Assembly (NCBI GenBank): GCA_965221775.1
Contig: CBDCSU010000004.1
Span: forward strand, 480,001-544,000
Source of the DNA: Candidatus Latescibacterota bacterium
Lineage (GTDB): Bacteria > Latescibacterota > UBA2968 > UBA8231
Length of the DNA: 64,000 nucleotides
Direction of reading: 5' to 3'
The stretch's first letter is position 1. Every line of letters begins with the position of its first letter. The notes beneath the pieces are model-generated. The model worked only from the letters and a program-made list of their open reading frames with translations. It did not search any database and was not told the DNA's origin. The translations under genes were made by a program, and so were the position numbers. Shown here one piece after another: positions 1 through 64,000 of the stretch.

Positions 1-43
1 AGGCGCGGGCGTTCTTCAGCCTGTTTCGGCGTGTCCCGCCATC

Positions 44-72
44 TTGACCCTCGCCGCGCCCCCGAGTAGCCT
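44..72 (+). promoter_or_regulatory. putative sigma70 promoter (TTGACC-N17-TAGCCT)
   Basis: -35/-10-like hexamers with 17-nt spacer, 45 nt upstream of the ATG at 118. Confidence 0.5.
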
Positions 73-117
73 ACCGCCCTCCCGGCCGGACCTCCCTCAC
101 CCGACTCCAGGACTTCC

Positions 118-1539
118 ATGGCGCCGCGCAAGAAACCCCTCAACCTCGTCCTCTTCGGCGTCGACAGCCTGCGCGCCGACCACATGAGCTGTTACGGCTA
201 TCCGCGGCTGACGACCCCTCACATCGACCGCCTCGCCGGCGAGGGCGTCCTCTTCGAACGCAACTACTCGGCCCACATCCCCACCACCTCGGCCTACGCC
301 TCCATGCTCACCGGCCTCGACGCCTTCTCCACCACCGTCGTCGCCCTGCGCCACAAGGGCGGTCTTCCCGGCCACGTGGCCACCCTGCCCGAGATCCTCG
401 GCGACGCCGGGTACGAGACCAGCTGCGTCGGCTTCAGCGGCAATGCCAGCTCGCGGGGATTCGACACCTACCTCGACTACCCGGCCTGGGGCAGCTGGAG
501 CGAGGGCCGCAGTCCGAAGGCCGACCGCCTCAACGACGCGGCCCTTCCGGAGCTCGAGCGCCTGGCCGCCGGCGACAAGCCCTTCTTCCTGTTCCTGCGC
601 CACATGGACCCCCACGCGCCCTACCTGCCGCCGGCCCCCTTCGAGCGCATGTTCTACTCCGGCGACGAACTCGACCCGGCCAACCGCTCCATGGACCCGG
701 TCATGGCCTTCAAGCCCTTCTGCGACTTCTTCGCCGGCTGGATGCCGCCGGGGATCACCGACGCCGACTACGTCACCGCCCAGTACGACGGCGCCGTGGC
801 CTACATGGACGCCGCCATCCAGCGCCTCCTGACCCGCCTCGACGAGCTCGGCCTGCGCGACGACACCCTCGTCGTCCTCAACGGCGACCACGGCGAGACC
901 CTCTACGAACACGAGTGCTGGTTCGACCACCACGGCCTCTACGAGAACACCCTGCACGTCCCCCTGATCCTGCGCCTCCCCGGACGCCTGCCCGAGGGAC
1001 GCCGCGTCGGCGGCTACGCCCGGCACCAGGACCTGGTGCCGACGATCCTGCAGCTGCTGCGGGTGCGCGGCGTGAAGATCGACTTCGACGGCGCCTCCCT
1101 GCTGCCGCTGATCGACGGCCGGCGGCCGAGCAACGCCGCCGAGTTCTACATCACCGAGTGCACGTGGATGCGCAAGCACGGCTGGCGCACGCCGCAGTGG
1201 AAGCTGATCGTCGCCCTGGAGCCCGACTTCCACTTCAAGCCGGAGGTCGAGCTCTACAACCTCGTCGAGGACCCCCTGGAGTTGAGGAACCTGGCGGGCC
1301 GGGAGAAGGGTGTGGCGGCCGCCCTGCGGCAACGGCTCGAGGCGTGGGTCGAACGGCGCGAGGCCGAGACGGGGCGCGTCAACCCCATGTACACCAACCT
1401 CGACTGGCACGGCTCCAGGACCCACCAGGGGCCCTTCACCTCGTCGCAGCAGGCCTACGACACCCTGCACATAGGTTCCGTGGGCGCCGCCGACCGGCTG
1501 CAGGCCGGCGGCAGGAAGAAAGCCGCGAAGAGAGGCTAG
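118..1539 (+). CDS. sulfatase/alkaline-phosphatase superfamily hydrolase, non-canonical nucleophile motif
   Basis: DSLRADH, ASMLTG, DPHAPY, YDGAV, GDHGE and HVPLI motifs. Confidence 0.9.
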   Translation: MAPRKKPLNLVLFGVDSLRADHMSCYGYPRLTTPHIDRLAGEGVLFERNYSAHIPTTSAYASMLTGLDAFSTTVVALRHKGGLPGHVATLPEILGDAGYETSCVGFSGNASSRGFDTYLDYPAWGSWSEGRSPKADRLNDAALPELERLAAGDKPFFLFLRHMDPHAPYLPPAPFERMFYSGDELDPANRSMDPVMAFKPFCDFFAGWMPPGITDADYVTAQYDGAVAYMDAAIQRLLTRLDELGLRDDTLVVLNGDHGETLYEHECWFDHHGLYENTLHVPLILRLPGRLPEGRRVGGYARHQDLVPTILQLLRVRGVKIDFDGASLLPLIDGRRPSNAAEFYITECTWMRKHGWRTPQWKLIVALEPDFHFKPEVELYNLVEDPLELRNLAGREKGVAAALRQRLEAWVERREAETGRVNPMYTNLDWHGSRTHQGPFTSSQQAYDTLHIGSVGAADRLQAGGRKKAAKRG

Positions 1540-1555
1540 CCGGCGGCGCCGGAGG

Positions 1556-2719
1556 TCAACCCGGCCGGACCTCTTCGAAGCCCCAGTCGAGCCAGGGGGT
1601 CAGAGCCTCGATGTCCGAGGTCTCCACCGTCGAGCCGCCCCAGACGCGCAGACCGGGCGGTGCCTCGCGATAGGATCCGACGTCGCAGGCGGCCCCCTCC
1701 CTCTCCAGAATGCGCACCAGTTCCCGCGCCCGTGCGGCCTGTTCCGCGGCGGGCAGCGCCGCGAACTCCCCGTCGACGATCCGAAGGCAGATCGAGGTGC
1801 TCGAGCGGACCGCCGGGCGGGCGGCGAGGAAGTCGATCCAGTCCCGATCGGCGGCCCACGCCTCCAGGACCGTCAGGTTGGCCCGTGAGCGCCGTACCAG
1901 CTCGGGCAGGCCGCCGATCGATTCCGCCCAACGCAGCCCGTCGAGGGCGTCCTCCACGCAGAGCATGGAAGGCGTGTTGATCGTGCGCCCCTCGAAGAGC
2001 CCCTCGTCGAGAGCGCCGGCGGCGGTGATGCGGAACAGCTTCGGCAGCGGCCAGGTCGGGGTGTACGAGAGCAGGCGCTCCACCGCCCGCGGACCGAGGA
2101 CCAGCATGCCGTGGGCGGCCTCGCCTCCCATCGCCTTCTGCCACGACCAGGTGACCACGTCGAGCTTCTCCCAGGGCAGGTCCATGGCGAAGGCGGCCGA
2201 TGTGGCGTCGCAGATGGTGAGGCCGAGGCGGCCGGGGTCGATCCAGTCGGCGTCGGGGACCCGGACCCCCGAGGTCGTGCCGTTCCAGGTGAAGACCACG
2301 TCGCGGTCTCCGTCCACCTGGCGCAGGTCCGGCAGCTCGCCGTAGTCGGCGAGCAGGGGGCGCACGTCGGAGAGCGGCAGCTGCCGGGTCAGGTCCGTCA
2401 CCCATCCGAGGCCGAAGCTCTCCCAGGCCAGCACGTCGACCCCCCTCGGGCCGAGGAGGGACCACAGGGCCATCTCGACGGCTCCCGTGTCGGAGGCGGG
2501 AACGACGGCGATGCGGTGGTCCGCGGGCACGCCGAGAACGGTCCGGCTGCGCTCGATGACCTCCCGCAGCCGCCCCTCGCCGGCGGGGCTCCGGTGCGAG
2601 CGGCCGACCAGGGCGCCCGCCAGGGCCTCGAGGGACCACCCCGGACGCTTGGCGCAGGGGCCGGAGGAGAAGCACGGGTTGCCCGGCCTCCTCTCCGGCC
2701 TCGGCCGCTCAGTCGACAT
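1556..2719 (-). CDS. serC: phosphoserine aminotransferase (Methanosarcina/alphaproteobacterial type)
   Basis: [34 protein letters not shown] (PLP Lys), TINTPS. Confidence 0.92.
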
Positions 2720-3056
2720 GGTCCCGCAGGTCGAAGACGCACTCCATGGAGGCCCACCACTCCCCTTCCCCCGCCTCCGGCACCCGCTCCTGGAAGGTGC
2801 GCATCAGCTCGTCCCACTCGGCCGCCCGGGGGTTCTGCTCCACGTAGCGGGCGAAGTCGCGGGCCGGGTCGAAGTCGTCGGTGGTCGTCATGTGCATGAA
2901 CATGCGCCGGCCGAGCAGGTAGATGAGCATCCCTTCGATGCCGACCTCCTTCAACCCCTGGAGCGGCTCCGGCCACGGGTGGCGGTGATACTCCTTGTAG
3001 CGCTCGATGATCTCCGGATCGTCCTTCAGGTTCAGGGTCAGGGCGTAGTGCTTCAT
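2709..3056 (-). CDS. L-rhamnose mutarotase-like protein (DUF718/RhaM family)
   Basis: 3' part of ORF 2709..4331; [40 protein letters not shown]; ATG overlaps the glcF stop. Confidence 0.85.
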
Positions 3057-4390
3057 TCCTCTTCCTCCTCTGCGCGGTAAGCCGCCGCCAGCAGCGACAC
3101 GGGGTGCTCCACCCGGGCTGTCGCTCCCCGCCGGCGCAGGCCGGCCTCGATCTGCACGGCGCATCCCGGGTTGCCGGTGGCCACCACCTCGGCGCCGGTG
3201 GCGGCCAGGTGACCCAGCTTGCGCTCCAGGAGCGCCGCCGACATCTCCGGCTGGGTGATGTTGTAGATCCCGGCCGAGCCGCAGCACCAGTCGGCCTCGG
3301 CCAGCTCCGCCAGCTCCAGGCCCGGTATGGCGGCCAGGATCTCCCGGGGCGCCTGGCTCACCCCCTGGCCGTGCTTCAGGTGGCAGGAGTCGTGGCAGGT
3401 GACGCGCAGGGGGCCGCCATCGGCCCCGCTCAGGCCCGCCCGGGGCGGCCTCGGACCGACCTCCAGCAGCAGCTCGTGCACGTCCCGCACCTTGCGGGAC
3501 CACTCCGCGGCGCGGCTCCGGTATACCGGGTCGTCCGCCAGCAGCCGCTCGTAGTGCTTCGCGTGGGAGCCGCAGCCGCCGGCGTTGACGGCCACGGCGT
3601 CGAGCCGGTCCAGGTCGAAGGCGGCCAGATTCGCCCGCGCCAGCTGCCGCGCCGCCTCGACCTCGCCGTTGTGGCCGTGAAGGGAGCCGCAGCACTGCTG
3701 CCCCGGCGGCAGCTCGACCTCGCAGCCGTTGGCCTGCAGGACCTCGATCGTGTCGGCGTTCACGTGGGCGAAGGCGAGGTCCTGCACGCAGCCGCTGACC
3801 AGGCCGACCCGCAGTGACGGCGCCCCCGGATTGCGGGCCTCGTAGCGCGCGGCGAACAGCTCGTGGGTGAACCGGTGGCTGACGCGCGGCGTCAGCGGCT
3901 CCAGGTCGCGCAGGCGTTTCGGCGCCAGCCGCAGCAGTCCCAGGCCGCGCACGGCCCGTTCCAGGCCGCAGCGCTGGTAGATACGCAGCAGGCGGCCGAA
4001 GGCGTGCAGCCGCCGCCGGGAGGTGAACAGCCACCGGAGGATGACGCCGCGCACGGCCGAACGCCCGGGAGACTCCAGGGCGCCGCTGCGCTCCACCTCG
4101 GCCCGCGCCGTCTCGATCAGCTGCGCATAGTCCACCCCGGCCGGACAGGCGGTCTGGCAGGCCAGGCAGCCGAGGCAGAAGTACATCTCGTCGGCGAAGG
4201 TCTCCCCCACCTCCAGGCGACCTTCGGCGACGGCCCGCATCATGGCGATCCGCCCCCGGGGCGAGGATCGCTCCCTCAGGGTGGCCTCGTACGTCGGGCA
4301 GGTGGGCAGGCACATGCCGCAGTGCATGCACTGCTGAAGGACGGAGAAGTCGAGGCCCCGAAGCAGGTTGGGATCGGGGGAGCGGTCCAC
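3053..4390 (-). CDS. glcF: GlcF-like Fe-S oxidoreductase subunit
   Basis: CMHCGMCLPTCP and CLGCLACQTACP ferredoxin motifs; CCG domains (QCCGS, HDSCH, WCCGSAG, NPGC); GTG start inferred. Confidence 0.88.
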   Translation of the reverse strand: MDRSPDPNLLRGLDFSVLQQCMHCGMCLPTCPTYEATLRERSSPRGRIAMMRAVAEGRLEVGETFADEMYFCLGCLACQTACPAGVDYAQLIETARAEVERSGALESPGRSAVRGVILRWLFTSRRRLHAFGRLLRIYQRCGLERAVRGLGLLRLAPKRLRDLEPLTPRVSHRFTHELFAARYEARNPGAPSLRVGLVSGCVQDLAFAHVNADTIEVLQANGCEVELPPGQQCCGSLHGHNGEVEAARQLARANLAAFDLDRLDAVAVNAGGCGSHAKHYERLLADDPVYRSRAAEWSRKVRDVHELLLEVGPRPPRAGLSGADGGPLRVTCHDSCHLKHGQGVSQAPREILAAIPGLELAELAEADWCCGSAGIYNITQPEMSAALLERKLGHLAATGAEVVATGNPGCAVQIEAGLRRRGATARVEHPVSLLAAAYRAEEEEE

Positions 4391-4392
4391 GG

Positions 4393-5781
4393 TCAGTCGA
4401 AGATCTTGCCGGGATTGAGGATGCCCGCCGGGTCGAAGGCGGCCTTCAGCCGCCGCATCGCCTCCAGGGGCACGGCGCCGACGGCGTCGGGCAGGAAGGG
4501 CTTCTTGGCGAGCCCGACGCCATGCTCGCCGGTGATCGTGCCGCCCATGGCCACGGCGGCCTGGAAGACCTCCCTCATCGCCGCCTCGACGCGCTCCATG
4601 GCCGCGGCGTCGCGCTCGTCGGCCAGGAAGGTGGGGTGGAGGTTGCCGTCGCCCATGTGCCCGAAGGTTCCGATCGTCACGTCGTGGTCCCCGGCGATGC
4701 GCTGGATCTCGCCCACCATCCGGGCCAGCTCGCTGCGGGGCACGGTGACGTCCTCGAGGATCACGGTCGGAGCCCGCCGCGCCAGGGCGCTGAAGGCCGT
4801 CCTCCGGGCGCCGGCGAGCTGCGCCGCCTCCGCCTCCGAGGCCGCCCGGCGGACGTCGCGGGCCCCGTGGCCGCGGGCGATCTCCTCGACCCGGGCGGCC
4901 TGCTCCTCCACCTCGCCCGGGTGGCCGTCGACCTCCATCAGGGTCACGGCCTCCACGTCGGTGGGCAGTCCGATGCGGGCGTACCCCTCGACGCACTCCA
5001 CCGTGGTCCGGTCGAGGAACTCCAGGGTGCAGGGGATGATGCGGGCCCGGATGACCGCCGAGATCGTCTCGGCGGCGTCGGTCATGCGGTCGAAGAGTCC
5101 CAGGAGGGTGGCCCGGGCCGCCGGCGCCGGGATCAGCTTCAGGGTGATCCGGGTGATGATCCCGAGGCTGCCCTCCGAGCCGATGAACAGGTCGCGCAGG
5201 GAGAAGCCGGCCACGTCCTTGACGCACCGGGTCCCGGTCTCCAGCACGGTGCCGTCGGCGAGGACGACCTGCAGGGCCATCACGTAGTCCCGGGTGACGC
5301 CGTACTTCAGCCCCCGGAGGCCGCCGGAGTTGTTGGCCACGTTGCCGCCGATGGTGGAGATCTTGATCGAGCCGGGATCGGGCGGGTAGAACAGGCCGGC
5401 TGCCGCCGCCTCGTCGGCCACCCGCTGGGTGAGCACTCCGGGTTCGACGACCATGGCCAGGTTGGCGGCGTCGACCTCGAGGATGCGGTCGAGCTTCACC
5501 AGGCACAGCACCAGGCTGCCCTCGGATGGCACGGAACCGCCGGCCAGCCCGGTGCCGGAGCCGCGGGTGACCACCGGCACGCCGTGGCGGCCGGCCAGGG
5601 CCGCGATCTGCGCCACCTGCTCCACGCGCTCGGGCAGGACGACGCACGCTGGCGGCTGACGCAGAGTGGCGGTGCCGTCGAAGGCGTACACGGCCAGCTC
5701 CTCCGGCTCGGTGAGCACCGCCCCCTGGCCGGCGGCCTGCCGCAGGGCGGCGAGAAAGGCGGGATCGTCCGCCGCGGTCAC
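4393..5781 (-). CDS. glcD: GlcD-like FAD-linked 2-hydroxyacid oxidase subunit
   Basis: RGSGTGLAGG, PPDPGS, TIGGN, GSEGSLG, GHMGDGNLH, ITGEHGVG, LNPGK. Confidence 0.9.
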   Translation of the reverse strand: MTAADDPAFLAALRQAAGQGAVLTEPEELAVYAFDGTATLRQPPACVVLPERVEQVAQIAALAGRHGVPVVTRGSGTGLAGGSVPSEGSLVLCLVKLDRILEVDAANLAMVVEPGVLTQRVADEAAAAGLFYPPDPGSIKISTIGGNVANNSGGLRGLKYGVTRDYVMALQVVLADGTVLETGTRCVKDVAGFSLRDLFIGSEGSLGIITRITLKLIPAPAARATLLGLFDRMTDAAETISAVIRARIIPCTLEFLDRTTVECVEGYARIGLPTDVEAVTLMEVDGHPGEVEEQAARVEEIARGHGARDVRRAASEAEAAQLAGARRTAFSALARRAPTVILEDVTVPRSELARMVGEIQRIAGDHDVTIGTFGHMGDGNLHPTFLADERDAAAMERVEAAMREVFQAAVAMGGTITGEHGVGLAKKPFLPDAVGAVPLEAMRRLKAAFDPAGILNPGKIFD

Positions 5782-6458
5782 AGGTGCTCGCAGCGGTTCA
5801 GGTAGCGGACCGCGCAGAGATCGGGGCCGAGACAGAACCGGGTGATCCCCGTGTTCCGGTGATTGTAGGAGAGGCCCAGGCTGGGCAGCTGGTCGGTGAG
5901 GGCCTTCACCAGTCCGCTCATGAAGTCGCCGTGGGTGACGATGCCCAGGCGCTCGGGCGTCTCCCCGCTCTCGGCGCCCCTACGGGCCCGCTCTTTCAAC
6001 TCCCCGGCCACGGCGATGGCCCGGCCCCTGCCGGCGTGCTTGGTTTCCTGCCCGCCGGGCCACCAGCCCTGCTCCCCGACGCCGTCCGGCAGCCTCACAC
6101 CGGGAAAGCCGCTGCGGATCTCGTCGCGCGTCATCCCGTGCAGGTCGCCCTTCCCCTCCAGCCAGATGCCGCCCACCTCGTGGATGTCGATCCAGACCTC
6201 GGGGGCGGTGCCGAGGGCGGCGGCGATGGGCCGCGCCGTCTGCAGGGCCCGCCGCATGGGGCTGCAGTAGAGGCTGTCCAGGGCCGGCCGGCCGGCCCGC
6301 TCGGCGGCGTCGAGGTGACCGCCGCGGGCCAGGTGCGAGGCCACGCGCTCGGCCTGCTCCTCTCCGAGGCCGGTCAGGGGCGGGTCCGAGACCCGTTGGG
6401 AGCCGTCCTCCAGGGCGTTGTTGTACGACTCTCCATGCCGAATCAGGAACAGATCCAT
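5778..6458 (-). CDS. histidine phosphatase family protein
   Basis: LIRHGES, SPMRRALQTA, IVTHG; 3' part of ORF 5778..7958. Confidence 0.88.
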   Translation of the reverse strand: MDLFLIRHGESYNNALEDGSQRVSDPPLTGLGEEQAERVASHLARGGHLDAAERAGRPALDSLYCSPMRRALQTARPIAAALGTAPEVWIDIHEVGGIWLEGKGDLHGMTRDEIRSGFPGVRLPDGVGEQGWWPGGQETKHAGRGRAIAVAGELKERARRGAESGETPERLGIVTHGDFMSGLVKALTDQLPSLGLSYNHRNTGITRFCLGPDLCAVRYLNRCEHL

Positions 6459-6498
6459 AGCGGTCCTCACCAGTTGTGTGCAGGGTCGGCGGGGCCCG

Positions 6499-6528
6499 TT
6501 GCCTGACGGTCCGGGCCCGCAGTAGGTT
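6499..6528 (+). promoter_or_regulatory. putative sigma70 promoter (TTGCCT-N18-TAGGTT)
   Basis: in the divergent intergenic region upstream of pepA. Confidence 0.35.
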
Positions 6529-6557
6529 ACGCGCCTTTCACCACCCGAGGGGGGCGC

Positions 6558-8072
6558 ATGAACATAACCGTTCGCCAGGGCGAGATACAGAAGACGGAAA
6601 CAGAGGCTCTCGTCGTCAACCTGTTCCACGGGGCCAGGCCCGGCGGGGCCACGGCGGCCGTCGACGCCGAGCTCGGCGGCCTCATCGGCCGTGTCGTCGA
6701 CAGCGGCGACTTCACGGGAGAGAAGAACCGCACCCTCCTGCTCTATCCCGACGCCGGGGGCCTGCCGGCGCGGCGGGTGCTGCTGGTCGGCCTCGGCCGG
6801 CAGAATGAGTTCGACCTGGAGACGGCGCGCCAGGCCGCCGGCACCGCGGCGCGGCGGCTGCAGGAGCTGGGCGTTGAGAAGGCGGCCACCGTGCTCCACG
6901 GCGCCGGCGCCGGGGGCCTGGAGACCGAGGAGGCGGCCCAGGCGGTGGCCGAGGCCAGCATCCTCGCCTGCTACCGCTTCGACGAGCACAAGTCCAGGAA
7001 GGAAGGCAAGGTCCTGCGACAGCTGACCGTGGTCGAGTTCGACGGCGCCCGGCTGGCGGCGGTGCGGCGCGGCGTGCGCATGGGCCGGTCGATCGCCGAG
7101 GGCACCTGCCTGGCCCGGGACCTCGTCAACCATCCGGGCAACACGGCGACGCCCGCCTTCCTGGCCGGCCGGGCGCGCGCCCTGGCGCGGCGGCACGAGG
7201 GCCTGCGCTGCCGGGTCCTCGACGAGGCGGCCATGCGCAGGGAGGGGATGGGCGCCATCCTCGGGGTCTCGGCGGGCAGCGCCGAGCCGGCGAAGCTGAT
7301 CGTCCTCGAGCATGGACTGAGCCCCCGCCGGCGGGGGGCGCGGCGGAAGAAGCCCCTCGTCTTCGTCGGCAAGGGGGTCACCTTCGACTCCGGCGGCATC
7401 TCCATCAAGCCGGGCAGCGGCATGGGCGACATGAAGATGGACATGTCCGGCGCCGCCGCGGTGATCGGTGCCATGCAGGTGGTCGCCGAGGCGGGCCTCG
7501 CCCGGCCCGTGGTCGGCATCGTCCCGGCCACCGAGAACCTGCTCGACGGCAAGGCCTACAAGCCGGGGGACGTGCTCACGACGATGGCGGGCCAGACGAT
7601 CGAGATCGACAACACCGACGCCGAGGGCCGCCTGATCCTGGCCGACGCCCTGACCTACGCGCAGCGCTACGAGCCGGAGGGGATCGTCGATCTGGCCACC
7701 CTCACCGGCGCCTGCGTCATCGCCCTGGGGTCCCACGCCAGCGGCCTCATGGCCAACGACGACGGCCTGGCGGAACGGGTCGAGGCGGCGGCCGAGGCGA
7801 CGGCGGAGAAGGTCTGGCGACTGCCCCTGTGGCCGGAGTACCGGAGGCAGATCCGCAGCCAGGTGGCGGACATGAAGAACACGGGCGGCCGCGAGGGCGG
7901 CGCGATCACCGCCGCGGCCCTGCTGTCGGAGTTCGCCGGCGACACGCCCTGGGTCCACCTCGACATCGCCGGCACCGCCTGGACGGACAGGGCTAGGCCG
8001 TACGTTCCGAGAGGCGGGGTCGGCGTCGGCGTCCGCCTGCTGGTCGAGCTGGCCCGGCGGAGCCGCAAGTGA
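6558..8072 (+). CDS. pepA: leucyl aminopeptidase (M17)
   Basis: VGKGVTFDSGG, MKMDMSG, NTDAEGRL, DLATLTGA, HLDIAG. Confidence 0.96.
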   Translation: MNITVRQGEIQKTETEALVVNLFHGARPGGATAAVDAELGGLIGRVVDSGDFTGEKNRTLLLYPDAGGLPARRVLLVGLGRQNEFDLETARQAAGTAARRLQELGVEKAATVLHGAGAGGLETEEAAQAVAEASILACYRFDEHKSRKEGKVLRQLTVVEFDGARLAAVRRGVRMGRSIAEGTCLARDLVNHPGNTATPAFLAGRARALARRHEGLRCRVLDEAAMRREGMGAILGVSAGSAEPAKLIVLEHGLSPRRRGARRKKPLVFVGKGVTFDSGGISIKPGSGMGDMKMDMSGAAAVIGAMQVVAEAGLARPVVGIVPATENLLDGKAYKPGDVLTTMAGQTIEIDNTDAEGRLILADALTYAQRYEPEGIVDLATLTGACVIALGSHASGLMANDDGLAERVEAAAEATAEKVWRLPLWPEYRRQIRSQVADMKNTGGREGGAITAAALLSEFAGDTPWVHLDIAGTAWTDRARPYVPRGGVGVGVRLLVELARRSRK

Positions 8073-8127
8073 CGGCGCCCGGCTCCGGGGCCCGGGAGGT
8101 TCGCGGCTTCACGGAACGGCGCGGCCC

Positions 8128-8661
8128 ATGATCCTCTCCGACGCCAGTCTGCGGCAGCTGCTGGCCTCGGGGAAGCTGAGCATCGACCCCCTCGACGACG
8201 ACCAGATCCAGCCCGCCTCCGTCGACCTGCGGCTCTCCGACCACTTCCTCAAGGTGGACGAGAACCGCCTGGAGGCGATCCGCCTGGACCGGGAGGTCCC
8301 CTACGAGGAGTTGACCCAGCAGCAGATCGTCATCCCCCCGAACTCCTTCCTCCTCGCCACCACCCGCGAGCGCATCCGCCTGCCCGACGACGTGACCGCC
8401 TTCGTCGAGGGCCGCAGCTCCATCGGCCGCATCGGGCTGTTCATCCAGAACGCGGGCTGGGTCGACCCCGGCTTCCAGGGGAACCTGACCCTCGAGCTGT
8501 TCAACGCCAACCGCCTGCCCATCCGCCTGCAGGAGGGCCGCCGGATCTGCCAGCTCGTCTTCGCCCGCATGGACCGCGCCGCCACGCGGCCCTACGACGG
8601 CAAGTACCAGCACCAGGCACGGGCCACGGGCAGCCGGATCCGCCTCGATCCGGACCGCTGA
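8128..8661 (+). CDS. dcd: dCTP deaminase
   Basis: MILSD, QIQPASVDLRL, EGRSSIGR, DPGFQG.LTLE, ICQL, YDGKYQ. Confidence 0.94.
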   Translation: MILSDASLRQLLASGKLSIDPLDDDQIQPASVDLRLSDHFLKVDENRLEAIRLDREVPYEELTQQQIVIPPNSFLLATTRERIRLPDDVTAFVEGRSSIGRIGLFIQNAGWVDPGFQGNLTLELFNANRLPIRLQEGRRICQLVFARMDRAATRPYDGKYQHQARATGSRIRLDPDR

Positions 8662-8676
8662 CGCCGACGGCAAGGC

Positions 8677-10680
8677 GTGAAGATCCGTCGGATGCGCGTT
8701 CGCATCGGGAAACCCCGGATCCCCACCCTGTGCCTGATCCTCTGTCTGGTCCTTGGATTCTCCCTGCGCTTCGTCGGGTTGACCCGCGGCGACAGCTCCT
8801 TCGTCCCGGAGGGTCCGGATCGCGCCACGGAAGAGAGAGCCTTCTACCACTTCCATCCCGACGAGACCACCATCGTCCGGACCGCTCTCAAACCGATCGA
8901 GCCCTTTTCTCCGGAGCTTACCTGTTACGGCCTGCTGCCTGTCCATCTGCTTCGCGGAGTCCTCGAGTTCAACCGGATCGTCTTCGGTTGGGACTTCGAG
9001 GACCAGGGCTCCACCGACTCGGTGCGGTATGTCTATCTGACCGCCCGCACTCTGGCGGCCCTGGTCTCCTGTCTCACCCTCTGCCTGACCTGGCTGCTGG
9101 GCCGCCGCTGGTTCGGGGAGCTGACCGGACTGCTCGCCGCCGTGGTGGTCGCCGTGGCCCCAATGGCCATCCAGGCGGCGCACTTCTACACCGTGGACGG
9201 CTTGTTCACGCTGCTGATCCTCGCCGCGCTCCTCTCCCTGATGCATGCGCTGGAGGGCGATGACCGGCGATGGTGGCTGGCGACCGGGGTCCTGACCGGA
9301 CTCGCCGGCGCCGTGCGCCTCGCCGGCCTGTCCATGGGGGCGGTGGCGCTGGCGGGTCTCCTCATCTACCACCGGCGCAGGCTCGGAGCAGCCCTGACCT
9401 CATCCGTCTGGCTAGCTGGTCTGGCGGGGCTGATGGTCCTGCTCGTTCTGCAGCCCTATCTCGTCGTGGACTGGGAGCTACTACTGCAGAACCGTTCGGC
9501 CAGCGACTTCAGCTATGCGATGAAGGTAGCCCGCGGCGAATTCCTCACCGCGTGGAGCCTGGTGGATGTCCACACCATCCCGTACCTGCACCACTGGAGC
9601 CACCTGTGGCCCCTGGGCGTGGGCTGGCCTCTCACCGTCTCCTTCGGCCTCGGAATCGCCTGCGGTCTGTGGAGAGGAGACCGTCGCAAGGGACTGCTCC
9701 TCCTGTGGGTGGGGATCCACTTCGCCCTCATCGGCGGCCTTCTCACCAAGCCCATGCGCTACCTCCTCCCCATGCTGCCCTTCCTGGCCATCCTGACGGC
9801 CGACCTCTGTGTCTGGCTGGTCCATTCTCCCCGGTGGCTCCGAGTGCGCAAGCTGGCCATCGCCACCACCTCCGCGGTGCTCGTCTACAGCGCCAGTTAC
9901 GGCATCGCCTTTGCAGGCATCTATGCCGGGGAGGACAGCCGCATCGAGGCGGCGCGGTGGATGGAGGAGCGGATCCCGGACGACAGCCGGATCGGCATCG
10001 AACAGGGCGCATTCACGATGCGGGGACTGGTCGGCAACCCCCAACGCGTGAGATTGCTCGGTACCTCCCAGCTCTTCAACATGCGGGGATATGCGACCTG
10101 CGGCGCGGAACTCACCTGGCTCCGGCCACACTTCGAGGACGTGGACTACCTGGCCATCATCGAGGCCAACCGCTACCAGCAGTTCACGGCCGTTCCCGAC
10201 TTGATCCCCGGTGCCGCGGCCTTCTACCAGGCGCTGGCCGATGGGGATCTTGGCTTCGACCTCGTACACCGGGTCAAGCGTTACCCCACCCTCGGCGGCC
10301 TCGAGTTCCGGGACGACGGAAGCGATCCCTCCTTCACCGGCTACGACCACCCGGCGATCATGATCTTCAGGAAGAGAGATGACGCCTCCTGGCAGGAGGC
10401 TTGGGAGAGATTGCGGACGAGCCTGTCCGCGAGCGCCCACTGTGCGGACCCCTACCTGGAGAAAGCCGCTGACGCCATCGAGGCCGGGGATCTGAACCAG
10501 GGCCTCATCTGGACTCGAACGGCCGCCCGGAGAGTACCGCAGAACAGGATCGGCCACCTGATCGAGCCCATCTGCTGGCGCGCCTGGGAGGATCGAGCCG
10601 ACAGGCTTCGGAGACCTACCATACCGAACTGCTGGAGCCGCACCGCATCCCCGCCGACGCAGCCCTGGCCGCCGGGATGA
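8677..10680 (+). CDS. ArnT/PMT-like (GT-C, family 39) membrane glycosyltransferase; 5' part of a frameshifted GT-TPR gene
   Basis: FHPDE motif, many TM segments, AHFYTVD, RYLLP, SFTGYDHP; protein turns implausible after about 10566. Confidence 0.8.
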   Translation: MKIRRMRVRIGKPRIPTLCLILCLVLGFSLRFVGLTRGDSSFVPEGPDRATEERAFYHFHPDETTIVRTALKPIEPFSPELTCYGLLPVHLLRGVLEFNRIVFGWDFEDQGSTDSVRYVYLTARTLAALVSCLTLCLTWLLGRRWFGELTGLLAAVVVAVAPMAIQAAHFYTVDGLFTLLILAALLSLMHALEGDDRRWWLATGVLTGLAGAVRLAGLSMGAVALAGLLIYHRRRLGAALTSSVWLAGLAGLMVLLVLQPYLVVDWELLLQNRSASDFSYAMKVARGEFLTAWSLVDVHTIPYLHHWSHLWPLGVGWPLTVSFGLGIACGLWRGDRRKGLLLLWVGIHFALIGGLLTKPMRYLLPMLPFLAILTADLCVWLVHSPRWLRVRKLAIATTSAVLVYSASYGIAFAGIYAGEDSRIEAARWMEERIPDDSRIGIEQGAFTMRGLVGNPQRVRLLGTSQLFNMRGYATCGAELTWLRPHFEDVDYLAIIEANRYQQFTAVPDLIPGAAAFYQALADGDLGFDLVHRVKRYPTLGGLEFRDDGSDPSFTGYDHPAIMIFRKRDDASWQEAWERLRTSLSASAHCADPYLEKAADAIEAGDLNQGLIWTRTAARRVPQNRIGHLIEPICWRAWEDRADRLRRPTIPNCWSRTASPPTQPWPPG

Positions 10681-11126
10681 GCCTCTTCGAGCTGGGCCTG
10701 AAGGACCTGGCCATCTCCGCCCTCGAGACGGGAGTCTCGGCGACCATCGAGGACGACAGGGTCCCCGGGGAACCGATGGCCCGCATCTATCTGCGTCTGG
10801 CATCATACCTGAAGCAGGACCTCGAGTTGGAGGAGGAGGCCGCCGAGGTCCTGTTGCTGTCTACCCGACTTCACCCCCGGCCGCTGGCCTGGAACAGACT
10901 TGCCAAGTACGCCCTGGCCAGTCAGGACTACGGGCAGGCCGCGGAGTACCTGAAGCAGTCGCTGCGGCTGAACCCCGACCAGGCGGGCGTCCATGCCACC
11001 CTCGGCCAGATCGCGGCGGAGATGGAGGATCCGGCCGCCGCCCTGCAGCACTTCAAGAGAGCCCTCCAGCTGAATCCGGAACTGGAGGACCGCCTCAGCC
11101 CCTGGATCACCGTGCACAGGGATTGA
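10677..11126 (+). CDS. TPR domain; probable C-terminus of the upstream glycosyltransferase
   Basis: TPR patterns (SLRLNPDQAGVHATLG, FKRALQLNP); frame is open upstream to about 10566. Confidence 0.75.
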   Translation: MSLFELGLKDLAISALETGVSATIEDDRVPGEPMARIYLRLASYLKQDLELEEEAAEVLLLSTRLHPRPLAWNRLAKYALASQDYGQAAEYLKQSLRLNPDQAGVHATLGQIAAEMEDPAAALQHFKRALQLNPELEDRLSPWITVHRD

Positions 11127-11224
11127 GCCGAAGGAGCCGGCGTCCGGGGCCGGGAGCCCCTTGACGGGAGGCGGACCCCGGAGCCGGATTATCACCCCTT
11201 CCCCTACCCCCCCTGGAGACACCC

Positions 11225-12241
11225 ATGAGCACCGACCTGCACAGCGACGCCCTCGTCATCGACTCCCACAACGACACCGTCGTCGGCCTGATCCGGCGCG
11301 GCAACCTCGGGCTGGCCGGGGAGAGCAGCCCCGAGAGGCGCCGCCGCCTCGGCACCGTCGCCTACGTGCGCCAGCAGTTCGACCCCCCCGAAAAGCCCCT
11401 GCAGCAGACTCTGCCCCTTCTCCGCGAAGGCGGGATCGACGCCGGCTACTTCGCCGTGGACACCACCATCGCCCGCAACAACCACCTCCTGTACGCCCTC
11501 GACGCCCTAGGCTACCTGAAGCGCGAGGTGGAGACCCACTCCGGCGAGGTGATCATCGCCCGCTCGGCCGCCGACATCGAGGCCGCCCGCGCCGGCGGGC
11601 GCTTCGCCGTGGTCCTGGCGGTGGAGAACTCGGCTGCCCTGCAGCACAGCCTCTTCGCCCTCGACGCCCTCTACGAGGTGGGGGTGCGCACCATGACCCT
11701 GACCCACAGCGCGCGCACCGACGCGGCCGACGGCTGCGAGGTGGAGGGCGGCGGCGGGCTCACCGGTTTCGGCCGGGAGGTCGTTCGGCGCATGGGCGAG
11801 CTGGGCATGCTCCTCGACGTCTCCCATGTGAACGAGCGCGGCTTCTGGGACGTCCTCGAGTGCGCCACCTCGCCCGTCGTCGCCAGCCACAGCTGCTGCC
11901 GGGCCCTGTGCGACCACCCGCGCAACCTGACCGACGAGCAGCTGCGGGCCCTGGGCGAGGCCGGCGGCGTCGTGGGCATCACCTTCGTGCCCGACTTCAT
12001 CAACGCCGACGCCCCCGACATGGGACGCCTGGTCGATCACGTCCTCCACGCCGTGGACCAGGCCGGCGAGGAAGCGGTGGGCCTCGGGTCCGACTTCGAC
12101 GGTGGCGGCGACCTTCTGGCGCACGCCGGGAACTACCCGGAGATCACGGCGGAACTGCTCGAGCGCGGCGCCGGGGAGGCGGCGGTGCGCGCCATTCTGG
12201 GCCTCAACCACCTGCGGCTGCTGCGGCAGGTGGTCGGCTGA
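11225..12241 (+). CDS. membrane dipeptidase (peptidase M19)
   Basis: IDSHND, GLTGFGREVV, DVSH, ASHS, RNLTDEQ, GSDFDG. Confidence 0.92.
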   Translation: MSTDLHSDALVIDSHNDTVVGLIRRGNLGLAGESSPERRRRLGTVAYVRQQFDPPEKPLQQTLPLLREGGIDAGYFAVDTTIARNNHLLYALDALGYLKREVETHSGEVIIARSAADIEAARAGGRFAVVLAVENSAALQHSLFALDALYEVGVRTMTLTHSARTDAADGCEVEGGGGLTGFGREVVRRMGELGMLLDVSHVNERGFWDVLECATSPVVASHSCCRALCDHPRNLTDEQLRALGEAGGVVGITFVPDFINADAPDMGRLVDHVLHAVDQAGEEAVGLGSDFDGGGDLLAHAGNYPEITAELLERGAGEAAVRAILGLNHLRLLRQVVG

Positions 12242-12247
12242 GCGCCC

Positions 12248-13756
12248 TCAGGCGAGGCCGTAGAGCGGCCGGTACTTGCCCTCGAGATACTCCATCAGGT
12301 AGTCGACCCGCAGGGGCTCGCCGGTGACCTCCTGCACCAGCTCGGAGGCGGTGAGGCGGCTGCCCTGGGAGTGGATGTTCTCGCGCACCCAGCCGAGGAG
12401 GCCGGAGAGCGCGCCCCGGCGGATCTGGCCGGGCAGGTCCCCGAGGTCGGCGCAGGCCCGGCGGTAGAACTGGGCGCCGTAGAGGTTGCCGAGGGTGTAG
12501 GTGGGGAAATACCCGATCAGTCCCAACGACCAGTGGATGTCCTGCAGGACGCCCTCGGCGTCGGAGCCGGGCCGGATGCCGAGGTAGGACTGCATGCGCT
12601 CGTTCCAGACCCCCGGCAGGTCCCCCACCTCCAGCTCTCCCTCCATGAGCGCCTTCTCCAGCTCGAAGCGCAGCAGGATGTGGAGGTCGTAGGTCATCTC
12701 GTCGGCCTCGACCCGGATCAGCGACCTCTCGACGCGGTTGACGGCGGCGTAGAACCGGTCCACCCCAACGCCCTCGAGCTGCGCGGGGAAGCACCGGGCG
12801 AGGTGCGGCAGGTAGTGCTCCCAGAACTCGCGGCTGCGGCCGACGGCGTTCTCCCACGTGCGCGACTGGGACTCGTGGATCCCGAGGGAGACGGACCCGC
12901 CCACGGGGAGCCCCTCGGCCTCGGCGGGCAGGCCCTGCTCGTAGAGGCCGTGGCCGGCCTCGTGGATGATGCCGAAGAGGGCGCTGGTGAGCTGGCCGGC
13001 GTTGTAGCGGGTGGTGAGGCGCACGTCCCCGGGATGGCTGCCCGAGCAGAAGGGATGGACGGAGACGTCGAGGCGGCCGGCCTCCATGTCGAAACCGAGG
13101 TCGGCCAGGACCCGGCGGCCGAAGCTCTCCTGCACGGCGACGTCGTAGTCGCGCTCGAGCAGGTCGTCCTTCTTCGCCGCCGCCTCGCTGCCCAGGATCT
13201 CCTCCACGAGGGGGACGAGCCGGCGGCGCAGCTCCCCGAGCAAGGGCTCGACCTCCTCCACCCGGGCGTGGGGCTCGAAGTGGTCGAGGAGGGCGTTGTA
13301 GACCGACCCCGTGAAGCCGACGGCATGGGCCTCCTGGCGCTTGAGGTCGACGATCTTCTCCAGCCACGGCCGGAAGCGGCCGAACTCCGACTGCTGCCGC
13401 GCCTCGACCCAGGCCTCGTGGGCCAGCGACTCGGTGCGCCTCAGCTCGACGACCAGCTCCCTGGGGATCCGCAGGGCGCGGTCCTGGTGGCGCTTCAGCT
13501 CGCGCACGTTGATCCGCGCGTCACCGCTCAGTCCCTCCCCGTCCAGCGCCGCCACCAGCTCGACGAGATCCGGAGCCGTGAGCCTTTCGTGAGCCAGGCC
13601 GGCCAGCGTCCCCAGGCTGCGCGCCCGCGGGCCGCTCCCCCGGCGGGGCATGCAGGTCTCCTGGTCCCAGTGGAGCAGGGACTCGGCGTGGGCGATGTCG
13701 GCCAGCTCCCGCGCCGCGGCGGTGAAGCGTTCGTAAGGCGCATCGGAATTGCTCAT
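12248..13756 (-). CDS. carboxypeptidase Taq (peptidase M32)
   Basis: LLHWDQ, HPF, DVRLTTR, HEAGH, HESQS, IRVEADE, QDIHW, GYFPTY. Confidence 0.95.
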   Translation of the reverse strand: MSNSDAPYERFTAAARELADIAHAESLLHWDQETCMPRRGSGPRARSLGTLAGLAHERLTAPDLVELVAALDGEGLSGDARINVRELKRHQDRALRIPRELVVELRRTESLAHEAWVEARQQSEFGRFRPWLEKIVDLKRQEAHAVGFTGSVYNALLDHFEPHARVEEVEPLLGELRRRLVPLVEEILGSEAAAKKDDLLERDYDVAVQESFGRRVLADLGFDMEAGRLDVSVHPFCSGSHPGDVRLTTRYNAGQLTSALFGIIHEAGHGLYEQGLPAEAEGLPVGGSVSLGIHESQSRTWENAVGRSREFWEHYLPHLARCFPAQLEGVGVDRFYAAVNRVERSLIRVEADEMTYDLHILLRFELEKALMEGELEVGDLPGVWNERMQSYLGIRPGSDAEGVLQDIHWSLGLIGYFPTYTLGNLYGAQFYRRACADLGDLPGQIRRGALSGLLGWVRENIHSQGSRLTASELVQEVTGEPLRVDYLMEYLEGKYRPLYGLA

Positions 13757-13791
13757 CTTTCCTCCATCCCTTCTCCAAGGAGCGAACCCGC

Positions 13792-15015
13792 ATGAAGATC
13801 GTCAAAGCCGACCACTACGTCCTCCACATCCCGTTCTACGCCGACCACGTGGTGCGCGCCATGCACCGCGCCCAGACCCACGACGAGACGGTCCACGTGA
13901 ACCGCCTCGAGCTCGACGACGGCAGCGTCGGCTACGGCGACGGCGGCGGTCCCGGCGGCGACCTGGTGGGCCGCAATCCCCTCGAGGTCCTCCACGACGA
14001 CGGCATCGGCTTCGGCAACCAGCTCGCCATCCTCGACGCCGTGGGGCGCGCCACCGGCACCCCCGCACACGCCCTCCTCGGCCGCCGGCTGCGCGACCGC
14101 TGCCCCCTCTCCTGGTGGGACATCGACATGCCGCCCGCCGACTGGGTGAAGGAGGCCGAGGAGTCGCTGAAGCGCGGCTACACGACCTTCAAGATGAAGG
14201 CCCGCCCCTGGTTCGACATCCACGAGCAGGTGGCCAGCGTCGGCGCCGTGGTGCCCGCCGACTACCGCTTCGACGTCGACTTCAACGGCTTCCTGCTCAA
14301 CCCCGCCCGCGCCGAGGAGCACCTCTGCCGCCTCGACGATCACCCCAACGTCGGCATGTACGAGAGCCCCTTCTACCTCGGCACCGACCTGACGGGGGCC
14401 CGCATCCTGCGGGAGCGCGTCCGCAAGCCGGTGGTGGAGCACTTCAACGAAGCCGTCCTCCACGCCCACGCCAGCGACGGTTTCGTCATCGGCGGCGGCA
14501 TCCAGGGAGTGCTGCGGCAGGCGACCCTGGCGGAGCAGTTCAACAAGCCCTTCTGGCTGCAACTCGTGGGCACCGGCATCACCACCGCCTTCGCCCTCCA
14601 CCTCGGATCGGTCCTGTCCCACGCCCAGCTTCCCTACATCACCTGCTTCGAGTTGTACGAGGACGACCTCCTCGTCGACCCGATCCGCGTCGTCGACGGC
14701 CACGCCGCCGTGCCCGAGGGGCCGGGCCTCGGCGTGGAGATCGACGAGGGCGCCATCGAGCACTACCGCGTCGAGCCGGGGGAGCCGTCGCCGTGTCAGC
14801 TCTACCGGCAGCGGAAGCGCATCCTGCGGGTCCGCTGGCCGGGGCACGGCGCCGACCGCGTCTGGGAGTTCACCGCCGAGGCCAACTACCAGCGCGAGTT
14901 CTACGCCGGATCGATCCCGCCGTTCCAGCCCGGAGTGAGTCTGGAGGTGGAGGAGGACGACGGTTCCGCGGCCTTCGCCAGCGCCCACGAGGCGATCGCC
15001 GGCCGCGGCCTGTAG
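13792..15015 (+). CDS. mandelate racemase/muconate lactonizing enzyme (enolase superfamily) protein
   Basis: KMK catalytic lysines, DFN/ESP/EH metal ligands, PEGPGLGVEID. Confidence 0.82.
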   Translation: MKIVKADHYVLHIPFYADHVVRAMHRAQTHDETVHVNRLELDDGSVGYGDGGGPGGDLVGRNPLEVLHDDGIGFGNQLAILDAVGRATGTPAHALLGRRLRDRCPLSWWDIDMPPADWVKEAEESLKRGYTTFKMKARPWFDIHEQVASVGAVVPADYRFDVDFNGFLLNPARAEEHLCRLDDHPNVGMYESPFYLGTDLTGARILRERVRKPVVEHFNEAVLHAHASDGFVIGGGIQGVLRQATLAEQFNKPFWLQLVGTGITTAFALHLGSVLSHAQLPYITCFELYEDDLLVDPIRVVDGHAAVPEGPGLGVEIDEGAIEHYRVEPGEPSPCQLYRQRKRILRVRWPGHGADRVWEFTAEANYQREFYAGSIPPFQPGVSLEVEEDDGSAAFASAHEAIAGRGL

Positions 15016-15044
15016 CCGCCGGGGGCCGCGGCCCGGCGGCGGCT

Positions 15045-16049
15045 TCAGGCCTCCCGCCGGGCGCGGATCTCCTCGAAACCGGTGAGGCTGTAGGCGATGC
15101 CCACGTAGTCGAGGAGGTTGGTCAGGCTGCGCAGGGCCACGCCGAAGCCGTCGACGCCGGAGAAGCCGCCGAACTGGCCGCCCCCCTTCAGGTGCGGCTC
15201 CAGGTCGAGGAAGACGCCGGGCACGCCGAGGCGCTTGAGGCGCCGCGTCAGCGCCGGCAGGCGGGTGCGGAAATCGCGCAGGATCGCCTCGTGGCCCGAG
15301 TCGCCCTCGTCGGCGGGGACGAAGTTCTTCAGCCGCTCCTCGTCGACGTGCCCCTGCCACTCGAGGTCCGGGTCGATGCGGTAGTCCTTGATGTGCATCC
15401 AGCCGATGCCGGCGCGCATCGCCTCGTACTCGGCGTAGGTCTCGTGGGGCCGCAGGTTCTGGCTCGACAGGTTGCCGCCGTCGAAGATCAGACAGAGGTT
15501 GGGGTGCGCCGCCTTGCGCTGCAGCCGCCGCAGGAGGCGGCCGTTCTGCCCTACGAGGTTGGCCTCCACCTCCAGGCCGAAGAGGACCCCGCCCCGGGCG
15601 CAGATCTCGGCGATGCGGGCCAGCCGCTCGGCGGCCTCGTCCACGTGGTCCTCCGGCGCCGTGCCCCGCGGGTGATAGAACGAGAACCCCCGCACCAGCC
15701 GCGTCTCGAACTCCCCCGCCAGGTCGGCGGCGCGCTGCACCTCGCGGCCGAGGTAGCGCTCGAAGGGGACGTAGGCGTTGGCGCTGCCGTCGTCGACGTC
15801 GAGGAGCTTCACCTTGCCGATGGGCGAGCCGATGGAGGAGACGCGGATGCCGTGCTCCTCGTGCAGCCGCCGCAGGCGGCGGACCTCGGCCTTGGTGAGG
15901 GCCATCACGTTCTTGACGCCGGACCCGGCGTCGACGAAGCGCAGGCTGTACCACGACATGCCGAGGGCCGACAGCATGGTCAGCTGCGACTCGGCTTTCT
16001 TGTCGGCGGGTCCCTCGTCGGCGAAGCCGCTGAGGATCACTTCGGGCAT
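15045..16049 (-). CDS. sugar phosphate isomerase/epimerase (xylose-isomerase-like TIM barrel)
   Basis: LSGFADE, SSIGSPIGK, FDGGN, MHIKD, LEPHL. Confidence 0.85.
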   Translation of the reverse strand: MPEVILSGFADEGPADKKAESQLTMLSALGMSWYSLRFVDAGSGVKNVMALTKAEVRRLRRLHEEHGIRVSSIGSPIGKVKLLDVDDGSANAYVPFERYLGREVQRAADLAGEFETRLVRGFSFYHPRGTAPEDHVDEAAERLARIAEICARGGVLFGLEVEANLVGQNGRLLRRLQRKAAHPNLCLIFDGGNLSSQNLRPHETYAEYEAMRAGIGWMHIKDYRIDPDLEWQGHVDEERLKNFVPADEGDSGHEAILRDFRTRLPALTRRLKRLGVPGVFLDLEPHLKGGGQFGGFSGVDGFGVALRSLTNLLDYVGIAYSLTGFEEIRARREA

Positions 16050-16100
16050 GGGGCGACTCCTCGGGTGTGGGCCGGGGAGAGGTGGGGAGGCGTTCCGGCC

Positions 16101-17510
16101 TCAGGCGATGTAGCCGTCCTCCCTCTCCTCGTCGATGCGATACTCCGGGGCCAAGTCCTCGAAACTGGCGCTCTCCTTGCTCCACATCAGCTCTGCGAAG
16201 CCCGTCGGCCCGTTGCGCTGCTTGGCGACGATGATCTCCGCCTTGCCCTCCTGGGGTTCGCCATCCTGCGATTTCAGTCCGTAGATCTCGGGGCGGTAGA
16301 TGAACATCACCACGTCGGCGTCCTGCTCGAGGGAGCCCGACTCCCGGAGGTCGGAGAGCTGGGGGCGCCGGTCGGTGCGCGCCTCCGGGGCCCGGGACAG
16401 CTGCGACAGGGCCAGGACCGGCACCCCCAGCTCCTTGGCCATCGCCTTCAGCCCGCGGGAGATGCGCGACACCTCCTGCTCACGGCTCTGCAGGCTCTCG
16501 TGGCTGCCCATCAGCTGCAGGTAGTCGATGATGACGAGATCGACGCCGTGCTCCCGCATCAGGCGCCGGGCCTTGGCGCGCGCCTCGAGGACGCTGATGC
16601 CGGCCGTGTCGTCGACGTAGATCCGTGCCTGGGCGAGGGCGTTCGCCTGCTCGGTCACGCGCACCCAGTCCTCCTGCCCCAGATGCCCTGTGCGCAGCTT
16701 TTGCAGGTCGAACCTGGTCTGGATGGACAGCAGCCGCTGCGCTACCTGCTGCTTGGACATCTCGAGGGTGAAGACGGCCACGCTCTTGCCGTGCTGCGTG
16801 GCGGCGCGGCTGGCGCAGCACAGGGCCAGGGCCGACTTGCCGACGCTCGGCCGGGCCGCCAGCAGGATCAGGTCGCCGTACTGGTAACCGGAGGTGATCT
16901 CGTTGAGAGCCTTGTATCCGGTGTCGACGCCGGATACGGCACTCCTCTGGTTGTGGGCTTTGTCGAGCTGGTCCATCGTCTCGCCGAGGACCTGCTCGAT
17001 GGGCTCGAAGCCCTGGGTCAGCCCGCGCTCGGAGAGGGCGAAGATGCGCTGCTCGGCCCAGTCGATCAGCTCGTGGACGCCGCTGCGCCCCTCGAAGGCG
17101 CGGTTGGAGATCTCGGCCGAGGCCTCGATCAGGCCGCGGCTGAGTCCGCGCTCGACGACGATCCGGGCGTGGTGCTCGATGTTGGCCGCCGAGGCCACGC
17201 CGGCGGCGAGCTCGGCCAGGTAGACGACGCCCCCCGCCGGCTCCAGCTGCCCCCGGCGCTTGAGCTCCTCGCCGACGGTGAGCTGGTCGACCGCCTCGTT
17301 GCGCTCGTAGAGCTCGCTCATGGCGGCGAAGATGCGGGCGTGGGGGCCGTGGTAGAAGACCTCCTCCTCGAGCAGCTCGATGGCGCGGCCCACGGCGCGC
17401 GGTTCGATCAGCATCGCTCCGAGGACGGCCTGCTCCACCTCCACCGCCTGCGGCGGCATGCGGTCGAGACGCTGGCCCTGGCCCTCGCGGCCGTTCGGCG
17501 GCTGGGTCAT
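16101..17510 (-). CDS. dnaB: replicative DNA helicase
   Basis: PPQAVEVEQAVLG, AARPSVGKS, IDYLQLM, LSQLSR, LRESGSLEQDAD, KQRNGP. Confidence 0.97.
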   Translation of the reverse strand: MTQPPNGREGQGQRLDRMPPQAVEVEQAVLGAMLIEPRAVGRAIELLEEEVFYHGPHARIFAAMSELYERNEAVDQLTVGEELKRRGQLEPAGGVVYLAELAAGVASAANIEHHARIVVERGLSRGLIEASAEISNRAFEGRSGVHELIDWAEQRIFALSERGLTQGFEPIEQVLGETMDQLDKAHNQRSAVSGVDTGYKALNEITSGYQYGDLILLAARPSVGKSALALCCASRAATQHGKSVAVFTLEMSKQQVAQRLLSIQTRFDLQKLRTGHLGQEDWVRVTEQANALAQARIYVDDTAGISVLEARAKARRLMREHGVDLVIIDYLQLMGSHESLQSREQEVSRISRGLKAMAKELGVPVLALSQLSRAPEARTDRRPQLSDLRESGSLEQDADVVMFIYRPEIYGLKSQDGEPQEGKAEIIVAKQRNGPTGFAELMWSKESASFEDLAPEYRIDEEREDGYIA

Positions 17511-18310
17511 GCCCGGCCCCTCGGCTCGACGCCGTCGTACTGGCGGCGCACCCACTTGACGTCCTCCCAGGTGGGCCGCTTGAACCGGTCGTTGCGCAGC
17601 AGCGCCGCCGGGTGGTAGGTGACGATGAGCGGGATGCCGGCGTACTCGTGAAGGGTGCCCCTCAGACGCGACAGGGGAGCATCGGTCCCGAGCAGGGCGT
17701 GGGCGGCGTGCCGGCCGAGGCAGCAGATCACCCTCGGCTGCACGATCTCGATCTGCCGGCGAAGGTACGGCTCGCAGGTGGCCACCTCTTCGGGGGCCGG
17801 ATCGCGGTTGCCGGGAGGCCGGCACTTCAGGACGTTGCAGATGTAGACTTCCTCCCGGGACAGCTCCATGGCCTCGATGATCCGGGTCAGGAGCCGGCCG
17901 GCGGGCCCGACGAAGGGCAGCCCCTGGCGGTCCTCCTCCTCGCCGGGGGCCTCGCCGATGAACATGATCCCGGCCTCGGGATCGCCGGAGCCGAAGACGA
18001 AGCGGGTGCGCGTGTGTCCGAGGGGACAGCGGGTGCACTCGCAGATCTCGTCGTGGAAGGAGGACAGCGCCGCGGCGGCCGGGACGGCGCCTGCGACGGC
18101 GGCCGGGCCTTGTGACGCGGCCGGGGCGGCAGGAACGGGGGCCGCCTCGACGGCGGCCTCCTCCGGGGGCGTCACGAACCAGCGCCCCTCGAAAAGGAGC
18201 AGGTCCTCCAGGCTGCGGCGGACCTCGGAGAGGACCTCGGCGGCCCCGGGCTCATCCGGTTCGGGCTCGTGCACGGCGGGAAGATCATCCGGCTCCGGGA
18301 GCCGTGTCAA
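17507..18310 (-). CDS. udg: uracil-DNA glycosylase family 4
   Basis: [31 protein letters not shown]. Confidence 0.93.
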
Positions 18311-19548
18311 CGAGGGTTCTCCCCGTCCTCCGGACCGCGGCCCCGTTGCCGGAGCAGGCCGCCGACGCGGTCGAGGAGGCGGTCCGCCACCTCGAGCTTG
18401 CTCAGCCGCGGCAGCCGCTCCACGGCGCCGTCACCGCCGAGGATGGTGACCACGTTGGTGTCGCCGGCGAAGCCGGCGCCCGGCACGCGCAGATCGTTGA
18501 GGACGACGAGGTCCGCGTTCTTGCGCTCGCCCTTCTCCCGGGCCCGGGCCTCTCCGTCCTCCGTCTCCATGGCGAAGGCCACCAGCACGCGGCCGCCCTT
18601 GCGGGCCCCGAGGGTGGCGGCGATGTCCGGGTTCTCCACCAGCTCGAGCCTCAGCTGGCCGCCGGCGCGCTTGAGTTTTTGGGCGGAGACGTCCCGGGGC
18701 CGGTAGTCGGAGACGGCGGCGGCCATGAAGGCCGCGTCGGCGTCCTCGAAGGCCTCCTGGCAGGCCCGCAGCATCTCGGCGGCGGAACGGACGAAGGTGG
18801 TGCGGACCCCCTCGGGCGGGGGCAGCTCCGCCGGTCCGCTGACGAGTTGCACGCCGGCGCCGCGCTGACGGGCGCGGCGGGCGAGGGCGAAGCCCATCTT
18901 GCCGCTGGAGCGGTTGCTCAGGAAACGCACCGGGTCCAGGTCCTCCACCGTGGGGCCCGCCGTGACCAGGATCCGCAGGCCCTCCAGGTCGCCCCCGGAG
19001 GCGCCGGTGAGACGGTCCACCGCCGCTTCGAGGATGCCTTCGGGCGAGGCCATGCGGCCCCGGCCGGAGGCCCCCGAGGCGAGCTCTCCGGACTCCGGCT
19101 CGATCCAGCCCACGCCGGCGGCGCGCAGGCTCGCGGCGTTCGCCTGCACCCGGGGGTGCTCGAGCATCTCCTCCTCCATGGCCGGCGCCAGCAGGACGGG
19201 GGCGGGCGTGGCCAGGCAGATCGTCGTCAGCAGGTCGTCGGCGATGCCGGCGGCCATCTTCCCCAGCAGGTTGGCCGTGGCCGGCGCCACCAGGAACAGC
19301 TCCGCCCACTTGGCCAGACCGACGTGGAGGACGGGGAACTCCTCGTCGGCGGCGAAGAGGTCGCCGTGGACGGGATGCCCCGAGAGCACCGAGAGGGTGG
19401 GGTCGGTGACGAACCGCGCCGCCGTCGCCGTGCGCACGACGCGCACCTCGGCGCCTTCCTCGCGCAGCAGGCGCAGCACGAGGGGCGCCTTGTACGCGGC
19501 GATGCCGCCGCTGACCCCGAGCAGGACCCGCCGCCCCTCCAGCCTCAT
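18307..19548 (-). CDS. coaBC: bifunctional phosphopantothenoylcysteine decarboxylase/synthetase
   Basis: [51 protein letters not shown]. Confidence 0.96.
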
Positions 19549-20081
19549 GGGCCTCCCTCCAGCAACGGCTCGACCTGCCGGACCAGGCCCTCGGGATCGC
19601 TCCGGTCGGAGTGCAGGATCAGGTCGTAGATCGACAGGTCGGAGAGGTCGATCCGGTGGTGGTCGGCGTAGCGCCGGCGTTCGGAGCGCTCGCGCGCGAG
19701 GATCGCCGTCGCGGCCTGTTGCGGAGACTGCCCGTCGCGGCCGGCGACGCGGCGCGCCCGGGTGGAGAGGTCGGCCTGCACCCAGAGCTTGAGGGCGTCG
19801 AGATCGTGGCGGTGCATCATCCAGCCGGTGATCCGGCCTTCGAGGAGGCAGCCCGGTGACTGCCGGGCGCGCTCGGTGAGGCGGTGGTCCAGGCGCCGGT
19901 CGATGCCGCCGTCGGCCTCGGCGCGGCTCCCCAGCTCGGCGAGGGAGATCCCCAGCTCCGCCGCCAGGTCGCGGAAGATCCGGCCCACGTTGACGTGTTC
20001 CAGGCCGGTGCGCTCGGCGAGGCGCCGGCACAAGGTGCTGGTGCCGCTCCCGGGAAGGCCGCTGACCGTGATCCGCGTCAT
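19545..20081 (-). CDS. cmk: archaeal-type (type 2) cytidylate kinase
   Basis: ITVSGLPGSGTST, G.IFRDLA, IDRRLD, LEGRITGW, RE.SE..RY, DLSIYDL; 178 aa. Confidence 0.82.
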   Translation of the reverse strand: MTRITVSGLPGSGTSTLCRRLAERTGLEHVNVGRIFRDLAAELGISLAELGSRAEADGGIDRRLDHRLTERARQSPGCLLEGRITGWMMHRHDLDALKLWVQADLSTRARRVAGRDGQSPQQAATAILARERSERRRYADHHRIDLSDLSIYDLILHSDRSDPEGLVRQVEPLLEGGP

Positions 20082-20097
20082 GTCGACGGGCTCCGCC

Positions 20098-20979
20098 TCA
20101 AGCCAGGTTCTGCACCTGCTCGCGCAACCGCTCCACCTCCTCCTTGGCCGCCACCGCCCGGTGGATGATGCCGCCGGCCGCGGACTTGGAGGAGAGGGTG
20201 TTGATCTCGCGGTGCATCTCCTGGAGCAGGAAGTTGAGCCGCCGGCCGACCTCCCCGCCCTGGTCGATCGTCTCCAGGAAACGGTCGAGATGGCTGCGCA
20301 GGCGCACGATCTCCTCGGTGATGTCGCTGCGCTCGGCGATGAGGACGATCTCGGTGGCCAGCCGGTCCTCGTCGACCGCGCCCGGCTCGAGCAGGGCTTC
20401 GACCTTCTCCCGCAGGCGGCGGCGCACCTCCTCCCGGCCCTCGGCCGCGAGTCGGTCGATGTCGTCGGTGAGGCCGGCGATGGCGGCCAGCCGGGTACGC
20501 AGGTCGGCGGCCAGCACCTCGCCCTCGGAGCGGCGCATCTCCTCGAGCCCGGAGAGGGCCTGATCGAGGGCCTCCGCCACCAGCTCCTCGAGCCGTTCCG
20601 GAGCGGGGGTCCGGCTCCCGGAGCGAAAGACCCCCGGCATGCGCGCCACCACCTCCAGGCCCACGGGGGGCTGGCCCGTCTCGCGCGCCAGGCGATCCAG
20701 CTCGGACTGGTAGCGCTCGGCGACCTCGGCGTCGAGCTCGGGGAGGCCGGTAGAATCAGCCGTCTCCTCGCACTCGATCGTCCCCGTCACCTTGCCCCGC
20801 GTCAGGCGGCCCTGGAGGCGCTCCCGGACCCGCGGCTCGAGCTCCTGCAGGGGCCCGGGACAGCGGACCGAGAGGTCGAGGAAGCGGCCGTTGACCGAGC
20901 GCAGGACCGCCCGCACCCGGAGCCCCTCCGCCTCGGCACGGCCCGTGCCGAACCCCGTCATGCTCGTAATCCCGCCCAC
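20098..20979 (-). CDS. yicC: YicC/YloC family endoribonuclease
   Basis: SMTGFG, SVNGRFLD, DITEEIVRL, GRRLNFLLQEMHREINT, REQVQN. Confidence 0.94.
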   Translation of the reverse strand: MGGITSMTGFGTGRAEAEGLRVRAVLRSVNGRFLDLSVRCPGPLQELEPRVRERLQGRLTRGKVTGTIECEETADSTGLPELDAEVAERYQSELDRLARETGQPPVGLEVVARMPGVFRSGSRTPAPERLEELVAEALDQALSGLEEMRRSEGEVLAADLRTRLAAIAGLTDDIDRLAAEGREEVRRRLREKVEALLEPGAVDEDRLATEIVLIAERSDITEEIVRLRSHLDRFLETIDQGGEVGRRLNFLLQEMHREINTLSSKSAAGGIIHRAVAAKEEVERLREQVQNLA

Positions 20980-20987
20980 TGGATCCC

Positions 20988-22244
20988 CTATCTCCCCGGG
21001 TCCACGGCCACCTGCACGATGGAGCTAAACCCGGTGAGGCGGGCCCGGTACGTCAACCCCCCGAGGGTGATCTTGCTGAGCTCGGTCTCTGCCGCCACCC
21101 AGAGCTGCTGGTTGACGCCGTCGATCACGACCCCCCTGCCGGCCTCGGCCTCCGGCCAGTGCAGGAGCGCCCCGCCGTCGGGCGGCAGGGCGGCGATGCC
21201 GTCCTCCCCGGCGATCCAGAGATCCCCCGTCGTCGAGTCCACGTCCATGTGGCGCGCCGGGGCGAAAGGCAGCTCCCGCTCCTGGCGGCCGCTCTCCGGC
21301 AGGAGTCGAAGGAGGCGGTTGCCGCCCGCGATCAGGACCCACGCCTGGCAGCACTCGCCGGCCACCGGATCGACGTCGACGATCCCCTCCAGGCCGTGCC
21401 ACTCGCCGAGGCGGACGCCGGCGGCGTCGACGTGCAGGACGCGTCCGCCGGGCCCGTCAGCCACCCAGAGGCTGCCCGCTGCTCCCAGGACGAGACCGAC
21501 CGAGTCGGAGAAGGCGGCGTCGAGCTCCACCAGGGGCAGGGTGTCGCCGAGGGCGGCCACCGGGAACCGGTAGACCCGGCGGCCGTCGGCGGCGACCGCC
21601 CAGCCGGTCCGCCCCTCGGGGTCGATGACCGTGGCTCCCGCCTCCTCCACGGCCGATTCCACGGGGTGGACGTCGCCGTCCTCGGTGATCCGGTAGAGCC
21701 CGATGGAGCCGTCGCCCACCCAGCAGTCGCCGGTCTCGCCGTCGATGGCGATCGCCGACAGGGACGGGAAGTACCCCCGGGCGAAGAGGCCCTGGCGTCC
21801 GTCGGGAGTCAGCCGCCAGACGAGACCGCTGCCGCCGTCGGCCACCCAGACCCGCTCGGGGCCGGGGGTGGCCAGGTGCTCGCCGGCGATGGCCAGCTCC
21901 GGCTCCCCGGTCACCTCGAGGGCGATGCGGTAGCTGTAGAGGCGGCCGTTGGTCACCGACCGGTCGACGAAGCTGGTGTCCGCGGCCGGCAGTTCCCGCG
22001 TCAGGGTGCTGTCGCCGCTCTGCCGGTAGAGGCGCACGGCGCGCACGTCCTCGAAGCGCGTGAAGTCCCAGCGCAGCTCGACCTGTCCGTCGCCGGCCAG
22101 GGCCCGCAGAGGGCTGGCCAGGTCCAGGGGCTCGGAGGCGCCGGCATCCAGCGGGTTCCGCCGCGAGCGGTCGGCGCAGGACAGGACCACCAGCGCCGCC
22201 AGGGCGAGGCCCGCCGCGGGCAGCCGGAGGCGTCTCGGGATCAT
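20988..22244 (-). CDS. lipoprotein with fibronectin-III-like domain and beta-propeller
   Basis: lipobox VVLSC; AGDGQVELRW..VRLYR..FVDRSVTNGRLYSY; repeated WVAD blades. Confidence 0.7.
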   Translation of the reverse strand: MIPRRLRLPAAGLALAALVVLSCADRSRRNPLDAGASEPLDLASPLRALAGDGQVELRWDFTRFEDVRAVRLYRQSGDSTLTRELPAADTSFVDRSVTNGRLYSYRIALEVTGEPELAIAGEHLATPGPERVWVADGGSGLVWRLTPDGRQGLFARGYFPSLSAIAIDGETGDCWVGDGSIGLYRITEDGDVHPVESAVEEAGATVIDPEGRTGWAVAADGRRVYRFPVAALGDTLPLVELDAAFSDSVGLVLGAAGSLWVADGPGGRVLHVDAAGVRLGEWHGLEGIVDVDPVAGECCQAWVLIAGGNRLLRLLPESGRQERELPFAPARHMDVDSTTGDLWIAGEDGIAALPPDGGALLHWPEAEAGRGVVIDGVNQQLWVAAETELSKITLGGLTYRARLTGFSSIVQVAVDPGR

Positions 22245-22258
22245 CTCTCTTGCGACCT

Positions 22259-22771
22259 TCAGAAGAACACGAGGCAGGCGGTGAGCACGACCCCGGCTTC
22301 CATGGCCAGGAAGGCCGCCCCGGCGATGCGGTCGTAGCGCTCGGCCCGTTCGAAGGCCTGCTGCTGGCGCCGGGCGCCCGCGGAGCGCAGGTAGCGGTCG
22401 TACGCGGCGTCCGCCTCGCCGGTGCTCCACCAGCCGACGGCGGCTCCGGCGACGGCCACGGCCGCGGTGGCCGCCAGGGCCGGCCGCCAGGACCTCTCCG
22501 GCCGCGGCGGCGGATTCGTCTGCACCCGCTGTTGCGAGAGAGGCTCCCCGGCCATCAGGGGAGACGCCATCGGCGGTCCGGGTCCGAGCCGCGCTCGCAA
22601 GAGGCCGGGCTCGAGGGGCCGCGCGCCTTCCGCCTGCGAACCCGCCCACAGCACCGGGAGGGCCATCGAGCCCCCCCGCCATGGCCCGTCGCCCTGTGGA
22701 CGGGGACCCGGCCCAGGGGCGGCCAGGGCCGCCGCGCCCGAGAGCAGGATCACCATCGCCAGCCGCCCCAT
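22259..22771 (-). CDS. hypothetical membrane protein
   Basis: signal-like N-terminus, two C-terminal hydrophobic segments around ADAAYDRY; fills an operon gap. Confidence 0.55.
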   Translation of the reverse strand: MGRLAMVILLSGAAALAAPGPGPRPQGDGPWRGGSMALPVLWAGSQAEGARPLEPGLLRARLGPGPPMASPLMAGEPLSQQRVQTNPPPRPERSWRPALAATAAVAVAGAAVGWWSTGEADAAYDRYLRSAGARRQQQAFERAERYDRIAGAAFLAMEAGVVLTACLVFF

Positions 22772-22772
22772 C

Positions 22773-23969
22773 TCATCTCCCCCGGAACAGGTAGAGGGTG
22801 CCGGCGTCGCTCGTCACCGCCAGCCGCCGGCCGCTCACGGCGACGGAGGTCAGCACGGGCCCGTCGAGGGCATAGCGCCAGCGGCCCACGCCCCCGTCTC
22901 CGTCGACGGCATGGAGAACGCTGCCTCCCGAGCCGATGTAGAGGGTACTCGCCGTGCCCACGGCCGGGGCGCGGACGACACCCCCGGTCTCGAAGCGCCA
23001 GCGCTGCCCGCCGCTCTCCGGGTCGAAGGCGTAGAGGGCGCGATCGCTCGAGCCCAGGGCGAGGACCCCGGCGCCGCGGCTCAGGCCCTCGGCGGGGAGC
23101 CCGTTCACCCGGGCCGTCCACAGCGTCGAGCCGTCCTCGGCCCCCAGGGCGTGGACGGCGCCGTCGGCCGTGGCCGCCCAGAGGCGGCCGGCCCCGGCGT
23201 CGATGGCCGGACGGGTGCGAACGGCGGCGCCCAGCGAGCGGCGCCAGAGGACCCCGCCGCCGTCGGCGGAGGCGGCCACCAACTCGCCCGTGGAGTCGCC
23301 CGCGTAGACGGTCCCGCCGCCGACGCTGGCGGCGCTCAGCAGGCGGCCGGGCACCTCGACTTCCCAGAGGAGGCGGCCGCCCTCCGGCGCCAGCGCCTCC
23401 AGGCGGCCCGACTCCACGGCGGAATACACCCGGCCGCCGGCGACCGCCGGCGGGGCGCAGACCTGGCCGGGCCGGCGCCAGACGGTCTCGCCCGAGGCCC
23501 GGTGCACGGCGTGGAGGCCGGCGCCACCGCCGGTCATGGCCATCAGCAGCAGTTCCCCGCGCCCGCCGGCGAGGGCGGCGGCGGCGCACAGGGGCCGGTC
23601 CAGGCGCCGGCGGCCGACCCGGGTGCCGGTGGCCAGATCGAAGACGACGACATCGGTCTCCCGGGTCAGCTGCAGCACCAGCGGTCCGGCGATCAGGGGC
23701 CCGCCGAGGGGCGCTCCCCCCACGGCCTGCCGCCACACCAAGGAGAGCGGCGGCTCCGGACCCTCGGCCGCGGCGTGGAGCCCGTCGGGGGACCCGCCCT
23801 GCTGCACCCAGGCCGGACCGGCGCCGCCGTCCCAGGGCGCGAAGAGGTTCCCGGGGCCGCAGCCGCAGAGGGCGGCCAGCAGCCACGGCCCCCCCCACCG
23901 GAGGAGCGGTCCGGGCCCGGGGGCCGGGTCAGTAATCCCAGCCGAAGAAGAAGTCCCAGCGCGTGTCAC
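22773..23969 (-). CDS. PQQ-like beta-propeller (BamB-like) lipoprotein; start uncertain
   Basis: repeated A.D..G...W blades; lipobox LLAALCGC. Confidence 0.8.
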   Translation of the reverse strand: MTRAGTSSSAGITDPAPGPGPLLRWGGPWLLAALCGCGPGNLFAPWDGGAGPAWVQQGGSPDGLHAAAEGPEPPLSLVWRQAVGGAPLGGPLIAGPLVLQLTRETDVVVFDLATGTRVGRRRLDRPLCAAAALAGGRGELLLMAMTGGGAGLHAVHRASGETVWRRPGQVCAPPAVAGGRVYSAVESGRLEALAPEGGRLLWEVEVPGRLLSAASVGGGTVYAGDSTGELVAASADGGGVLWRRSLGAAVRTRPAIDAGAGRLWAATADGAVHALGAEDGSTLWTARVNGLPAEGLSRGAGVLALGSSDRALYAFDPESGGQRWRFETGGVVRAPAVGTASTLYIGSGGSVLHAVDGDGGVGRWRYALDGPVLTSVAVSGRRLAVTSDAGTLYLFRGR

Positions 23970-26748
23970 CGTCCACCGATCGGAAGTCGGTCCGCCGCGA
24001 GGCGTCGAGCCGAAAGACGAAGAAACCCCCCAGGCCGATGCGGGCGCCCAGGCCGAAGCTGCCCTTCCAGTCCCCGAAGCGGTCGTTCCAGGCGTTGCCG
24101 GCGTCGGCGAAGAGGGCGCCCCTCAGAGCGGAGAAGGCGATGCTGCCGAAGGGGAAACCGAGGACGAAGCGATCGAGCAGCGGGTAGCGGAGCTCGTGGT
24201 TCAGCAACACGAGGTTGCTCCCCCACAGGGACCGGAACCCGTACCCCCGCAAGGTCCAGCTGCCGCCGAGGGACCAGAACTCGGGTACGTCGCCGCGGCT
24301 GTGGCGGCCCATGTAGCGCACCGCCAGGCAGGTACGCGGGCTGAGGCGCAGGTAGTGGCGGTAGTCGCCGTACAAGGTGGTGTTGAAGGGGCGCGAGCTG
24401 CGTACGTCGATCGTCTGTCCGGCGCCGAGGCTGAAGCGGGACCCCTCCATCGGGCCCGTGGGGATCCACAGGCTGTTGTCGTGGGTGAAGGTCAGGTGGT
24501 TCGACATGAGCCACCCCGTGAGCCGGCGGCCCTCGAACTGCCGGTCGATGTCGGCGTGGCGGGCCGTGAACCGGAGATCGACGCGGTCGTGGCGGTTGAA
24601 GGGGTAGCTCAGCTCCGCCCATCCTCCGGTGCGCTTCTCGCGCACGGCGCGCCCGAAGCGGCCGCTGAGGCGGTCGTTCAGGTGGAACAGGCCCCAGTCG
24701 ACGTTGAGCTGACGGGCCAGGTGCTGCCGGCCGAGGAGGAAGTTGAGCCCGTCGAGGATACCGCTCCGGGACCCGGAGATGTGGGACAGGACGAAGTAGT
24801 AGCGCTCGTCGCCGAGGACATCGCTCAGCCCCACCTGAACGCCGCCGGAGGTGCCGAAGACGGGGTCCTGCGAGATCTGGCTCTGGGCCACGTCCAGGGA
24901 GAGCCGGCGCTTGTAGGTGCGGCGGCTGACCGCCGCCCGGTCCGGCAGTCCCGCCAGGTTCCAGGGGCCGGCCGCTCCCGTCGGCGCAAAGGCCGTGGAG
25001 TCGATGCCGGCGGGATCCGGGCGCAGGCGGTAGATCTGGAACCCCCCGGCCTCGAACCCGGTGAGCAGCAGCTCCTCCCCGTCCGGCATCCAGGCGGGAT
25101 CGAAGAGGCCGGTGAGGGCGCTCGTCAGCCGCCTCCGGCCCACCGGCTCCACGACTCCGGCGGAGTCGCGCAGGGTCAGGGCGTGGAGGTCGAAGTACCC
25201 GCGGCGGTCGGAGCTGAAGGCGAGCCTCTCCCCGTCGGGGGACCAGGCCGGCTGCAGGTCCCGGTGCTCACCCGAGGTCAGCGGCCTCACGCCGCCGCTG
25301 CCGAGGTCGAGGGTGAAGAGATGCTGCCAGCCGCCGGTCTCCGGAGCCGAGGCGCGGTCGGAGCTGAAGGCCAGCAGGTCGAGCCGCGGGTGCCAGTCGG
25401 GATCGCTGTCGAGGCACTGATCGTCGGTCAGCTCGGTCAGGGCGCCGGTGGCGAGATCGAGCAGAAAGAGGTCGGTGGAGCCGCCGCGGCGGGCGCCGGA
25501 GAAGGCGATCCGGCCGCCCCCGGGAGACCAGGTCGGCGACGACAGGGCCACCAGCTCCTCGAAGGTGAACCGCTGCCGGCGCCGCCCCTCCTCCAGGTCC
25601 CACAGGATCAGGTGGTCGCGGCCGTTGCGCTTGGCCACGAAGGCCAGCACCCGGCCGTCGGGCGACACGTCGAGACTGGTGCGCAGGGGATGGAGGGACT
25701 CGTACTCGGGCTCGCGCTCGCCGGCCATCACCAGGCGGTGCCCGCCGCCGCCGACGCGGGACCGGGCGATGGTGGTATAGCCCTGGTCGTTGCGGAAGAA
25801 CACGAAGGAGACGGAGTCGGCTGGCAGCTGGCGGCCCGAGGGCGGGGGGATGACCGCCGCCTTCAGGTTGTATCCGGTGCGCGTGAGCGGGTCCGCCAGG
25901 CGCCCCGGCGGCTCACCCTCGTCGATGTCGGGCAGGTAGTCCTTCTGCATGCGGTAGACCCAGGCCGCGTCGAGATCGGCCAGGCTCTCGCCGGTGGTGG
26001 CCTCGAAGACGCGGCCGAACTCCTCGCCGCGCCACCAGTTGTCCAGCAGCCGGGCGAAGACGTCCTCGCCGTAGCGCTCGGCCATGAGGTGGCAGATCGA
26101 CTCGCCTTCCTTGTACATCTGGAAGGTGCCGTGGATCCGGTGCATCCGGGCGATGGGGGCCAGGCGGCCGCTGAACATGGCGTCGCGCAGGATCATGTGG
26201 GCATAGCTGTCCTGGGCACCGGAGAGGTACTCGGCGAGCCCCTCGGAGAACCAGAGGGGGCCGAACCAGACGTCGGCGGAGCCGCGGCCGCGCAGGACCG
26301 TGCGGATGCGGTCGAACATGAAGACGTGGACCAGCTCGTGGTGCAGGACCCGCTCGAAGTCGGCGTAGGAGCCGCTCAGGGGCAGGGCCACCCGCCCCTT
26401 GAGGAACTCCGTGAAGCCGGCCACCCCCTCCGGGAGCAGGCCCGGCATGATGTTGGTCTGCTCGAAGTAGACGTGGGAGGAGTAGACGATGAGCGGCACC
26501 CGGCGGCGCACGGTGTGGGCGAGGCGGCGCTCCAGGCGGCGGAAGCCCTCCTCCGCCATGCGCGCCGCGATCGACGCCAGCTCCTCCTCCTCCGGATAGA
26601 AGTAGACGTCGAAGTGCTCGGTCTCCATCCGCTGCCAGGCGAGCTCGTCGTGCTGGACCTTGTTCTTGCCGAAGCGGTAGGGCTGGGCCCCGGCCGTTGC
26701 CGCCGCCAGCAGGACCGACGCCAGCAGCGCCGTCAGAGCGCGGGACAA
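23929..26748 (-). CDS. outer-membrane protein: zinc-peptidase-like domain + PD40/TolB propeller + Omp85/BamA-type barrel
   Basis: signal peptide; HHELVH..WFSEGLAEY; PTWSPGG, PDWHP, PAWSPDG repeats; LGGSWTLRGY, ELRYPL, FADAGNAW; aromatic C-terminus; TTG start inferred. Confidence 0.85.
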   Translation of the reverse strand: MSRALTALLASVLLAAATAGAQPYRFGKNKVQHDELAWQRMETEHFDVYFYPEEEELASIAARMAEEGFRRLERRLAHTVRRRVPLIVYSSHVYFEQTNIMPGLLPEGVAGFTEFLKGRVALPLSGSYADFERVLHHELVHVFMFDRIRTVLRGRGSADVWFGPLWFSEGLAEYLSGAQDSYAHMILRDAMFSGRLAPIARMHRIHGTFQMYKEGESICHLMAERYGEDVFARLLDNWWRGEEFGRVFEATTGESLADLDAAWVYRMQKDYLPDIDEGEPPGRLADPLTRTGYNLKAAVIPPPSGRQLPADSVSFVFFRNDQGYTTIARSRVGGGGHRLVMAGEREPEYESLHPLRTSLDVSPDGRVLAFVAKRNGRDHLILWDLEEGRRRQRFTFEELVALSSPTWSPGGGRIAFSGARRGGSTDLFLLDLATGALTELTDDQCLDSDPDWHPRLDLLAFSSDRASAPETGGWQHLFTLDLGSGGVRPLTSGEHRDLQPAWSPDGERLAFSSDRRGYFDLHALTLRDSAGVVEPVGRRRLTSALTGLFDPAWMPDGEELLLTGFEAGGFQIYRLRPDPAGIDSTAFAPTGAAGPWNLAGLPDRAAVSRRTYKRRLSLDVAQSQISQDPVFGTSGGVQVGLSDVLGDERYYFVLSHISGSRSGILDGLNFLLGRQHLARQLNVDWGLFHLNDRLSGRFGRAVREKRTGGWAELSYPFNRHDRVDLRFTARHADIDRQFEGRRLTGWLMSNHLTFTHDNSLWIPTGPMEGSRFSLGAGQTIDVRSSRPFNTTLYGDYRHYLRLSPRTCLAVRYMGRHSRGDVPEFWSLGGSWTLRGYGFRSLWGSNLVLLNHELRYPLLDRFVLGFPFGSIAFSALRGALFADAGNAWNDRFGDWKGSFGLGARIGLGGFFVFRLDASRRTDFRSVDGDTRWDFFFGWDY

Positions 26749-26750
26749 GG

Positions 26751-27830
26751 TCAGCCCTCCTGCAGGTAGCCGCCGAAGGCGCCGCCCCGGGCGAGGGGGC
26801 GCCGCAGGCGGATGCGCCGGCCCGCCTCGACCCCGTGGTCGAAGGCTTCGCTGGCGGCCACCCCCGAGGACCTGCGGGTGACGACGCGCGGATTGTGGTA
26901 CCGGTACCAGGCCCGGAGACGGGCATCCCCCTTCCACACGAGCTCGGCGGAGGCGGCGCTCGCCGTGCGGCTGCGCTCCCTGCGGTCGAGCTGCTCGTGG
27001 AAGCCCTGCAGCAGGCCGGTCCAGTAGCCCATGCGCTCGCGGTTGCCCGTGAGGCTCCGCCGCCGGCGGTAGTCGTCCCACAGGGAGCGCAGCACCTGGG
27101 TGAGGTATGCGTGCACGTACTCGGCCATGTCCACGTTCGCCGGAGTGCCGTAGACCTCCAGCACCGTGCCCTCCAGGTCGCGCCGGGCGGCGTAGCTGCG
27201 CGCCCACAGGACCTCGACGAAGAAGAAGTCGTTGAGGATCATGGCCAGCCACAGCTCCCAGGAGACGTGGCGGCCCTTCACCGGACCCAGGCGCCGGCGG
27301 GTGAAGGAGCGCCCGCCATCGGCCTCGACGAGCTCGACGTTGTACTTCAGCAGCAGCCGGCGGGCCTTCTCCATGGCCGCCCGCGCCTCGTTCTCGTTCG
27401 GCGACCCGGCCAGGGAGAGGAGCTTCTTCACGCGGGACACGACGCCCGCCTCGGCGGCCTCCGGACCCGCGCCGGAGGTCCGCGAAGTCGCCCGGGGCTC
27501 GCAGCGCAGGCGCCGGCAGGCCTCGCGGAAAGCCGGTCCGTGGGGCGGCTCGTCTCCGGCCTTCAGGACCTCGCCGGCGTACTGGTGAGCCATCTCGTGG
27601 CGCAGGGTCTCCATCACCTCGATCCAGGGGTCGTCGAGGATGTGTCGGCGGCTGATGGTGAGCGTGCGCAGCGCCGGGTCCCACGAGCCGAGTCGGGAGA
27701 CGCCTTCGCCGAGGCGGATCTGGGGGCGGCGCAGGGCCTGGCGCAGGTACTCGTGGTCGTAGTGCTCCCACCATCGGTAGAGGGCGCGGACCCAGGCGCC
27801 GTTCAAGTCCCGGGGAGCGGAGACGGACAT
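26751..27830 (-). CDS. SprT-like metalloprotease domain fused to DUF2786
   Basis: TLRHEMAHQ..PHGPAF; RVKKLLSLAGSPNENEARAAMEKARRLLLKYN. Confidence 0.85.
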   Translation of the reverse strand: MSVSAPRDLNGAWVRALYRWWEHYDHEYLRQALRRPQIRLGEGVSRLGSWDPALRTLTISRRHILDDPWIEVMETLRHEMAHQYAGEVLKAGDEPPHGPAFREACRRLRCEPRATSRTSGAGPEAAEAGVVSRVKKLLSLAGSPNENEARAAMEKARRLLLKYNVELVEADGGRSFTRRRLGPVKGRHVSWELWLAMILNDFFFVEVLWARSYAARRDLEGTVLEVYGTPANVDMAEYVHAYLTQVLRSLWDDYRRRRSLTGNRERMGYWTGLLQGFHEQLDRRERSRTASAASAELVWKGDARLRAWYRYHNPRVVTRRSSGVAASEAFDHGVEAGRRIRLRRPLARGGAFGGYLQEG

Positions 27831-27892
27831 GAGGGGGCGGTCTCGGCGGGTGGCTCAGGGCCGCGGGCGGCGGGCTCCGGCGCCGGGGCCCG

Positions 27893-28762
27893 TCATCGCA
27901 GGCTCTCGACGAACGCCGGGGCCAGGCGGCCGCTGGCCACTTCCTCCACGGCTCCGCGCATGGTCAGGCCGAAGCCCGGGTCCACGTCGATGTGGAGGGT
28001 GCCGCCCTCGGCCTTCACCGCCACCGGCGCCTTCACCAGACCCAGGCGGACCGCGGCGGCGGCGGCGGCGCAGGAGGAGGAGCCCGAGGCCAGGGTCTCG
28101 CCGGCGCCGCGTTCCCAGATGAGGATGTGGAGCGAGCGGGGGCCGATGGGGATGGCCAGTTGAACGTTGGTCCGGCGCGGGAAGATCTCGTGGTTCTCGA
28201 GGGCGGGTCCCAGGGTGAGCAGCTCCTCCCGCGTCCACGGCTGACCGCGGCCACGGAAGAGGACGCAGTGGGGGTTGCCGACGCTGACCCCCGTGAAGAG
28301 CAGCTCCCGGCCGGCGGCGGTCACGGGCTGCTCGATGAGCTCCTCCACGCGCAGGCTGCAGGGCAGGGCCGAGGGACGGAAGGTGGCGCCCCCCATCTCC
28401 ACCGTGGCGGCGCTGGCGTACCCGGAGGCGTCCAGGTGCAGCTCGATGGCCACCCGCCCGCCCCGGGTCTCCACCGTGAAGCGGCGTCGGCGGGTGCGGC
28501 GCGTGGCGTGGAGGTAACGGGCGAAGATGCGCAGGCCGTTGCCCGACTTCTCGGCCTCCGAGCCGTCGGGGTTGTAGATGCGCACGCCGAAGTCGGCTGT
28601 CCGCGACGGCGCCAGGGCGAGGATGCCGTCGCTGCCGACGCCCCGGTGGCGGTCGCAGATCGCCCGGATCCGCCGCGGGGTGAGGGAGATGTCGAGCTCG
28701 GCCGGGTCCAGGGCGATGTAGTCGTTGCCCAGGCCGTGGCCCTTGAAGAACCCGTTCCTCAT
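27893..28762 (-). CDS. dapF: diaminopimelate epimerase-like protein with Ser at both catalytic Cys positions
   Basis: KGHGLGNDY, GVGSDG, NPDGSEAEKSGNG, VGNPH, WERGAGETLASGS. Confidence 0.8.
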   Translation of the reverse strand: MRNGFFKGHGLGNDYIALDPAELDISLTPRRIRAICDRHRGVGSDGILALAPSRTADFGVRIYNPDGSEAEKSGNGLRIFARYLHATRRTRRRRFTVETRGGRVAIELHLDASGYASAATVEMGGATFRPSALPCSLRVEELIEQPVTAAGRELLFTGVSVGNPHCVLFRGRGQPWTREELLTLGPALENHEIFPRRTNVQLAIPIGPRSLHILIWERGAGETLASGSSSCAAAAAAVRLGLVKAPVAVKAEGGTLHIDVDPGFGLTMRGAVEEVASGRLAPAFVESLR

Positions 28763-28784
28763 CCTCTGCCGGCTCGACGGCGCC

Positions 28785-29432
28785 TCAGAAGCGCAGTCTC
28801 AACTCGGCCAGCCGAAGGGGGCGGTCCCTGGCCGCGGCCTCGTCGAGGAGCAGCTCCGGCTCCCGCTCCTGGTGCACGGCGTTGGCCGCCCGCACCTGGT
28901 CCCGCAGATGGAACAGGGAGGCGACCTTGGTCCAGGCCAGCAGTGGGATCCAGCCCGCCGCTCCGCTCCGCCCGGTGGCCCACGCCGTACCTCCGGCGAT
29001 GGCCGTGACCCCGACCATGGCGTATCCCTGGCCGTACTCGCCGGCGTAGAAGTAGCCGAACCCCGGCAGCACGGCCTCGATGGCGACGGCGAGGCCCGTC
29101 CACTTCGGAGGCCGGTACGGCGCCATCTGCCGAGGGATCCGGTGGACGCCGATCTCGCGGGCCGAGCGGATGTGGGCCAGCGGATAGGCGGCGGGCCGTA
29201 GCTGCAGGGGGCCGATGACCTCCTGCACGCTCACCGTGTCGGCGCCCAGGGTCTCCACGCGGACCTGCCGCATGGCCCCGGCCTCGAGGGTGATCTCGCC
29301 CCAGAGCCCCTCGCTCTGCAGCCGCTCCAGGACCGGACGCACCTGCTCCTCCCCGAAAGCAGCCGGGGCCCCGAGGGCCAGGGCCAGGAGCCCGGCGAGG
29401 ATCGCGGATCGAATCCCTTCCATCCCGTTCAT
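28785..29432 (-). CDS. hypothetical exported/membrane protein
   Basis: RBS-like AAGGGAG before the ATG at 29432; signal peptide; LPGFGYFYAG hydrophobic segment. Confidence 0.6.
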   Translation of the reverse strand: MNGMEGIRSAILAGLLALALGAPAAFGEEQVRPVLERLQSEGLWGEITLEAGAMRQVRVETLGADTVSVQEVIGPLQLRPAAYPLAHIRSAREIGVHRIPRQMAPYRPPKWTGLAVAIEAVLPGFGYFYAGEYGQGYAMVGVTAIAGGTAWATGRSGAAGWIPLLAWTKVASLFHLRDQVRAANAVHQEREPELLLDEAAARDRPLRLAELRLRF

Positions 29433-29568
29433 ATGGTCTCCCTTTTCCATCATTCGAGTTTACGGGCTGCCCCGCGAAGGGTGCAAGTGGAGGCCCGTCC
29501 CGCGGAAGTTCCCTCGTGGCCCTCGGGCCGCCTGTCTCCCCCTCCGGCACCTGCCTATCTTGGCGCCG

Positions 29569-31344
29569 ATGGAAGACCCGGGCGGCGCCACCAAACCCTC
29601 CGGCGGCCTCGATCCACCCGACAACGGCCGCATCATCCGATTCCTCAAGCGCCACGCGGCGCTCATGGAGCTGGCGGGGCTCAACGCCTTCCGCGTGCGC
29701 GCCTTCGACAACGCGGCGCGCATGCTCGAGGAGCTGGAGATCGACATCGCCGAGATGTCGGAGGCCGACACCCTGACGGAGATCGACGGCATCGGCAAAG
29801 GGGTGGCGGCCTTCGTCGCCGAGTACATCGACCGCGGCACGACGGCGGCCTACGAGGGGCTCACCGAGGAGGTTCCGGAAACCCTTCTCGACCTCCTGCG
29901 CATCCCCGGCCTGGGCCAGAAGAAGGTCAAGGCCGTGTACGAGACCCTCGGCATCACCACCCTGGAGGAGCTGGAGGCCGCCTGCCGCGACGGGCGCCTG
30001 GGGGAGTTGCCGGGCTTCGGCGAGCGGACCCGGGAGAGCACGCTCCGGGCCATCGAGGGCCTGGACCGGTTCCGGGGCCGTTACCGCTACGACCAGGCCC
30101 TGGCCGACGCCCGGGGCCTGCTGCGGGCGCTGGAGGCCCATCCGCGCACGATCCGGGCCAGCCTCGCCGGAAGCCTGCGCCGCCGCCGGGAGGTGGTGAA
30201 GGACATCGACATCGTCCTCAGCACGGAAGCCCCCGGCGAGGTGGGCGCCTTCTTTGCGGGACGGCCCGGGGTGGTCGAGGTGATCGCCCGCGGGGAGCGC
30301 AAGGTCTCCGTGCGCCTGGAGAGAGGCCCGCAGGCCGACCTGCGGCTCGTCGACGACGCCCGCTTCCCTTCCCTTCTGCACCACTTCACCGGCAGCCGCG
30401 ACCACAACGTCGCCATGCGCTCCCGCGCCCTGGCCCGCGGCATGCATCTCAACGAGTACGGACTCTTCCATGGGCGGGAGGGCGGCGGCGCCCCCGTCCC
30501 CTGCGAGGACGAGGCCGATCTCTTCCGGGCCCTCGGCCTCGGCTACGTGCCGCCGGAGCTGCGGGAGGGCCTCGGCGAGGTGGAGGCGGCGGCGGCCGGA
30601 GAGCTGCCGCGCCTGCTGACGGCGGGGGACGTGCGGGGCCTGCTGCATGTCCACACGCGCGCCTCCGACGGCGTCGATACGCTGGAGGAGATGGTCGACG
30701 CCGCGCGCCTCCGAGGCCACGAGTACATCGCCATCTGCGATCACTCGAAGTCGGCCGGCTACGTCTACGGCATGAAGGAGGCCGACGTGGAGGAGCAGCA
30801 CCGCGAGATCGACGCCCTGCAGGCGGAGCGGCCCGACATCCGCATCCTCAAGGGCATCGAGTCCGAGGTGCGGAAGGACGGCTCCCTCGACTACGACGAC
30901 GACTTCCTCGAGCGCTTCGATCTCGTCGTGGCGGCGGTGCACGACACCATGGGCATGGAGGGGGCCGAGCTGACCCGCCGCTTCGTGGAGGCGGTGGCGC
31001 ATCCGGCCACCTCGGTCCTCGCCCACCCCAGCGGGCGGATCCTGCTGGAGCGCGACGGCTTCCCCTTCGACCTGGAGGAGGTCGTGGCCGCCGGCGCCGC
31101 CCACGGCGTGGCCCTGGAGCTGAACGCCCACCCCGCCCGCCTCGATCTCGACTGGCGCTGGCTGCGCCGGGCGCGCGACCTCGGCGCGCCCATCGCCGTC
31201 AACACCGACGCCCACAGGATCGCCGATCTCGACCACCTCGACCTCGGCATCGGCATCGCCCGCAAGGGCTGGCTCACGGCCGCGGACGTCATCAACACCC
31301 GGTCCGTCGACGAGCTGTTGAACTGGACCGGGCGCGGGCCCTGA
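29569..31344 (+). CDS. polX: DNA polymerase X with PHP 3'-5' exonuclease domain
   Basis: HhH motifs IDGIGKG, IPGLGQK; AGSLRR, KDIDI, HFTGS; PHP HVHT, DHS, NTDAH. Confidence 0.95.
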   Translation: MEDPGGATKPSGGLDPPDNGRIIRFLKRHAALMELAGLNAFRVRAFDNAARMLEELEIDIAEMSEADTLTEIDGIGKGVAAFVAEYIDRGTTAAYEGLTEEVPETLLDLLRIPGLGQKKVKAVYETLGITTLEELEAACRDGRLGELPGFGERTRESTLRAIEGLDRFRGRYRYDQALADARGLLRALEAHPRTIRASLAGSLRRRREVVKDIDIVLSTEAPGEVGAFFAGRPGVVEVIARGERKVSVRLERGPQADLRLVDDARFPSLLHHFTGSRDHNVAMRSRALARGMHLNEYGLFHGREGGGAPVPCEDEADLFRALGLGYVPPELREGLGEVEAAAAGELPRLLTAGDVRGLLHVHTRASDGVDTLEEMVDAARLRGHEYIAICDHSKSAGYVYGMKEADVEEQHREIDALQAERPDIRILKGIESEVRKDGSLDYDDDFLERFDLVVAAVHDTMGMEGAELTRRFVEAVAHPATSVLAHPSGRILLERDGFPFDLEEVVAAGAAHGVALELNAHPARLDLDWRWLRRARDLGAPIAVNTDAHRIADLDHLDLGIGIARKGWLTAADVINTRSVDELLNWTGRGP

Positions 31345-31350
31345 GCGGCC

Positions 31351-31680
31351 AAGCGCCCTGGGCGGCCACCACGGAGCGCCCACGGATCTCCCGGGGCAGG
31401 ACCTGAGCCAGCGGGCTGCAACCGCGGAATCCGCCGCCGGAATGCCCGGCCTGCCCGGGCCACGGCCTGCCCGGGCCACAGCGAGAAGCGTCTGCTCTTG
31501 GAGCTGCGGAGGTGGAGGGCCGCCCCCGGGCATCCGCCTCTGCTCTTCAGCATCCGGCCTCCCGCTGGCTTCGCGGTTGGCCCGGCGGGCCAAGACCGGA
31601 TCGGCGACTACGCCGCGGCCGAGGGCGTCACCCGGTCAGAGGTCGAGGCCGGGCCGGGTCCGAACCTCGCCCACGCCCCC
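31351..31680 (+). pseudogene. metH: decayed fragment of the 3' end of B12-dependent methionine synthase (reactivation domain)
   Basis: frame-broken pieces GIR..CPACPGHSEKRLLLEL, HPASRW/FAVG and QDRIGDYAAAEGVTRSEVEAGPGPNLA resemble the MetH C-terminus as I recall it. Confidence 0.65.
31448..31479. repeat. 16-bp perfect tandem duplication (GGCCTGCCCGGGCCAC x2)
   Basis: directly visible. Confidence 0.9.
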
Positions 31681-31734
31681 CAGGCGGCCGCAGGAACCGT
31701 GGATGAGGAAGGGCTGCGCAGCACACCGCCGCCG

Positions 31735-32655
31735 TCACTCCCCGGCCCCCGGAGATCTCTTCAGCCACGAGGGCAGGCGAATCCCCTCCGACAGCCGCCA
31801 GGCCGTCAGGTAGAGGCTGGCGGTGAAGGCCACAGCCACCCGGCCCCTCTCCTCGGCGAAGGCCCGGGCCGGCGCGCTCACCGGGTCGAGACCGCCGGCC
31901 AGCTGGTAGACCCGGTCCACCTGTCCGTTGCTCTCCAGGACCTGGTCCCGCACGGCGGCGAACAGCTCCCCTTCCAGGGGGGCCGCCTCCACCCCCTCCA
32001 CCAGCTCCGCGGCGGTCAGGCCGATGCGCTCGATGAGGGAGTCCACCTTCTCGTGGATGCCGGCGCCGGTCCGCGAGCCGTCCTCGCCGACGCGGCCGTT
32101 GTAGTGGATGGTGGCGTGCAGGGGCTGGACGATGTCCCCGGCGTAGTGGGCCAGGAAGCCGGCGTAGACCAGGCACTTGTCCTGGATCACCCGGTTCTCC
32201 GGCCATTTCCGGTGCTCGGCGAAGGCTACGGCGAGACGCTCGACGTACTCGGTGACGGCGTACGGGGCGAACCCGACCTCTTCGGGTCTGACGCCCAGAG
32301 TGTGGCAGAGGGCGATGAAGTCGTAGCGCTTGGCGGGCAGCTGCTTTCCCTGCAGGAGCTCGATGTCGGCGAAGTGCTCGGGATGCTCGCCGTGCCGGAG
32401 GTGCGGGGCCCGGCGGTTCTTGGCGACGTCGGGGTCGAAGGAGATGTGCGCCGCCGTCTCGGCCCCGGCGCGGAAGAAGGCGGGCACCTCCTCGGGCAGG
32501 GCCAGGACCGCCGCCCGGGTCAGCAGGCCGTGGGTGTCCCCCCACCAGGCCGCGGCCGGCTGCGCCAGGGCCAGGGCGGCGAGGATCACACCCACCGCCG
32601 GCCGGAAGCCGCTCCGCGTTGACACCCCTGAAGGGCTCCGTATAGTAGATTTCAT
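31735..32655 (-). CDS. secreted S1/P1 nuclease or Zn-dependent phospholipase C fold protein; start uncertain
   Basis: signal peptide ending AAA then W-W-G-D-T-H; HFAD, HYAGDIVQPLH, GIHE. Confidence 0.75.
   Translation of the reverse strand: MKSTIRSPSGVSTRSGFRPAVGVILAALALAQPAAAWWGDTHGLLTRAAVLALPEEVPAFFRAGAETAAHISFDPDVAKNRRAPHLRHGEHPEHFADIELLQGKQLPAKRYDFIALCHTLGVRPEEVGFAPYAVTEYVERLAVAFAEHRKWPENRVIQDKCLVYAGFLAHYAGDIVQPLHATIHYNGRVGEDGSRTGAGIHEKVDSLIERIGLTAAELVEGVEAAPLEGELFAAVRDQVLESNGQVDRVYQLAGGLDPVSAPARAFAEERGRVAVAFTASLYLTAWRLSEGIRLPSWLKRSPGAGE
32619..32646 (+). promoter_or_regulatory. sigma70 promoter (TTGACA-N16-TATAGT) for the peroxiredoxin
   Basis: near-consensus hexamers about 80 nt upstream of the ATG at 32725. 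Confidence 0.65.
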
Positions 32656-32724
32656 CTTGCCTGCTTCACCCTCCCGGCCGCCGGACACGGCGGTCATCCC
32701 CTTCTGCCACAGGAGTTACGAGCC

Positions 32725-33360
32725 ATGGCGATCCGATTGGGCGACGAAGCGCCCGACTTCACAGCCGAGACCACGGAAGGAACGATCTCCTTCCACGAGT
32801 GGATCGGGGACGGCTGGGCCGTCCTGTTCTCCCACCCCGCCGACTTCACCCCGGTGTGCACCACCGAGCTGGGCACGGTGGCCAAGCTCAAGTCCGAGTT
32901 CGAGAAGCGCAACGTGAAGATCGTCGCCCTGAGCGTCGATCCCGTCGATGCCCACGACCGCTGGATCGGGGACATCAACGAGACCCAGAACACGACTGTC
33001 AACTTTCCCCTCATCGCCGATCCGGATCGGAAGGTCTCCGACCTCTACGACATGATCCATCCGAACGCGCTCGACAACCTGACGGTGCGCTCCGTCTTCG
33101 TCATCGGCCCCGACAAGAAGGTCAAGCTCACCCTTACCTACCCGGCCTCGACGGGCCGCAACTTCGACGAAATCCTGCGGGTGATCGACTCCCTGCAGCT
33201 GACCGCCGAATACTCGGTGGCCACCCCGGCCAACTGGACCGACGGTGAGGACTGCATCGTCGTGCCGGCGGTCTCCGACGAGGATGCCAGGAGCAAATTC
33301 CCGAAGGGCTTCGAGGCGGTGAAGCCGTATCTGAGGGTTACGCCCCAGCCGAACCGGTAG
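32725..33360 (+). CDS. 1-Cys peroxiredoxin (Prx6)
   Basis: FSHPADFTPVCTTE, YPASTGRNFDEILR, ATPANW. Confidence 0.96.
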   Translation: MAIRLGDEAPDFTAETTEGTISFHEWIGDGWAVLFSHPADFTPVCTTELGTVAKLKSEFEKRNVKIVALSVDPVDAHDRWIGDINETQNTTVNFPLIADPDRKVSDLYDMIHPNALDNLTVRSVFVIGPDKKVKLTLTYPASTGRNFDEILRVIDSLQLTAEYSVATPANWTDGEDCIVVPAVSDEDARSKFPKGFEAVKPYLRVTPQPNR

Positions 33361-33407
33361 TCCCCCCCCGGATCCCATCCGTCCCCGGATCGCCGGCGGA
33401 GGCGGCC

Positions 33408-33878
33408 TCAGAACGGCAGCCCGTCGTCCTCCAGCGCTCCCGGGGAACGGGTGGCCGTCGTGCCGGGCTCCGCCTCGCCCTCCCGCCCGTACAGGAGATC
33501 GAGCTCGCCGGGCCCCCCGGCGCCGTCGACGAAGCGGAGGTCGGTGACGACGATCTCCGTCACGCTGTGGCGGTGACCCTTGCCGTCCTCCCATTTCCGG
33601 GTCTGCAGGCGCCCCTCCACGTAGATCCGGACCCCCTTGCGCAGATGCTGGCTGGCGACCTCCGCCAGCCGGCGCCAGAGCACGAGGCGGTGCCACTCCG
33701 TGCGCCGCCGGCGGCCGCCCTTGCGGTCGGTCCAGGACTCGTCGGTAGCGAGGCTGGCGGTGGTCACCTGGGTCCCGGAGGGGGTGAACCGGGTCTCCGG
33801 ATCGTCGCCGAGGTTGCCCACGAGGGTCACCTTGTTGAGGCACTTGCCCGGTGCCGGGCGGGACAGGAGGTCAGACAT
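33408..33878 (-). CDS. ssb: single-stranded DNA-binding protein
   Basis: LNKVTLVGNLGDDPE, TEWHR, YVEGRLQTRKW, acidic tail DDGLPF. Confidence 0.93.
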   Translation of the reverse strand: MSDLLSRPAPGKCLNKVTLVGNLGDDPETRFTPSGTQVTTASLATDESWTDRKGGRRRRTEWHRLVLWRRLAEVASQHLRKGVRIYVEGRLQTRKWEDGKGHRHSVTEIVVTDLRFVDGAGGPGELDLLYGREGEAEPGTTATRSPGALEDDGLPF

Positions 33879-34053
33879 CGCCCTTGTCCGGCGGGGTGCG
33901 GCGCTTGCGCCGCGCCTGCGGGGTCTCGATGCCGTAGCGGCGGCACAGGCGCCCGAAACTCCCCGGGGCGATGCCGAGGGCCACCCCGGCGTCGCGGTTG
34001 CTGGCGTAGATCCGGGCGGCCCGTGCGATCCGCTCGCGGTCGAACTGCTCCAT
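33871..34053 (-). CDS. small basic helix-turn-helix protein (60 aa, Fis-HTH-like)
   Basis: GGAGG RBS; NRDAGVALGIAPGSFGRLCRRYGI resembles an HTH; 8-nt overlap with ssb. Confidence 0.7.
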   Translation of the reverse strand: MEQFDRERIARAARIYASNRDAGVALGIAPGSFGRLCRRYGIETPQARRKRRTPPDKGDV

Positions 34054-34123
34054 GACTCGGAACCTCCTGGCCTCGAGGTTGACATGAGAAGAGCCTGATC
34101 GGCGGAGGATCCGATCGGCCTGT

Positions 34124-34162
34124 GATGCACATCAGTATACTATTCATATGTGCATCTGTCAA
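34124..34162 (-). promoter_or_regulatory. near-consensus sigma70 promoter (TTGACA-N17-TATACT) overlapped by inverted repeat GATGCACAT-N15-ATGTGCATC
   Basis: -35 at 34157-34162, -10 at 34134-34139; repeat arms 34124-34132 and 34148-34156; conspicuous AT-rich island. Confidence 0.85.
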
Positions 34163-34180
34163 CCTCTGGACCGGGGGCGG

Positions 34181-35332
34181 TCACGCCTCCCGCGTCCCCA
34201 CCTCCTCCAGCACCTCCAGGATCCTGTCTACGTCGGAGGTACCGTTGTAGACGTGGCCCGAGATGCGCACGCGGCCGTACTCCCCCCAGACCAGGACCCC
34301 CCGCGAGGCGAGCCTCCGCGCCAGGGCCGCGGCATCCTCGTCCAGAAAGCAGGTATTGCCGGAGCGGGCCGGCCGCCGCGAGGGGCTGATCACGGTTCGC
34401 CCGAGGGACCTGAGTCCCGCGTCGATCGCTTCCGAGAGGTCGCGGGCATGCTCCTCGGCGGCCTCGACCCCGATCCTCTCGAGATGGGCCAGCGCCTTCT
34501 CCAGGAACATGATGACGATCATGGCCGGATTCCCCGGCTCAAGGCGCTCGGGCATGGGCCGCACCGCCACCTCCGGGGTCCGAAGGGCTCCCTGATCCGG
34601 CCACACGGCCAGGTTGCGCCAGCCGAAACAGCTGTCCCGGACCACTTCGCCGGCCCGCTCGCTCAGGTAGCAGGGCGCGGTGCCGTGGGTGGCCAGCATC
34701 CACTTGTAGCTGCTGCTCACGCACAGGTCCGTCACCGCGGCGGGCACCCTCACGACTCCGGAGGCGTGGGTGGCGTCGACGGCCAGCAGGCACCCCGGGT
34801 GGGCGGACAGCCCCCGCGCCAGGGCTTCGACATCCAGGTTCTGTCCCGTGTAGAAGCCCACCTGGCTCACGGCGAGGACGCGGGTCCTGCCGTCGACGGC
34901 GGCCAGCAGCTCCTCCTCCCCCACGTGCCAGTCCTGGTGCGGCACCATGCGCACCTCGACACCCAGGTTGGCGATCTCCCGCCAGGCATACGCCACGGAG
35001 GGGAACTCCAGATCGTCGGTGACGACGTTGTCGCCGGGCCGCCAGGGCAGGCCCCGGGCCAGCCAGCCCATGCCCTCGGCCGCCGAGGGCACGAAGGCCA
35101 CGCGGTCCCTGGCGACCCCCCACAGGCGCGCCACGCGACCGCGGCAGCTCTCGCCCCGGCGGTAGATCTCCTCACGGCCCTCGAGTCCCCCGCTCTTGAG
35201 GCGGGCGAACTCGCGGTGGACCTGGTCGAACTCCTTCAGCCAGGGCGCCTCCCCTCCCGTGCACAGGTGAGCGACCCCGTCGATTCCCGTGAACAGCCCC
35301 GGGTCGAGCAACGGTGCGGTCTCCCTCGTCAT
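34181..35332 (-). CDS. class V PLP-dependent aminotransferase/cysteine desulfurase-like enzyme
   Basis: DLEFPS, VSQVGFYTG, VDATH, SSYKW (PLP Lys), RISGHVYN. Confidence 0.85.
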   Translation of the reverse strand: MTRETAPLLDPGLFTGIDGVAHLCTGGEAPWLKEFDQVHREFARLKSGGLEGREEIYRRGESCRGRVARLWGVARDRVAFVPSAAEGMGWLARGLPWRPGDNVVTDDLEFPSVAYAWREIANLGVEVRMVPHQDWHVGEEELLAAVDGRTRVLAVSQVGFYTGQNLDVEALARGLSAHPGCLLAVDATHASGVVRVPAAVTDLCVSSSYKWMLATHGTAPCYLSERAGEVVRDSCFGWRNLAVWPDQGALRTPEVAVRPMPERLEPGNPAMIVIMFLEKALAHLERIGVEAAEEHARDLSEAIDAGLRSLGRTVISPSRRPARSGNTCFLDEDAAALARRLASRGVLVWGEYGRVRISGHVYNGTSDVDRILEVLEEVGTREA

Positions 35333-37461
35333 GACGACTCCCCTCCTGCCTCGCTCTCCTCGTCGATGGCGATCCGGGCCTCGGCGCGCGCCGGCTCGAG
35401 GAGATCCTCGTCGCGCAGCAGATGGGCCACCCGAAGCTCCGGCATCCCCGCCTGCCTCGTGCCCATCACCTCCCCTGGCCCACGTAGTTCCAAGTCCTTT
35501 CGTGCCAGTTCGAAACCATCCATGGTCTCACATAGAGAATCAAGTCTGGCCCGGGCGCCCGCGTCGTCCTCGCCGGAAGCGTGGTCGACCAGGATGCAAT
35601 ACGACGCCGACGCCCCCCGGCCGACGCGCCCGCGCAACTGGTGCAGCTGCGCGAGGCCGAAGCGCTCGGCGTGCTCCACCACCATCACCGTGGCGTTCGG
35701 GACGTCGACCCCGACCTCGATGACGGTGGTCGCCACCAGGACGTCGATCTCCCCTTCGGCGAACCGGCTCATGATGCCGGTCTTGTCGTCGGCCGGCAGC
35801 CGGCCGTGCAGGAGTTCCACCCGCAGCTCCTTCAACGGCCCCCGGGCCAGCTCCTCGAAGCCGGCCCGGGCCGAGTTCAGGTCGGAGCGCTCCGACTCCT
35901 CGATGACCGGGTAGACCACGTAGGCCTGGCGCCCCTCCGCTGCCTGGTCGACGAGGAAGGCGTGGATCCGTTCCCGGTGCGAGGGGTCCCGCCGGACGGT
36001 GCGCACCGCCCGGCGCCCCGGCGGCATCTCGTCGATGACCGAGACCGCCAGATCGCCGTAGAGGGTCATGGCGAGGGAGCGGGGAATCGGCGTGGCGGTC
36101 ATGATCAGCAGGTCGATCCCCTCGCCCTTGGCCGACAGACGGGTGCGCTGGGCGACGCCGAAGCGATGCTGCTCGTCGACCACGGCCAGCCCCAGCCGGG
36201 CGAAGGAGACCCCTTCCTCGATCAGGGCGTGGGTGCCGACGGCGATGCGCACGGAGCCGCTGGCGATCCCCGTCAGGAGCTCGCGGCGCACCACCGCCCG
36301 CTGGCCGCCCTTCAGGAGGACGATCGCCTCGACGCCGGCCGGCGAGGCGAGGCGGCGCAGGGTGTGGAAGTGCTGCTCGGCGAGGATCTCGGTGGGAGCC
36401 ATGAGGGCGGTCTGGCAGCCGCTCTCCACGGCGGCCAGGGCGGCGCACAAGGCGACCAGGGTCTTGCCCGAACCCACGTCGCCGTGCAGCAGCCGGCGCA
36501 TGGGGCGGGGCCGCGCCATGTCGGCGCCGATCTCGCCGATCACCCGCAGTTGCGCAGCCGTCGGCTCGAAGGGGATGGAGGCGAGGAGCCGGGGGACCAG
36601 CTCCCGGCTGGGGGGGATGGCACGGCCCGGGCGTCCGGCCAGCTGCCGGCGCCGGCGCTCGAGCTCGCGCTGGAGCAGGAACAGCTCCTCGAAGGCGAGG
36701 CGGCGGCGGGCCCGCTCCGCCGCCCCGAGGTCGGCGGGGAAGTGGGCGTCCCGCAGGGCCTGCCCGAGGCCGATCAGTCCCTGCCGCGCCTCCCCACCCA
36801 CGGGCAGCTGCGTGCCCACGGAGGGCAGCGAGCGCGTCAGGGCATCGCGCATGAGACGCCGGAAACCGCGGCTGCCCAGGCCGCGCTCCTTCATCTCCGC
36901 GCTGGAGCCGTAGAGGGGGACGACGGTCCCCGTGTGCAGCCGGCCGGCCCCGACGGTCTCGGCGTCGGAGAGGTGCTCGTACTCGGGGTGGCTCACCTGG
37001 CGCCGGCCGCGGTAGATCTCGATGCGGCCGCTGAGGGCGATCACGTCCCCGGCCTCGAAGGTGTGGTACCGGGCCCCCTGGAACCACACGCACCGCAGTC
37101 TGCCGCTGCCGTCCTCGACCTCCACGGTGTGAGGGGGCGAGCGTCGGCCGCGCCGGACGGGGGGCGGCCGGGAGGCGGAGCGGACGCTGCCGACGAGGGT
37201 GACTTCCTCCCCGATGGGGGCCTCGGCGATGGCGACGATCCGGCTGCGGTCGATGAACCGCCGGGGCAGCCGGGCGAGGAGATCGGCCACCGTGGCCAGG
37301 CCCTCCTTGCGCAGGGCCCGGGCCCGCAGGCGGCCGATACCGGGCACCTCTTCGATGGCCAGCCGCGCCGGTTCGCCGTGGAGGAGCGGCAGGGCCGGGG
37401 CCGCCTCGACCGGCGCCTCCGCGGTGCCGGCCGAGGCCGGGCGCCTGTCACCGGCGGGCAT
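35329..37461 (-). CDS. recG: ATP-dependent DNA helicase RecG
   Basis: GDVGSGKT, APTEILAEQH, DEQHRFG, MTATPIPR, QLRGRVGRG, DGFELARKDLELRGPGE. Confidence 0.97.
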   Translation of the reverse strand: MPAGDRRPASAGTAEAPVEAAPALPLLHGEPARLAIEEVPGIGRLRARALRKEGLATVADLLARLPRRFIDRSRIVAIAEAPIGEEVTLVGSVRSASRPPPVRRGRRSPPHTVEVEDGSGRLRCVWFQGARYHTFEAGDVIALSGRIEIYRGRRQVSHPEYEHLSDAETVGAGRLHTGTVVPLYGSSAEMKERGLGSRGFRRLMRDALTRSLPSVGTQLPVGGEARQGLIGLGQALRDAHFPADLGAAERARRRLAFEELFLLQRELERRRRQLAGRPGRAIPPSRELVPRLLASIPFEPTAAQLRVIGEIGADMARPRPMRRLLHGDVGSGKTLVALCAALAAVESGCQTALMAPTEILAEQHFHTLRRLASPAGVEAIVLLKGGQRAVVRRELLTGIASGSVRIAVGTHALIEEGVSFARLGLAVVDEQHRFGVAQRTRLSAKGEGIDLLIMTATPIPRSLAMTLYGDLAVSVIDEMPPGRRAVRTVRRDPSHRERIHAFLVDQAAEGRQAYVVYPVIEESERSDLNSARAGFEELARGPLKELRVELLHGRLPADDKTGIMSRFAEGEIDVLVATTVIEVGVDVPNATVMVVEHAERFGLAQLHQLRGRVGRGASASYCILVDHASGEDDAGARARLDSLCETMDGFELARKDLELRGPGEVMGTRQAGMPELRVAHLLRDEDLLEPARAEARIAIDEESEAGGESS

Positions 37462-37530
37462 GGTCTCCGGGATCGTCGATCATCCGCCGCCCCTCCGAGG
37501 GCGGATTCGGGGAGCGTGGCCGGCGGCCGG

Positions 37531-37560
37531 TTGACGCCCCGCGAGCCAACCCGGTAGACT
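37531..37560 (+). promoter_or_regulatory. putative sigma70 promoter (TTGACG-N18-TAGACT)
   Basis: upstream of the CDS at 37612. Confidence 0.5.
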
Positions 37561-37611
37561 TGAGGCCCCCCTCCCCCCGGACTTCCCCACCGCCAGCGCG
37601 TTTCTGACAAG

Positions 37612-38091
37612 GTGCCCGAACGCCCGTCGTTCTCCCATTTCCTGATCGGGGCGGCCGCCCTCGAGCGACCCTCCTTCCTCTACGCCTACATCGTCACCTG
37701 GCTGCATCTGCTGGTCGGCGTGCCGATCCTCGTCTTCGGGAAGGAGGTGCCCCTCCTCGACGCCCTGCCGCCGATGGCCATCAGCTCCGTGAGCCTCGGC
37801 GTCCTCCTCTACGGCCTGGCGGCGCGCAGACACGGGCTGCTGGTCAACCTCCTGCCCTACGCCGTCGGCCTCCGCCGCGCCGTCGACCCGTCATCGCTGG
37901 ATTACGTCTTCCTCCTCGTGGCCGTCGTCATCTCCCTCGCCTCCGTCTACCTGGTGCTGTCCGACGAGTACCGGCGCTTCACCCGCGAGCAGGGCGGGGT
38001 TGAGCGCGGCCTGCCCCTAGGCGTCGCCCTCGGCGCGGGGGCCGCGATCCTGCTGCTGCTGCTCTACGGCCTCCACCTCCCGCCCCGCTGA
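37612..38091 (+). CDS. hypothetical integral membrane protein
   Basis: 4-5 hydrophobic segments, typical codon bias, upstream promoter. Confidence 0.7.
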   Translation: MPERPSFSHFLIGAAALERPSFLYAYIVTWLHLLVGVPILVFGKEVPLLDALPPMAISSVSLGVLLYGLAARRHGLLVNLLPYAVGLRRAVDPSSLDYVFLLVAVVISLASVYLVLSDEYRRFTREQGGVERGLPLGVALGAGAAILLLLLYGLHLPPR

Positions 38092-38107
38092 TCTCCCTCC
38101 CTCCCCT

Positions 38108-39214
38108 TCAGCGGATCTTCAGGGTCGCCAGCCCCACGAGGGCGAGGATTCCGGCGATGATCCAGAAGCGGATGACGATCTTGGTGTCGGCCAGCCCGCA
38201 GGCCTGGAAGTGGTGGTGCACGGGAGCGCTCCGGAAGAACCGCCGGCCCAGCCAGCGGATGCCGATCTTCTCCTGGATCACCACCGAGAGGGCCTCGCCG
38301 ACGAAGACGCCGCCGACGATGAGGAAGAGGAACTCCTGCTTCACCAGGACGACGACGGTCCCCAGGAGCCCGCCCAGGGCCATGGAGCCGGTGTCTCCCA
38401 TGATGACGTTGGCCGGGTAGGAGTTGAACCACAGGAAACCGAGACAGGCGCCGAAGACGGTGCAGCAGATAATCGTCACCTCCCCGGCTCCCGGGGTGAA
38501 GGGGAAGATGAGGAAGTCGGAGATCTCGGCGTGACTGGCCACATAGGCGAAGACCCCGTACACGGCGACGGCGAAGGCGGCGGGCACCACGGCGAGCCCG
38601 TCGATGCCGTCGGCGATGTTCACGGAGTTGGCGATGGCCACGACGGTGAAGGCGATGAAGGGGACGTAGCCGATGCCGAGATCGATGACCGGGGTCTTGA
38701 CGAAGGGCAGGTAGAGCTTGGTGGCCAGCCCCCCGGGCATCGGCGACAGAGGCTCGATGACGAAGGCCAGGCCGAAGGCCAGCCCGAAGAGGGCCTGGAG
38801 GACGAGCTTGGCCGTCTCCGAGAGCCCGCGGTCGCTGGTGCCGTGGCGGACCTTCAGATGGTCGTCGAGGTAACCCAGCGCCCCGAACCAGATCACCGCC
38901 GCCAGGGCCATGAGGACGAAGGTCTCGTGCAGGCGGCACCACAGCAGGCAGCCGCCGAGGACGGCGGCCACCAGCAGGGGACCGCCGTAGGTCTTGGTGG
39001 CGCGGGCCGTGGCCGGGGGGAAGTCGAAGCTGCGGCGCGTGTCGCGGCGGCCGCCGCGGTAGAGGGCGAGGATGACCCGGTCCCCGAAGAAGATGGTGAG
39101 CAGCAGGGCGGTGATGGCCCCGCCGATGGCGCGGAAGCTGATCGAGTCGAGGAGGCGCAGGAAGGACAGGGCCTCCACGCTCTCGTTCAGGTAGGTTCCG
39201 AGGTAGTAGAGCAC
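38108..39214 (-). CDS. mraY: phospho-N-acetylmuramoyl-pentapeptide transferase
   Basis: GYLDDHLK, NSVNIADGIDGL, FLWFNSYPA, MGDTGS, APVHHHF, IVIRFWI. Confidence 0.9.
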   Translation of the reverse strand: MLYYLGTYLNESVEALSFLRLLDSISFRAIGGAITALLLTIFFGDRVILALYRGGRRDTRRSFDFPPATARATKTYGGPLLVAAVLGGCLLWCRLHETFVLMALAAVIWFGALGYLDDHLKVRHGTSDRGLSETAKLVLQALFGLAFGLAFVIEPLSPMPGGLATKLYLPFVKTPVIDLGIGYVPFIAFTVVAIANSVNIADGIDGLAVVPAAFAVAVYGVFAYVASHAEISDFLIFPFTPGAGEVTIICCTVFGACLGFLWFNSYPANVIMGDTGSMALGGLLGTVVVLVKQEFLFLIVGGVFVGEALSVVIQEKIGIRWLGRRFFRSAPVHHHFQACGLADTKIVIRFWIIAGILALVGLATLKIR

Positions 39215-39221
39215 GGCGGAT

Positions 39222-41294
39222 TCAGGAAGCGGCGGGGTCCATGCGTTCCAGATCCCCGCTGTCGCGGTCCGGGTCTCTCTCCAGGCCTTGGCGGACCCGG
39301 CGGGACAGGGAGTCCAGGCTGTCCTTCAGGGGGAAGGCGGGCTCGAAGCTCGGTGAGGTCGAGAGGATCTGCTCCACGTCGGCGGCCACGTCCCCGGCGT
39401 GCACGACCTGCCGTTCCAGCAGACCCTCCAGGGCGTGGACCGTCTCCTGGCGGCAGTGCCAGTCGGGGTGCACGTAGAACCTGCGCAGGTCCGCCAGACG
39501 CTCGGGGCGGCAGCCGACACGCCCCAGGGCCTGCAGGGAGGCGGCGACGACGGAGCTGGCGCGGTCGTCGAGGGAACGGACGAGAGCCGCCTCCACCTCC
39601 TCGTCCCCCGGGTCCGCCTGCTGGCCGAGGACTCGGGCGGCAGCGACTCTGACCTCGAAATAGGGGTCCCGGGCGAGGGCTTCCAGGACCGCGGCCCGGC
39701 CCCGGGGTCCGGCCCTTCGCAGCCCGATCATGGCGAGGGGGAATTCGATGGCGTTGCGCCGGAGGATGCCGGGATGCCGGTAGTCGCCGCCGAGGATGCG
39801 CTGGACCCGGCTGGTGGGAGAGCGGTCCTGGATCAGGGCGAGGACCAGAGGCAGGCGCTCCTCGTAGGCCAGCAGCCCCACCAGCTTGACCCCCACGTTG
39901 CGGCGCCCGAAGGGGATCTCGTACCAGCCCTCCGAGGCCAGGTGCCGGTCCGCCTGGTAGCGCAGGTAGGCGAGCTCCATCGGGCCCAGGGCCTGCACGC
40001 CGCCCGCCTCCTCGAGGCGCCGGCGCACGTGGTGCAGGAGGCGGTTGGGGTCGGCCGGCACCCCGGGGGGCCCGGCCACGGGGGACTCCAGCTTCAGGAC
40101 CGGTGGACGCCGGTCCTGCCTCAGGCCGTCGATCTCGCCGAGGATCGCCTCCAGACTGTCCCGGCGCGGCGCCGAGGCGGCGGCGGCGGCCATCCGCCGG
40201 CGCTCCTCCGGCCGGTCCAGGAGCTCCAGGACCGCGGCGGCGAGCCGGGATCCGCCGACCCCCATCTCGACGCGCTCCTCGCGGGGGCGCCAGCTGGCCT
40301 CCTCGAAGAGGACGCGGGCGGCCCCGGCCGCCTGAAGGGCCATGGCGTTGATCGCCTGGTGGTCCTCCGCCGCCGTCGACAGCGGCAGGATCAGCGCCGG
40401 CAGGCCGCAGACGCCGACCTCGGTGAGGGTGCTCATTCCGCCCCGGCAGACCACGAGATCGGCGGCGGCGTAGGCGGTCTCGATCTCCTCGATGTAGTCG
40501 AACCGGCGGTACCAGTGTTCGTAGTCCTGGAGGCCGGTCGCTTCCAGGGCCCGCGAGGTCTCGGCCACGGGGTCGTAGCCCTCCGAGACGTGGGCCCCCG
40601 TGCCGTGGAGGACGATCAGTTCCTCCGCCCGGGAAGCCAGCAGCGGCAGGGCCTCGACGACGGCCTGGTTGATCGTCCTCGACCCCTGGGACCCTCCGAA
40701 GACGAAGACGACCATCCGGTCCCCTTCGATGTTCCAGGCCGCCCTTGCTGCCTCCCGGTCGAGGCAGGTCAGCTCGCGGCGCACCGGGAACCCGACCACG
40801 GCCACCCGCTTCGCGTCGAACCAGTGGGCCGCCTGCTCGAAGACGAGGCCGACGCGGTCGGCGATGCGGCCCACGGCCTGGTTCAGCAACCCGGGATGGG
40901 CGTTCGGCTCGTAGGCGAAGATCCGCGTTCGGCTGAGTCCGATCCTGCGCAGGAGACCGCTGGCGAACAGGATCGGGGCGCTCGCGAAGCCGCCGGTGGC
41001 GAAGACCACGTCGGGGCGGAAGCGCAGCAGGACCAGGATCCCCCCGGCGACGCCGACGGCCAGGGTCAGGCCGAACCGGAGCAGGGGCAGGAGCCGCCGG
41101 GTCCTCGGGAAGGGCCTCGACGGCAACCGCTTGAGCGGGTAGCCCCGGCCGGGCACGACGCGCTCCTCCAGCCGGCCGAGGACACCCACGTACAGGAACC
41201 CCGCCTCGGGTTGGCGTCGCCGGATCTCGTCAGCCACCGCCAGCGCCGGGTACACGTGGCCGCCGGTACCGCCGCCGGTGAACAGGTATCTCAC
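39222..41294 (-). CDS. murG: MurG-like GlcNAc transferase with long C-terminal HEAT-repeat extension
   Basis: TGGGTGGHVYPA, GGFAS, EPNAHPG, FGGSQGS, CRGG, HQAINA; then DPYFEVRVAAARVLG-type repeats; GTG start inferred. Confidence 0.85.
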   Translation of the reverse strand: MRYLFTGGGTGGHVYPALAVADEIRRRQPEAGFLYVGVLGRLEERVVPGRGYPLKRLPSRPFPRTRRLLPLLRFGLTLAVGVAGGILVLLRFRPDVVFATGGFASAPILFASGLLRRIGLSRTRIFAYEPNAHPGLLNQAVGRIADRVGLVFEQAAHWFDAKRVAVVGFPVRRELTCLDREAARAAWNIEGDRMVVFVFGGSQGSRTINQAVVEALPLLASRAEELIVLHGTGAHVSEGYDPVAETSRALEATGLQDYEHWYRRFDYIEEIETAYAAADLVVCRGGMSTLTEVGVCGLPALILPLSTAAEDHQAINAMALQAAGAARVLFEEASWRPREERVEMGVGGSRLAAAVLELLDRPEERRRMAAAAASAPRRDSLEAILGEIDGLRQDRRPPVLKLESPVAGPPGVPADPNRLLHHVRRRLEEAGGVQALGPMELAYLRYQADRHLASEGWYEIPFGRRNVGVKLVGLLAYEERLPLVLALIQDRSPTSRVQRILGGDYRHPGILRRNAIEFPLAMIGLRRAGPRGRAAVLEALARDPYFEVRVAAARVLGQQADPGDEEVEAALVRSLDDRASSVVAASLQALGRVGCRPERLADLRRFYVHPDWHCRQETVHALEGLLERQVVHAGDVAADVEQILSTSPSFEPAFPLKDSLDSLSRRVRQGLERDPDRDSGDLERMDPAAS

Positions 41295-41381
41295 GGACGG
41301 GCCGATCGCAGGGGCCGCCCGCAAGGGGTGGGCGAGCGACGATTGCTGGACGGGGAGCTGTTCGGGGAGGGATCTGTTTCC

Positions 41382-41410
41382 AGTATACGGACGGGGTCCG
41401 GGTCCGACAA
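41382..41410 (-). promoter_or_regulatory. putative sigma70 promoter (TTGTCG-N17-TATACT) for murG-mraY
   Basis: hexamers with 17-nt spacer in the batE-murG gap. Confidence 0.55.
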
Positions 41411-41422
41411 CTCCGGGAACCC

Positions 41423-42166
41423 TCAAATCACGGTCACGAGCTCACCGGGCAGCCAGCCGCCGAGACCGTTGGCCAGGCGGACCAGGACCCACTCCCCCTC
41501 GCGGCGCTCCACGGTCACCTTGGTGCCCTCGTGGACGACGAAGACGGGTGTCTGCCCCGGGTCGGGGCCGCTGCGCGCCTGACCGTCGGCGGCGGTGACC
41601 ACCGCCTCGGAGAGGGTGACCTCCTGGTAGAGGCGCGTGCCGGCGAAGGCTCCGGAGCCCAGGATTCCGCCGAGGCAGAGGCCGAGAGCCACCGCCGCCG
41701 CGGCCCGGGGGGCGCGCACGAGGCGCCAGCCGGCCACGGCGCACAGTCCGGCCAGGCTCAGGGAGAAGGCCGCGAAGAGCTCGTTCAGGGTGGGCCACTG
41801 GTAGAGCCGGTAGAGGAAGCCGCCATCCCCGTCCTCTTCGCGGTCGCGCTTGATCCGGCGCAGGAAACGCAGGTTGGCCAGCACGTCCTCGTCCCGGGGC
41901 GCCAGCCTGCGGGCGCGCTCGTACCAGACGACCGCCTCTCCCAGCCGGCCGTCCTTGAAGCAGGCGTTCCCGAGATTGTAGAACAGGCGGGCGTCGCGGA
42001 CCCCGGTCGCGGCCGCGGCCAGGTAGCGCGTCCGGGCTGCGGCGAAATCGCCCCCCCGGTAGAGATCGTTGCCCTCGGAGTACAGGCCCAGCGCGGCTGA
42101 CTGGGCCGAAGCCTGCCCCGGCGCGAGAGCCAGCCACAGCACCGCCACGAGCCGCGGCCCCCTCAT
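41423..42166 (-). CDS. batE: BatE-like TPR + SH3 protein
   Basis: FYNLGNACFK..A...YERA..LAPRDEDVLANL; VHEGTKV..W..V.L.NGLGGW. Confidence 0.85.
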   Translation of the reverse strand: MRGPRLVAVLWLALAPGQASAQSAALGLYSEGNDLYRGGDFAAARTRYLAAAATGVRDARLFYNLGNACFKDGRLGEAVVWYERARRLAPRDEDVLANLRFLRRIKRDREEDGDGGFLYRLYQWPTLNELFAAFSLSLAGLCAVAGWRLVRAPRAAAAVALGLCLGGILGSGAFAGTRLYQEVTLSEAVVTAADGQARSGPDPGQTPVFVVHEGTKVTVERREGEWVLVRLANGLGGWLPGELVTVI

Positions 42167-43941
42167 GTCAGCGCCTTGCGCAGGAGGGCGGCGACCCCTT
42201 CGGCCTCCGCCAGCAGTTCCTCCCGGGCGGCCCTGTCGCTGGCGGCGGGGGAGTAGCGGCCGAACTCGCAGCGCTCCAGCACCGCCGCCACCCGGTCGAC
42301 GAGGTCGGTCCCGAGGCCGCGGTCCTCCAGCTCGGTACGGCAGCGGTCGGGGGTCAGTCCGGGCGCCGGCAGGTCGGCCTGGTCGGCGATGAAGGCCACC
42401 ACGGCCTCCTGCAGAGCGGCGTGGAAACCGTCCCCGTCGGCGGCCCGCCGCCGCGCTTCGCGAAGGCGGCCCGACAGCGCTCCCCCGGACCGGCGCCGGC
42501 GCGCGTAGCCGGTGTCCTTCTCCAGCCTGCGGCGGTGGCGGTGCCAGGCGACGAGGGCCACGTACCCCAGGGGCAGCACGGCGTGGGCGAGCCAGTACCA
42601 GAGGCGTTGGTAGAGGGCGGGGGCGGCGCCGATGCGGTCCACGTCGGGCTTGATGTGGCGGATGTCGCTCCCGAGGCGCTCGATCTCCCGCCGCGTCAGG
42701 TCGTACCCCCCGCCGGCCTCGGCACCGGCACCGCCGCCCCGGCTGCGGATCGCGATGGGGGCGGTGGAGGTGGTGCGGTAGCGGTGGACGGCGGGATCGA
42801 AATAGGTCACCGAAAGGGCCGGGATCTCCAGGCGGCCTCCCCCTTCCGGGATGAGGATATACTCCAGGTGCCGCGCCGCCATGTACCTCCCGTCGGCCGA
42901 GCGCCCCTCCTCCACCTTCACCTTGGGCTCGTAGATCTCGAAGCCGGGAGGGTCCAGGACGGGCTCGGGTATGCTCTGCACGTTGCCCGTGCCCGTGATC
43001 GACACCCTCAGGGTGACCGGATCCCCGGCGCGCAACTCCCGGGGACTGGCCTCGGCGGAGATGTCGAACTCGCCCACGGCGCCGGCGAAGCCACGGGGCC
43101 GTCCCCGTTCCGGAAGGGGGCGCACGACTATGGAGAGGGGCTCGCTGCGGAACATCAAGGTGCGGCCACGGCCGAAGATGGGGTCTTCCAGCAGTGAGCA
43201 GGTGAGCCCGAGGGGCTCGATGACCTGATGGCCCGAAGCGGTGGGGAACAGGGCCACGTGGCGCAGGGGCGCAACCTGGAAGGGCAGGCCGTCGATCACT
43301 TCGCGATGGGGGTCGAGCCGGGAGGCGGAGTGCAGTTCCTTGACCCAGAACCCGGTGTACTCCGGCACCTCCGAGAGCCTGGGGCCGCGCAGGCGGTACC
43401 GGTAGCACAGATCGAACCGCACGTTCACCTGCTCCCCCACGTACGCGGTGTCGCGGTCGGCCTCGGCGCGCACGAAGATGTCGTCCTCCAACTCCCGCTC
43501 TCCGGCCCCCCCGCCTGCCTCCCGGGTCCGCCCCGCGGGGGCCTTGCCCCGGACGTGCACCTCCACCTGATCCGTGGTCAGGACCTCGCCCGCCGCCCGC
43601 AGCCGCGCCGGGCCGAGGACGAACCGGCCGGGGTTCCTGGCGTAGAGGGTGTATTGCAGCTCCCGGGTGTAGAGCGCCCCCTTGCGATCGTGAGACTCCA
43701 TGTTCATCACCGAGGGTCCGTGGGCGATGAACTCCCGCAGGTCGATGGTGGGCGAAGCGATGTCGCTCAGCGGGCTCACGTCGCTGATACGCAGGGTGAG
43801 CTGGATCGGCTGCGACGCGGTGACGCTGCCGCGGTCCACCTCCAGGGTGAACTCGAGCTCCGCCCGGCCGGGCCCCGCCGCCAGGAGCAGCAGGGCTGCC
43901 AGGGAGCGCCGCAGGCGGGCGGACGCGGGGTTACCAGTCAC
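42163..43941 (-). CDS. batD: BatD family protein
   Basis: AYVGEQV, FAGAVGEF, GDPVTLRVSITGTGN, YFDP, DIRHIK; start inferred. Confidence 0.85.
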   Translation of the reverse strand: MTGNPASARLRRSLAALLLLAAGPGRAELEFTLEVDRGSVTASQPIQLTLRISDVSPLSDIASPTIDLREFIAHGPSVMNMESHDRKGALYTRELQYTLYARNPGRFVLGPARLRAAGEVLTTDQVEVHVRGKAPAGRTREAGGGAGERELEDDIFVRAEADRDTAYVGEQVNVRFDLCYRYRLRGPRLSEVPEYTGFWVKELHSASRLDPHREVIDGLPFQVAPLRHVALFPTASGHQVIEPLGLTCSLLEDPIFGRGRTLMFRSEPLSIVVRPLPERGRPRGFAGAVGEFDISAEASPRELRAGDPVTLRVSITGTGNVQSIPEPVLDPPGFEIYEPKVKVEEGRSADGRYMAARHLEYILIPEGGGRLEIPALSVTYFDPAVHRYRTTSTAPIAIRSRGGGAGAEAGGGYDLTRREIERLGSDIRHIKPDVDRIGAAPALYQRLWYWLAHAVLPLGYVALVAWHRHRRRLEKDTGYARRRRSGGALSGRLREARRRAADGDGFHAALQEAVVAFIADQADLPAPGLTPDRCRTELEDRGLGTDLVDRVAAVLERCEFGRYSPAASDRAAREELLAEAEGVAALLRKALT

Positions 43942-44668
43942 GGGCCTCGTCCCGCCCGCGGGCGCGGTAGCGCCGCTCCTGGGCCTCCTCCTCGCGGTCG
44001 CGGAGGGCGTCGAGAAGGCGCTCCGCCTCCTCGCGGTCCATGCCGCTCTCCCCCTCCGGCGGCGGCGGTTCCTGGTCCTCATCCTCGGAGGGCTGCTCGT
44101 CGCGCGAGCCGGAAGCGGGCTCCGGCGGCTCATCCTCCGGCTCCTGCGAGGGGGGCTGCTGCTGGTTCTGCGGCTGCTCTTCCTCTCCTTGGGGAGGCTC
44201 CTGGTCCTGGCCTTCCTGCGGCTGCTGCGGCGGCGGCGGCGGCAGCCGCTGCAGGGCCAGCTCCAGGTTGGCCTTGGCGTCGGCGTCGCCGGGGGCCCGC
44301 TGCAGGGCCTGCTTGTAGGCCTCCACGGCGGCCGCGTAGTCCTGCAGCTGGAAGTGGGCGTTCCCCTTGTTGTAGTGGCCGAGGGCCGCCAGCGCCGGAT
44401 CGTCGGCGGCGCTCACCCTCTCGAACTCCCCGAGGGCGCCCTCGAAGTCGCCGAGCTGGAAGAGGGCGTCGCCCACGTTGAGGTGGAGCCGCGCCGACTC
44501 CGGCCGTTCCACCAGCGCCTCCTTGTAGGCCTGCAGGGCCTCCTCGTAGCGGCCCGCGTCGTAGAGGGCGCCGGCGGCCTCGTTGCGGGAGACGGCGCGG
44601 TCGCCGATGGTGCGCGCCTGCGCCCCGGTGGCCAGGAGCGGGATCACGGCCAGGACCAGGGCCCTCAC
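43931..44668 (-). CDS. batC: BatC-like TPR protein
   Basis: YNKGNAHF..YKQAL..DAKANLELA, Q/E/P-rich linker, EAERLLDAL, terminal RDW. Confidence 0.85.
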   Translation of the reverse strand: MRALVLAVIPLLATGAQARTIGDRAVSRNEAAGALYDAGRYEEALQAYKEALVERPESARLHLNVGDALFQLGDFEGALGEFERVSAADDPALAALGHYNKGNAHFQLQDYAAAVEAYKQALQRAPGDADAKANLELALQRLPPPPPQQPQEGQDQEPPQGEEEQPQNQQQPPSQEPEDEPPEPASGSRDEQPSEDEDQEPPPPEGESGMDREEAERLLDALRDREEEAQERRYRARGRDEARDW

Positions 44669-45693
44669 GCGAACCTCCCCCGCCACTCCCGTCGGCCCCG
44701 TCCGCGCTCGGAGAGAAGGCCTTCGGCCAGGAAGCAGGCCAGGGCCAGGGCCAGGGGGATCTGGAAGCGCTCCTCGTAACGGGTGAAGCGCTCGGACCCG
44801 AGCTCCTTCCGCTGCACCTCGGAGATGCGGTCGACGACGGCCTCCAGCTCCCGGCCGGTGAGGCTGCTGCGCCAGTAGGCGCCCTCCCCCGCCGCCGCCA
44901 CCTCGCGCAGCGCCGCCTCGTCGAGGCGGGACTTCACGTAGTGGCCGTCGCGGTCCTTGTGGTAGTCCAGGCGGCTCCCGTCCTCCGCGCGCAGAGGGAT
45001 GAGCCCCCCCTCCGGGGAGCCGACGCCGATGCAGAACAGTCGCGCCCCCTGGTCCGCCAGCCGCGCGGCGGCGTCGGCCGCCGAACCGGAATGGGCCTCG
45101 CCGTCGCTGAAGAGGACGGCCACCTTGTGCTGCCGGTCCTCGGGGTCGAAGACCTCTTCCGCCCGCTCCAGGGCGCGGGCCAGGGAGGTCCCCTGGGAGG
45201 GAATGGCGTTCACGTCCACCGCGCCGAGGAGCATGCGCAGGGCCGCGGTGTCGAGGGTCAGGGGACACTGGACGTAGGCGGTGGAGGCGAAGACGACGAG
45301 AGCGACGCGGTGGCCCTGAAGGCCGTCCAGCAGCTTGCCGATGGCCTGCCGCGAGCGCTCGAGCCGGTTGGGGCGCACATCCTCGGCGAGCATGCTGCGC
45401 GACAGGTCGAGGAGGAGGACCACGTCGACACCGCGGCGCTCGGCCATCTCCAGGCGGACCCCGAACCGGGGCCCCGTGAGGGCCAGCGCCAGCAGGCCGA
45501 TCCCGGCCACGAGAAGGGCGGACTTCAGGTGCTGCCGCGTGCGGCTCACGCTGCGGATCAGGCGGGGCGCCACGGCGGCATGGGCGAGGCGCTCCAGGTC
45601 GCGGCGGCGGCGGACGTGGGCCCAGGCGGCGAACCAGGCCGCCAGCGGCACCAGCAGCAGCAGCCATTGGTTGTGCTCGGCGGCGAAGCGCAT
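44665..45693 (-). CDS. batB: BatB-like VWA domain protein
   Basis: DLSRSM MIDAS, PNRLER, PLTLD, SDGE, SRLDE. Confidence 0.88.
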   Translation of the reverse strand: MRFAAEHNQWLLLLVPLAAWFAAWAHVRRRRDLERLAHAAVAPRLIRSVSRTRQHLKSALLVAGIGLLALALTGPRFGVRLEMAERRGVDVVLLLDLSRSMLAEDVRPNRLERSRQAIGKLLDGLQGHRVALVVFASTAYVQCPLTLDTAALRMLLGAVDVNAIPSQGTSLARALERAEEVFDPEDRQHKVAVLFSDGEAHSGSAADAAARLADQGARLFCIGVGSPEGGLIPLRAEDGSRLDYHKDRDGHYVKSRLDEAALREVAAAGEGAYWRSSLTGRELEAVVDRISEVQRKELGSERFTRYEERFQIPLALALACFLAEGLLSERGRGRREWRGRFA

Positions 45694-45697
45694 CGGA

Positions 45698-46677
<980 letters not shown>

Positions 46678-46678
<1 letters not shown>

Positions 46679-47640
46679 CAGGAACCTGCTTGCGCCGGCA
46701 CCGCCGCGGGGGTCTCCTCCCGGGCCCGCAGTTGCTGCCCGGCGCCGGCCACCAGCCGCCGGCCCTCCTCCGGCGCCGCCGACGCCTCCGGGAGCGGCGG
46801 CTCGGCCCTGGCGAACTTGACCAGGTCCGCCGCCTCCAGGAAGCCGATGATCCCCTCCCGGGTCCCGGTGTCGGGCGGCGCCGGCGCCCGGCGCAGGTCG
46901 GCGGCGATCTCCGAGGTCGTGCGGTCGAGACTGTCCACGGAGAGACGGTCCTCGAGGAAGCGGCGCATCACCTCGGAGAGCCGCGTGTAGTAGAGCTTCA
47001 CGGCGCCGCGCTGCAGCAGCCCCGACTCGGCGATGAGGGTGAACTCGCGCTCGTAGTCCACCGGAGGCGGGGGCGCCGGCGCCGGCGACTCCGTGCCGGG
47101 CCGCAGCAGGAAGCGGCTCACGAGCCAGGCCACGACCACCGCCAGGACCGCCGCCAGGGTGGCGGCGAGCCACAGGGGAATGCCGCCGAGGATCGTCATG
47201 GGCGGCTTGATCGCCCGCAGCGCGTCCCCCTCCTCCGGGTCGCGGGCGGACACGATCTGGATGGGGATCGGCGCCGAAGCGAGCCTCGCCGTGTCCGAGG
47301 CCGCCGAGACGACCAGGACCTCCACGGGCGGAATCTCTCCTGCGTCGAGCTTGTAAGCGGCCAGCCCGTAACGGCGCTCGTCCACCTGGAGGCCTCCGGC
47401 GGCGGGGCCGGCGGCCGGCTCCGACCGCGAGCGGACCTGCCAGGAACCCAGCCCTTGCGGCAGCTCCGGGAAGACGGAGCGGCTCGAGGCCGGACGCTCG
47501 ACCCGGAGGCGCAGGGTCACGGGATCCCCGAGGCGGGCCTTCGCCGTGTCGACCTCCGCCGTCAGGAGGGGCGCGTCGGCGTGGACGGTGGAGCCGACGG
47601 CGGCTGCGATCAGGGGTGCCAGGACAAGGAACGCTGCCAT
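46678..47640 (-). CDS. Bat-operon-associated membrane protein (BatD-like N-terminus)
   Basis: AEVDTAKARLGDPV, IKPP + TM, YYTRLSEVMRRFLE, ADLVKFA. Confidence 0.75.
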
Positions 47641-47653
47641 CCGGCGGGACCGC

Positions 47654-49093
47654 CTACCCGTCGGCCGGCTCCACGGCTTCCGAGGCCTCCTCCACGGGCC
47701 TGGAGACGTCGTCCAGGCTCAGGTCGAGGTTCACCACGGCCTCCCCGTCGATGGTGACCACGGTGGCCACATCGGAGCGCATGGCGTAGGCGCCGCCGTC
47801 CTCCGTCGTCGCGCCCACCAGGAACTCGAGGTTTCGGTCTCCGGTGAGACTCAGGCGGACGGACAGCTGCGGCGAGTCGAGGCCGAAGGCTTCGAGGACG
47901 AGGCTGCCGCCGGGGCCGTCGTCCTGGACGAAGTCCTCCGCCTCCAGCTCCATGACGTCGTTCACCAAGCTGGTGAAGCGCCAAGCCTTGGGCTCGCGGC
48001 CGGCGGCGTCGACCAGGTCCCAGGTGCCGGCGCTGTCCCGGGTGGCGGCGAAGACCCTCTCTCCCCGGCGGCGCAGCTCGATCCGGGAGACCTCCTCCTC
48101 CGAGAAGGCCAGGAGCTTCTTCTCCCGGAGCTCGGCCAGGGGCGTGAGCAGCTTGTTGACCACGGTGGAGTCGACGGCGAAGACCTGGGGCCGGCTGGAG
48201 TCGCGGGCGAAACGGTCCCCTCCTCCGGCCTCGGACCCGATCCGGAGACGCTTCTCCGCCCGGTCCTCCCCGATCCACAGGGTGACCTCCGCCAGGGCCG
48301 AGCCCTCCTGCAGGCCGGCCGCCGCCAGCTCTTCGGCGGTGGGCTGCTCGAAGGCGATGCGCGTGGCCTCGGAGTTCTGCAGGCGCGACAGGATGCCCTC
48401 CACCCCCTCGGCGTCGGCTTCCCTGGCCACCGGCAGGTCGAGACGCCAGCCGCCGCCCTGCCGCGAGACCTCCACCCGTCCGCCGGCCCGGTCGAGCCGC
48501 AGGCTCCCGACCTCCTCCTCCTCGAAGGCCAGCAGGCGCCGGTCGCGCAGATCGAAGAGGCCCTTGTCGAGGTTGTCGAAGCGCCAGGCGCGCACCCTCA
48601 GGACCTCCGGGTTGTCCCCCGAGCGCTGCAGGTAGGTGAAGCGCTCGGTGGGGGTGTCGTCGCCGAAGCGCAGGGTGTCGAGGGGCGCCGGCTCCCCGGC
48701 CAGGTCGAGGTGCACCTTCAGGCGCGGCCGCTCGAGGCCGTAGGCGGCCAGGCGGCCGGCGTCACCGGTCACGGAGGCGCTGTCCTGCAGGGGCTCGCCC
48801 TCGGTCTCGGTCTCGCGCAGGTTCCTCAGGTAGCGCTCCACCGCCTGCTGGTCGGCGCCGGTGGAGACGGGGCGGGTGAGGCGCCAGGACTCCTCCGCCT
48901 TCTCCAGGACGGCTACGGTGTCGCCCCGGTCGATGGTGAGGCGCCGGGCCTCGTGGTCGCTGAAGTCGAGGAGCTGGCGGGAGCGCTCGGCCTCGACCTG
49001 GCGCCGCTCGCCTCCCTTGATCTCGTAGAAGTAGACGAAGCCCAGGAGGGCGACGAAGATCCCACTGATGACGAGGTTGGTCTTCAGACCCAT
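47654..49093 (-). CDS. DUF4340 domain protein (three repeats)
   Basis: N-terminal TM; three LL.F....V/A..L.I/L.R repeats, each followed by W.L and (Y/F/A)GL. Confidence 0.8.
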   Translation of the reverse strand: MGLKTNLVISGIFVALLGFVYFYEIKGGERRQVEAERSRQLLDFSDHEARRLTIDRGDTVAVLEKAEESWRLTRPVSTGADQQAVERYLRNLRETETEGEPLQDSASVTGDAGRLAAYGLERPRLKVHLDLAGEPAPLDTLRFGDDTPTERFTYLQRSGDNPEVLRVRAWRFDNLDKGLFDLRDRRLLAFEEEEVGSLRLDRAGGRVEVSRQGGGWRLDLPVAREADAEGVEGILSRLQNSEATRIAFEQPTAEELAAAGLQEGSALAEVTLWIGEDRAEKRLRIGSEAGGGDRFARDSSRPQVFAVDSTVVNKLLTPLAELREKKLLAFSEEEVSRIELRRRGERVFAATRDSAGTWDLVDAAGREPKAWRFTSLVNDVMELEAEDFVQDDGPGGSLVLEAFGLDSPQLSVRLSLTGDRNLEFLVGATTEDGGAYAMRSDVATVVTIDGEAVVNLDLSLDDVSRPVEEASEAVEPADG

Positions 49094-49118
49094 GTGCGGT
49101 GCCTCTCGTGCAAGTGGC

Positions 49119-52100
49119 TCAGGCCGCGGCGGCGGCCGGCTGGAAGTCGCGGCGAATCCAAACGAGGATGCAGGCGTTGGCGATGCTCAGCCCCGCCAGC
49201 ACCAGTTGCAGCGTCGGCTCGGGGACGGCCACGAAGGCCAGACCCGCGTTGGCCGCCAGCGTCGCCAGGGCCAGCGGCCAGGCCGGGGGCTGGCGCTTGT
49301 AGAGGCCGTAGCCCAGGCCCCAGCAGATCAGACCCAGGACGAGGTAACCCTCCCCCCGCCAGAGGCTGGCCTCGCCGAGGCCGATGACGCCGATGATGTA
49401 GTACCAGGTGCCGAGGGCCAGGAAGTTGTAGACCAGCCAGGTCACGAAGCCGCTGACATAGGTCCCGTACCCCCGGCGCAGCATGATGACGAAGCCGGAG
49501 AGAGCCACCGCGAAGGGCAGGACGAAGACGGAGACCCAGAGGACGACGCTGCCCGCCGTGCCGACCAGGTTGATCGGGTTGAACCTCGGTTGCTTCGGCG
49601 GGATCGTCAGGCTCTCCTCGCCCTCGGTGAGCCAGCGGACGGCGGCGGCCAGCAACTCGCCGTTGGCCTGCTGGCCGATGTGCTGGTTGCGGGCGAAGTC
49701 GGCATCTCCGAAAACCACGATCCGGGTGCCGTCGCCCTCCGCCGCCGAGTCGGCCTCGGCCGTGGCCGCCACCGCCAGGGACAGGGGGCCTGGGCGGTCG
49801 CTCTCCGGATCGAAGTCGATGGCGCCCCCTTCGTCGCCCGTGAGCACGCTCAGGTCGGACTCGCCCCAGGCGTTGCGGTCGGTGAAGACGAGGGCCTCCA
49901 CCTCGAAGCCGCCCGCGGCGGGGCTCACCGACCGCGCCATGGGGAAGAAGCTCATCTGGCCGCCGACGGCGCCCTCCGTGATCGGGTGATCGCCGTAGCG
50001 CAGGACCACCGGCACCGAGACGTCGGTGCCGAGGAGCTGTCCGAGACCGCTCAGGTCGACGACGAAGTCGTCCCCGATATCGATGTCGTAGTCGTCGCGC
50101 AGGAGGGTCTCCAGGCCGCTGTCCCGGCCGGGATCGACCAGGAGCAGCAGGTCGCCTCCCCGCTCCATGAACCGGCGCACGTCTTCGACCTCGGCGGCGC
50201 TCAACGGACTCCGCGGCCCCAGGACGGCCAGGGCCTGCACCTGCGAGAGGTCGTCGGCGCCGGGCTGGAGGGGGTCGAGGATCTGCAGGTTCATCTCCTT
50301 GAGCCGCCCGTTGAGGATGCTGTAGCCCTCCCCGTCGACGTCGGTGAGGCGGCCCTCTCCGTGGCCTCCGACGAAGCCGATGGCGCGCTCGTCGGCGGCC
50401 AGGGCCCGGCGGAGGGCGTTGCTCAGGGCCTCCTCGCTCTGCTCTGCGAAGCGCTCGGTCACCACCTGGCCGCCGCCCGTGACCTCGACGATGGAGGTGC
50501 CCCGCTCGCGGATGCCGTAGCGGCGCACCAGGAGGGCGTCCTTCTGGGGATCGACGGTCTCGAAGTCGAAGCGGCGGGAGCGGTATCCGTACTCCTTGGC
50601 GATCTCCTGGAAGCGGCCGCCTTCCATGTCGGACATGAAGGTGCGGACCTGGATGTACTTGCCCGCGTCGTCGGCCTCGCGCAGCAGCTCCAGGCTCTCG
50701 GGGGCCAGGGTGAACAGGGCGTCCTCGGTCAGGTCGAGGCGCCAGTGATAGCGGTCGCCGAGGTAGTTCAGCAGGCCGAGAACACCGAGGGACAGGGCCA
50801 CGCCGAGACCGGCGGCGGCCAGGTCGCGCAGGCTCCAGCGGCCGGACCGCGAGACGACGACGAAGCCGGCGGCGGCGATGGCCGCCGGGTAGATGATCAG
50901 CGTGATCCAGAAGATCCAGTCCGACTGCGCCTCGGTGAGAGCGATGGGGTTGAAACCCGGGTCTCGCGGCCGGATCGAGATCAGGGCCTCGTCCTCGGCG
51001 AGCCAGCTGACCGCGTTCAGGGCCAGGTCGCCGTTGCCCTGGGCGTCGAAGTAGCGGTTGCTGGCGAAGTCGGCGTCGCCGAAGACCACGAGCCGGCCCC
51101 CGGCGGCGGTGTCGGCCACCGCCACCCCGAGGCCGACGGGTCCGCGCCGGTCGGAGCCGTCGAGGCGGACGGTGCGGTCCCCCCCCGACCCCTCGTCCAG
51201 GACCTCGAGGTCCGTCTCCGCCCAGCTCGCCGAGCTGGTCCGGGCCAGGACGGCGGCGCTCGCGCGGTTGGCGGCCACGGCGGCGGAGTCGAGCTCGACG
51301 GAGCGGGCCAGCTCGTAGAAGGTCATGACCTCGCCCCGGTGCCGCACCCCGCCCCGGTGCCGCCGGACGATGGGGTGCCGGTCGTCGTAGGTGGTGACCA
51401 CGGGAATGGTGAAATCGAGTCCGAAGATCGACCCGATGCCGCTGGTATCGATGACGAAGTCGTCACCCGTCACCACCCCCCACTGCCCCATGAGCTCGTC
51501 GAGGCCGCTCTCCTCCAGCGCCTCGGCCAGCACCAGGAGGGAGCCGCCGCGCTGCAGGTAGCTGCGCACGGCTTCGACCTCGTGGCCGAGGAAGGGAGAC
51601 CGCGGGCCGGCGACGATGAGCACGCGGCAGTCCTCGGGCACGCGGGCCTCGCGCGCCAGGAACAGGGAGTCGCGCACCACGTAGTCGATCTCCCGGAGGC
51701 GCTCGGCCAGCCGTCCCAGGTCAGACTCGAGGTTGCCGACGCCCCGCTCGCCGTGGCCCACGGTGAAGCAGACCCGCTCCCGCCGGTCCCGGAGGACCTT
51801 GAGCATGGCGTTGGTGATCTCCTTTTCCGTCAGCTCCGTGAGGCTCTGGCGCTCGGCGCCGGCGGCCAGGACCAGCGTGTTGTAGGCGCGCACCCCGTAC
51901 TCCTGGGTCCTGGCGGGATCGCGGTCGGGATCGACGAACTCGAAGTCGAAGCGGCCGCCGCCGTGCACGGCATACTGCTCCAGCAGGCCGCGCAGCTCCT
52001 CGTCCTCCCCCTCCTCCATGAAGGCGAGGGCCTCCACCTCCTTGTCCAGGGCCTCCAGGGTCTCGATGGTCAGCGGCGCCAGGCTGTGCAACCGGCCCTC

Positions 52101-52376
52101 GGTCAGGTCGAGACGCTGGGGATAGCGGTCGGCGAGAAAGTTCACCATGCCGAGGATGGCCAGTACCAGGAGGCCTCCCCAGAAGGCGTTGAGCCAGCGC
52201 CCGTACTGGCGGAAGAGATCGGGGTTGAGCACTGCCGACACGGCGACCAGCAGCGCCCCGACGCCGGCGTTGGCCGCCGGCAGCCAGACCGCCTCGGGCT
52301 CGAGGAGCATGGCCAGGCCGGCGGCGGCGAGCAGGGCCGCGCCGGCGAGGCTGGCGAAGGTCGAGTAGGGCTTCAT
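49119..52376 (-). CDS. GldG-like ABC auxiliary protein with two tandem GldG modules
   Basis: two copies of N.L.DRY..RLDLT, GHGE, VVFGDADFA.N, P.FNPI.L. Confidence 0.85.
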   Translation of the reverse strand: MKPYSTFASLAGAALLAAAGLAMLLEPEAVWLPAANAGVGALLVAVSAVLNPDLFRQYGRWLNAFWGGLLVLAILGMVNFLADRYPQRLDLTEGRLHSLAPLTIETLEALDKEVEALAFMEEGEDEELRGLLEQYAVHGGGRFDFEFVDPDRDPARTQEYGVRAYNTLVLAAGAERQSLTELTEKEITNAMLKVLRDRRERVCFTVGHGERGVGNLESDLGRLAERLREIDYVVRDSLFLAREARVPEDCRVLIVAGPRSPFLGHEVEAVRSYLQRGGSLLVLAEALEESGLDELMGQWGVVTGDDFVIDTSGIGSIFGLDFTIPVVTTYDDRHPIVRRHRGGVRHRGEVMTFYELARSVELDSAAVAANRASAAVLARTSSASWAETDLEVLDEGSGGDRTVRLDGSDRRGPVGLGVAVADTAAGGRLVVFGDADFASNRYFDAQGNGDLALNAVSWLAEDEALISIRPRDPGFNPIALTEAQSDWIFWITLIIYPAAIAAAGFVVVSRSGRWSLRDLAAAGLGVALSLGVLGLLNYLGDRYHWRLDLTEDALFTLAPESLELLREADDAGKYIQVRTFMSDMEGGRFQEIAKEYGYRSRRFDFETVDPQKDALLVRRYGIRERGTSIVEVTGGGQVVTERFAEQSEEALSNALRRALAADERAIGFVGGHGEGRLTDVDGEGYSILNGRLKEMNLQILDPLQPGADDLSQVQALAVLGPRSPLSAAEVEDVRRFMERGGDLLLLVDPGRDSGLETLLRDDYDIDIGDDFVVDLSGLGQLLGTDVSVPVVLRYGDHPITEGAVGGQMSFFPMARSVSPAAGGFEVEALVFTDRNAWGESDLSVLTGDEGGAIDFDPESDRPGPLSLAVAATAEADSAAEGDGTRIVVFGDADFARNQHIGQQANGELLAAAVRWLTEGEESLTIPPKQPRFNPINLVGTAGSVVLWVSVFVLPFAVALSGFVIMLRRGYGTYVSGFVTWLVYNFLALGTWYYIIGVIGLGEASLWRGEGYLVLGLICWGLGYGLYKRQPPAWPLALATLAANAGLAFVAVPEPTLQLVLAGLSIANACILVWIRRDFQPAAAAA

Positions 52377-53158
52377 CGGCGCCAGCGCCTCGACTCGAGG
52401 ACGCGGGTGGTGAGGAACAGGCAGAAGAAGATGAAGCTCAGGTAGAACAGGACGTCCGCGGTGTCGATGACACCGCGCTGGAAATCCTGCAGGTGCTGGA
52501 TAATCGACAGGTAGGAGAGCAGCTTGGCCGCCGTGGGACCGGCGAAGCTCGCCGACCAGTCGATCAGCCACAGGAGCAGCAGGGCGCCGAAGGAGAGCAG
52601 CACGGCGACGATCTGGTTCTCCGTGAGGGACGAGGCCAGGACCCCGACGCCGACGAAGGTGCCCCCGAGGAGCAGGTAGCCGAGGTAGGCCGACCAGATC
52701 GGCCCCCAGTCCGGATCGCCGTAGACCTCGAGGATGAGGCAGAAGACGAGGGTCAGGGCGACGATGATCGAGTAGAGGGTCAGAGCGGCGAAGAACTTGC
52801 CGAGGAGGACCTGCACCGTGGAGACGGGCGAGGTCATGAGGAGCTCGATGGTGCCGCTCTTCTTCTCCTCCGCGAAGAGCCGCATGGTCAGCATGGGCAC
52901 CACGAGGAGCCAGATGAAGTCCATGACCGCGAAGAACTGGGTGACCACCATCTCGTTGAGGTTCAGGCTCGGCATGGCCCCCTGCATGAACTGCTGGCGC
53001 TGGCTGAACTGGAGGCACCAGAAGTTGAACTGCATGAGGATGTTGCGGAACAGGTACCCCGACAGGAAGAGGAAGACGCCGGCGATCACGTAGGCCACGG
53101 GCGAGACGAAGTAGGAGCGCAGCTCCTTGGTGTAGATGGCGAGGAAGTTGCGCATCAC
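52373..53158 (-). CDS. ABC-2 type permease (GldF-like)
   Basis: KELRSYFVSPVAY, TMRLFAEEKKSGTIELL, LGKF, SSLTENQI. Confidence 0.92.
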   Translation of the reverse strand: MMRNFLAIYTKELRSYFVSPVAYVIAGVFLFLSGYLFRNILMQFNFWCLQFSQRQQFMQGAMPSLNLNEMVVTQFFAVMDFIWLLVVPMLTMRLFAEEKKSGTIELLMTSPVSTVQVLLGKFFAALTLYSIIVALTLVFCLILEVYGDPDWGPIWSAYLGYLLLGGTFVGVGVLASSLTENQIVAVLLSFGALLLLWLIDWSASFAGPTAAKLLSYLSIIQHLQDFQRGVIDTADVLFYLSFIFFCLFLTTRVLESRRWRR

Positions 53159-54108
53159 TGGACTCCTTCGGCTTCGGAGGTGAGACGCAGGAAGATGTCT
53201 TCCAGGGTCATTTCGAGGCTGCGCAGCTCGCGCAGGCCGTAGCCGCCGTCGACGACCGCCTTGGCCAGGGGATCGCGGAGGTCCTGGCCGGGGGCGGCGG
53301 TCACCACGTAGACGCCCTCGCCGGCGGCGGACTCGTCGCCGCGCTCCTCCTTGACCTCCAGCACCCCCGGAATCCCCCGCACCAGGCCGAGGACGTCCTC
53401 CCGGGGCCCGGCGACGCGGGCGCGCAGCAACTCGCCCTCCTTCAACTGCTCCGTCAGGCTCTCCGGGGATCCCTCGCCGACGATGCGGCCCTTGTCGATG
53501 ATGACCACCTTGTCGCAGGTCATCGACACCTCCGGAAGGATGTGGGTGGAGAGGACGATGGTGTGCTCGCCCCGCAGGGACTTGATCATCTCGCGGATCT
53601 CGATGATCTGCTTGGGGTCGAGACCCACCGTGGGCTCGTCGAGGATGAGCACGCTGGGGTTGTGAACCAGGGCCTGCGCCAGGCCGACGCGCTGGCGGTA
53701 GCCCTTGGAGAGGTGGCCGATCAGGCTGCGCCGAACGTGGGCGACGCCGGTCTTCTCCATCGTCTCGTCGATGCGCGAGGAGAGCACCGCCGAGGGCACC
53801 CCCTTGATGCGGGCCACGAAGCCGAGGTAGGCATCGACGGTCATGTCGCTGTAGAGGGGCGGCAACTCGGGCAGGTAGCCGATCCGCCGCCGAACCTCCA
53901 TCGACTCCTCGAGGACGTCGAAGCCGTCGATGGCCGCTGTCCCGGAGGAGGGGGGCAGGTAGCAGGTGACGATGCGCATGGTCGTCGTCTTGCCCGCCCC
54001 GTTGGGGCCGAGAAACCCCAGGATCTGCCCGGTCTCGGCGCGGAAGGTGACGCCCTCGATGGCCGTCACCTCTCCGTAGTGTTTGGACAACTCGCGGACT
54101 TCGATCAC
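53155..54108 (-). CDS. ABC transporter ATP-binding protein (GldA-like)
   Basis: GPNGAGKTT, LSKGYRQR, ILDEPT, STHIL. Confidence 0.94.
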   Translation of the reverse strand: MIEVRELSKHYGEVTAIEGVTFRAETGQILGFLGPNGAGKTTTMRIVTCYLPPSSGTAAIDGFDVLEESMEVRRRIGYLPELPPLYSDMTVDAYLGFVARIKGVPSAVLSSRIDETMEKTGVAHVRRSLIGHLSKGYRQRVGLAQALVHNPSVLILDEPTVGLDPKQIIEIREMIKSLRGEHTIVLSTHILPEVSMTCDKVVIIDKGRIVGEGSPESLTEQLKEGELLRARVAGPREDVLGLVRGIPGVLEVKEERGDESAAGEGVYVVTAAPGQDLRDPLAKAVVDGGYGLRELRSLEMTLEDIFLRLTSEAEGVQ

Positions 54109-54124
54109 GGAAATGACTCTCCTG

Positions 54125-55003
<879 letters not shown>

Positions 55004-55007
55004 GGGC

Positions 55008-56003
<996 letters not shown>

Positions 56004-56035
56004 GAGGACGCCCCTATCCCGGTGCGATCCTGTTT

Positions 56036-56053
56036 GGGAGTGACGTCATTCCC
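56036..56053. promoter_or_regulatory. 18-bp near-perfect palindrome GGGAGTGACGTCATTCCC upstream of moxR
   Basis: one mismatched pair; 33-50 nt upstream of the moxR start. Confidence 0.4.
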
Positions 56054-56065
56054 CGTCGATGGAAC

Positions 56066-56590
56066 TCAAGGCGAGGAGGTGCTGTCCCCTTCCTGGAAGC
56101 TGACCCACTCTTCCGGAGGGCGTCCCACGTGGGGCAGCAGCTGGCGGGCGTTGGCGGCCAGCTCGGAACCCGGGTAGTTGTCTATGACGGCCTGGTAGGC
56201 GGCTTTGGCTGCATCGATGTCGCGGAAGTGCTCCTCGAGGATGAAGGCGACCATGAACTGCGACTCGTCGGCCTCGTCGCTCTGCGGATACTCCGCCAGG
56301 ATGCGCCGGTACCGGGCCACGGCGCCCGCCATGTCGCCGCCCTGCTGGCGCAGGATGGCCAGCTGCTTCAGCGCCCGGGGAACGCCTTCCTCGCCGGCGT
56401 GGGCCTGCAACCAGGCCTCGAGAAGCTCCACCGCCGAGGCTACCCGGGCCGAGTCCCGGGCCGCCGCCTGGGCCGCCTGCAGGGCCTCTTCGAGCTGTTG
56501 ATCGGGAGAAGGGCCGCTGCATCCGGCCCAGGCCCAAAGCATGGCCGCCCCGATCGTTCCGAGGCTTCTGACTCGCCATCGGCTGCTCAT
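56066..56590 (-). CDS. TPR lipoprotein (CpoB/YbgF- or BamD-like)
   Basis: lipobox WAGC; YRRILAEYPQS and YQAVIDNYPGS TPR motifs. Confidence 0.75.
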   Translation of the reverse strand: MSSRWRVRSLGTIGAAMLWAWAGCSGPSPDQQLEEALQAAQAAARDSARVASAVELLEAWLQAHAGEEGVPRALKQLAILRQQGGDMAGAVARYRRILAEYPQSDEADESQFMVAFILEEHFRDIDAAKAAYQAVIDNYPGSELAANARQLLPHVGRPPEEWVSFQEGDSTSSP

Positions 56591-56688
56591 CTCTCTGCCC
56601 ACACTGCTGTCTCTCTGGTCTTGCGGCCGGCGGCCGGTACTCGCATCGGGATAAAGACGCCCTGCCGCCGCCGCGGTTCCCTTCGCCT

Positions 56689-57009
56689 TCAGTCGCCGCC
56701 CGACTTGGGGGGGCTCTTCTTCGCCGAGTCGCCCTTGCCGCCTCCGTCGGACTTGGAGGACGACTTCGAGTCGGCCTTGTCGGCCTTGGCCGCCTTCTTG
56801 TAGCTGTCGCTCCGGTAATCGGTGATGTAGAAGCCGGACCCCTTGAAGAGCAGCCCCCCGCCGGTGCCGATCAGGCGGCGCACCCGGCCCTTCCCCGTGC
56901 CCTTGGGGCACTCCCTCCGGGGACACCTCTTCAGCGGTTCGGCGGTGATTCTCTGGAGCGCCTCGAACCGATGTCCGCATGTCCTGCACTCATAATCGTA
57001 CGTCGGCAT
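56689..57009 (-). CDS. FmdB family zinc-ribbon protein
   Basis: MPTYDYECRTCGH..CP..C, FKGSGFYITDY. Confidence 0.92.
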   Translation of the reverse strand: MPTYDYECRTCGHRFEALQRITAEPLKRCPRRECPKGTGKGRVRRLIGTGGGLLFKGSGFYITDYRSDSYKKAAKADKADSKSSSKSDGGGKGDSAKKSPPKSGGD

Positions 57010-57049
57010 GTGACATCTTTCCGATCCTGCGCGGGCCGAAGAATCTCGA

Positions 57050-57078
57050 AAAGTACGCAGATATGTTGGAACGGGCAA
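57050..57078 (-). promoter_or_regulatory. putative sigma70 promoter (TTGCCC-N17-TACTTT)
   Basis: AT-rich gap upstream of the FmdB gene. Confidence 0.45.
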
Positions 57079-57097
57079 CGCCGGACGGGCCCTGCCA

Positions 57098-59134
57098 TCA
57101 GTCCCGGGGCCCCTCCACAACCGCCGGATCGTCGGCCGCCACCAGGGTCAGGGAAGGAAGGTCGCCGCGAGCCATGGAGCGCAGCCGCCCCCGGCCATCG
57201 ATCCTGAGAAGGGTCAGCTCCGAATTGACGCGGCGCGAGGGGGTGAAGCTCACCCGCCCGGAGGCGCCCTCGTAGTTGCGCACGCCGGCGAGATACCTCC
57301 GCAGTTCGGAGCGGCTGCGGTGGCCGGCTCCCCAGCCCTCCATGACAAGGCGGGCGGCGTCGTATCCGGCACTGGCGTAGCCCGGATCCCGGCCGGTGCG
57401 GGCGCGGAAGGCGTTGATGAAGCCGCGCTCCTGCTCCGATCCCTGGCGGCGGGAGACGAAGATGCAGCCTTCCAGGTGCTGGCGCTCGCCGGACCGGAGG
57501 TCCGCGATCTCCTCCGGATCGTACCAGGTACCGTTGCCGATGAGTTGCGTCCGGATGCGGTGAAAGCGGAGCTGCGGAGCGATGGTGAGGGCGTCCTCGA
57601 AGTCCTCGATGATGACCGCCACGCCGTCGATCGACTCGACGAAGATCTCGGTCGAGTCCGGGGGCTGCCTCTTGGGCGCACCCCGGTCGAGGAGGTTCCG
57701 GAAGGTCCACCTCCCTTCCCGCGTCGTGTCCAGGAGAGCCGCCTGCAGCGAGTCGAGCAGCCCGGCGCGGGGCATCGGCGGCGGCTCGATGGAGAAGCCG
57801 ATCCGGCGCAACTCCTGAAACTGCGCCTGGAAGTCCTTCTGCTCTCCGGGATAGTACCACTCGCTGTGGACGATCTGTCCGCCATTGGCCACCGCGGCGG
57901 CGGTGAAGGCCCTCTCGAAGGCGTGGCCGTAGTCGTTCAGCGGCGACAGGATGGCCAGGGTTCGCAGGCCCAGCACGAGGGTTGCGTACTCACCGAGGGC
58001 CTGGCCTTGCACCTCGGCAATCGGGTTCAGCTGAAAGATGTGCCCCCCCAGGGTGTCCAGTCCGCCCTGTTGCGCGAGGGGAGCGATGATCGGCACCCCG
58101 GCTGCTTCGGCGACGACGGCGGCGGCAGCGCAGGAGGTGGAATTGACGGGACCGACGATGGCCTGCACGTCCGCCTGGTGCACGAGGTAGCGGGCCCCGG
58201 AGACGACGCGAAGGAGGCGGTCGCCATCGCTCTGATGGATGGGGACTTCCTCCTCCTCGAAGTCCTCGTACTCGGCGCCGACGTCGACGACGACGAGATC
58301 GAAGGGCTGTCCGAGTTGGTGGTTGGCAAACTCCACACCGGCGAGCAGATCGGCGCCGTACGCCCCCTCGCGGCCGGACAGGGGGGCGAGCACACCGAGC
58401 CGCGGCACCCCCGGCCGGCGGGCGAACCCCGCGGACTCCGGAGCGCGGACCGCCTCCCCACCGGACGGGGAAGGCGGCCCTTCCTCGGGCCCGGACTGTG
58501 CGAGACGGTGGAACATCCCCGCCTCGCCCACGCTGTCGATGTACGCCGACAGCCGCTGGCGGGCGAGCTCGACCCAGCCAAGCCGCGCGTACCAACGCGC
58601 CTCTCCGAAGAGCAGGACATCGCGCAGGCGTCGGGGGCCCAGCTGGCGGCGGACCCGGTCCTGGGCCTCGTCGTCCAGGGATCGGTTCATCACCATCCCC
58701 GCCAGACGCTCGGCGGCGCTCGCCTTTAGCGCCGCGGGACCGGCCCCTTCGAGGAGCCGGACGTACTGCGAAAGGGCCTCGTCGGTTCGTCCCAGGCTGT
58801 AGTAGCCGTCGCCTGCGATCAGCCGGGCATCCGGACCGTAGCGCCCCCCCGAGGCCACCCGCAGCAGCCGGCGCGCCGCCCTCACGGCCCCGGCGGGGTC
58901 GTCGAGGAGCAGGCGGCTGCGGCCGAGCATCAACAAGGCCGGCCGCGTACGCTGGTTGGATGGCAGCTCGGCGACCGCGAGAAAGCGCTCCCCCGCCTCC
59001 CGCCAGCGACCTTGCTCATACGCCGCGAGACCCTGCGAGAACAGGCGTTCCGCCGCGCGCGAATGGCGTCCGTCATCCGGCGCCGCGAAGATCTGGCTGC
59101 CGCCGAGAACGGCCAGCGCCCAGAGGGCACGCAC
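57098..59134 (-). CDS. LpoA/LppC-like protein: TPR + type I periplasmic-binding fold; start uncertain
   Basis: N-terminal TPRs; LGVLAPLSG, AIVGP, GYDAA, YEGASGRVSF. Confidence 0.75.
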   Translation of the reverse strand: MRALWALAVLGGSQIFAAPDDGRHSRAAERLFSQGLAAYEQGRWREAGERFLAVAELPSNQRTRPALLMLGRSRLLLDDPAGAVRAARRLLRVASGGRYGPDARLIAGDGYYSLGRTDEALSQYVRLLEGAGPAALKASAAERLAGMVMNRSLDDEAQDRVRRQLGPRRLRDVLLFGEARWYARLGWVELARQRLSAYIDSVGEAGMFHRLAQSGPEEGPPSPSGGEAVRAPESAGFARRPGVPRLGVLAPLSGREGAYGADLLAGVEFANHQLGQPFDLVVVDVGAEYEDFEEEEVPIHQSDGDRLLRVVSGARYLVHQADVQAIVGPVNSTSCAAAAVVAEAAGVPIIAPLAQQGGLDTLGGHIFQLNPIAEVQGQALGEYATLVLGLRTLAILSPLNDYGHAFERAFTAAAVANGGQIVHSEWYYPGEQKDFQAQFQELRRIGFSIEPPPMPRAGLLDSLQAALLDTTREGRWTFRNLLDRGAPKRQPPDSTEIFVESIDGVAVIIEDFEDALTIAPQLRFHRIRTQLIGNGTWYDPEEIADLRSGERQHLEGCIFVSRRQGSEQERGFINAFRARTGRDPGYASAGYDAARLVMEGWGAGHRSRSELRRYLAGVRNYEGASGRVSFTPSRRVNSELTLLRIDGRGRLRSMARGDLPSLTLVAADDPAVVEGPRD

Positions 59135-59149
59135 GAGCCGGAGGGTGCC

Positions 59150-59178
59150 TTGTCCGCGGCGAGGGGCCCGGTTACATT
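59150..59178 (+). promoter_or_regulatory. putative sigma70 promoter (TTGTCC-N17-TACATT)
   Basis: about 50 nt upstream of the ClpX-like ATG. Confidence 0.5.
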
Positions 59179-59226
59179 CGCCCGAGGCCGGTGCTTTCAC
59201 CACCATCGATCTCCTTCGCCCCCACC

Positions 59227-60750
59227 ATGATGAGTCGCTTCGAGAAACCCGGGCTCGACCCGGAGCAGCTCCGCAGGATCCTCGCCGAAGACAACCGGGG
59301 CGAGAAGGAGCCCACCGAATCGGCGGGCTCCGAGACCGCGGGCCCCGGAGAGGGCGCCGAATCCGAAGCACCCGAAGGCCTTCAGCTGGAGTTCCACCTC
59401 AAGCCCGAAGAGCTGATCGCCCACCTCGACAGCTATGTCGTCGGCCAGCCCAGGGCCAAGGCCATCCTCGCCACCAAGATCTGCACCCACTTCAACCGCC
59501 TGAGCCTTCCCCCCGACGAGACCGAGGAGATCGTCGGCCAGATCAAGAACAACATCCTCATGGTGGGGCCCACGGGGGTCGGCAAGACCTATCTCATCCG
59601 CCTCATCGCCCGGCGCCTCGGCGTCCCCTTCGTCAAGGCGGACGCCACCAAGTTCAGCGAGACGGGGTACGTGGGCGGCGACGTGGAAGACCTGGTCCGC
59701 GAGCTGGTGGCCGAAACCGACGGCGACATCGACCTCGCCCAGCACGGCATCATCTACATCGACGAGATCGACAAGATCGCCGCCAGTGGCCGCACCAGCG
59801 GCCCCGACGTCTCGCGCACCGGCGTCCAGCGCAACCTCCTCAAGCTGATGGAGGAGACCGAGGTCGATCTGCGCTCCCCTCACGATCTGCCCTCGCAGAT
59901 GGAGTCGGTGATGCAGATGCAACGCACCGGCAAGGTGGACCGCAAGAAGGTGAACACCCGGCACATCCTGTTCGTCGTCAGCGGCGCCTTCGCCGGTCTC
60001 GAGGAGATCATCCGCCGGCGCCTCAACCGCGGGGCCATGGGCTTTCACCGGCCGGCAGCGGACGGCGCCGGCGTGGTGGTGGACGACTCGGCCATCCTCC
60101 AGCAGCTCCGCGCCGAGGACCTGCTGGAGTACGGTTTCGAGTCGGAGTTCATCGGCCGCCTTCCGGTGGTCGCCGTCCTCGAGGAGCTCTCGCGCGCCGA
60201 TCTCCTCGAGATCCTGCGCAGCCCCAGGAGCAGTGTCGTCCTCTCCAAGGTAAGGGACTTCCTCGCCTACGGCATCGACCTGAAGGTCTCCGACGAGGCG
60301 CTCCAGCTCCTGGCGCACCGCGCCTTCGAAGAGCGGACCGGCGCCCGGGGCCTGGTGAGCGCCGTGGAGAAGGTCCTCCTGGACTTCGAGTGCCGCCTCC
60401 CGTCCCTCGATCTCGAGGCTTTCGACCTCACCCCCGAGGTCGTCGAGGACCCGGCCCGGATCCTGGAGAGCCTGGTGGCGGAAAGCTCGATCCAGACCTT
60501 CACCTCCGGCTTCGAGAGGGACCACGGCATCCGCTTCGAGTTCACCGACCCGGCCCTGGCGTGCCTGCGCGAGCGCGCCGCCTCGGAGGACCGGCTTCCG
60601 GGGCAGATCTGCGCCGACCTGTTCTCCGACTACGGGCACGGTCTCAAGCTCCTGGAGCTCGACCGGTTCGAAATCACGCCCGAGGTCCTGGCCGATCCGC
60701 AGAAGTCCCTCGACCGCATGATCCGCGAGCTCTACGGCGGCCGGGGCTAG
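59227..60750 (+). CDS. ClpX-like AAA+ ATPase lacking the zinc-binding domain
   Basis: YVVGQ..AK, GPTGVGKT, DATKFSETGYVGGDVE, IDEIDKI, DVS..GVQ, EFIGRLP, TGARGL. Confidence 0.88.
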   Translation: MMSRFEKPGLDPEQLRRILAEDNRGEKEPTESAGSETAGPGEGAESEAPEGLQLEFHLKPEELIAHLDSYVVGQPRAKAILATKICTHFNRLSLPPDETEEIVGQIKNNILMVGPTGVGKTYLIRLIARRLGVPFVKADATKFSETGYVGGDVEDLVRELVAETDGDIDLAQHGIIYIDEIDKIAASGRTSGPDVSRTGVQRNLLKLMEETEVDLRSPHDLPSQMESVMQMQRTGKVDRKKVNTRHILFVVSGAFAGLEEIIRRRLNRGAMGFHRPAADGAGVVVDDSAILQQLRAEDLLEYGFESEFIGRLPVVAVLEELSRADLLEILRSPRSSVVLSKVRDFLAYGIDLKVSDEALQLLAHRAFEERTGARGLVSAVEKVLLDFECRLPSLDLEAFDLTPEVVEDPARILESLVAESSIQTFTSGFERDHGIRFEFTDPALACLRERAASEDRLPGQICADLFSDYGHGLKLLELDRFEITPEVLADPQKSLDRMIRELYGGRG

Positions 60751-60753
60751 TCC

Positions 60754-62136
60754 TCACGGCCGGAGTCCGTACTCCTTCTCCTTCCGGTAGAGGGTGCTCA
60801 ATCCGATCTGGAGCACCTTCGCCGCCTTGCGGCGGTCGTGGCCGACGGCCTCCAGAGCCTGCTCGATGGCGAGCCTCTCCACCTGCTTCATCGTCATGCC
60901 GGGATGCAGACCTCCCTGGTCGCTTCCCGCCGGGGCGCCGCGGAGGTGGGCCGGCACGTCGGAGGGGGTCAGCTCGCGGCCGGGAGCCGACATGACCACC
61001 ATCCCCTCCACGCAGTTCTTCAGCTCGCGTACGTTGCCCGGCCAGTCGTAGTCCATCAGGGCGTCCATGGCGGCCGGGTTGAGGACGTGGGTCTCGCGTC
61101 CGTTCTCCCGGGAGAACTGGCGCAGGAACTCATTCACCAGAATGGGGATGTCCTCGCGGCAGTCGGCGAGTCGGGGGATGTGGATGGTGACCACGTTGAG
61201 CCGGTAGTAGAGGTCGGCGCGGTAGCTCCCCTCCTCGACCATCGTCTCGAGGTTGCGGTTGGTGGCGGCGATGAGGCGAACGTCGGCCCGCAGGGTGGAG
61301 GTCCCGCCGACCCGCTCGAACTCACCGCTCTGAATGACGCGCAGGAGCTTGACCTGCGTCGCCGGGGACAGATCCCCCACCTCGTCGAGGAACAGGGTCC
61401 CCATGTCGGCCAGCTCGAAGCGGCCCTTGCGCGAAGTACTGGCGCCGGTGAAGGCGCCGCGCTCATGCCCGAAGAGCTCGCTCTCGACGATGCTCTCGGG
61501 GAGGGCGCCGCAGTTCGTCTCCACGAAGGGGCGGTCGCGGCGGGGGCTCTGCTGGTGGACCGCCTTGGCCACCTCTCCCTTGCCCGTTCCGGTCTCGCCC
61601 GTGAGCAGGACCGTGGCGCGGGACGCGGCGACCTGCTCGATCTGGGCGTAGATCCGCTGCCAGAGAGAGGACCGGCGGGCGATGCCGCCGTAGCGGTAGC
61701 GCTCGTCCAGGCGCCGCTGGAGATCGGAGACCTCTCCCACCAGCCGCTGATAGGACAAGCCGCGATCGAGAACGGCCCTCACCTTGCTCAGGTTCAGGGG
61801 GCGGACCTGGAAGTCGTAAGCACCCTGGCGCATCGCCTCGGTGCCGAGCTCGATCTCATCGGAACCGGTGGAGAGGATGGCGCAGATCTCCGGGTTGCGC
61901 TCCCGGGCCAGGCGCACCAGCCGCAGGCCGTCGATGCGGCTGTCGGCGAGGGGACAAACGAGGGCGTCCACCGGCTCCGAGTCGAGGATGTCGTAGGCGG
62001 CGGCTCCCTCGCGGGCGGGCAGGACCTCGAAGCCCTCCCGGCGCAGGTAGGAGATCAACTGGTTCGTGGCCTCCTCTTCCGGGGCCACCACCAGGATCCG
62101 GGGAGATGCCTTCTCCCGCGGGGCCGCGTCGCTCAC
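60754..62136 (-). CDS. sigma-54-dependent activator (NtrC family) with degenerate receiver domain
   Basis: GETGTGKG, ESELFGHERGAFTGA, FLDEV, WPGNVREL, C-terminal Fis HTH; GTG start inferred. Confidence 0.9.
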   Translation of the reverse strand: MSDAAPREKASPRILVVAPEEEATNQLISYLRREGFEVLPAREGAAAYDILDSEPVDALVCPLADSRIDGLRLVRLARERNPEICAILSTGSDEIELGTEAMRQGAYDFQVRPLNLSKVRAVLDRGLSYQRLVGEVSDLQRRLDERYRYGGIARRSSLWQRIYAQIEQVAASRATVLLTGETGTGKGEVAKAVHQQSPRRDRPFVETNCGALPESIVESELFGHERGAFTGASTSRKGRFELADMGTLFLDEVGDLSPATQVKLLRVIQSGEFERVGGTSTLRADVRLIAATNRNLETMVEEGSYRADLYYRLNVVTIHIPRLADCREDIPILVNEFLRQFSRENGRETHVLNPAAMDALMDYDWPGNVRELKNCVEGMVVMSAPGRELTPSDVPAHLRGAPAGSDQGGLHPGMTMKQVERLAIEQALEAVGHDRRKAAKVLQIGLSTLYRKEKEYGLRP

Positions 62137-62158
62137 CCTCGAGGCTCCCTTCGGTGAA

Positions 62159-63550
62159 TCAACCGGGACACTGGCCGGTCCATCGGGGAGAACGGGCGAG
62201 GCGGACCACGACCTCGCAGTGGGGGGTGTGGGGGAAGAGGTCCACCGGCCGCGCCCGCTCCAGGTCGTAGCCGGCGGCGCGCAGGGACGACAGGTCCTCG
62301 GCCAGGCTCTCCGCGTTGCAGGAGACATACAGTATCGCCGGCGGACCGAGAGCGACGATCCCCTCGATCACCTTCCTGTGCAGCCCGGCCCGGGGGGGGT
62401 CCGCGATAACCGCCTCGAAGCGCTCCGCCCTCTCCTGGCATAGCTCCGCCAGGGCCTCCTCGGCCGCGACCGCCACGAAGGCGCAGTTGTCGATTCCGTT
62501 GCGCTCCGCATTGCGGCGGGCGTCGGCCACCGCCTCGCGCACCTGCTCGACGCCGACGACGGCGCGGGCCCGGGAGGCCACGTGGAGGCTGATGCCCCCG
62601 GTGCCGGCGTAGAGGTCCAGGACCTCCCCGTCGAAGCCGCCGCCGAGGAACTCCCCCACGATCTCGTAGAGCTGCCCGGCCCCGCGGGTGTTGGTCTGGA
62701 AGAAGGACTGCGGGGAGATCTCGAACTCGAGGTCGCCGCAGCGCTCGATGATGCGGCCCCCGCCCTTGATGAGGAAGCTCTCCTCGCCGGCGGCGACCTG
62801 GGCCTTGCCGCTGTGGCGGGTGACGACGCAGGTGGTGACCCCATCCCCCACCTGGTCCAGCACCCCCGCCAGCAGCCGGTCCACACCCTCGTTGGGATAC
62901 TCGCGGACGACGAGGTTGACCATGGTCTGGCCGGTCGCCTTCCCCTCCCGGACGACCAGGAAGCGGAGCAGACCTTCGTGGCTCTTCAGGTCATACACCG
63001 GCAGGGCGAGGCGGGTCGCGTGAGTGCGGAAGGCGTCCACGATGCCGTTGGAAGCCTCCGACTGGAGGTAGCAGGCCTCGAGGTCGAAGATCCGGTTGAA
63101 GCGTTCGCGCACGTGCAGTCCGAGCCAAGGCTGCCCCTGGCGGCTGCTCCCGAAGGAGAACTCCATCTTGTTGCGGTAGTAGAACGGGTCCGGGCTCGGG
63201 GCGATGGCCTGCCAGCGGCCGACCTCGAGCTGGCGGCCCTCGAAGGACTGGCGGACCATTCGCTCCTTGAGCTGCAGCTGGTCCTCGTATCCGAGGTCCT
63301 GCCACCGGCAGCCTCCGCACTGCCCGAAGTGGGTGCACGGCGGGTCGACCCGCGGCGCCCCCTCCTCGATCAGGTCATCGAGGACACCCTCGAAGCGCCC
63401 CTTGCGCTTGCGCTTCAGGTAGACGTCGGCCCGGTCTCCCGGAACACTGCGCGGTACGAGAATCTCCCGACCGTCCCGGACCGCCAGGCCGTCGCCCTTC
63501 GCGGTGAGGCCTGCGATCTCGACGATGACGCGTTCCCCCCGTTTCATCAT
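62159..63550 (-). CDS. rlmD: 23S rRNA (uracil-1939-C5)-methyltransferase
   Basis: TRAM domain, C.HFGQCGGC, YRNKMEF, SFFQTN, DLYAGTG, DPPRAG, YVSCN, DLFPHTPH.E. Confidence 0.93.
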   Translation of the reverse strand: MMKRGERVIVEIAGLTAKGDGLAVRDGREILVPRSVPGDRADVYLKRKRKGRFEGVLDDLIEEGAPRVDPPCTHFGQCGGCRWQDLGYEDQLQLKERMVRQSFEGRQLEVGRWQAIAPSPDPFYYRNKMEFSFGSSRQGQPWLGLHVRERFNRIFDLEACYLQSEASNGIVDAFRTHATRLALPVYDLKSHEGLLRFLVVREGKATGQTMVNLVVREYPNEGVDRLLAGVLDQVGDGVTTCVVTRHSGKAQVAAGEESFLIKGGGRIIERCGDLEFEISPQSFFQTNTRGAGQLYEIVGEFLGGGFDGEVLDLYAGTGGISLHVASRARAVVGVEQVREAVADARRNAERNGIDNCAFVAVAAEEALAELCQERAERFEAVIADPPRAGLHRKVIEGIVALGPPAILYVSCNAESLAEDLSSLRAAGYDLERARPVDLFPHTPHCEVVVRLARSPRWTGQCPG

Positions 63551-63590
63551 TCCTGCACCGAGGCCCGGGGACAGGGTGAGAACAGAGCGA

Positions 63591-63619
63591 GGCGAGGTGG
63601 AAGGACTTCCCACCCCGCC
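63591..63619 (-). terminator. hairpin downstream of rplQ (probable end of the alpha operon)
   Basis: GGCGGGGTGGGA-loop-TTCCACCTCGCC stem followed by a pyrimidine-rich tract. Confidence 0.5.
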
Positions 63620-63656
63620 CGGAGACGTTCGCTGCTGTCCGAGGCTGCCCCTCGTG

Positions 63657-64000
63657 TCACTCTTCCTTCTCGCCGGGCTCCTCGGGCTCGACCACGGCGG
63701 GACTGTCCGCCCCGGGACGGTCGAGAAGCTCGACGATGCACATCTCGGCGCCATCCCCGCGGCGGGCGCCGGTCTTGACCAAGCGTGTGTACCCCCCGTG
63801 CCGTTCGGCGTAGCGAGGGGCGATCTCGTCGAAGAGCTTGGCCACGATCGACTTGTCCGGTATGTGACGCAATACGTGGCGCCGGGCGTGGAGATCGCCG
63901 CGCTTGGCAAAGGTGATCATGTGCTCCGCGGTGCGCCGCAGAACCTTCCCGCGGGCATCGGTGGTGCTGACCTGTTCGTGGGTGAAAAGGCTGCTCACCA
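63657..64000 (-). CDS. rplQ: 50S ribosomal protein L17, 5' end outside the window
   Basis: SLFTHEQVSTT, MITFAKRGDLHARR, KLFDEIAPRY, GGYTRLVK, RRGDGA. Confidence 0.95.
   Translation of the reverse strand, partial: VSSLFTHEQVSTTDARGKVLRRTAEHMITFAKRGDLHARRHVLRHIPDKSIVAKLFDEIAPRYAERHGGYTRLVKTGARRGDGAEMCIVELLDRPGADSPAVVEPEEPGEKEE

Follow-up and report, generated by a model that had tools for sequence, protein, structure and literature searches.

The genome studied here belongs to an uncultured, sponge-associated bacterium, Candidatus Latescibacterota, and is a metagenome-assembled genome (MAG) of 5.36 Mb in six contigs; near-identical DNA is present in sponge and marine metagenomes. The window, which is the whole stretch of 64,000 nucleotides that was analysed (G000:C4:480001-544000, where G000 stands for this genome), contains a gene coding for a small stand-alone helix-turn-helix (HTH) protein and, immediately downstream from it, a paralogous ssb gene (Table 1). 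A convergent 1-Cys peroxiredoxin gene comes after ssb, and therefore the HTH-ssb operon consists of two genes.

Table 1. Coordinates, within the window, of the HTH-ssb operon and of the elements of its promoter region
Feature	Positions	Strand	Remarks
-35 hexamer TTGACA	34157..34162	-	consensus scan; TTGAC(A/G) kept in the promoters of ssb and recA1 orthologues
Left dyad arm, GATGCACAT, with core TGCACA	34148..34156	-	directly after the -35; LexA-type half-site GCAC
-10 hexamer TATACT, within the spacer of the dyad	34134..34139	-	positions 15-20 of the aligned sites are TAT(A/C/T)(C/T)T
Right dyad arm, ATGTGCATC, with core TGTGCA	34124..34132	-	LexA-type half-site GTGC; over the expected start
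5' untranslated region (predicted)	34054..34123	-	ribosome-binding site AGGAGG at 34068-34063
60-aa stand-alone Fis-type HTH gene, basic tail	33871..34053	-	AGGAGG 10 nt upstream of the ATG
Paralogous ssb, 156 aa, OB fold, tail DDGLPF	33408..33878	-	its 5' end overlaps the 3' end of the HTH gene

The original prediction, made from the letters alone, had described an AT-rich island carrying TTGACA-N17-TATACT on the minus strand, a perfect 9-bp inverted repeat around the -10 element, and a 60-aa HTH-like gene overlapping an ssb whose acidic tail is intact, and each of these elements was recovered. The intergenic island measures 127 bp and has 50-60% GC versus 70% GC in the genome; counted in 60-nt segments, GC is 0.50-0.60 across 34040-34189 and about 0.62-0.80 in most of the neighbouring segments. 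The promoter (34162-34134, with 17 nt between the -35 and the -10) scores 11/12 in a sigma-70 consensus scan, and such a promoter is found once in the interval 33250-34300, versus a mean of 0.1 in 50 shuffles. The inverted repeat, GATGCACAT-N15-ATGTGCATC, runs from 34156 to 34124, has perfect arms of 9 bp and holds the -10 inside its 15-nt spacer; it is matched once in the window, and 100 shuffles yielded no match at all. The same dyad is written below with three spacings, which are N15 for the 9-bp arms, N17 for TGMACA/TGTKCA and N19 for GNAC/GTNC. To judge from the position of the -10, transcription would start in the right arm, at about 34126-34128, and, because the predicted start falls inside this arm, the transcript could not hold both arms.

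Regarding RNA, three RNA-library runs, available as contigs only, gave one contig (X18) that covers 33924-34111 and indicates presence only, and another (X20), from a relative, that covers 33510-34038 across the HTH/ssb junction; the two end at different places, and contigs cannot show starts. None of the RNA contigs of these three runs lies over 34112-34170, through which one DNA contig runs.

The ssb of the window was matched by PF00436 with 125.2 bits (cut-off 26) and by TIGR00621 with 146.4 bits (cut-off 53.95), and its ATG lies within the end of the 60-aa ORF (ATGTCTGA). The genome has three SSB genes, and the window copy is 58% identical to one that has a long Gly/Pro linker and ends in DDDLPF. 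The latter is probably the housekeeping copy, a role assigned from linker and tail alone; no ribosomal-protein neighbours were found with Pfam beside the other two ssb copies.

The best Pfam match of the 60-aa ORF is HTH_50 (E 7e-5; 22.9 bits, under the 27-bit cut-off), and no NCBIfam match was obtained for this protein. There are 268 homologues of similar length, all of them unnamed or hypothetical save one with a UniRef label starting 'DNA bindin', and a few of the homologues have a precomputed match to PF18024. The close relatives of the protein come from MAGs mostly labelled Candidatus Latescibacterota, some of them Gemmatimonadota, and the orthologues show almost no variation over residues 8-48. 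The AlphaFold2 model (pLDDT 83) predicts helices at residues 6-15, 19-26, 30-40 and 45-52, and its nearest folds are 2m8g (the DNA-binding domain of a sigma-54 activator), Fis and the DNA-binding domain of TyrR, with TM values of 0.54-0.58. Every Foldseek match of the model has E >1 and there are none at E ≤0.001, as expected for a domain so small. The modelled helices are compatible with the HTH character that had been read from the ORF. Like the C-terminal domains of Fis and of the sigma-54 activators (HTH_8/HTH_50), the protein is putatively a three-helix HTH, and its sequence pattern is of the Fis type; unlike those proteins, it stands alone with 60 aa, without receiver, ATPase or the N-terminal arm of Fis.

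Recurrence at recA1 and conservation among relatives

The exact motif TGCACA-N15-19-TGTGCA occurs at only two sites in the 5.36-Mb genome, one being that of the window and the other (G000:C6:1042897-1042927) lying directly upstream of a recA gene (recA1; TIGR02012, 538 bits), that is, before one of the genes where the original prediction had proposed that the motif might recur. The recA1 promoter is laid out as TTGACA, 2 nt, ATGCACA, a spacer with TATTCT as the -10, and TGTGCAT. With a matrix built on the conserved arms the two sites score 29.1 and 26.6 bits, and the runner-up among 5.36 million positions reaches 12.7 bits. The genome has 133 promoter-like sites of the form TTGAC(A/G)-N16-18-TAnn(A/C/T)T, and the dyad lies on two of them, those of HTH-ssb and recA1.

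Duplication of recA is common in the family of this genome, here called f1: two recA matches were found in 21 of the 22 f1 relatives searched and none in the remaining one, and a single recA is present in all 14 genomes of the sister families f2 and f3. The second copy of this genome, recA2, comes right after a pgpA-like gene and lacks a dyad promoter.

Thirty relatives were examined for an upstream dyad, each at the locus of its best HTH match. Promoter and dyad are present at 21 of these 30 HTH loci, one of them with N18 and the other 20 with N17, the latter following the pattern TTGAC-N2-4-TG..(C/A)A-N17-TG..CA within about 400 nt upstream. At the nine remaining loci no dyad was found up to 1.5 kb upstream, and the HTH gene closely trails another ORF. 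For at least 22 of these 30 loci the gene next after the HTH gene is ssb, and for three it clearly is not; the other five are unclassified in this respect, either by reason of the choice of frame in high-GC DNA or because of a contig end. As for the recA1-type loci of family f1, 19 out of 21 carry TTGAC-N2-4-dyad with N17; in the other two the dyad is degenerate (G011) or two full canonical LexA boxes are found (G018). The motif is consequently conserved across genera upstream of the orthologues, which had been put forward as a way to check it.

Searches in whole genomes gave a similar picture. TGMACA-N17-TGTKCA was found in 34 of 41 f1 genomes, and the control with the reversed pattern in 6 of 41; nearly all the matches with an AT-rich spacer and a -10-like element are promoters of HTH-ssb or recA1, the exceptions belonging to genera g14 and g17. 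In a sample of the phylum (168 genomes), the strict dyad TGMACAW-N15-WTGTKCA is present in 62/75 f1 genomes versus 5/92 outside this family. When the 35 distinct sites are aligned, arms and -10 prove to be kept and the other positions of the spacer vary; four positions per arm were preset by the search pattern, and the free arm positions (C2, A3, T25 and G26) are conserved in 30-34 of the 35 sites. The arms, which read TGCAC/GTGCA or, in some genera, TGAAC/GTTCA, are conserved over at least 12 genera, and their core is kept in 39 promoter sites from relatives. The arm-to-arm distance of N17 is constant in these 39 sites and the gap to the -35 (2-3 nt) is less so; since the spacing between the arms is steadier than their distance from the -35, one complex touching both arms is suggested, a mode that is not known for LexA.

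Taken on its sequence patterns, the dyad is a real, conserved and lineage-specific operator of the repressor type, common to the duplicated recA and to the HTH-ssb operon. It is barely credible that it should be a chance or structural feature with no regulatory role, given that no shuffle in a hundred reproduced it, that the only two sites in 5.36 Mb both bracket the -10 of repair genes, and that the arms are kept over 12 or more genera despite a variable spacer.

LexA and the small HTH protein as candidate repressors

One intact lexA is present in the genome (G000:C5:927550-928173). The encoded LexA matches TIGR00498 with 215.5 bits (cut-off 110.95), PF01726 with 80.6 bits and PF00717 with 114.5 bits, and both the DNA-binding and the S24 self-cleavage domains are present. 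The promoter of lexA itself, TTGACA-aat-GAACGAATGTTC-ag-TATCGT, contains a canonical box, and TTGAC(A/G)-N3-G[AC]AC-N4-G[TG][GT]C is found between the -35 and the -10 at 30 of 30 lexA loci from families f1 and f2; therefore, the LexA half-site of this lineage is TGCAC/GTGCA or TGAAC/GTTCA, like the arms of the dyad. Arms and lexA-box half-sites match each other, GCAC and GAAC variants appear in both kinds of site, and the left arm occupies, relative to the -35, the position of the left half of the canonical box. The claim that the repeat does not match the Bacillus box, GAAC-N4-GTTC, stands as far as the spacing is concerned, which between half-sites is N19 in the dyad (39 sites) versus N4 in the canonical box, but it does not stand for the arms, which are the same half-sites as in the lexA box of the lineage.

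The segment STNGVRTTL, the putative recognition helix to judge from its resemblance to known LexA proteins, is the same in all 25 LexA sequences inspected from f1 and f2. The single recA of f2 and f3, families in which there is no small HTH protein, has an ATAC-N4-GTTC box between the -35 and the -10, and in the recA1 promoter of G018 (genus g10) two TGCAC-N4-GTTCA boxes flank the -10 and there is no split dyad. In G014 (90% complete) and G016 (78%) lexA was not found, which is uninformative; G028, a congener of G014, has lexA.

As the half-sites are those of the lineage's LexA box, LexA would be the most likely repressor of the dyad and, on sequence grounds, its most economical candidate. The reading preferred here, to which a probability of roughly 0.55 is given, is that of an SOS-type mini-regulon controlled by LexA through a non-canonical split operator and specific to one family of Latescibacterota. 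The recurrence at recA1, the conservation across genera, and the homologues and predicted fold of the HTH protein all favour what had been proposed from the window, a lineage-specific SOS-like regulon or an autoregulated HTH-ssb module. Under the preferred reading, a near-consensus sigma-70 promoter would be clamped by TGCACA just after the -35 and by TGTGCA over the transcription start, so that a repressor placed on both half-sites would block RNA polymerase, and one device would control two operons, small HTH-ssb and recA1. After DNA damage, RecA-stimulated self-cleavage of LexA would lead to its release and to a burst of extra RecA and SSB.

Several modes of binding may be considered. Two LexA dimers could each be anchored at one good half-site, one complex could bridge bent AT-rich DNA between half-sites that are about 23 bp apart, or LexA could be assisted by the small HTH protein, whose gene is presumably co-transcribed. 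According to the cited reports, recA and ssb belong to the SOS core of other phyla (PMC3091678), LexA proteins are described as needing rigid spacers (PMC8565304), and the Gram-positive-type LexA occupies a lone half-site in phage GIL01, notably with a small helper protein (PMC4551915).

Two ordinary adjacent LexA boxes, each formed by one arm and an inner half-site, were considered as a full explanation and rejected, inner half-sites scoring poorly in most genera and being little conserved. With a LexA matrix of canonical spacing the lexA boxes reach 15.9-22.3 bits and most of the inner-paired boxes about -3 to 9 bits; ten of the 39 ssb/recA1 sites reach 11-16 bits as inner-paired boxes, among them recA1 of this genome with 14.6 bits.

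The regulon, as read from sequence, appears to consist of two operons plus lexA, and no other SOS genes with a split dyad or a canonical box were found in this genome. A wider LexA regulon was also sought and discarded: G[AC]AC-N4-GT[GT]C has 213 matches in the genome, GAAC-N4-GTTC and the 133 promoter-like sites were scanned as well, and the few promoter-linked canonical-like boxes, which precede LytR_C/RsfS-type, TonB-dependent receptor and unnamed ORFs, were treated as chance.

The 60-aa Fis-type HTH protein could itself be the repressor, binding the dyad, regulating its own operon and controlling recA1, with LexA acting at lexA only. This is rather unlikely. In its favour, the HTH gene is located immediately downstream of the dyad promoter, which is the usual arrangement of an autoregulator, its product is predicted to fold as a DNA-binding HTH of the Fis/sigma-54 activator type, and in the profile search the HTH family was detected in 70/75 f1 genomes and 0/92 elsewhere, the same distribution as that of the strict dyad. 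Within genus g16, the closely related genomes G063 (98% complete) and G067 (90%), where no HTH was detected, have lost the left arm at recA1 and kept the right one, and G024 and G140, in which the HTH is present, retain the dyad; genus g10 has no ssb-linked HTH orthologue, and there the recA1 of G018 has canonical LexA boxes.

Against this stands the identity of the arms, which are the half-sites of lexA promoters even in families without the small HTH protein, so that repression by the HTH would turn this likeness into a coincidence. Moreover, a 7-kDa three-helix protein acting as a simple dimer could not, to judge from its size, span about 23 bp. The distribution has its exceptions too: the recA1 of the genera to which the nine dyad-less HTH loci belong keeps the dyad (degenerate in g3), and in G010 (86% complete) and G141 (73%) a proper dyad precedes recA1 and no HTH was detected. 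The small HTH family is multi-copy, with 11 tblastn matches in this genome, and none of the eight paralogues examined has a comparable promoter or a wide dyad within 330 nt upstream. Finally, an element like the right arm follows the -10 of lexA also in f2 and f3, which are families without the HTH. The HTH protein may nevertheless regulate its own operon. NtrC, which has an HTH of the Fis/sigma-54 activator type, recognises half-sites of the TGCAC type, and the Fibrobacter LexA box is also a palindrome of the TGC.C...GTGCA type; these two antecedents do not separate the rival readings.

It is quite unlikely that some other regulator binds the dyad, or that the two arms are unrelated to each other, the left one being what is left, or a part, of a LexA half-box, and the right one a conserved element of the start site. 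This explanation would account for the right arm outlasting the loss of the left one in G063 and G067, and for the G-N-GCAG present downstream of the lexA -10 in each of the three families, where its distance from the box is N11 or N13 according to the family; besides, the spacing of the dyad fits no known mode of LexA. It has to face, in turn, that the arms are mutually palindromic up to 9 bp with GCAC/GAAC variation on both sides, that the arm-to-arm N17 is held in 39 sites from many genera, and that none of the 131 other promoter-like sites of the genome has the right arm at that place.

Control by LexA and a role for the HTH protein may also be combined. The wide dyad and the HTH are both restricted to f1, and for this reason it may be the HTH that really binds the dyad, or binding may require the HTH as a partner. 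It is unlikely, but it deserves mention, that the HTH is a second component of the SOS switch, either bridging or stabilising LexA or taking over the LexA half-sites as a repressor. The HTH, the recA1 duplicate and the split operator would then have arisen jointly in one family, and the -10 would be clamped from both sides whichever role the HTH has. The co-distribution of HTH, split dyad and recA1 duplicate is striking, yet it concerns one lineage and is possibly the result of one evolutionary event. A complex prediction for the LexA dimer with the small HTH protein, run without controls, gave a score of 0.23 (mark 0.32), which speaks neither for nor against binding.

Relation to known systems

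SOS regulation has been mapped phylum by phylum; nothing in print was found on SOS/LexA regulation in Latescibacterota, and no publication on a LexA-binding motif in Gemmatimonadetes. In Deinococcus, the DdrO/IrrE radiation-response regulon controls recA and ssb via a palindrome and is derepressed after damage, DdrO being an XRE-family repressor that is cleaved by a metalloprotease. The system described here is similar in having a lineage-specific palindrome on recA and ssb promoters, but it differs in the motif and in the type of the proposed repressor, the arms being LexA half-sites.

The LexA operator of Gram-positive type is the Cheo box, CGAAC-N4-GTTCG (PMC3091678). The dyad resembles it in the half-sites (G[AC]AC and GT[GT]C), in overlapping recA and ssb promoters and in the presence of an S24 LexA gene, and the lexA promoters of this lineage have the canonical form. 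In contrast to the Cheo box, the half-sites of the dyad are 19 nt apart instead of 4 and flank the -10, inner half-sites are weak or missing, and the regulon apparently comprises two operons plus lexA.

A parallel to what is proposed here is found in the P1 operator of phage GIL01 (PMC4551915), which contains dinBox1 and a half-site called dinBox1b, where the weak binding of LexA is strongly stabilised by gp7, a protein of 50 aa. In both cases LexA would act at a single recognisable half-site near the promoter, and a very small protein is encoded in the same module. However, gp7 is described there as neither binding DNA nor having an HTH, whereas the protein of the present operon is a predicted HTH, and GIL01 has one full box plus a half-site downstream of the start, as opposed to two half-sites placed symmetrically about the -10. 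The small HTH does not resemble gp7 in sequence, and the analogy is functional only.

Conserved LexA half-sites placed 19 nt apart and restricted to a duplicated recA and a duplicated ssb conflict with the view that LexA requires rigid spacers (PMC8565304). A split operator would either add to the ways in which LexA is known to bind or bring to light a new small regulator acting on the same half-sites and, if the HTH is indeed a second component of the switch, both the architecture of this LexA operator and the accessory factor would be without a description in any cellular SOS system. The operon also provides a first functional lead for a family of HTH proteins of about 60 aa that is restricted to f1 and reaches up to 11 tblastn matches per genome.

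Concerning the duplicated recA, Myxococcus xanthus has two recA genes, one of which alone is damage-inducible. Here recA is duplicated as well and its regulation would be divided, with the operator on recA1 and none on recA2; unlike in M. xanthus, which belongs to an unrelated phylum and shows another operator architecture, a paralogue of ssb would be co-regulated with the duplicated gene.

Two recA genes and the SSB paralogues

In the family of the source genome (f1) recA is found twice in 21 of the 22 relatives searched, and the two copies of the source genome itself, recA1 and recA2, share around 70% identity. The two sister families, f2 and f3, have one copy of recA. A pgpA-like gene lies upstream of recA2, as it does upstream of the single recA of one of these sister families (f2); judging from this common neighbour, recA1 therefore looks like the duplicate, which would have assumed damage control. 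The source genome also encodes three SSB paralogues, the third of which (141 aa, 31% identical) is devoid of the usual acidic D-D-x-L-P-F tip.

Coordinates of the features (G000, source genome; other G numbers, relatives; C, contig)
Feature	Position
recA1	G000:C6:1042994-1044088
recA2	G000:C6:1420947-1421954
SSB paralogues	G000:C4:237638-237949; C4:513531-513839; C4:1004982-1005293
Genes around the HTH-ssb operon	window 29215-31344 (+); 31735-32697 (-); 32725-33360 (+); 35329-37461 (-)
Small HTH family, matches including	G000:C5:1240284; C5:978511; C6:2281534; C4:39120; C6:2384104; C6:2129455; C6:2374086; C1:19971
Third site of genus g14, examples	G152:C1:4807158-4807186; G163:C1:3185018-3185046
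Dyad-pattern matches	G017:C1:487617; 5044812; 6213893

The HTH-ssb operon and its small HTH protein

The HTH-ssb operon is surrounded by repair and stress genes, which encode a PHP-domain polymerase of the PolX type, a 1-Cys peroxiredoxin and RecG. A 320-aa secreted-looking protein encoded nearby gave no match in Pfam, and its homologue is located directly 3' of the HTH gene in locus L026. The 60-aa HTH protein is a member of a multi-copy protein family, all small and stand-alone, which is found in only one Latescibacterota family. The source genome has 11 matches to it, of which four lie within C6:2.13-2.38 Mb.

lexA promoters and further sites in relatives

In all three families, lexA promoters (loci L119-L122, L134-L143, L205 and L207) carry, besides the canonical LexA-type box, a third half-site-like element, G.GCAG, just past the -10; in L119-L122 this element shares its register with the split dyad's right arm.

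Genus g14 has a third conserved site, which recurs in 12 or more of its genomes and is made up of TGAACAA.CCATGATGTTCATGTTGTTCA, with three half-sites of the TGAAC/GTTCA type; it may represent a further regulon member or lie within coding sequence. In one relative (G017) the dyad pattern is matched by three identical copies with a GC-rich spacer, which are probably a portion of a repeated element and not a promoter.
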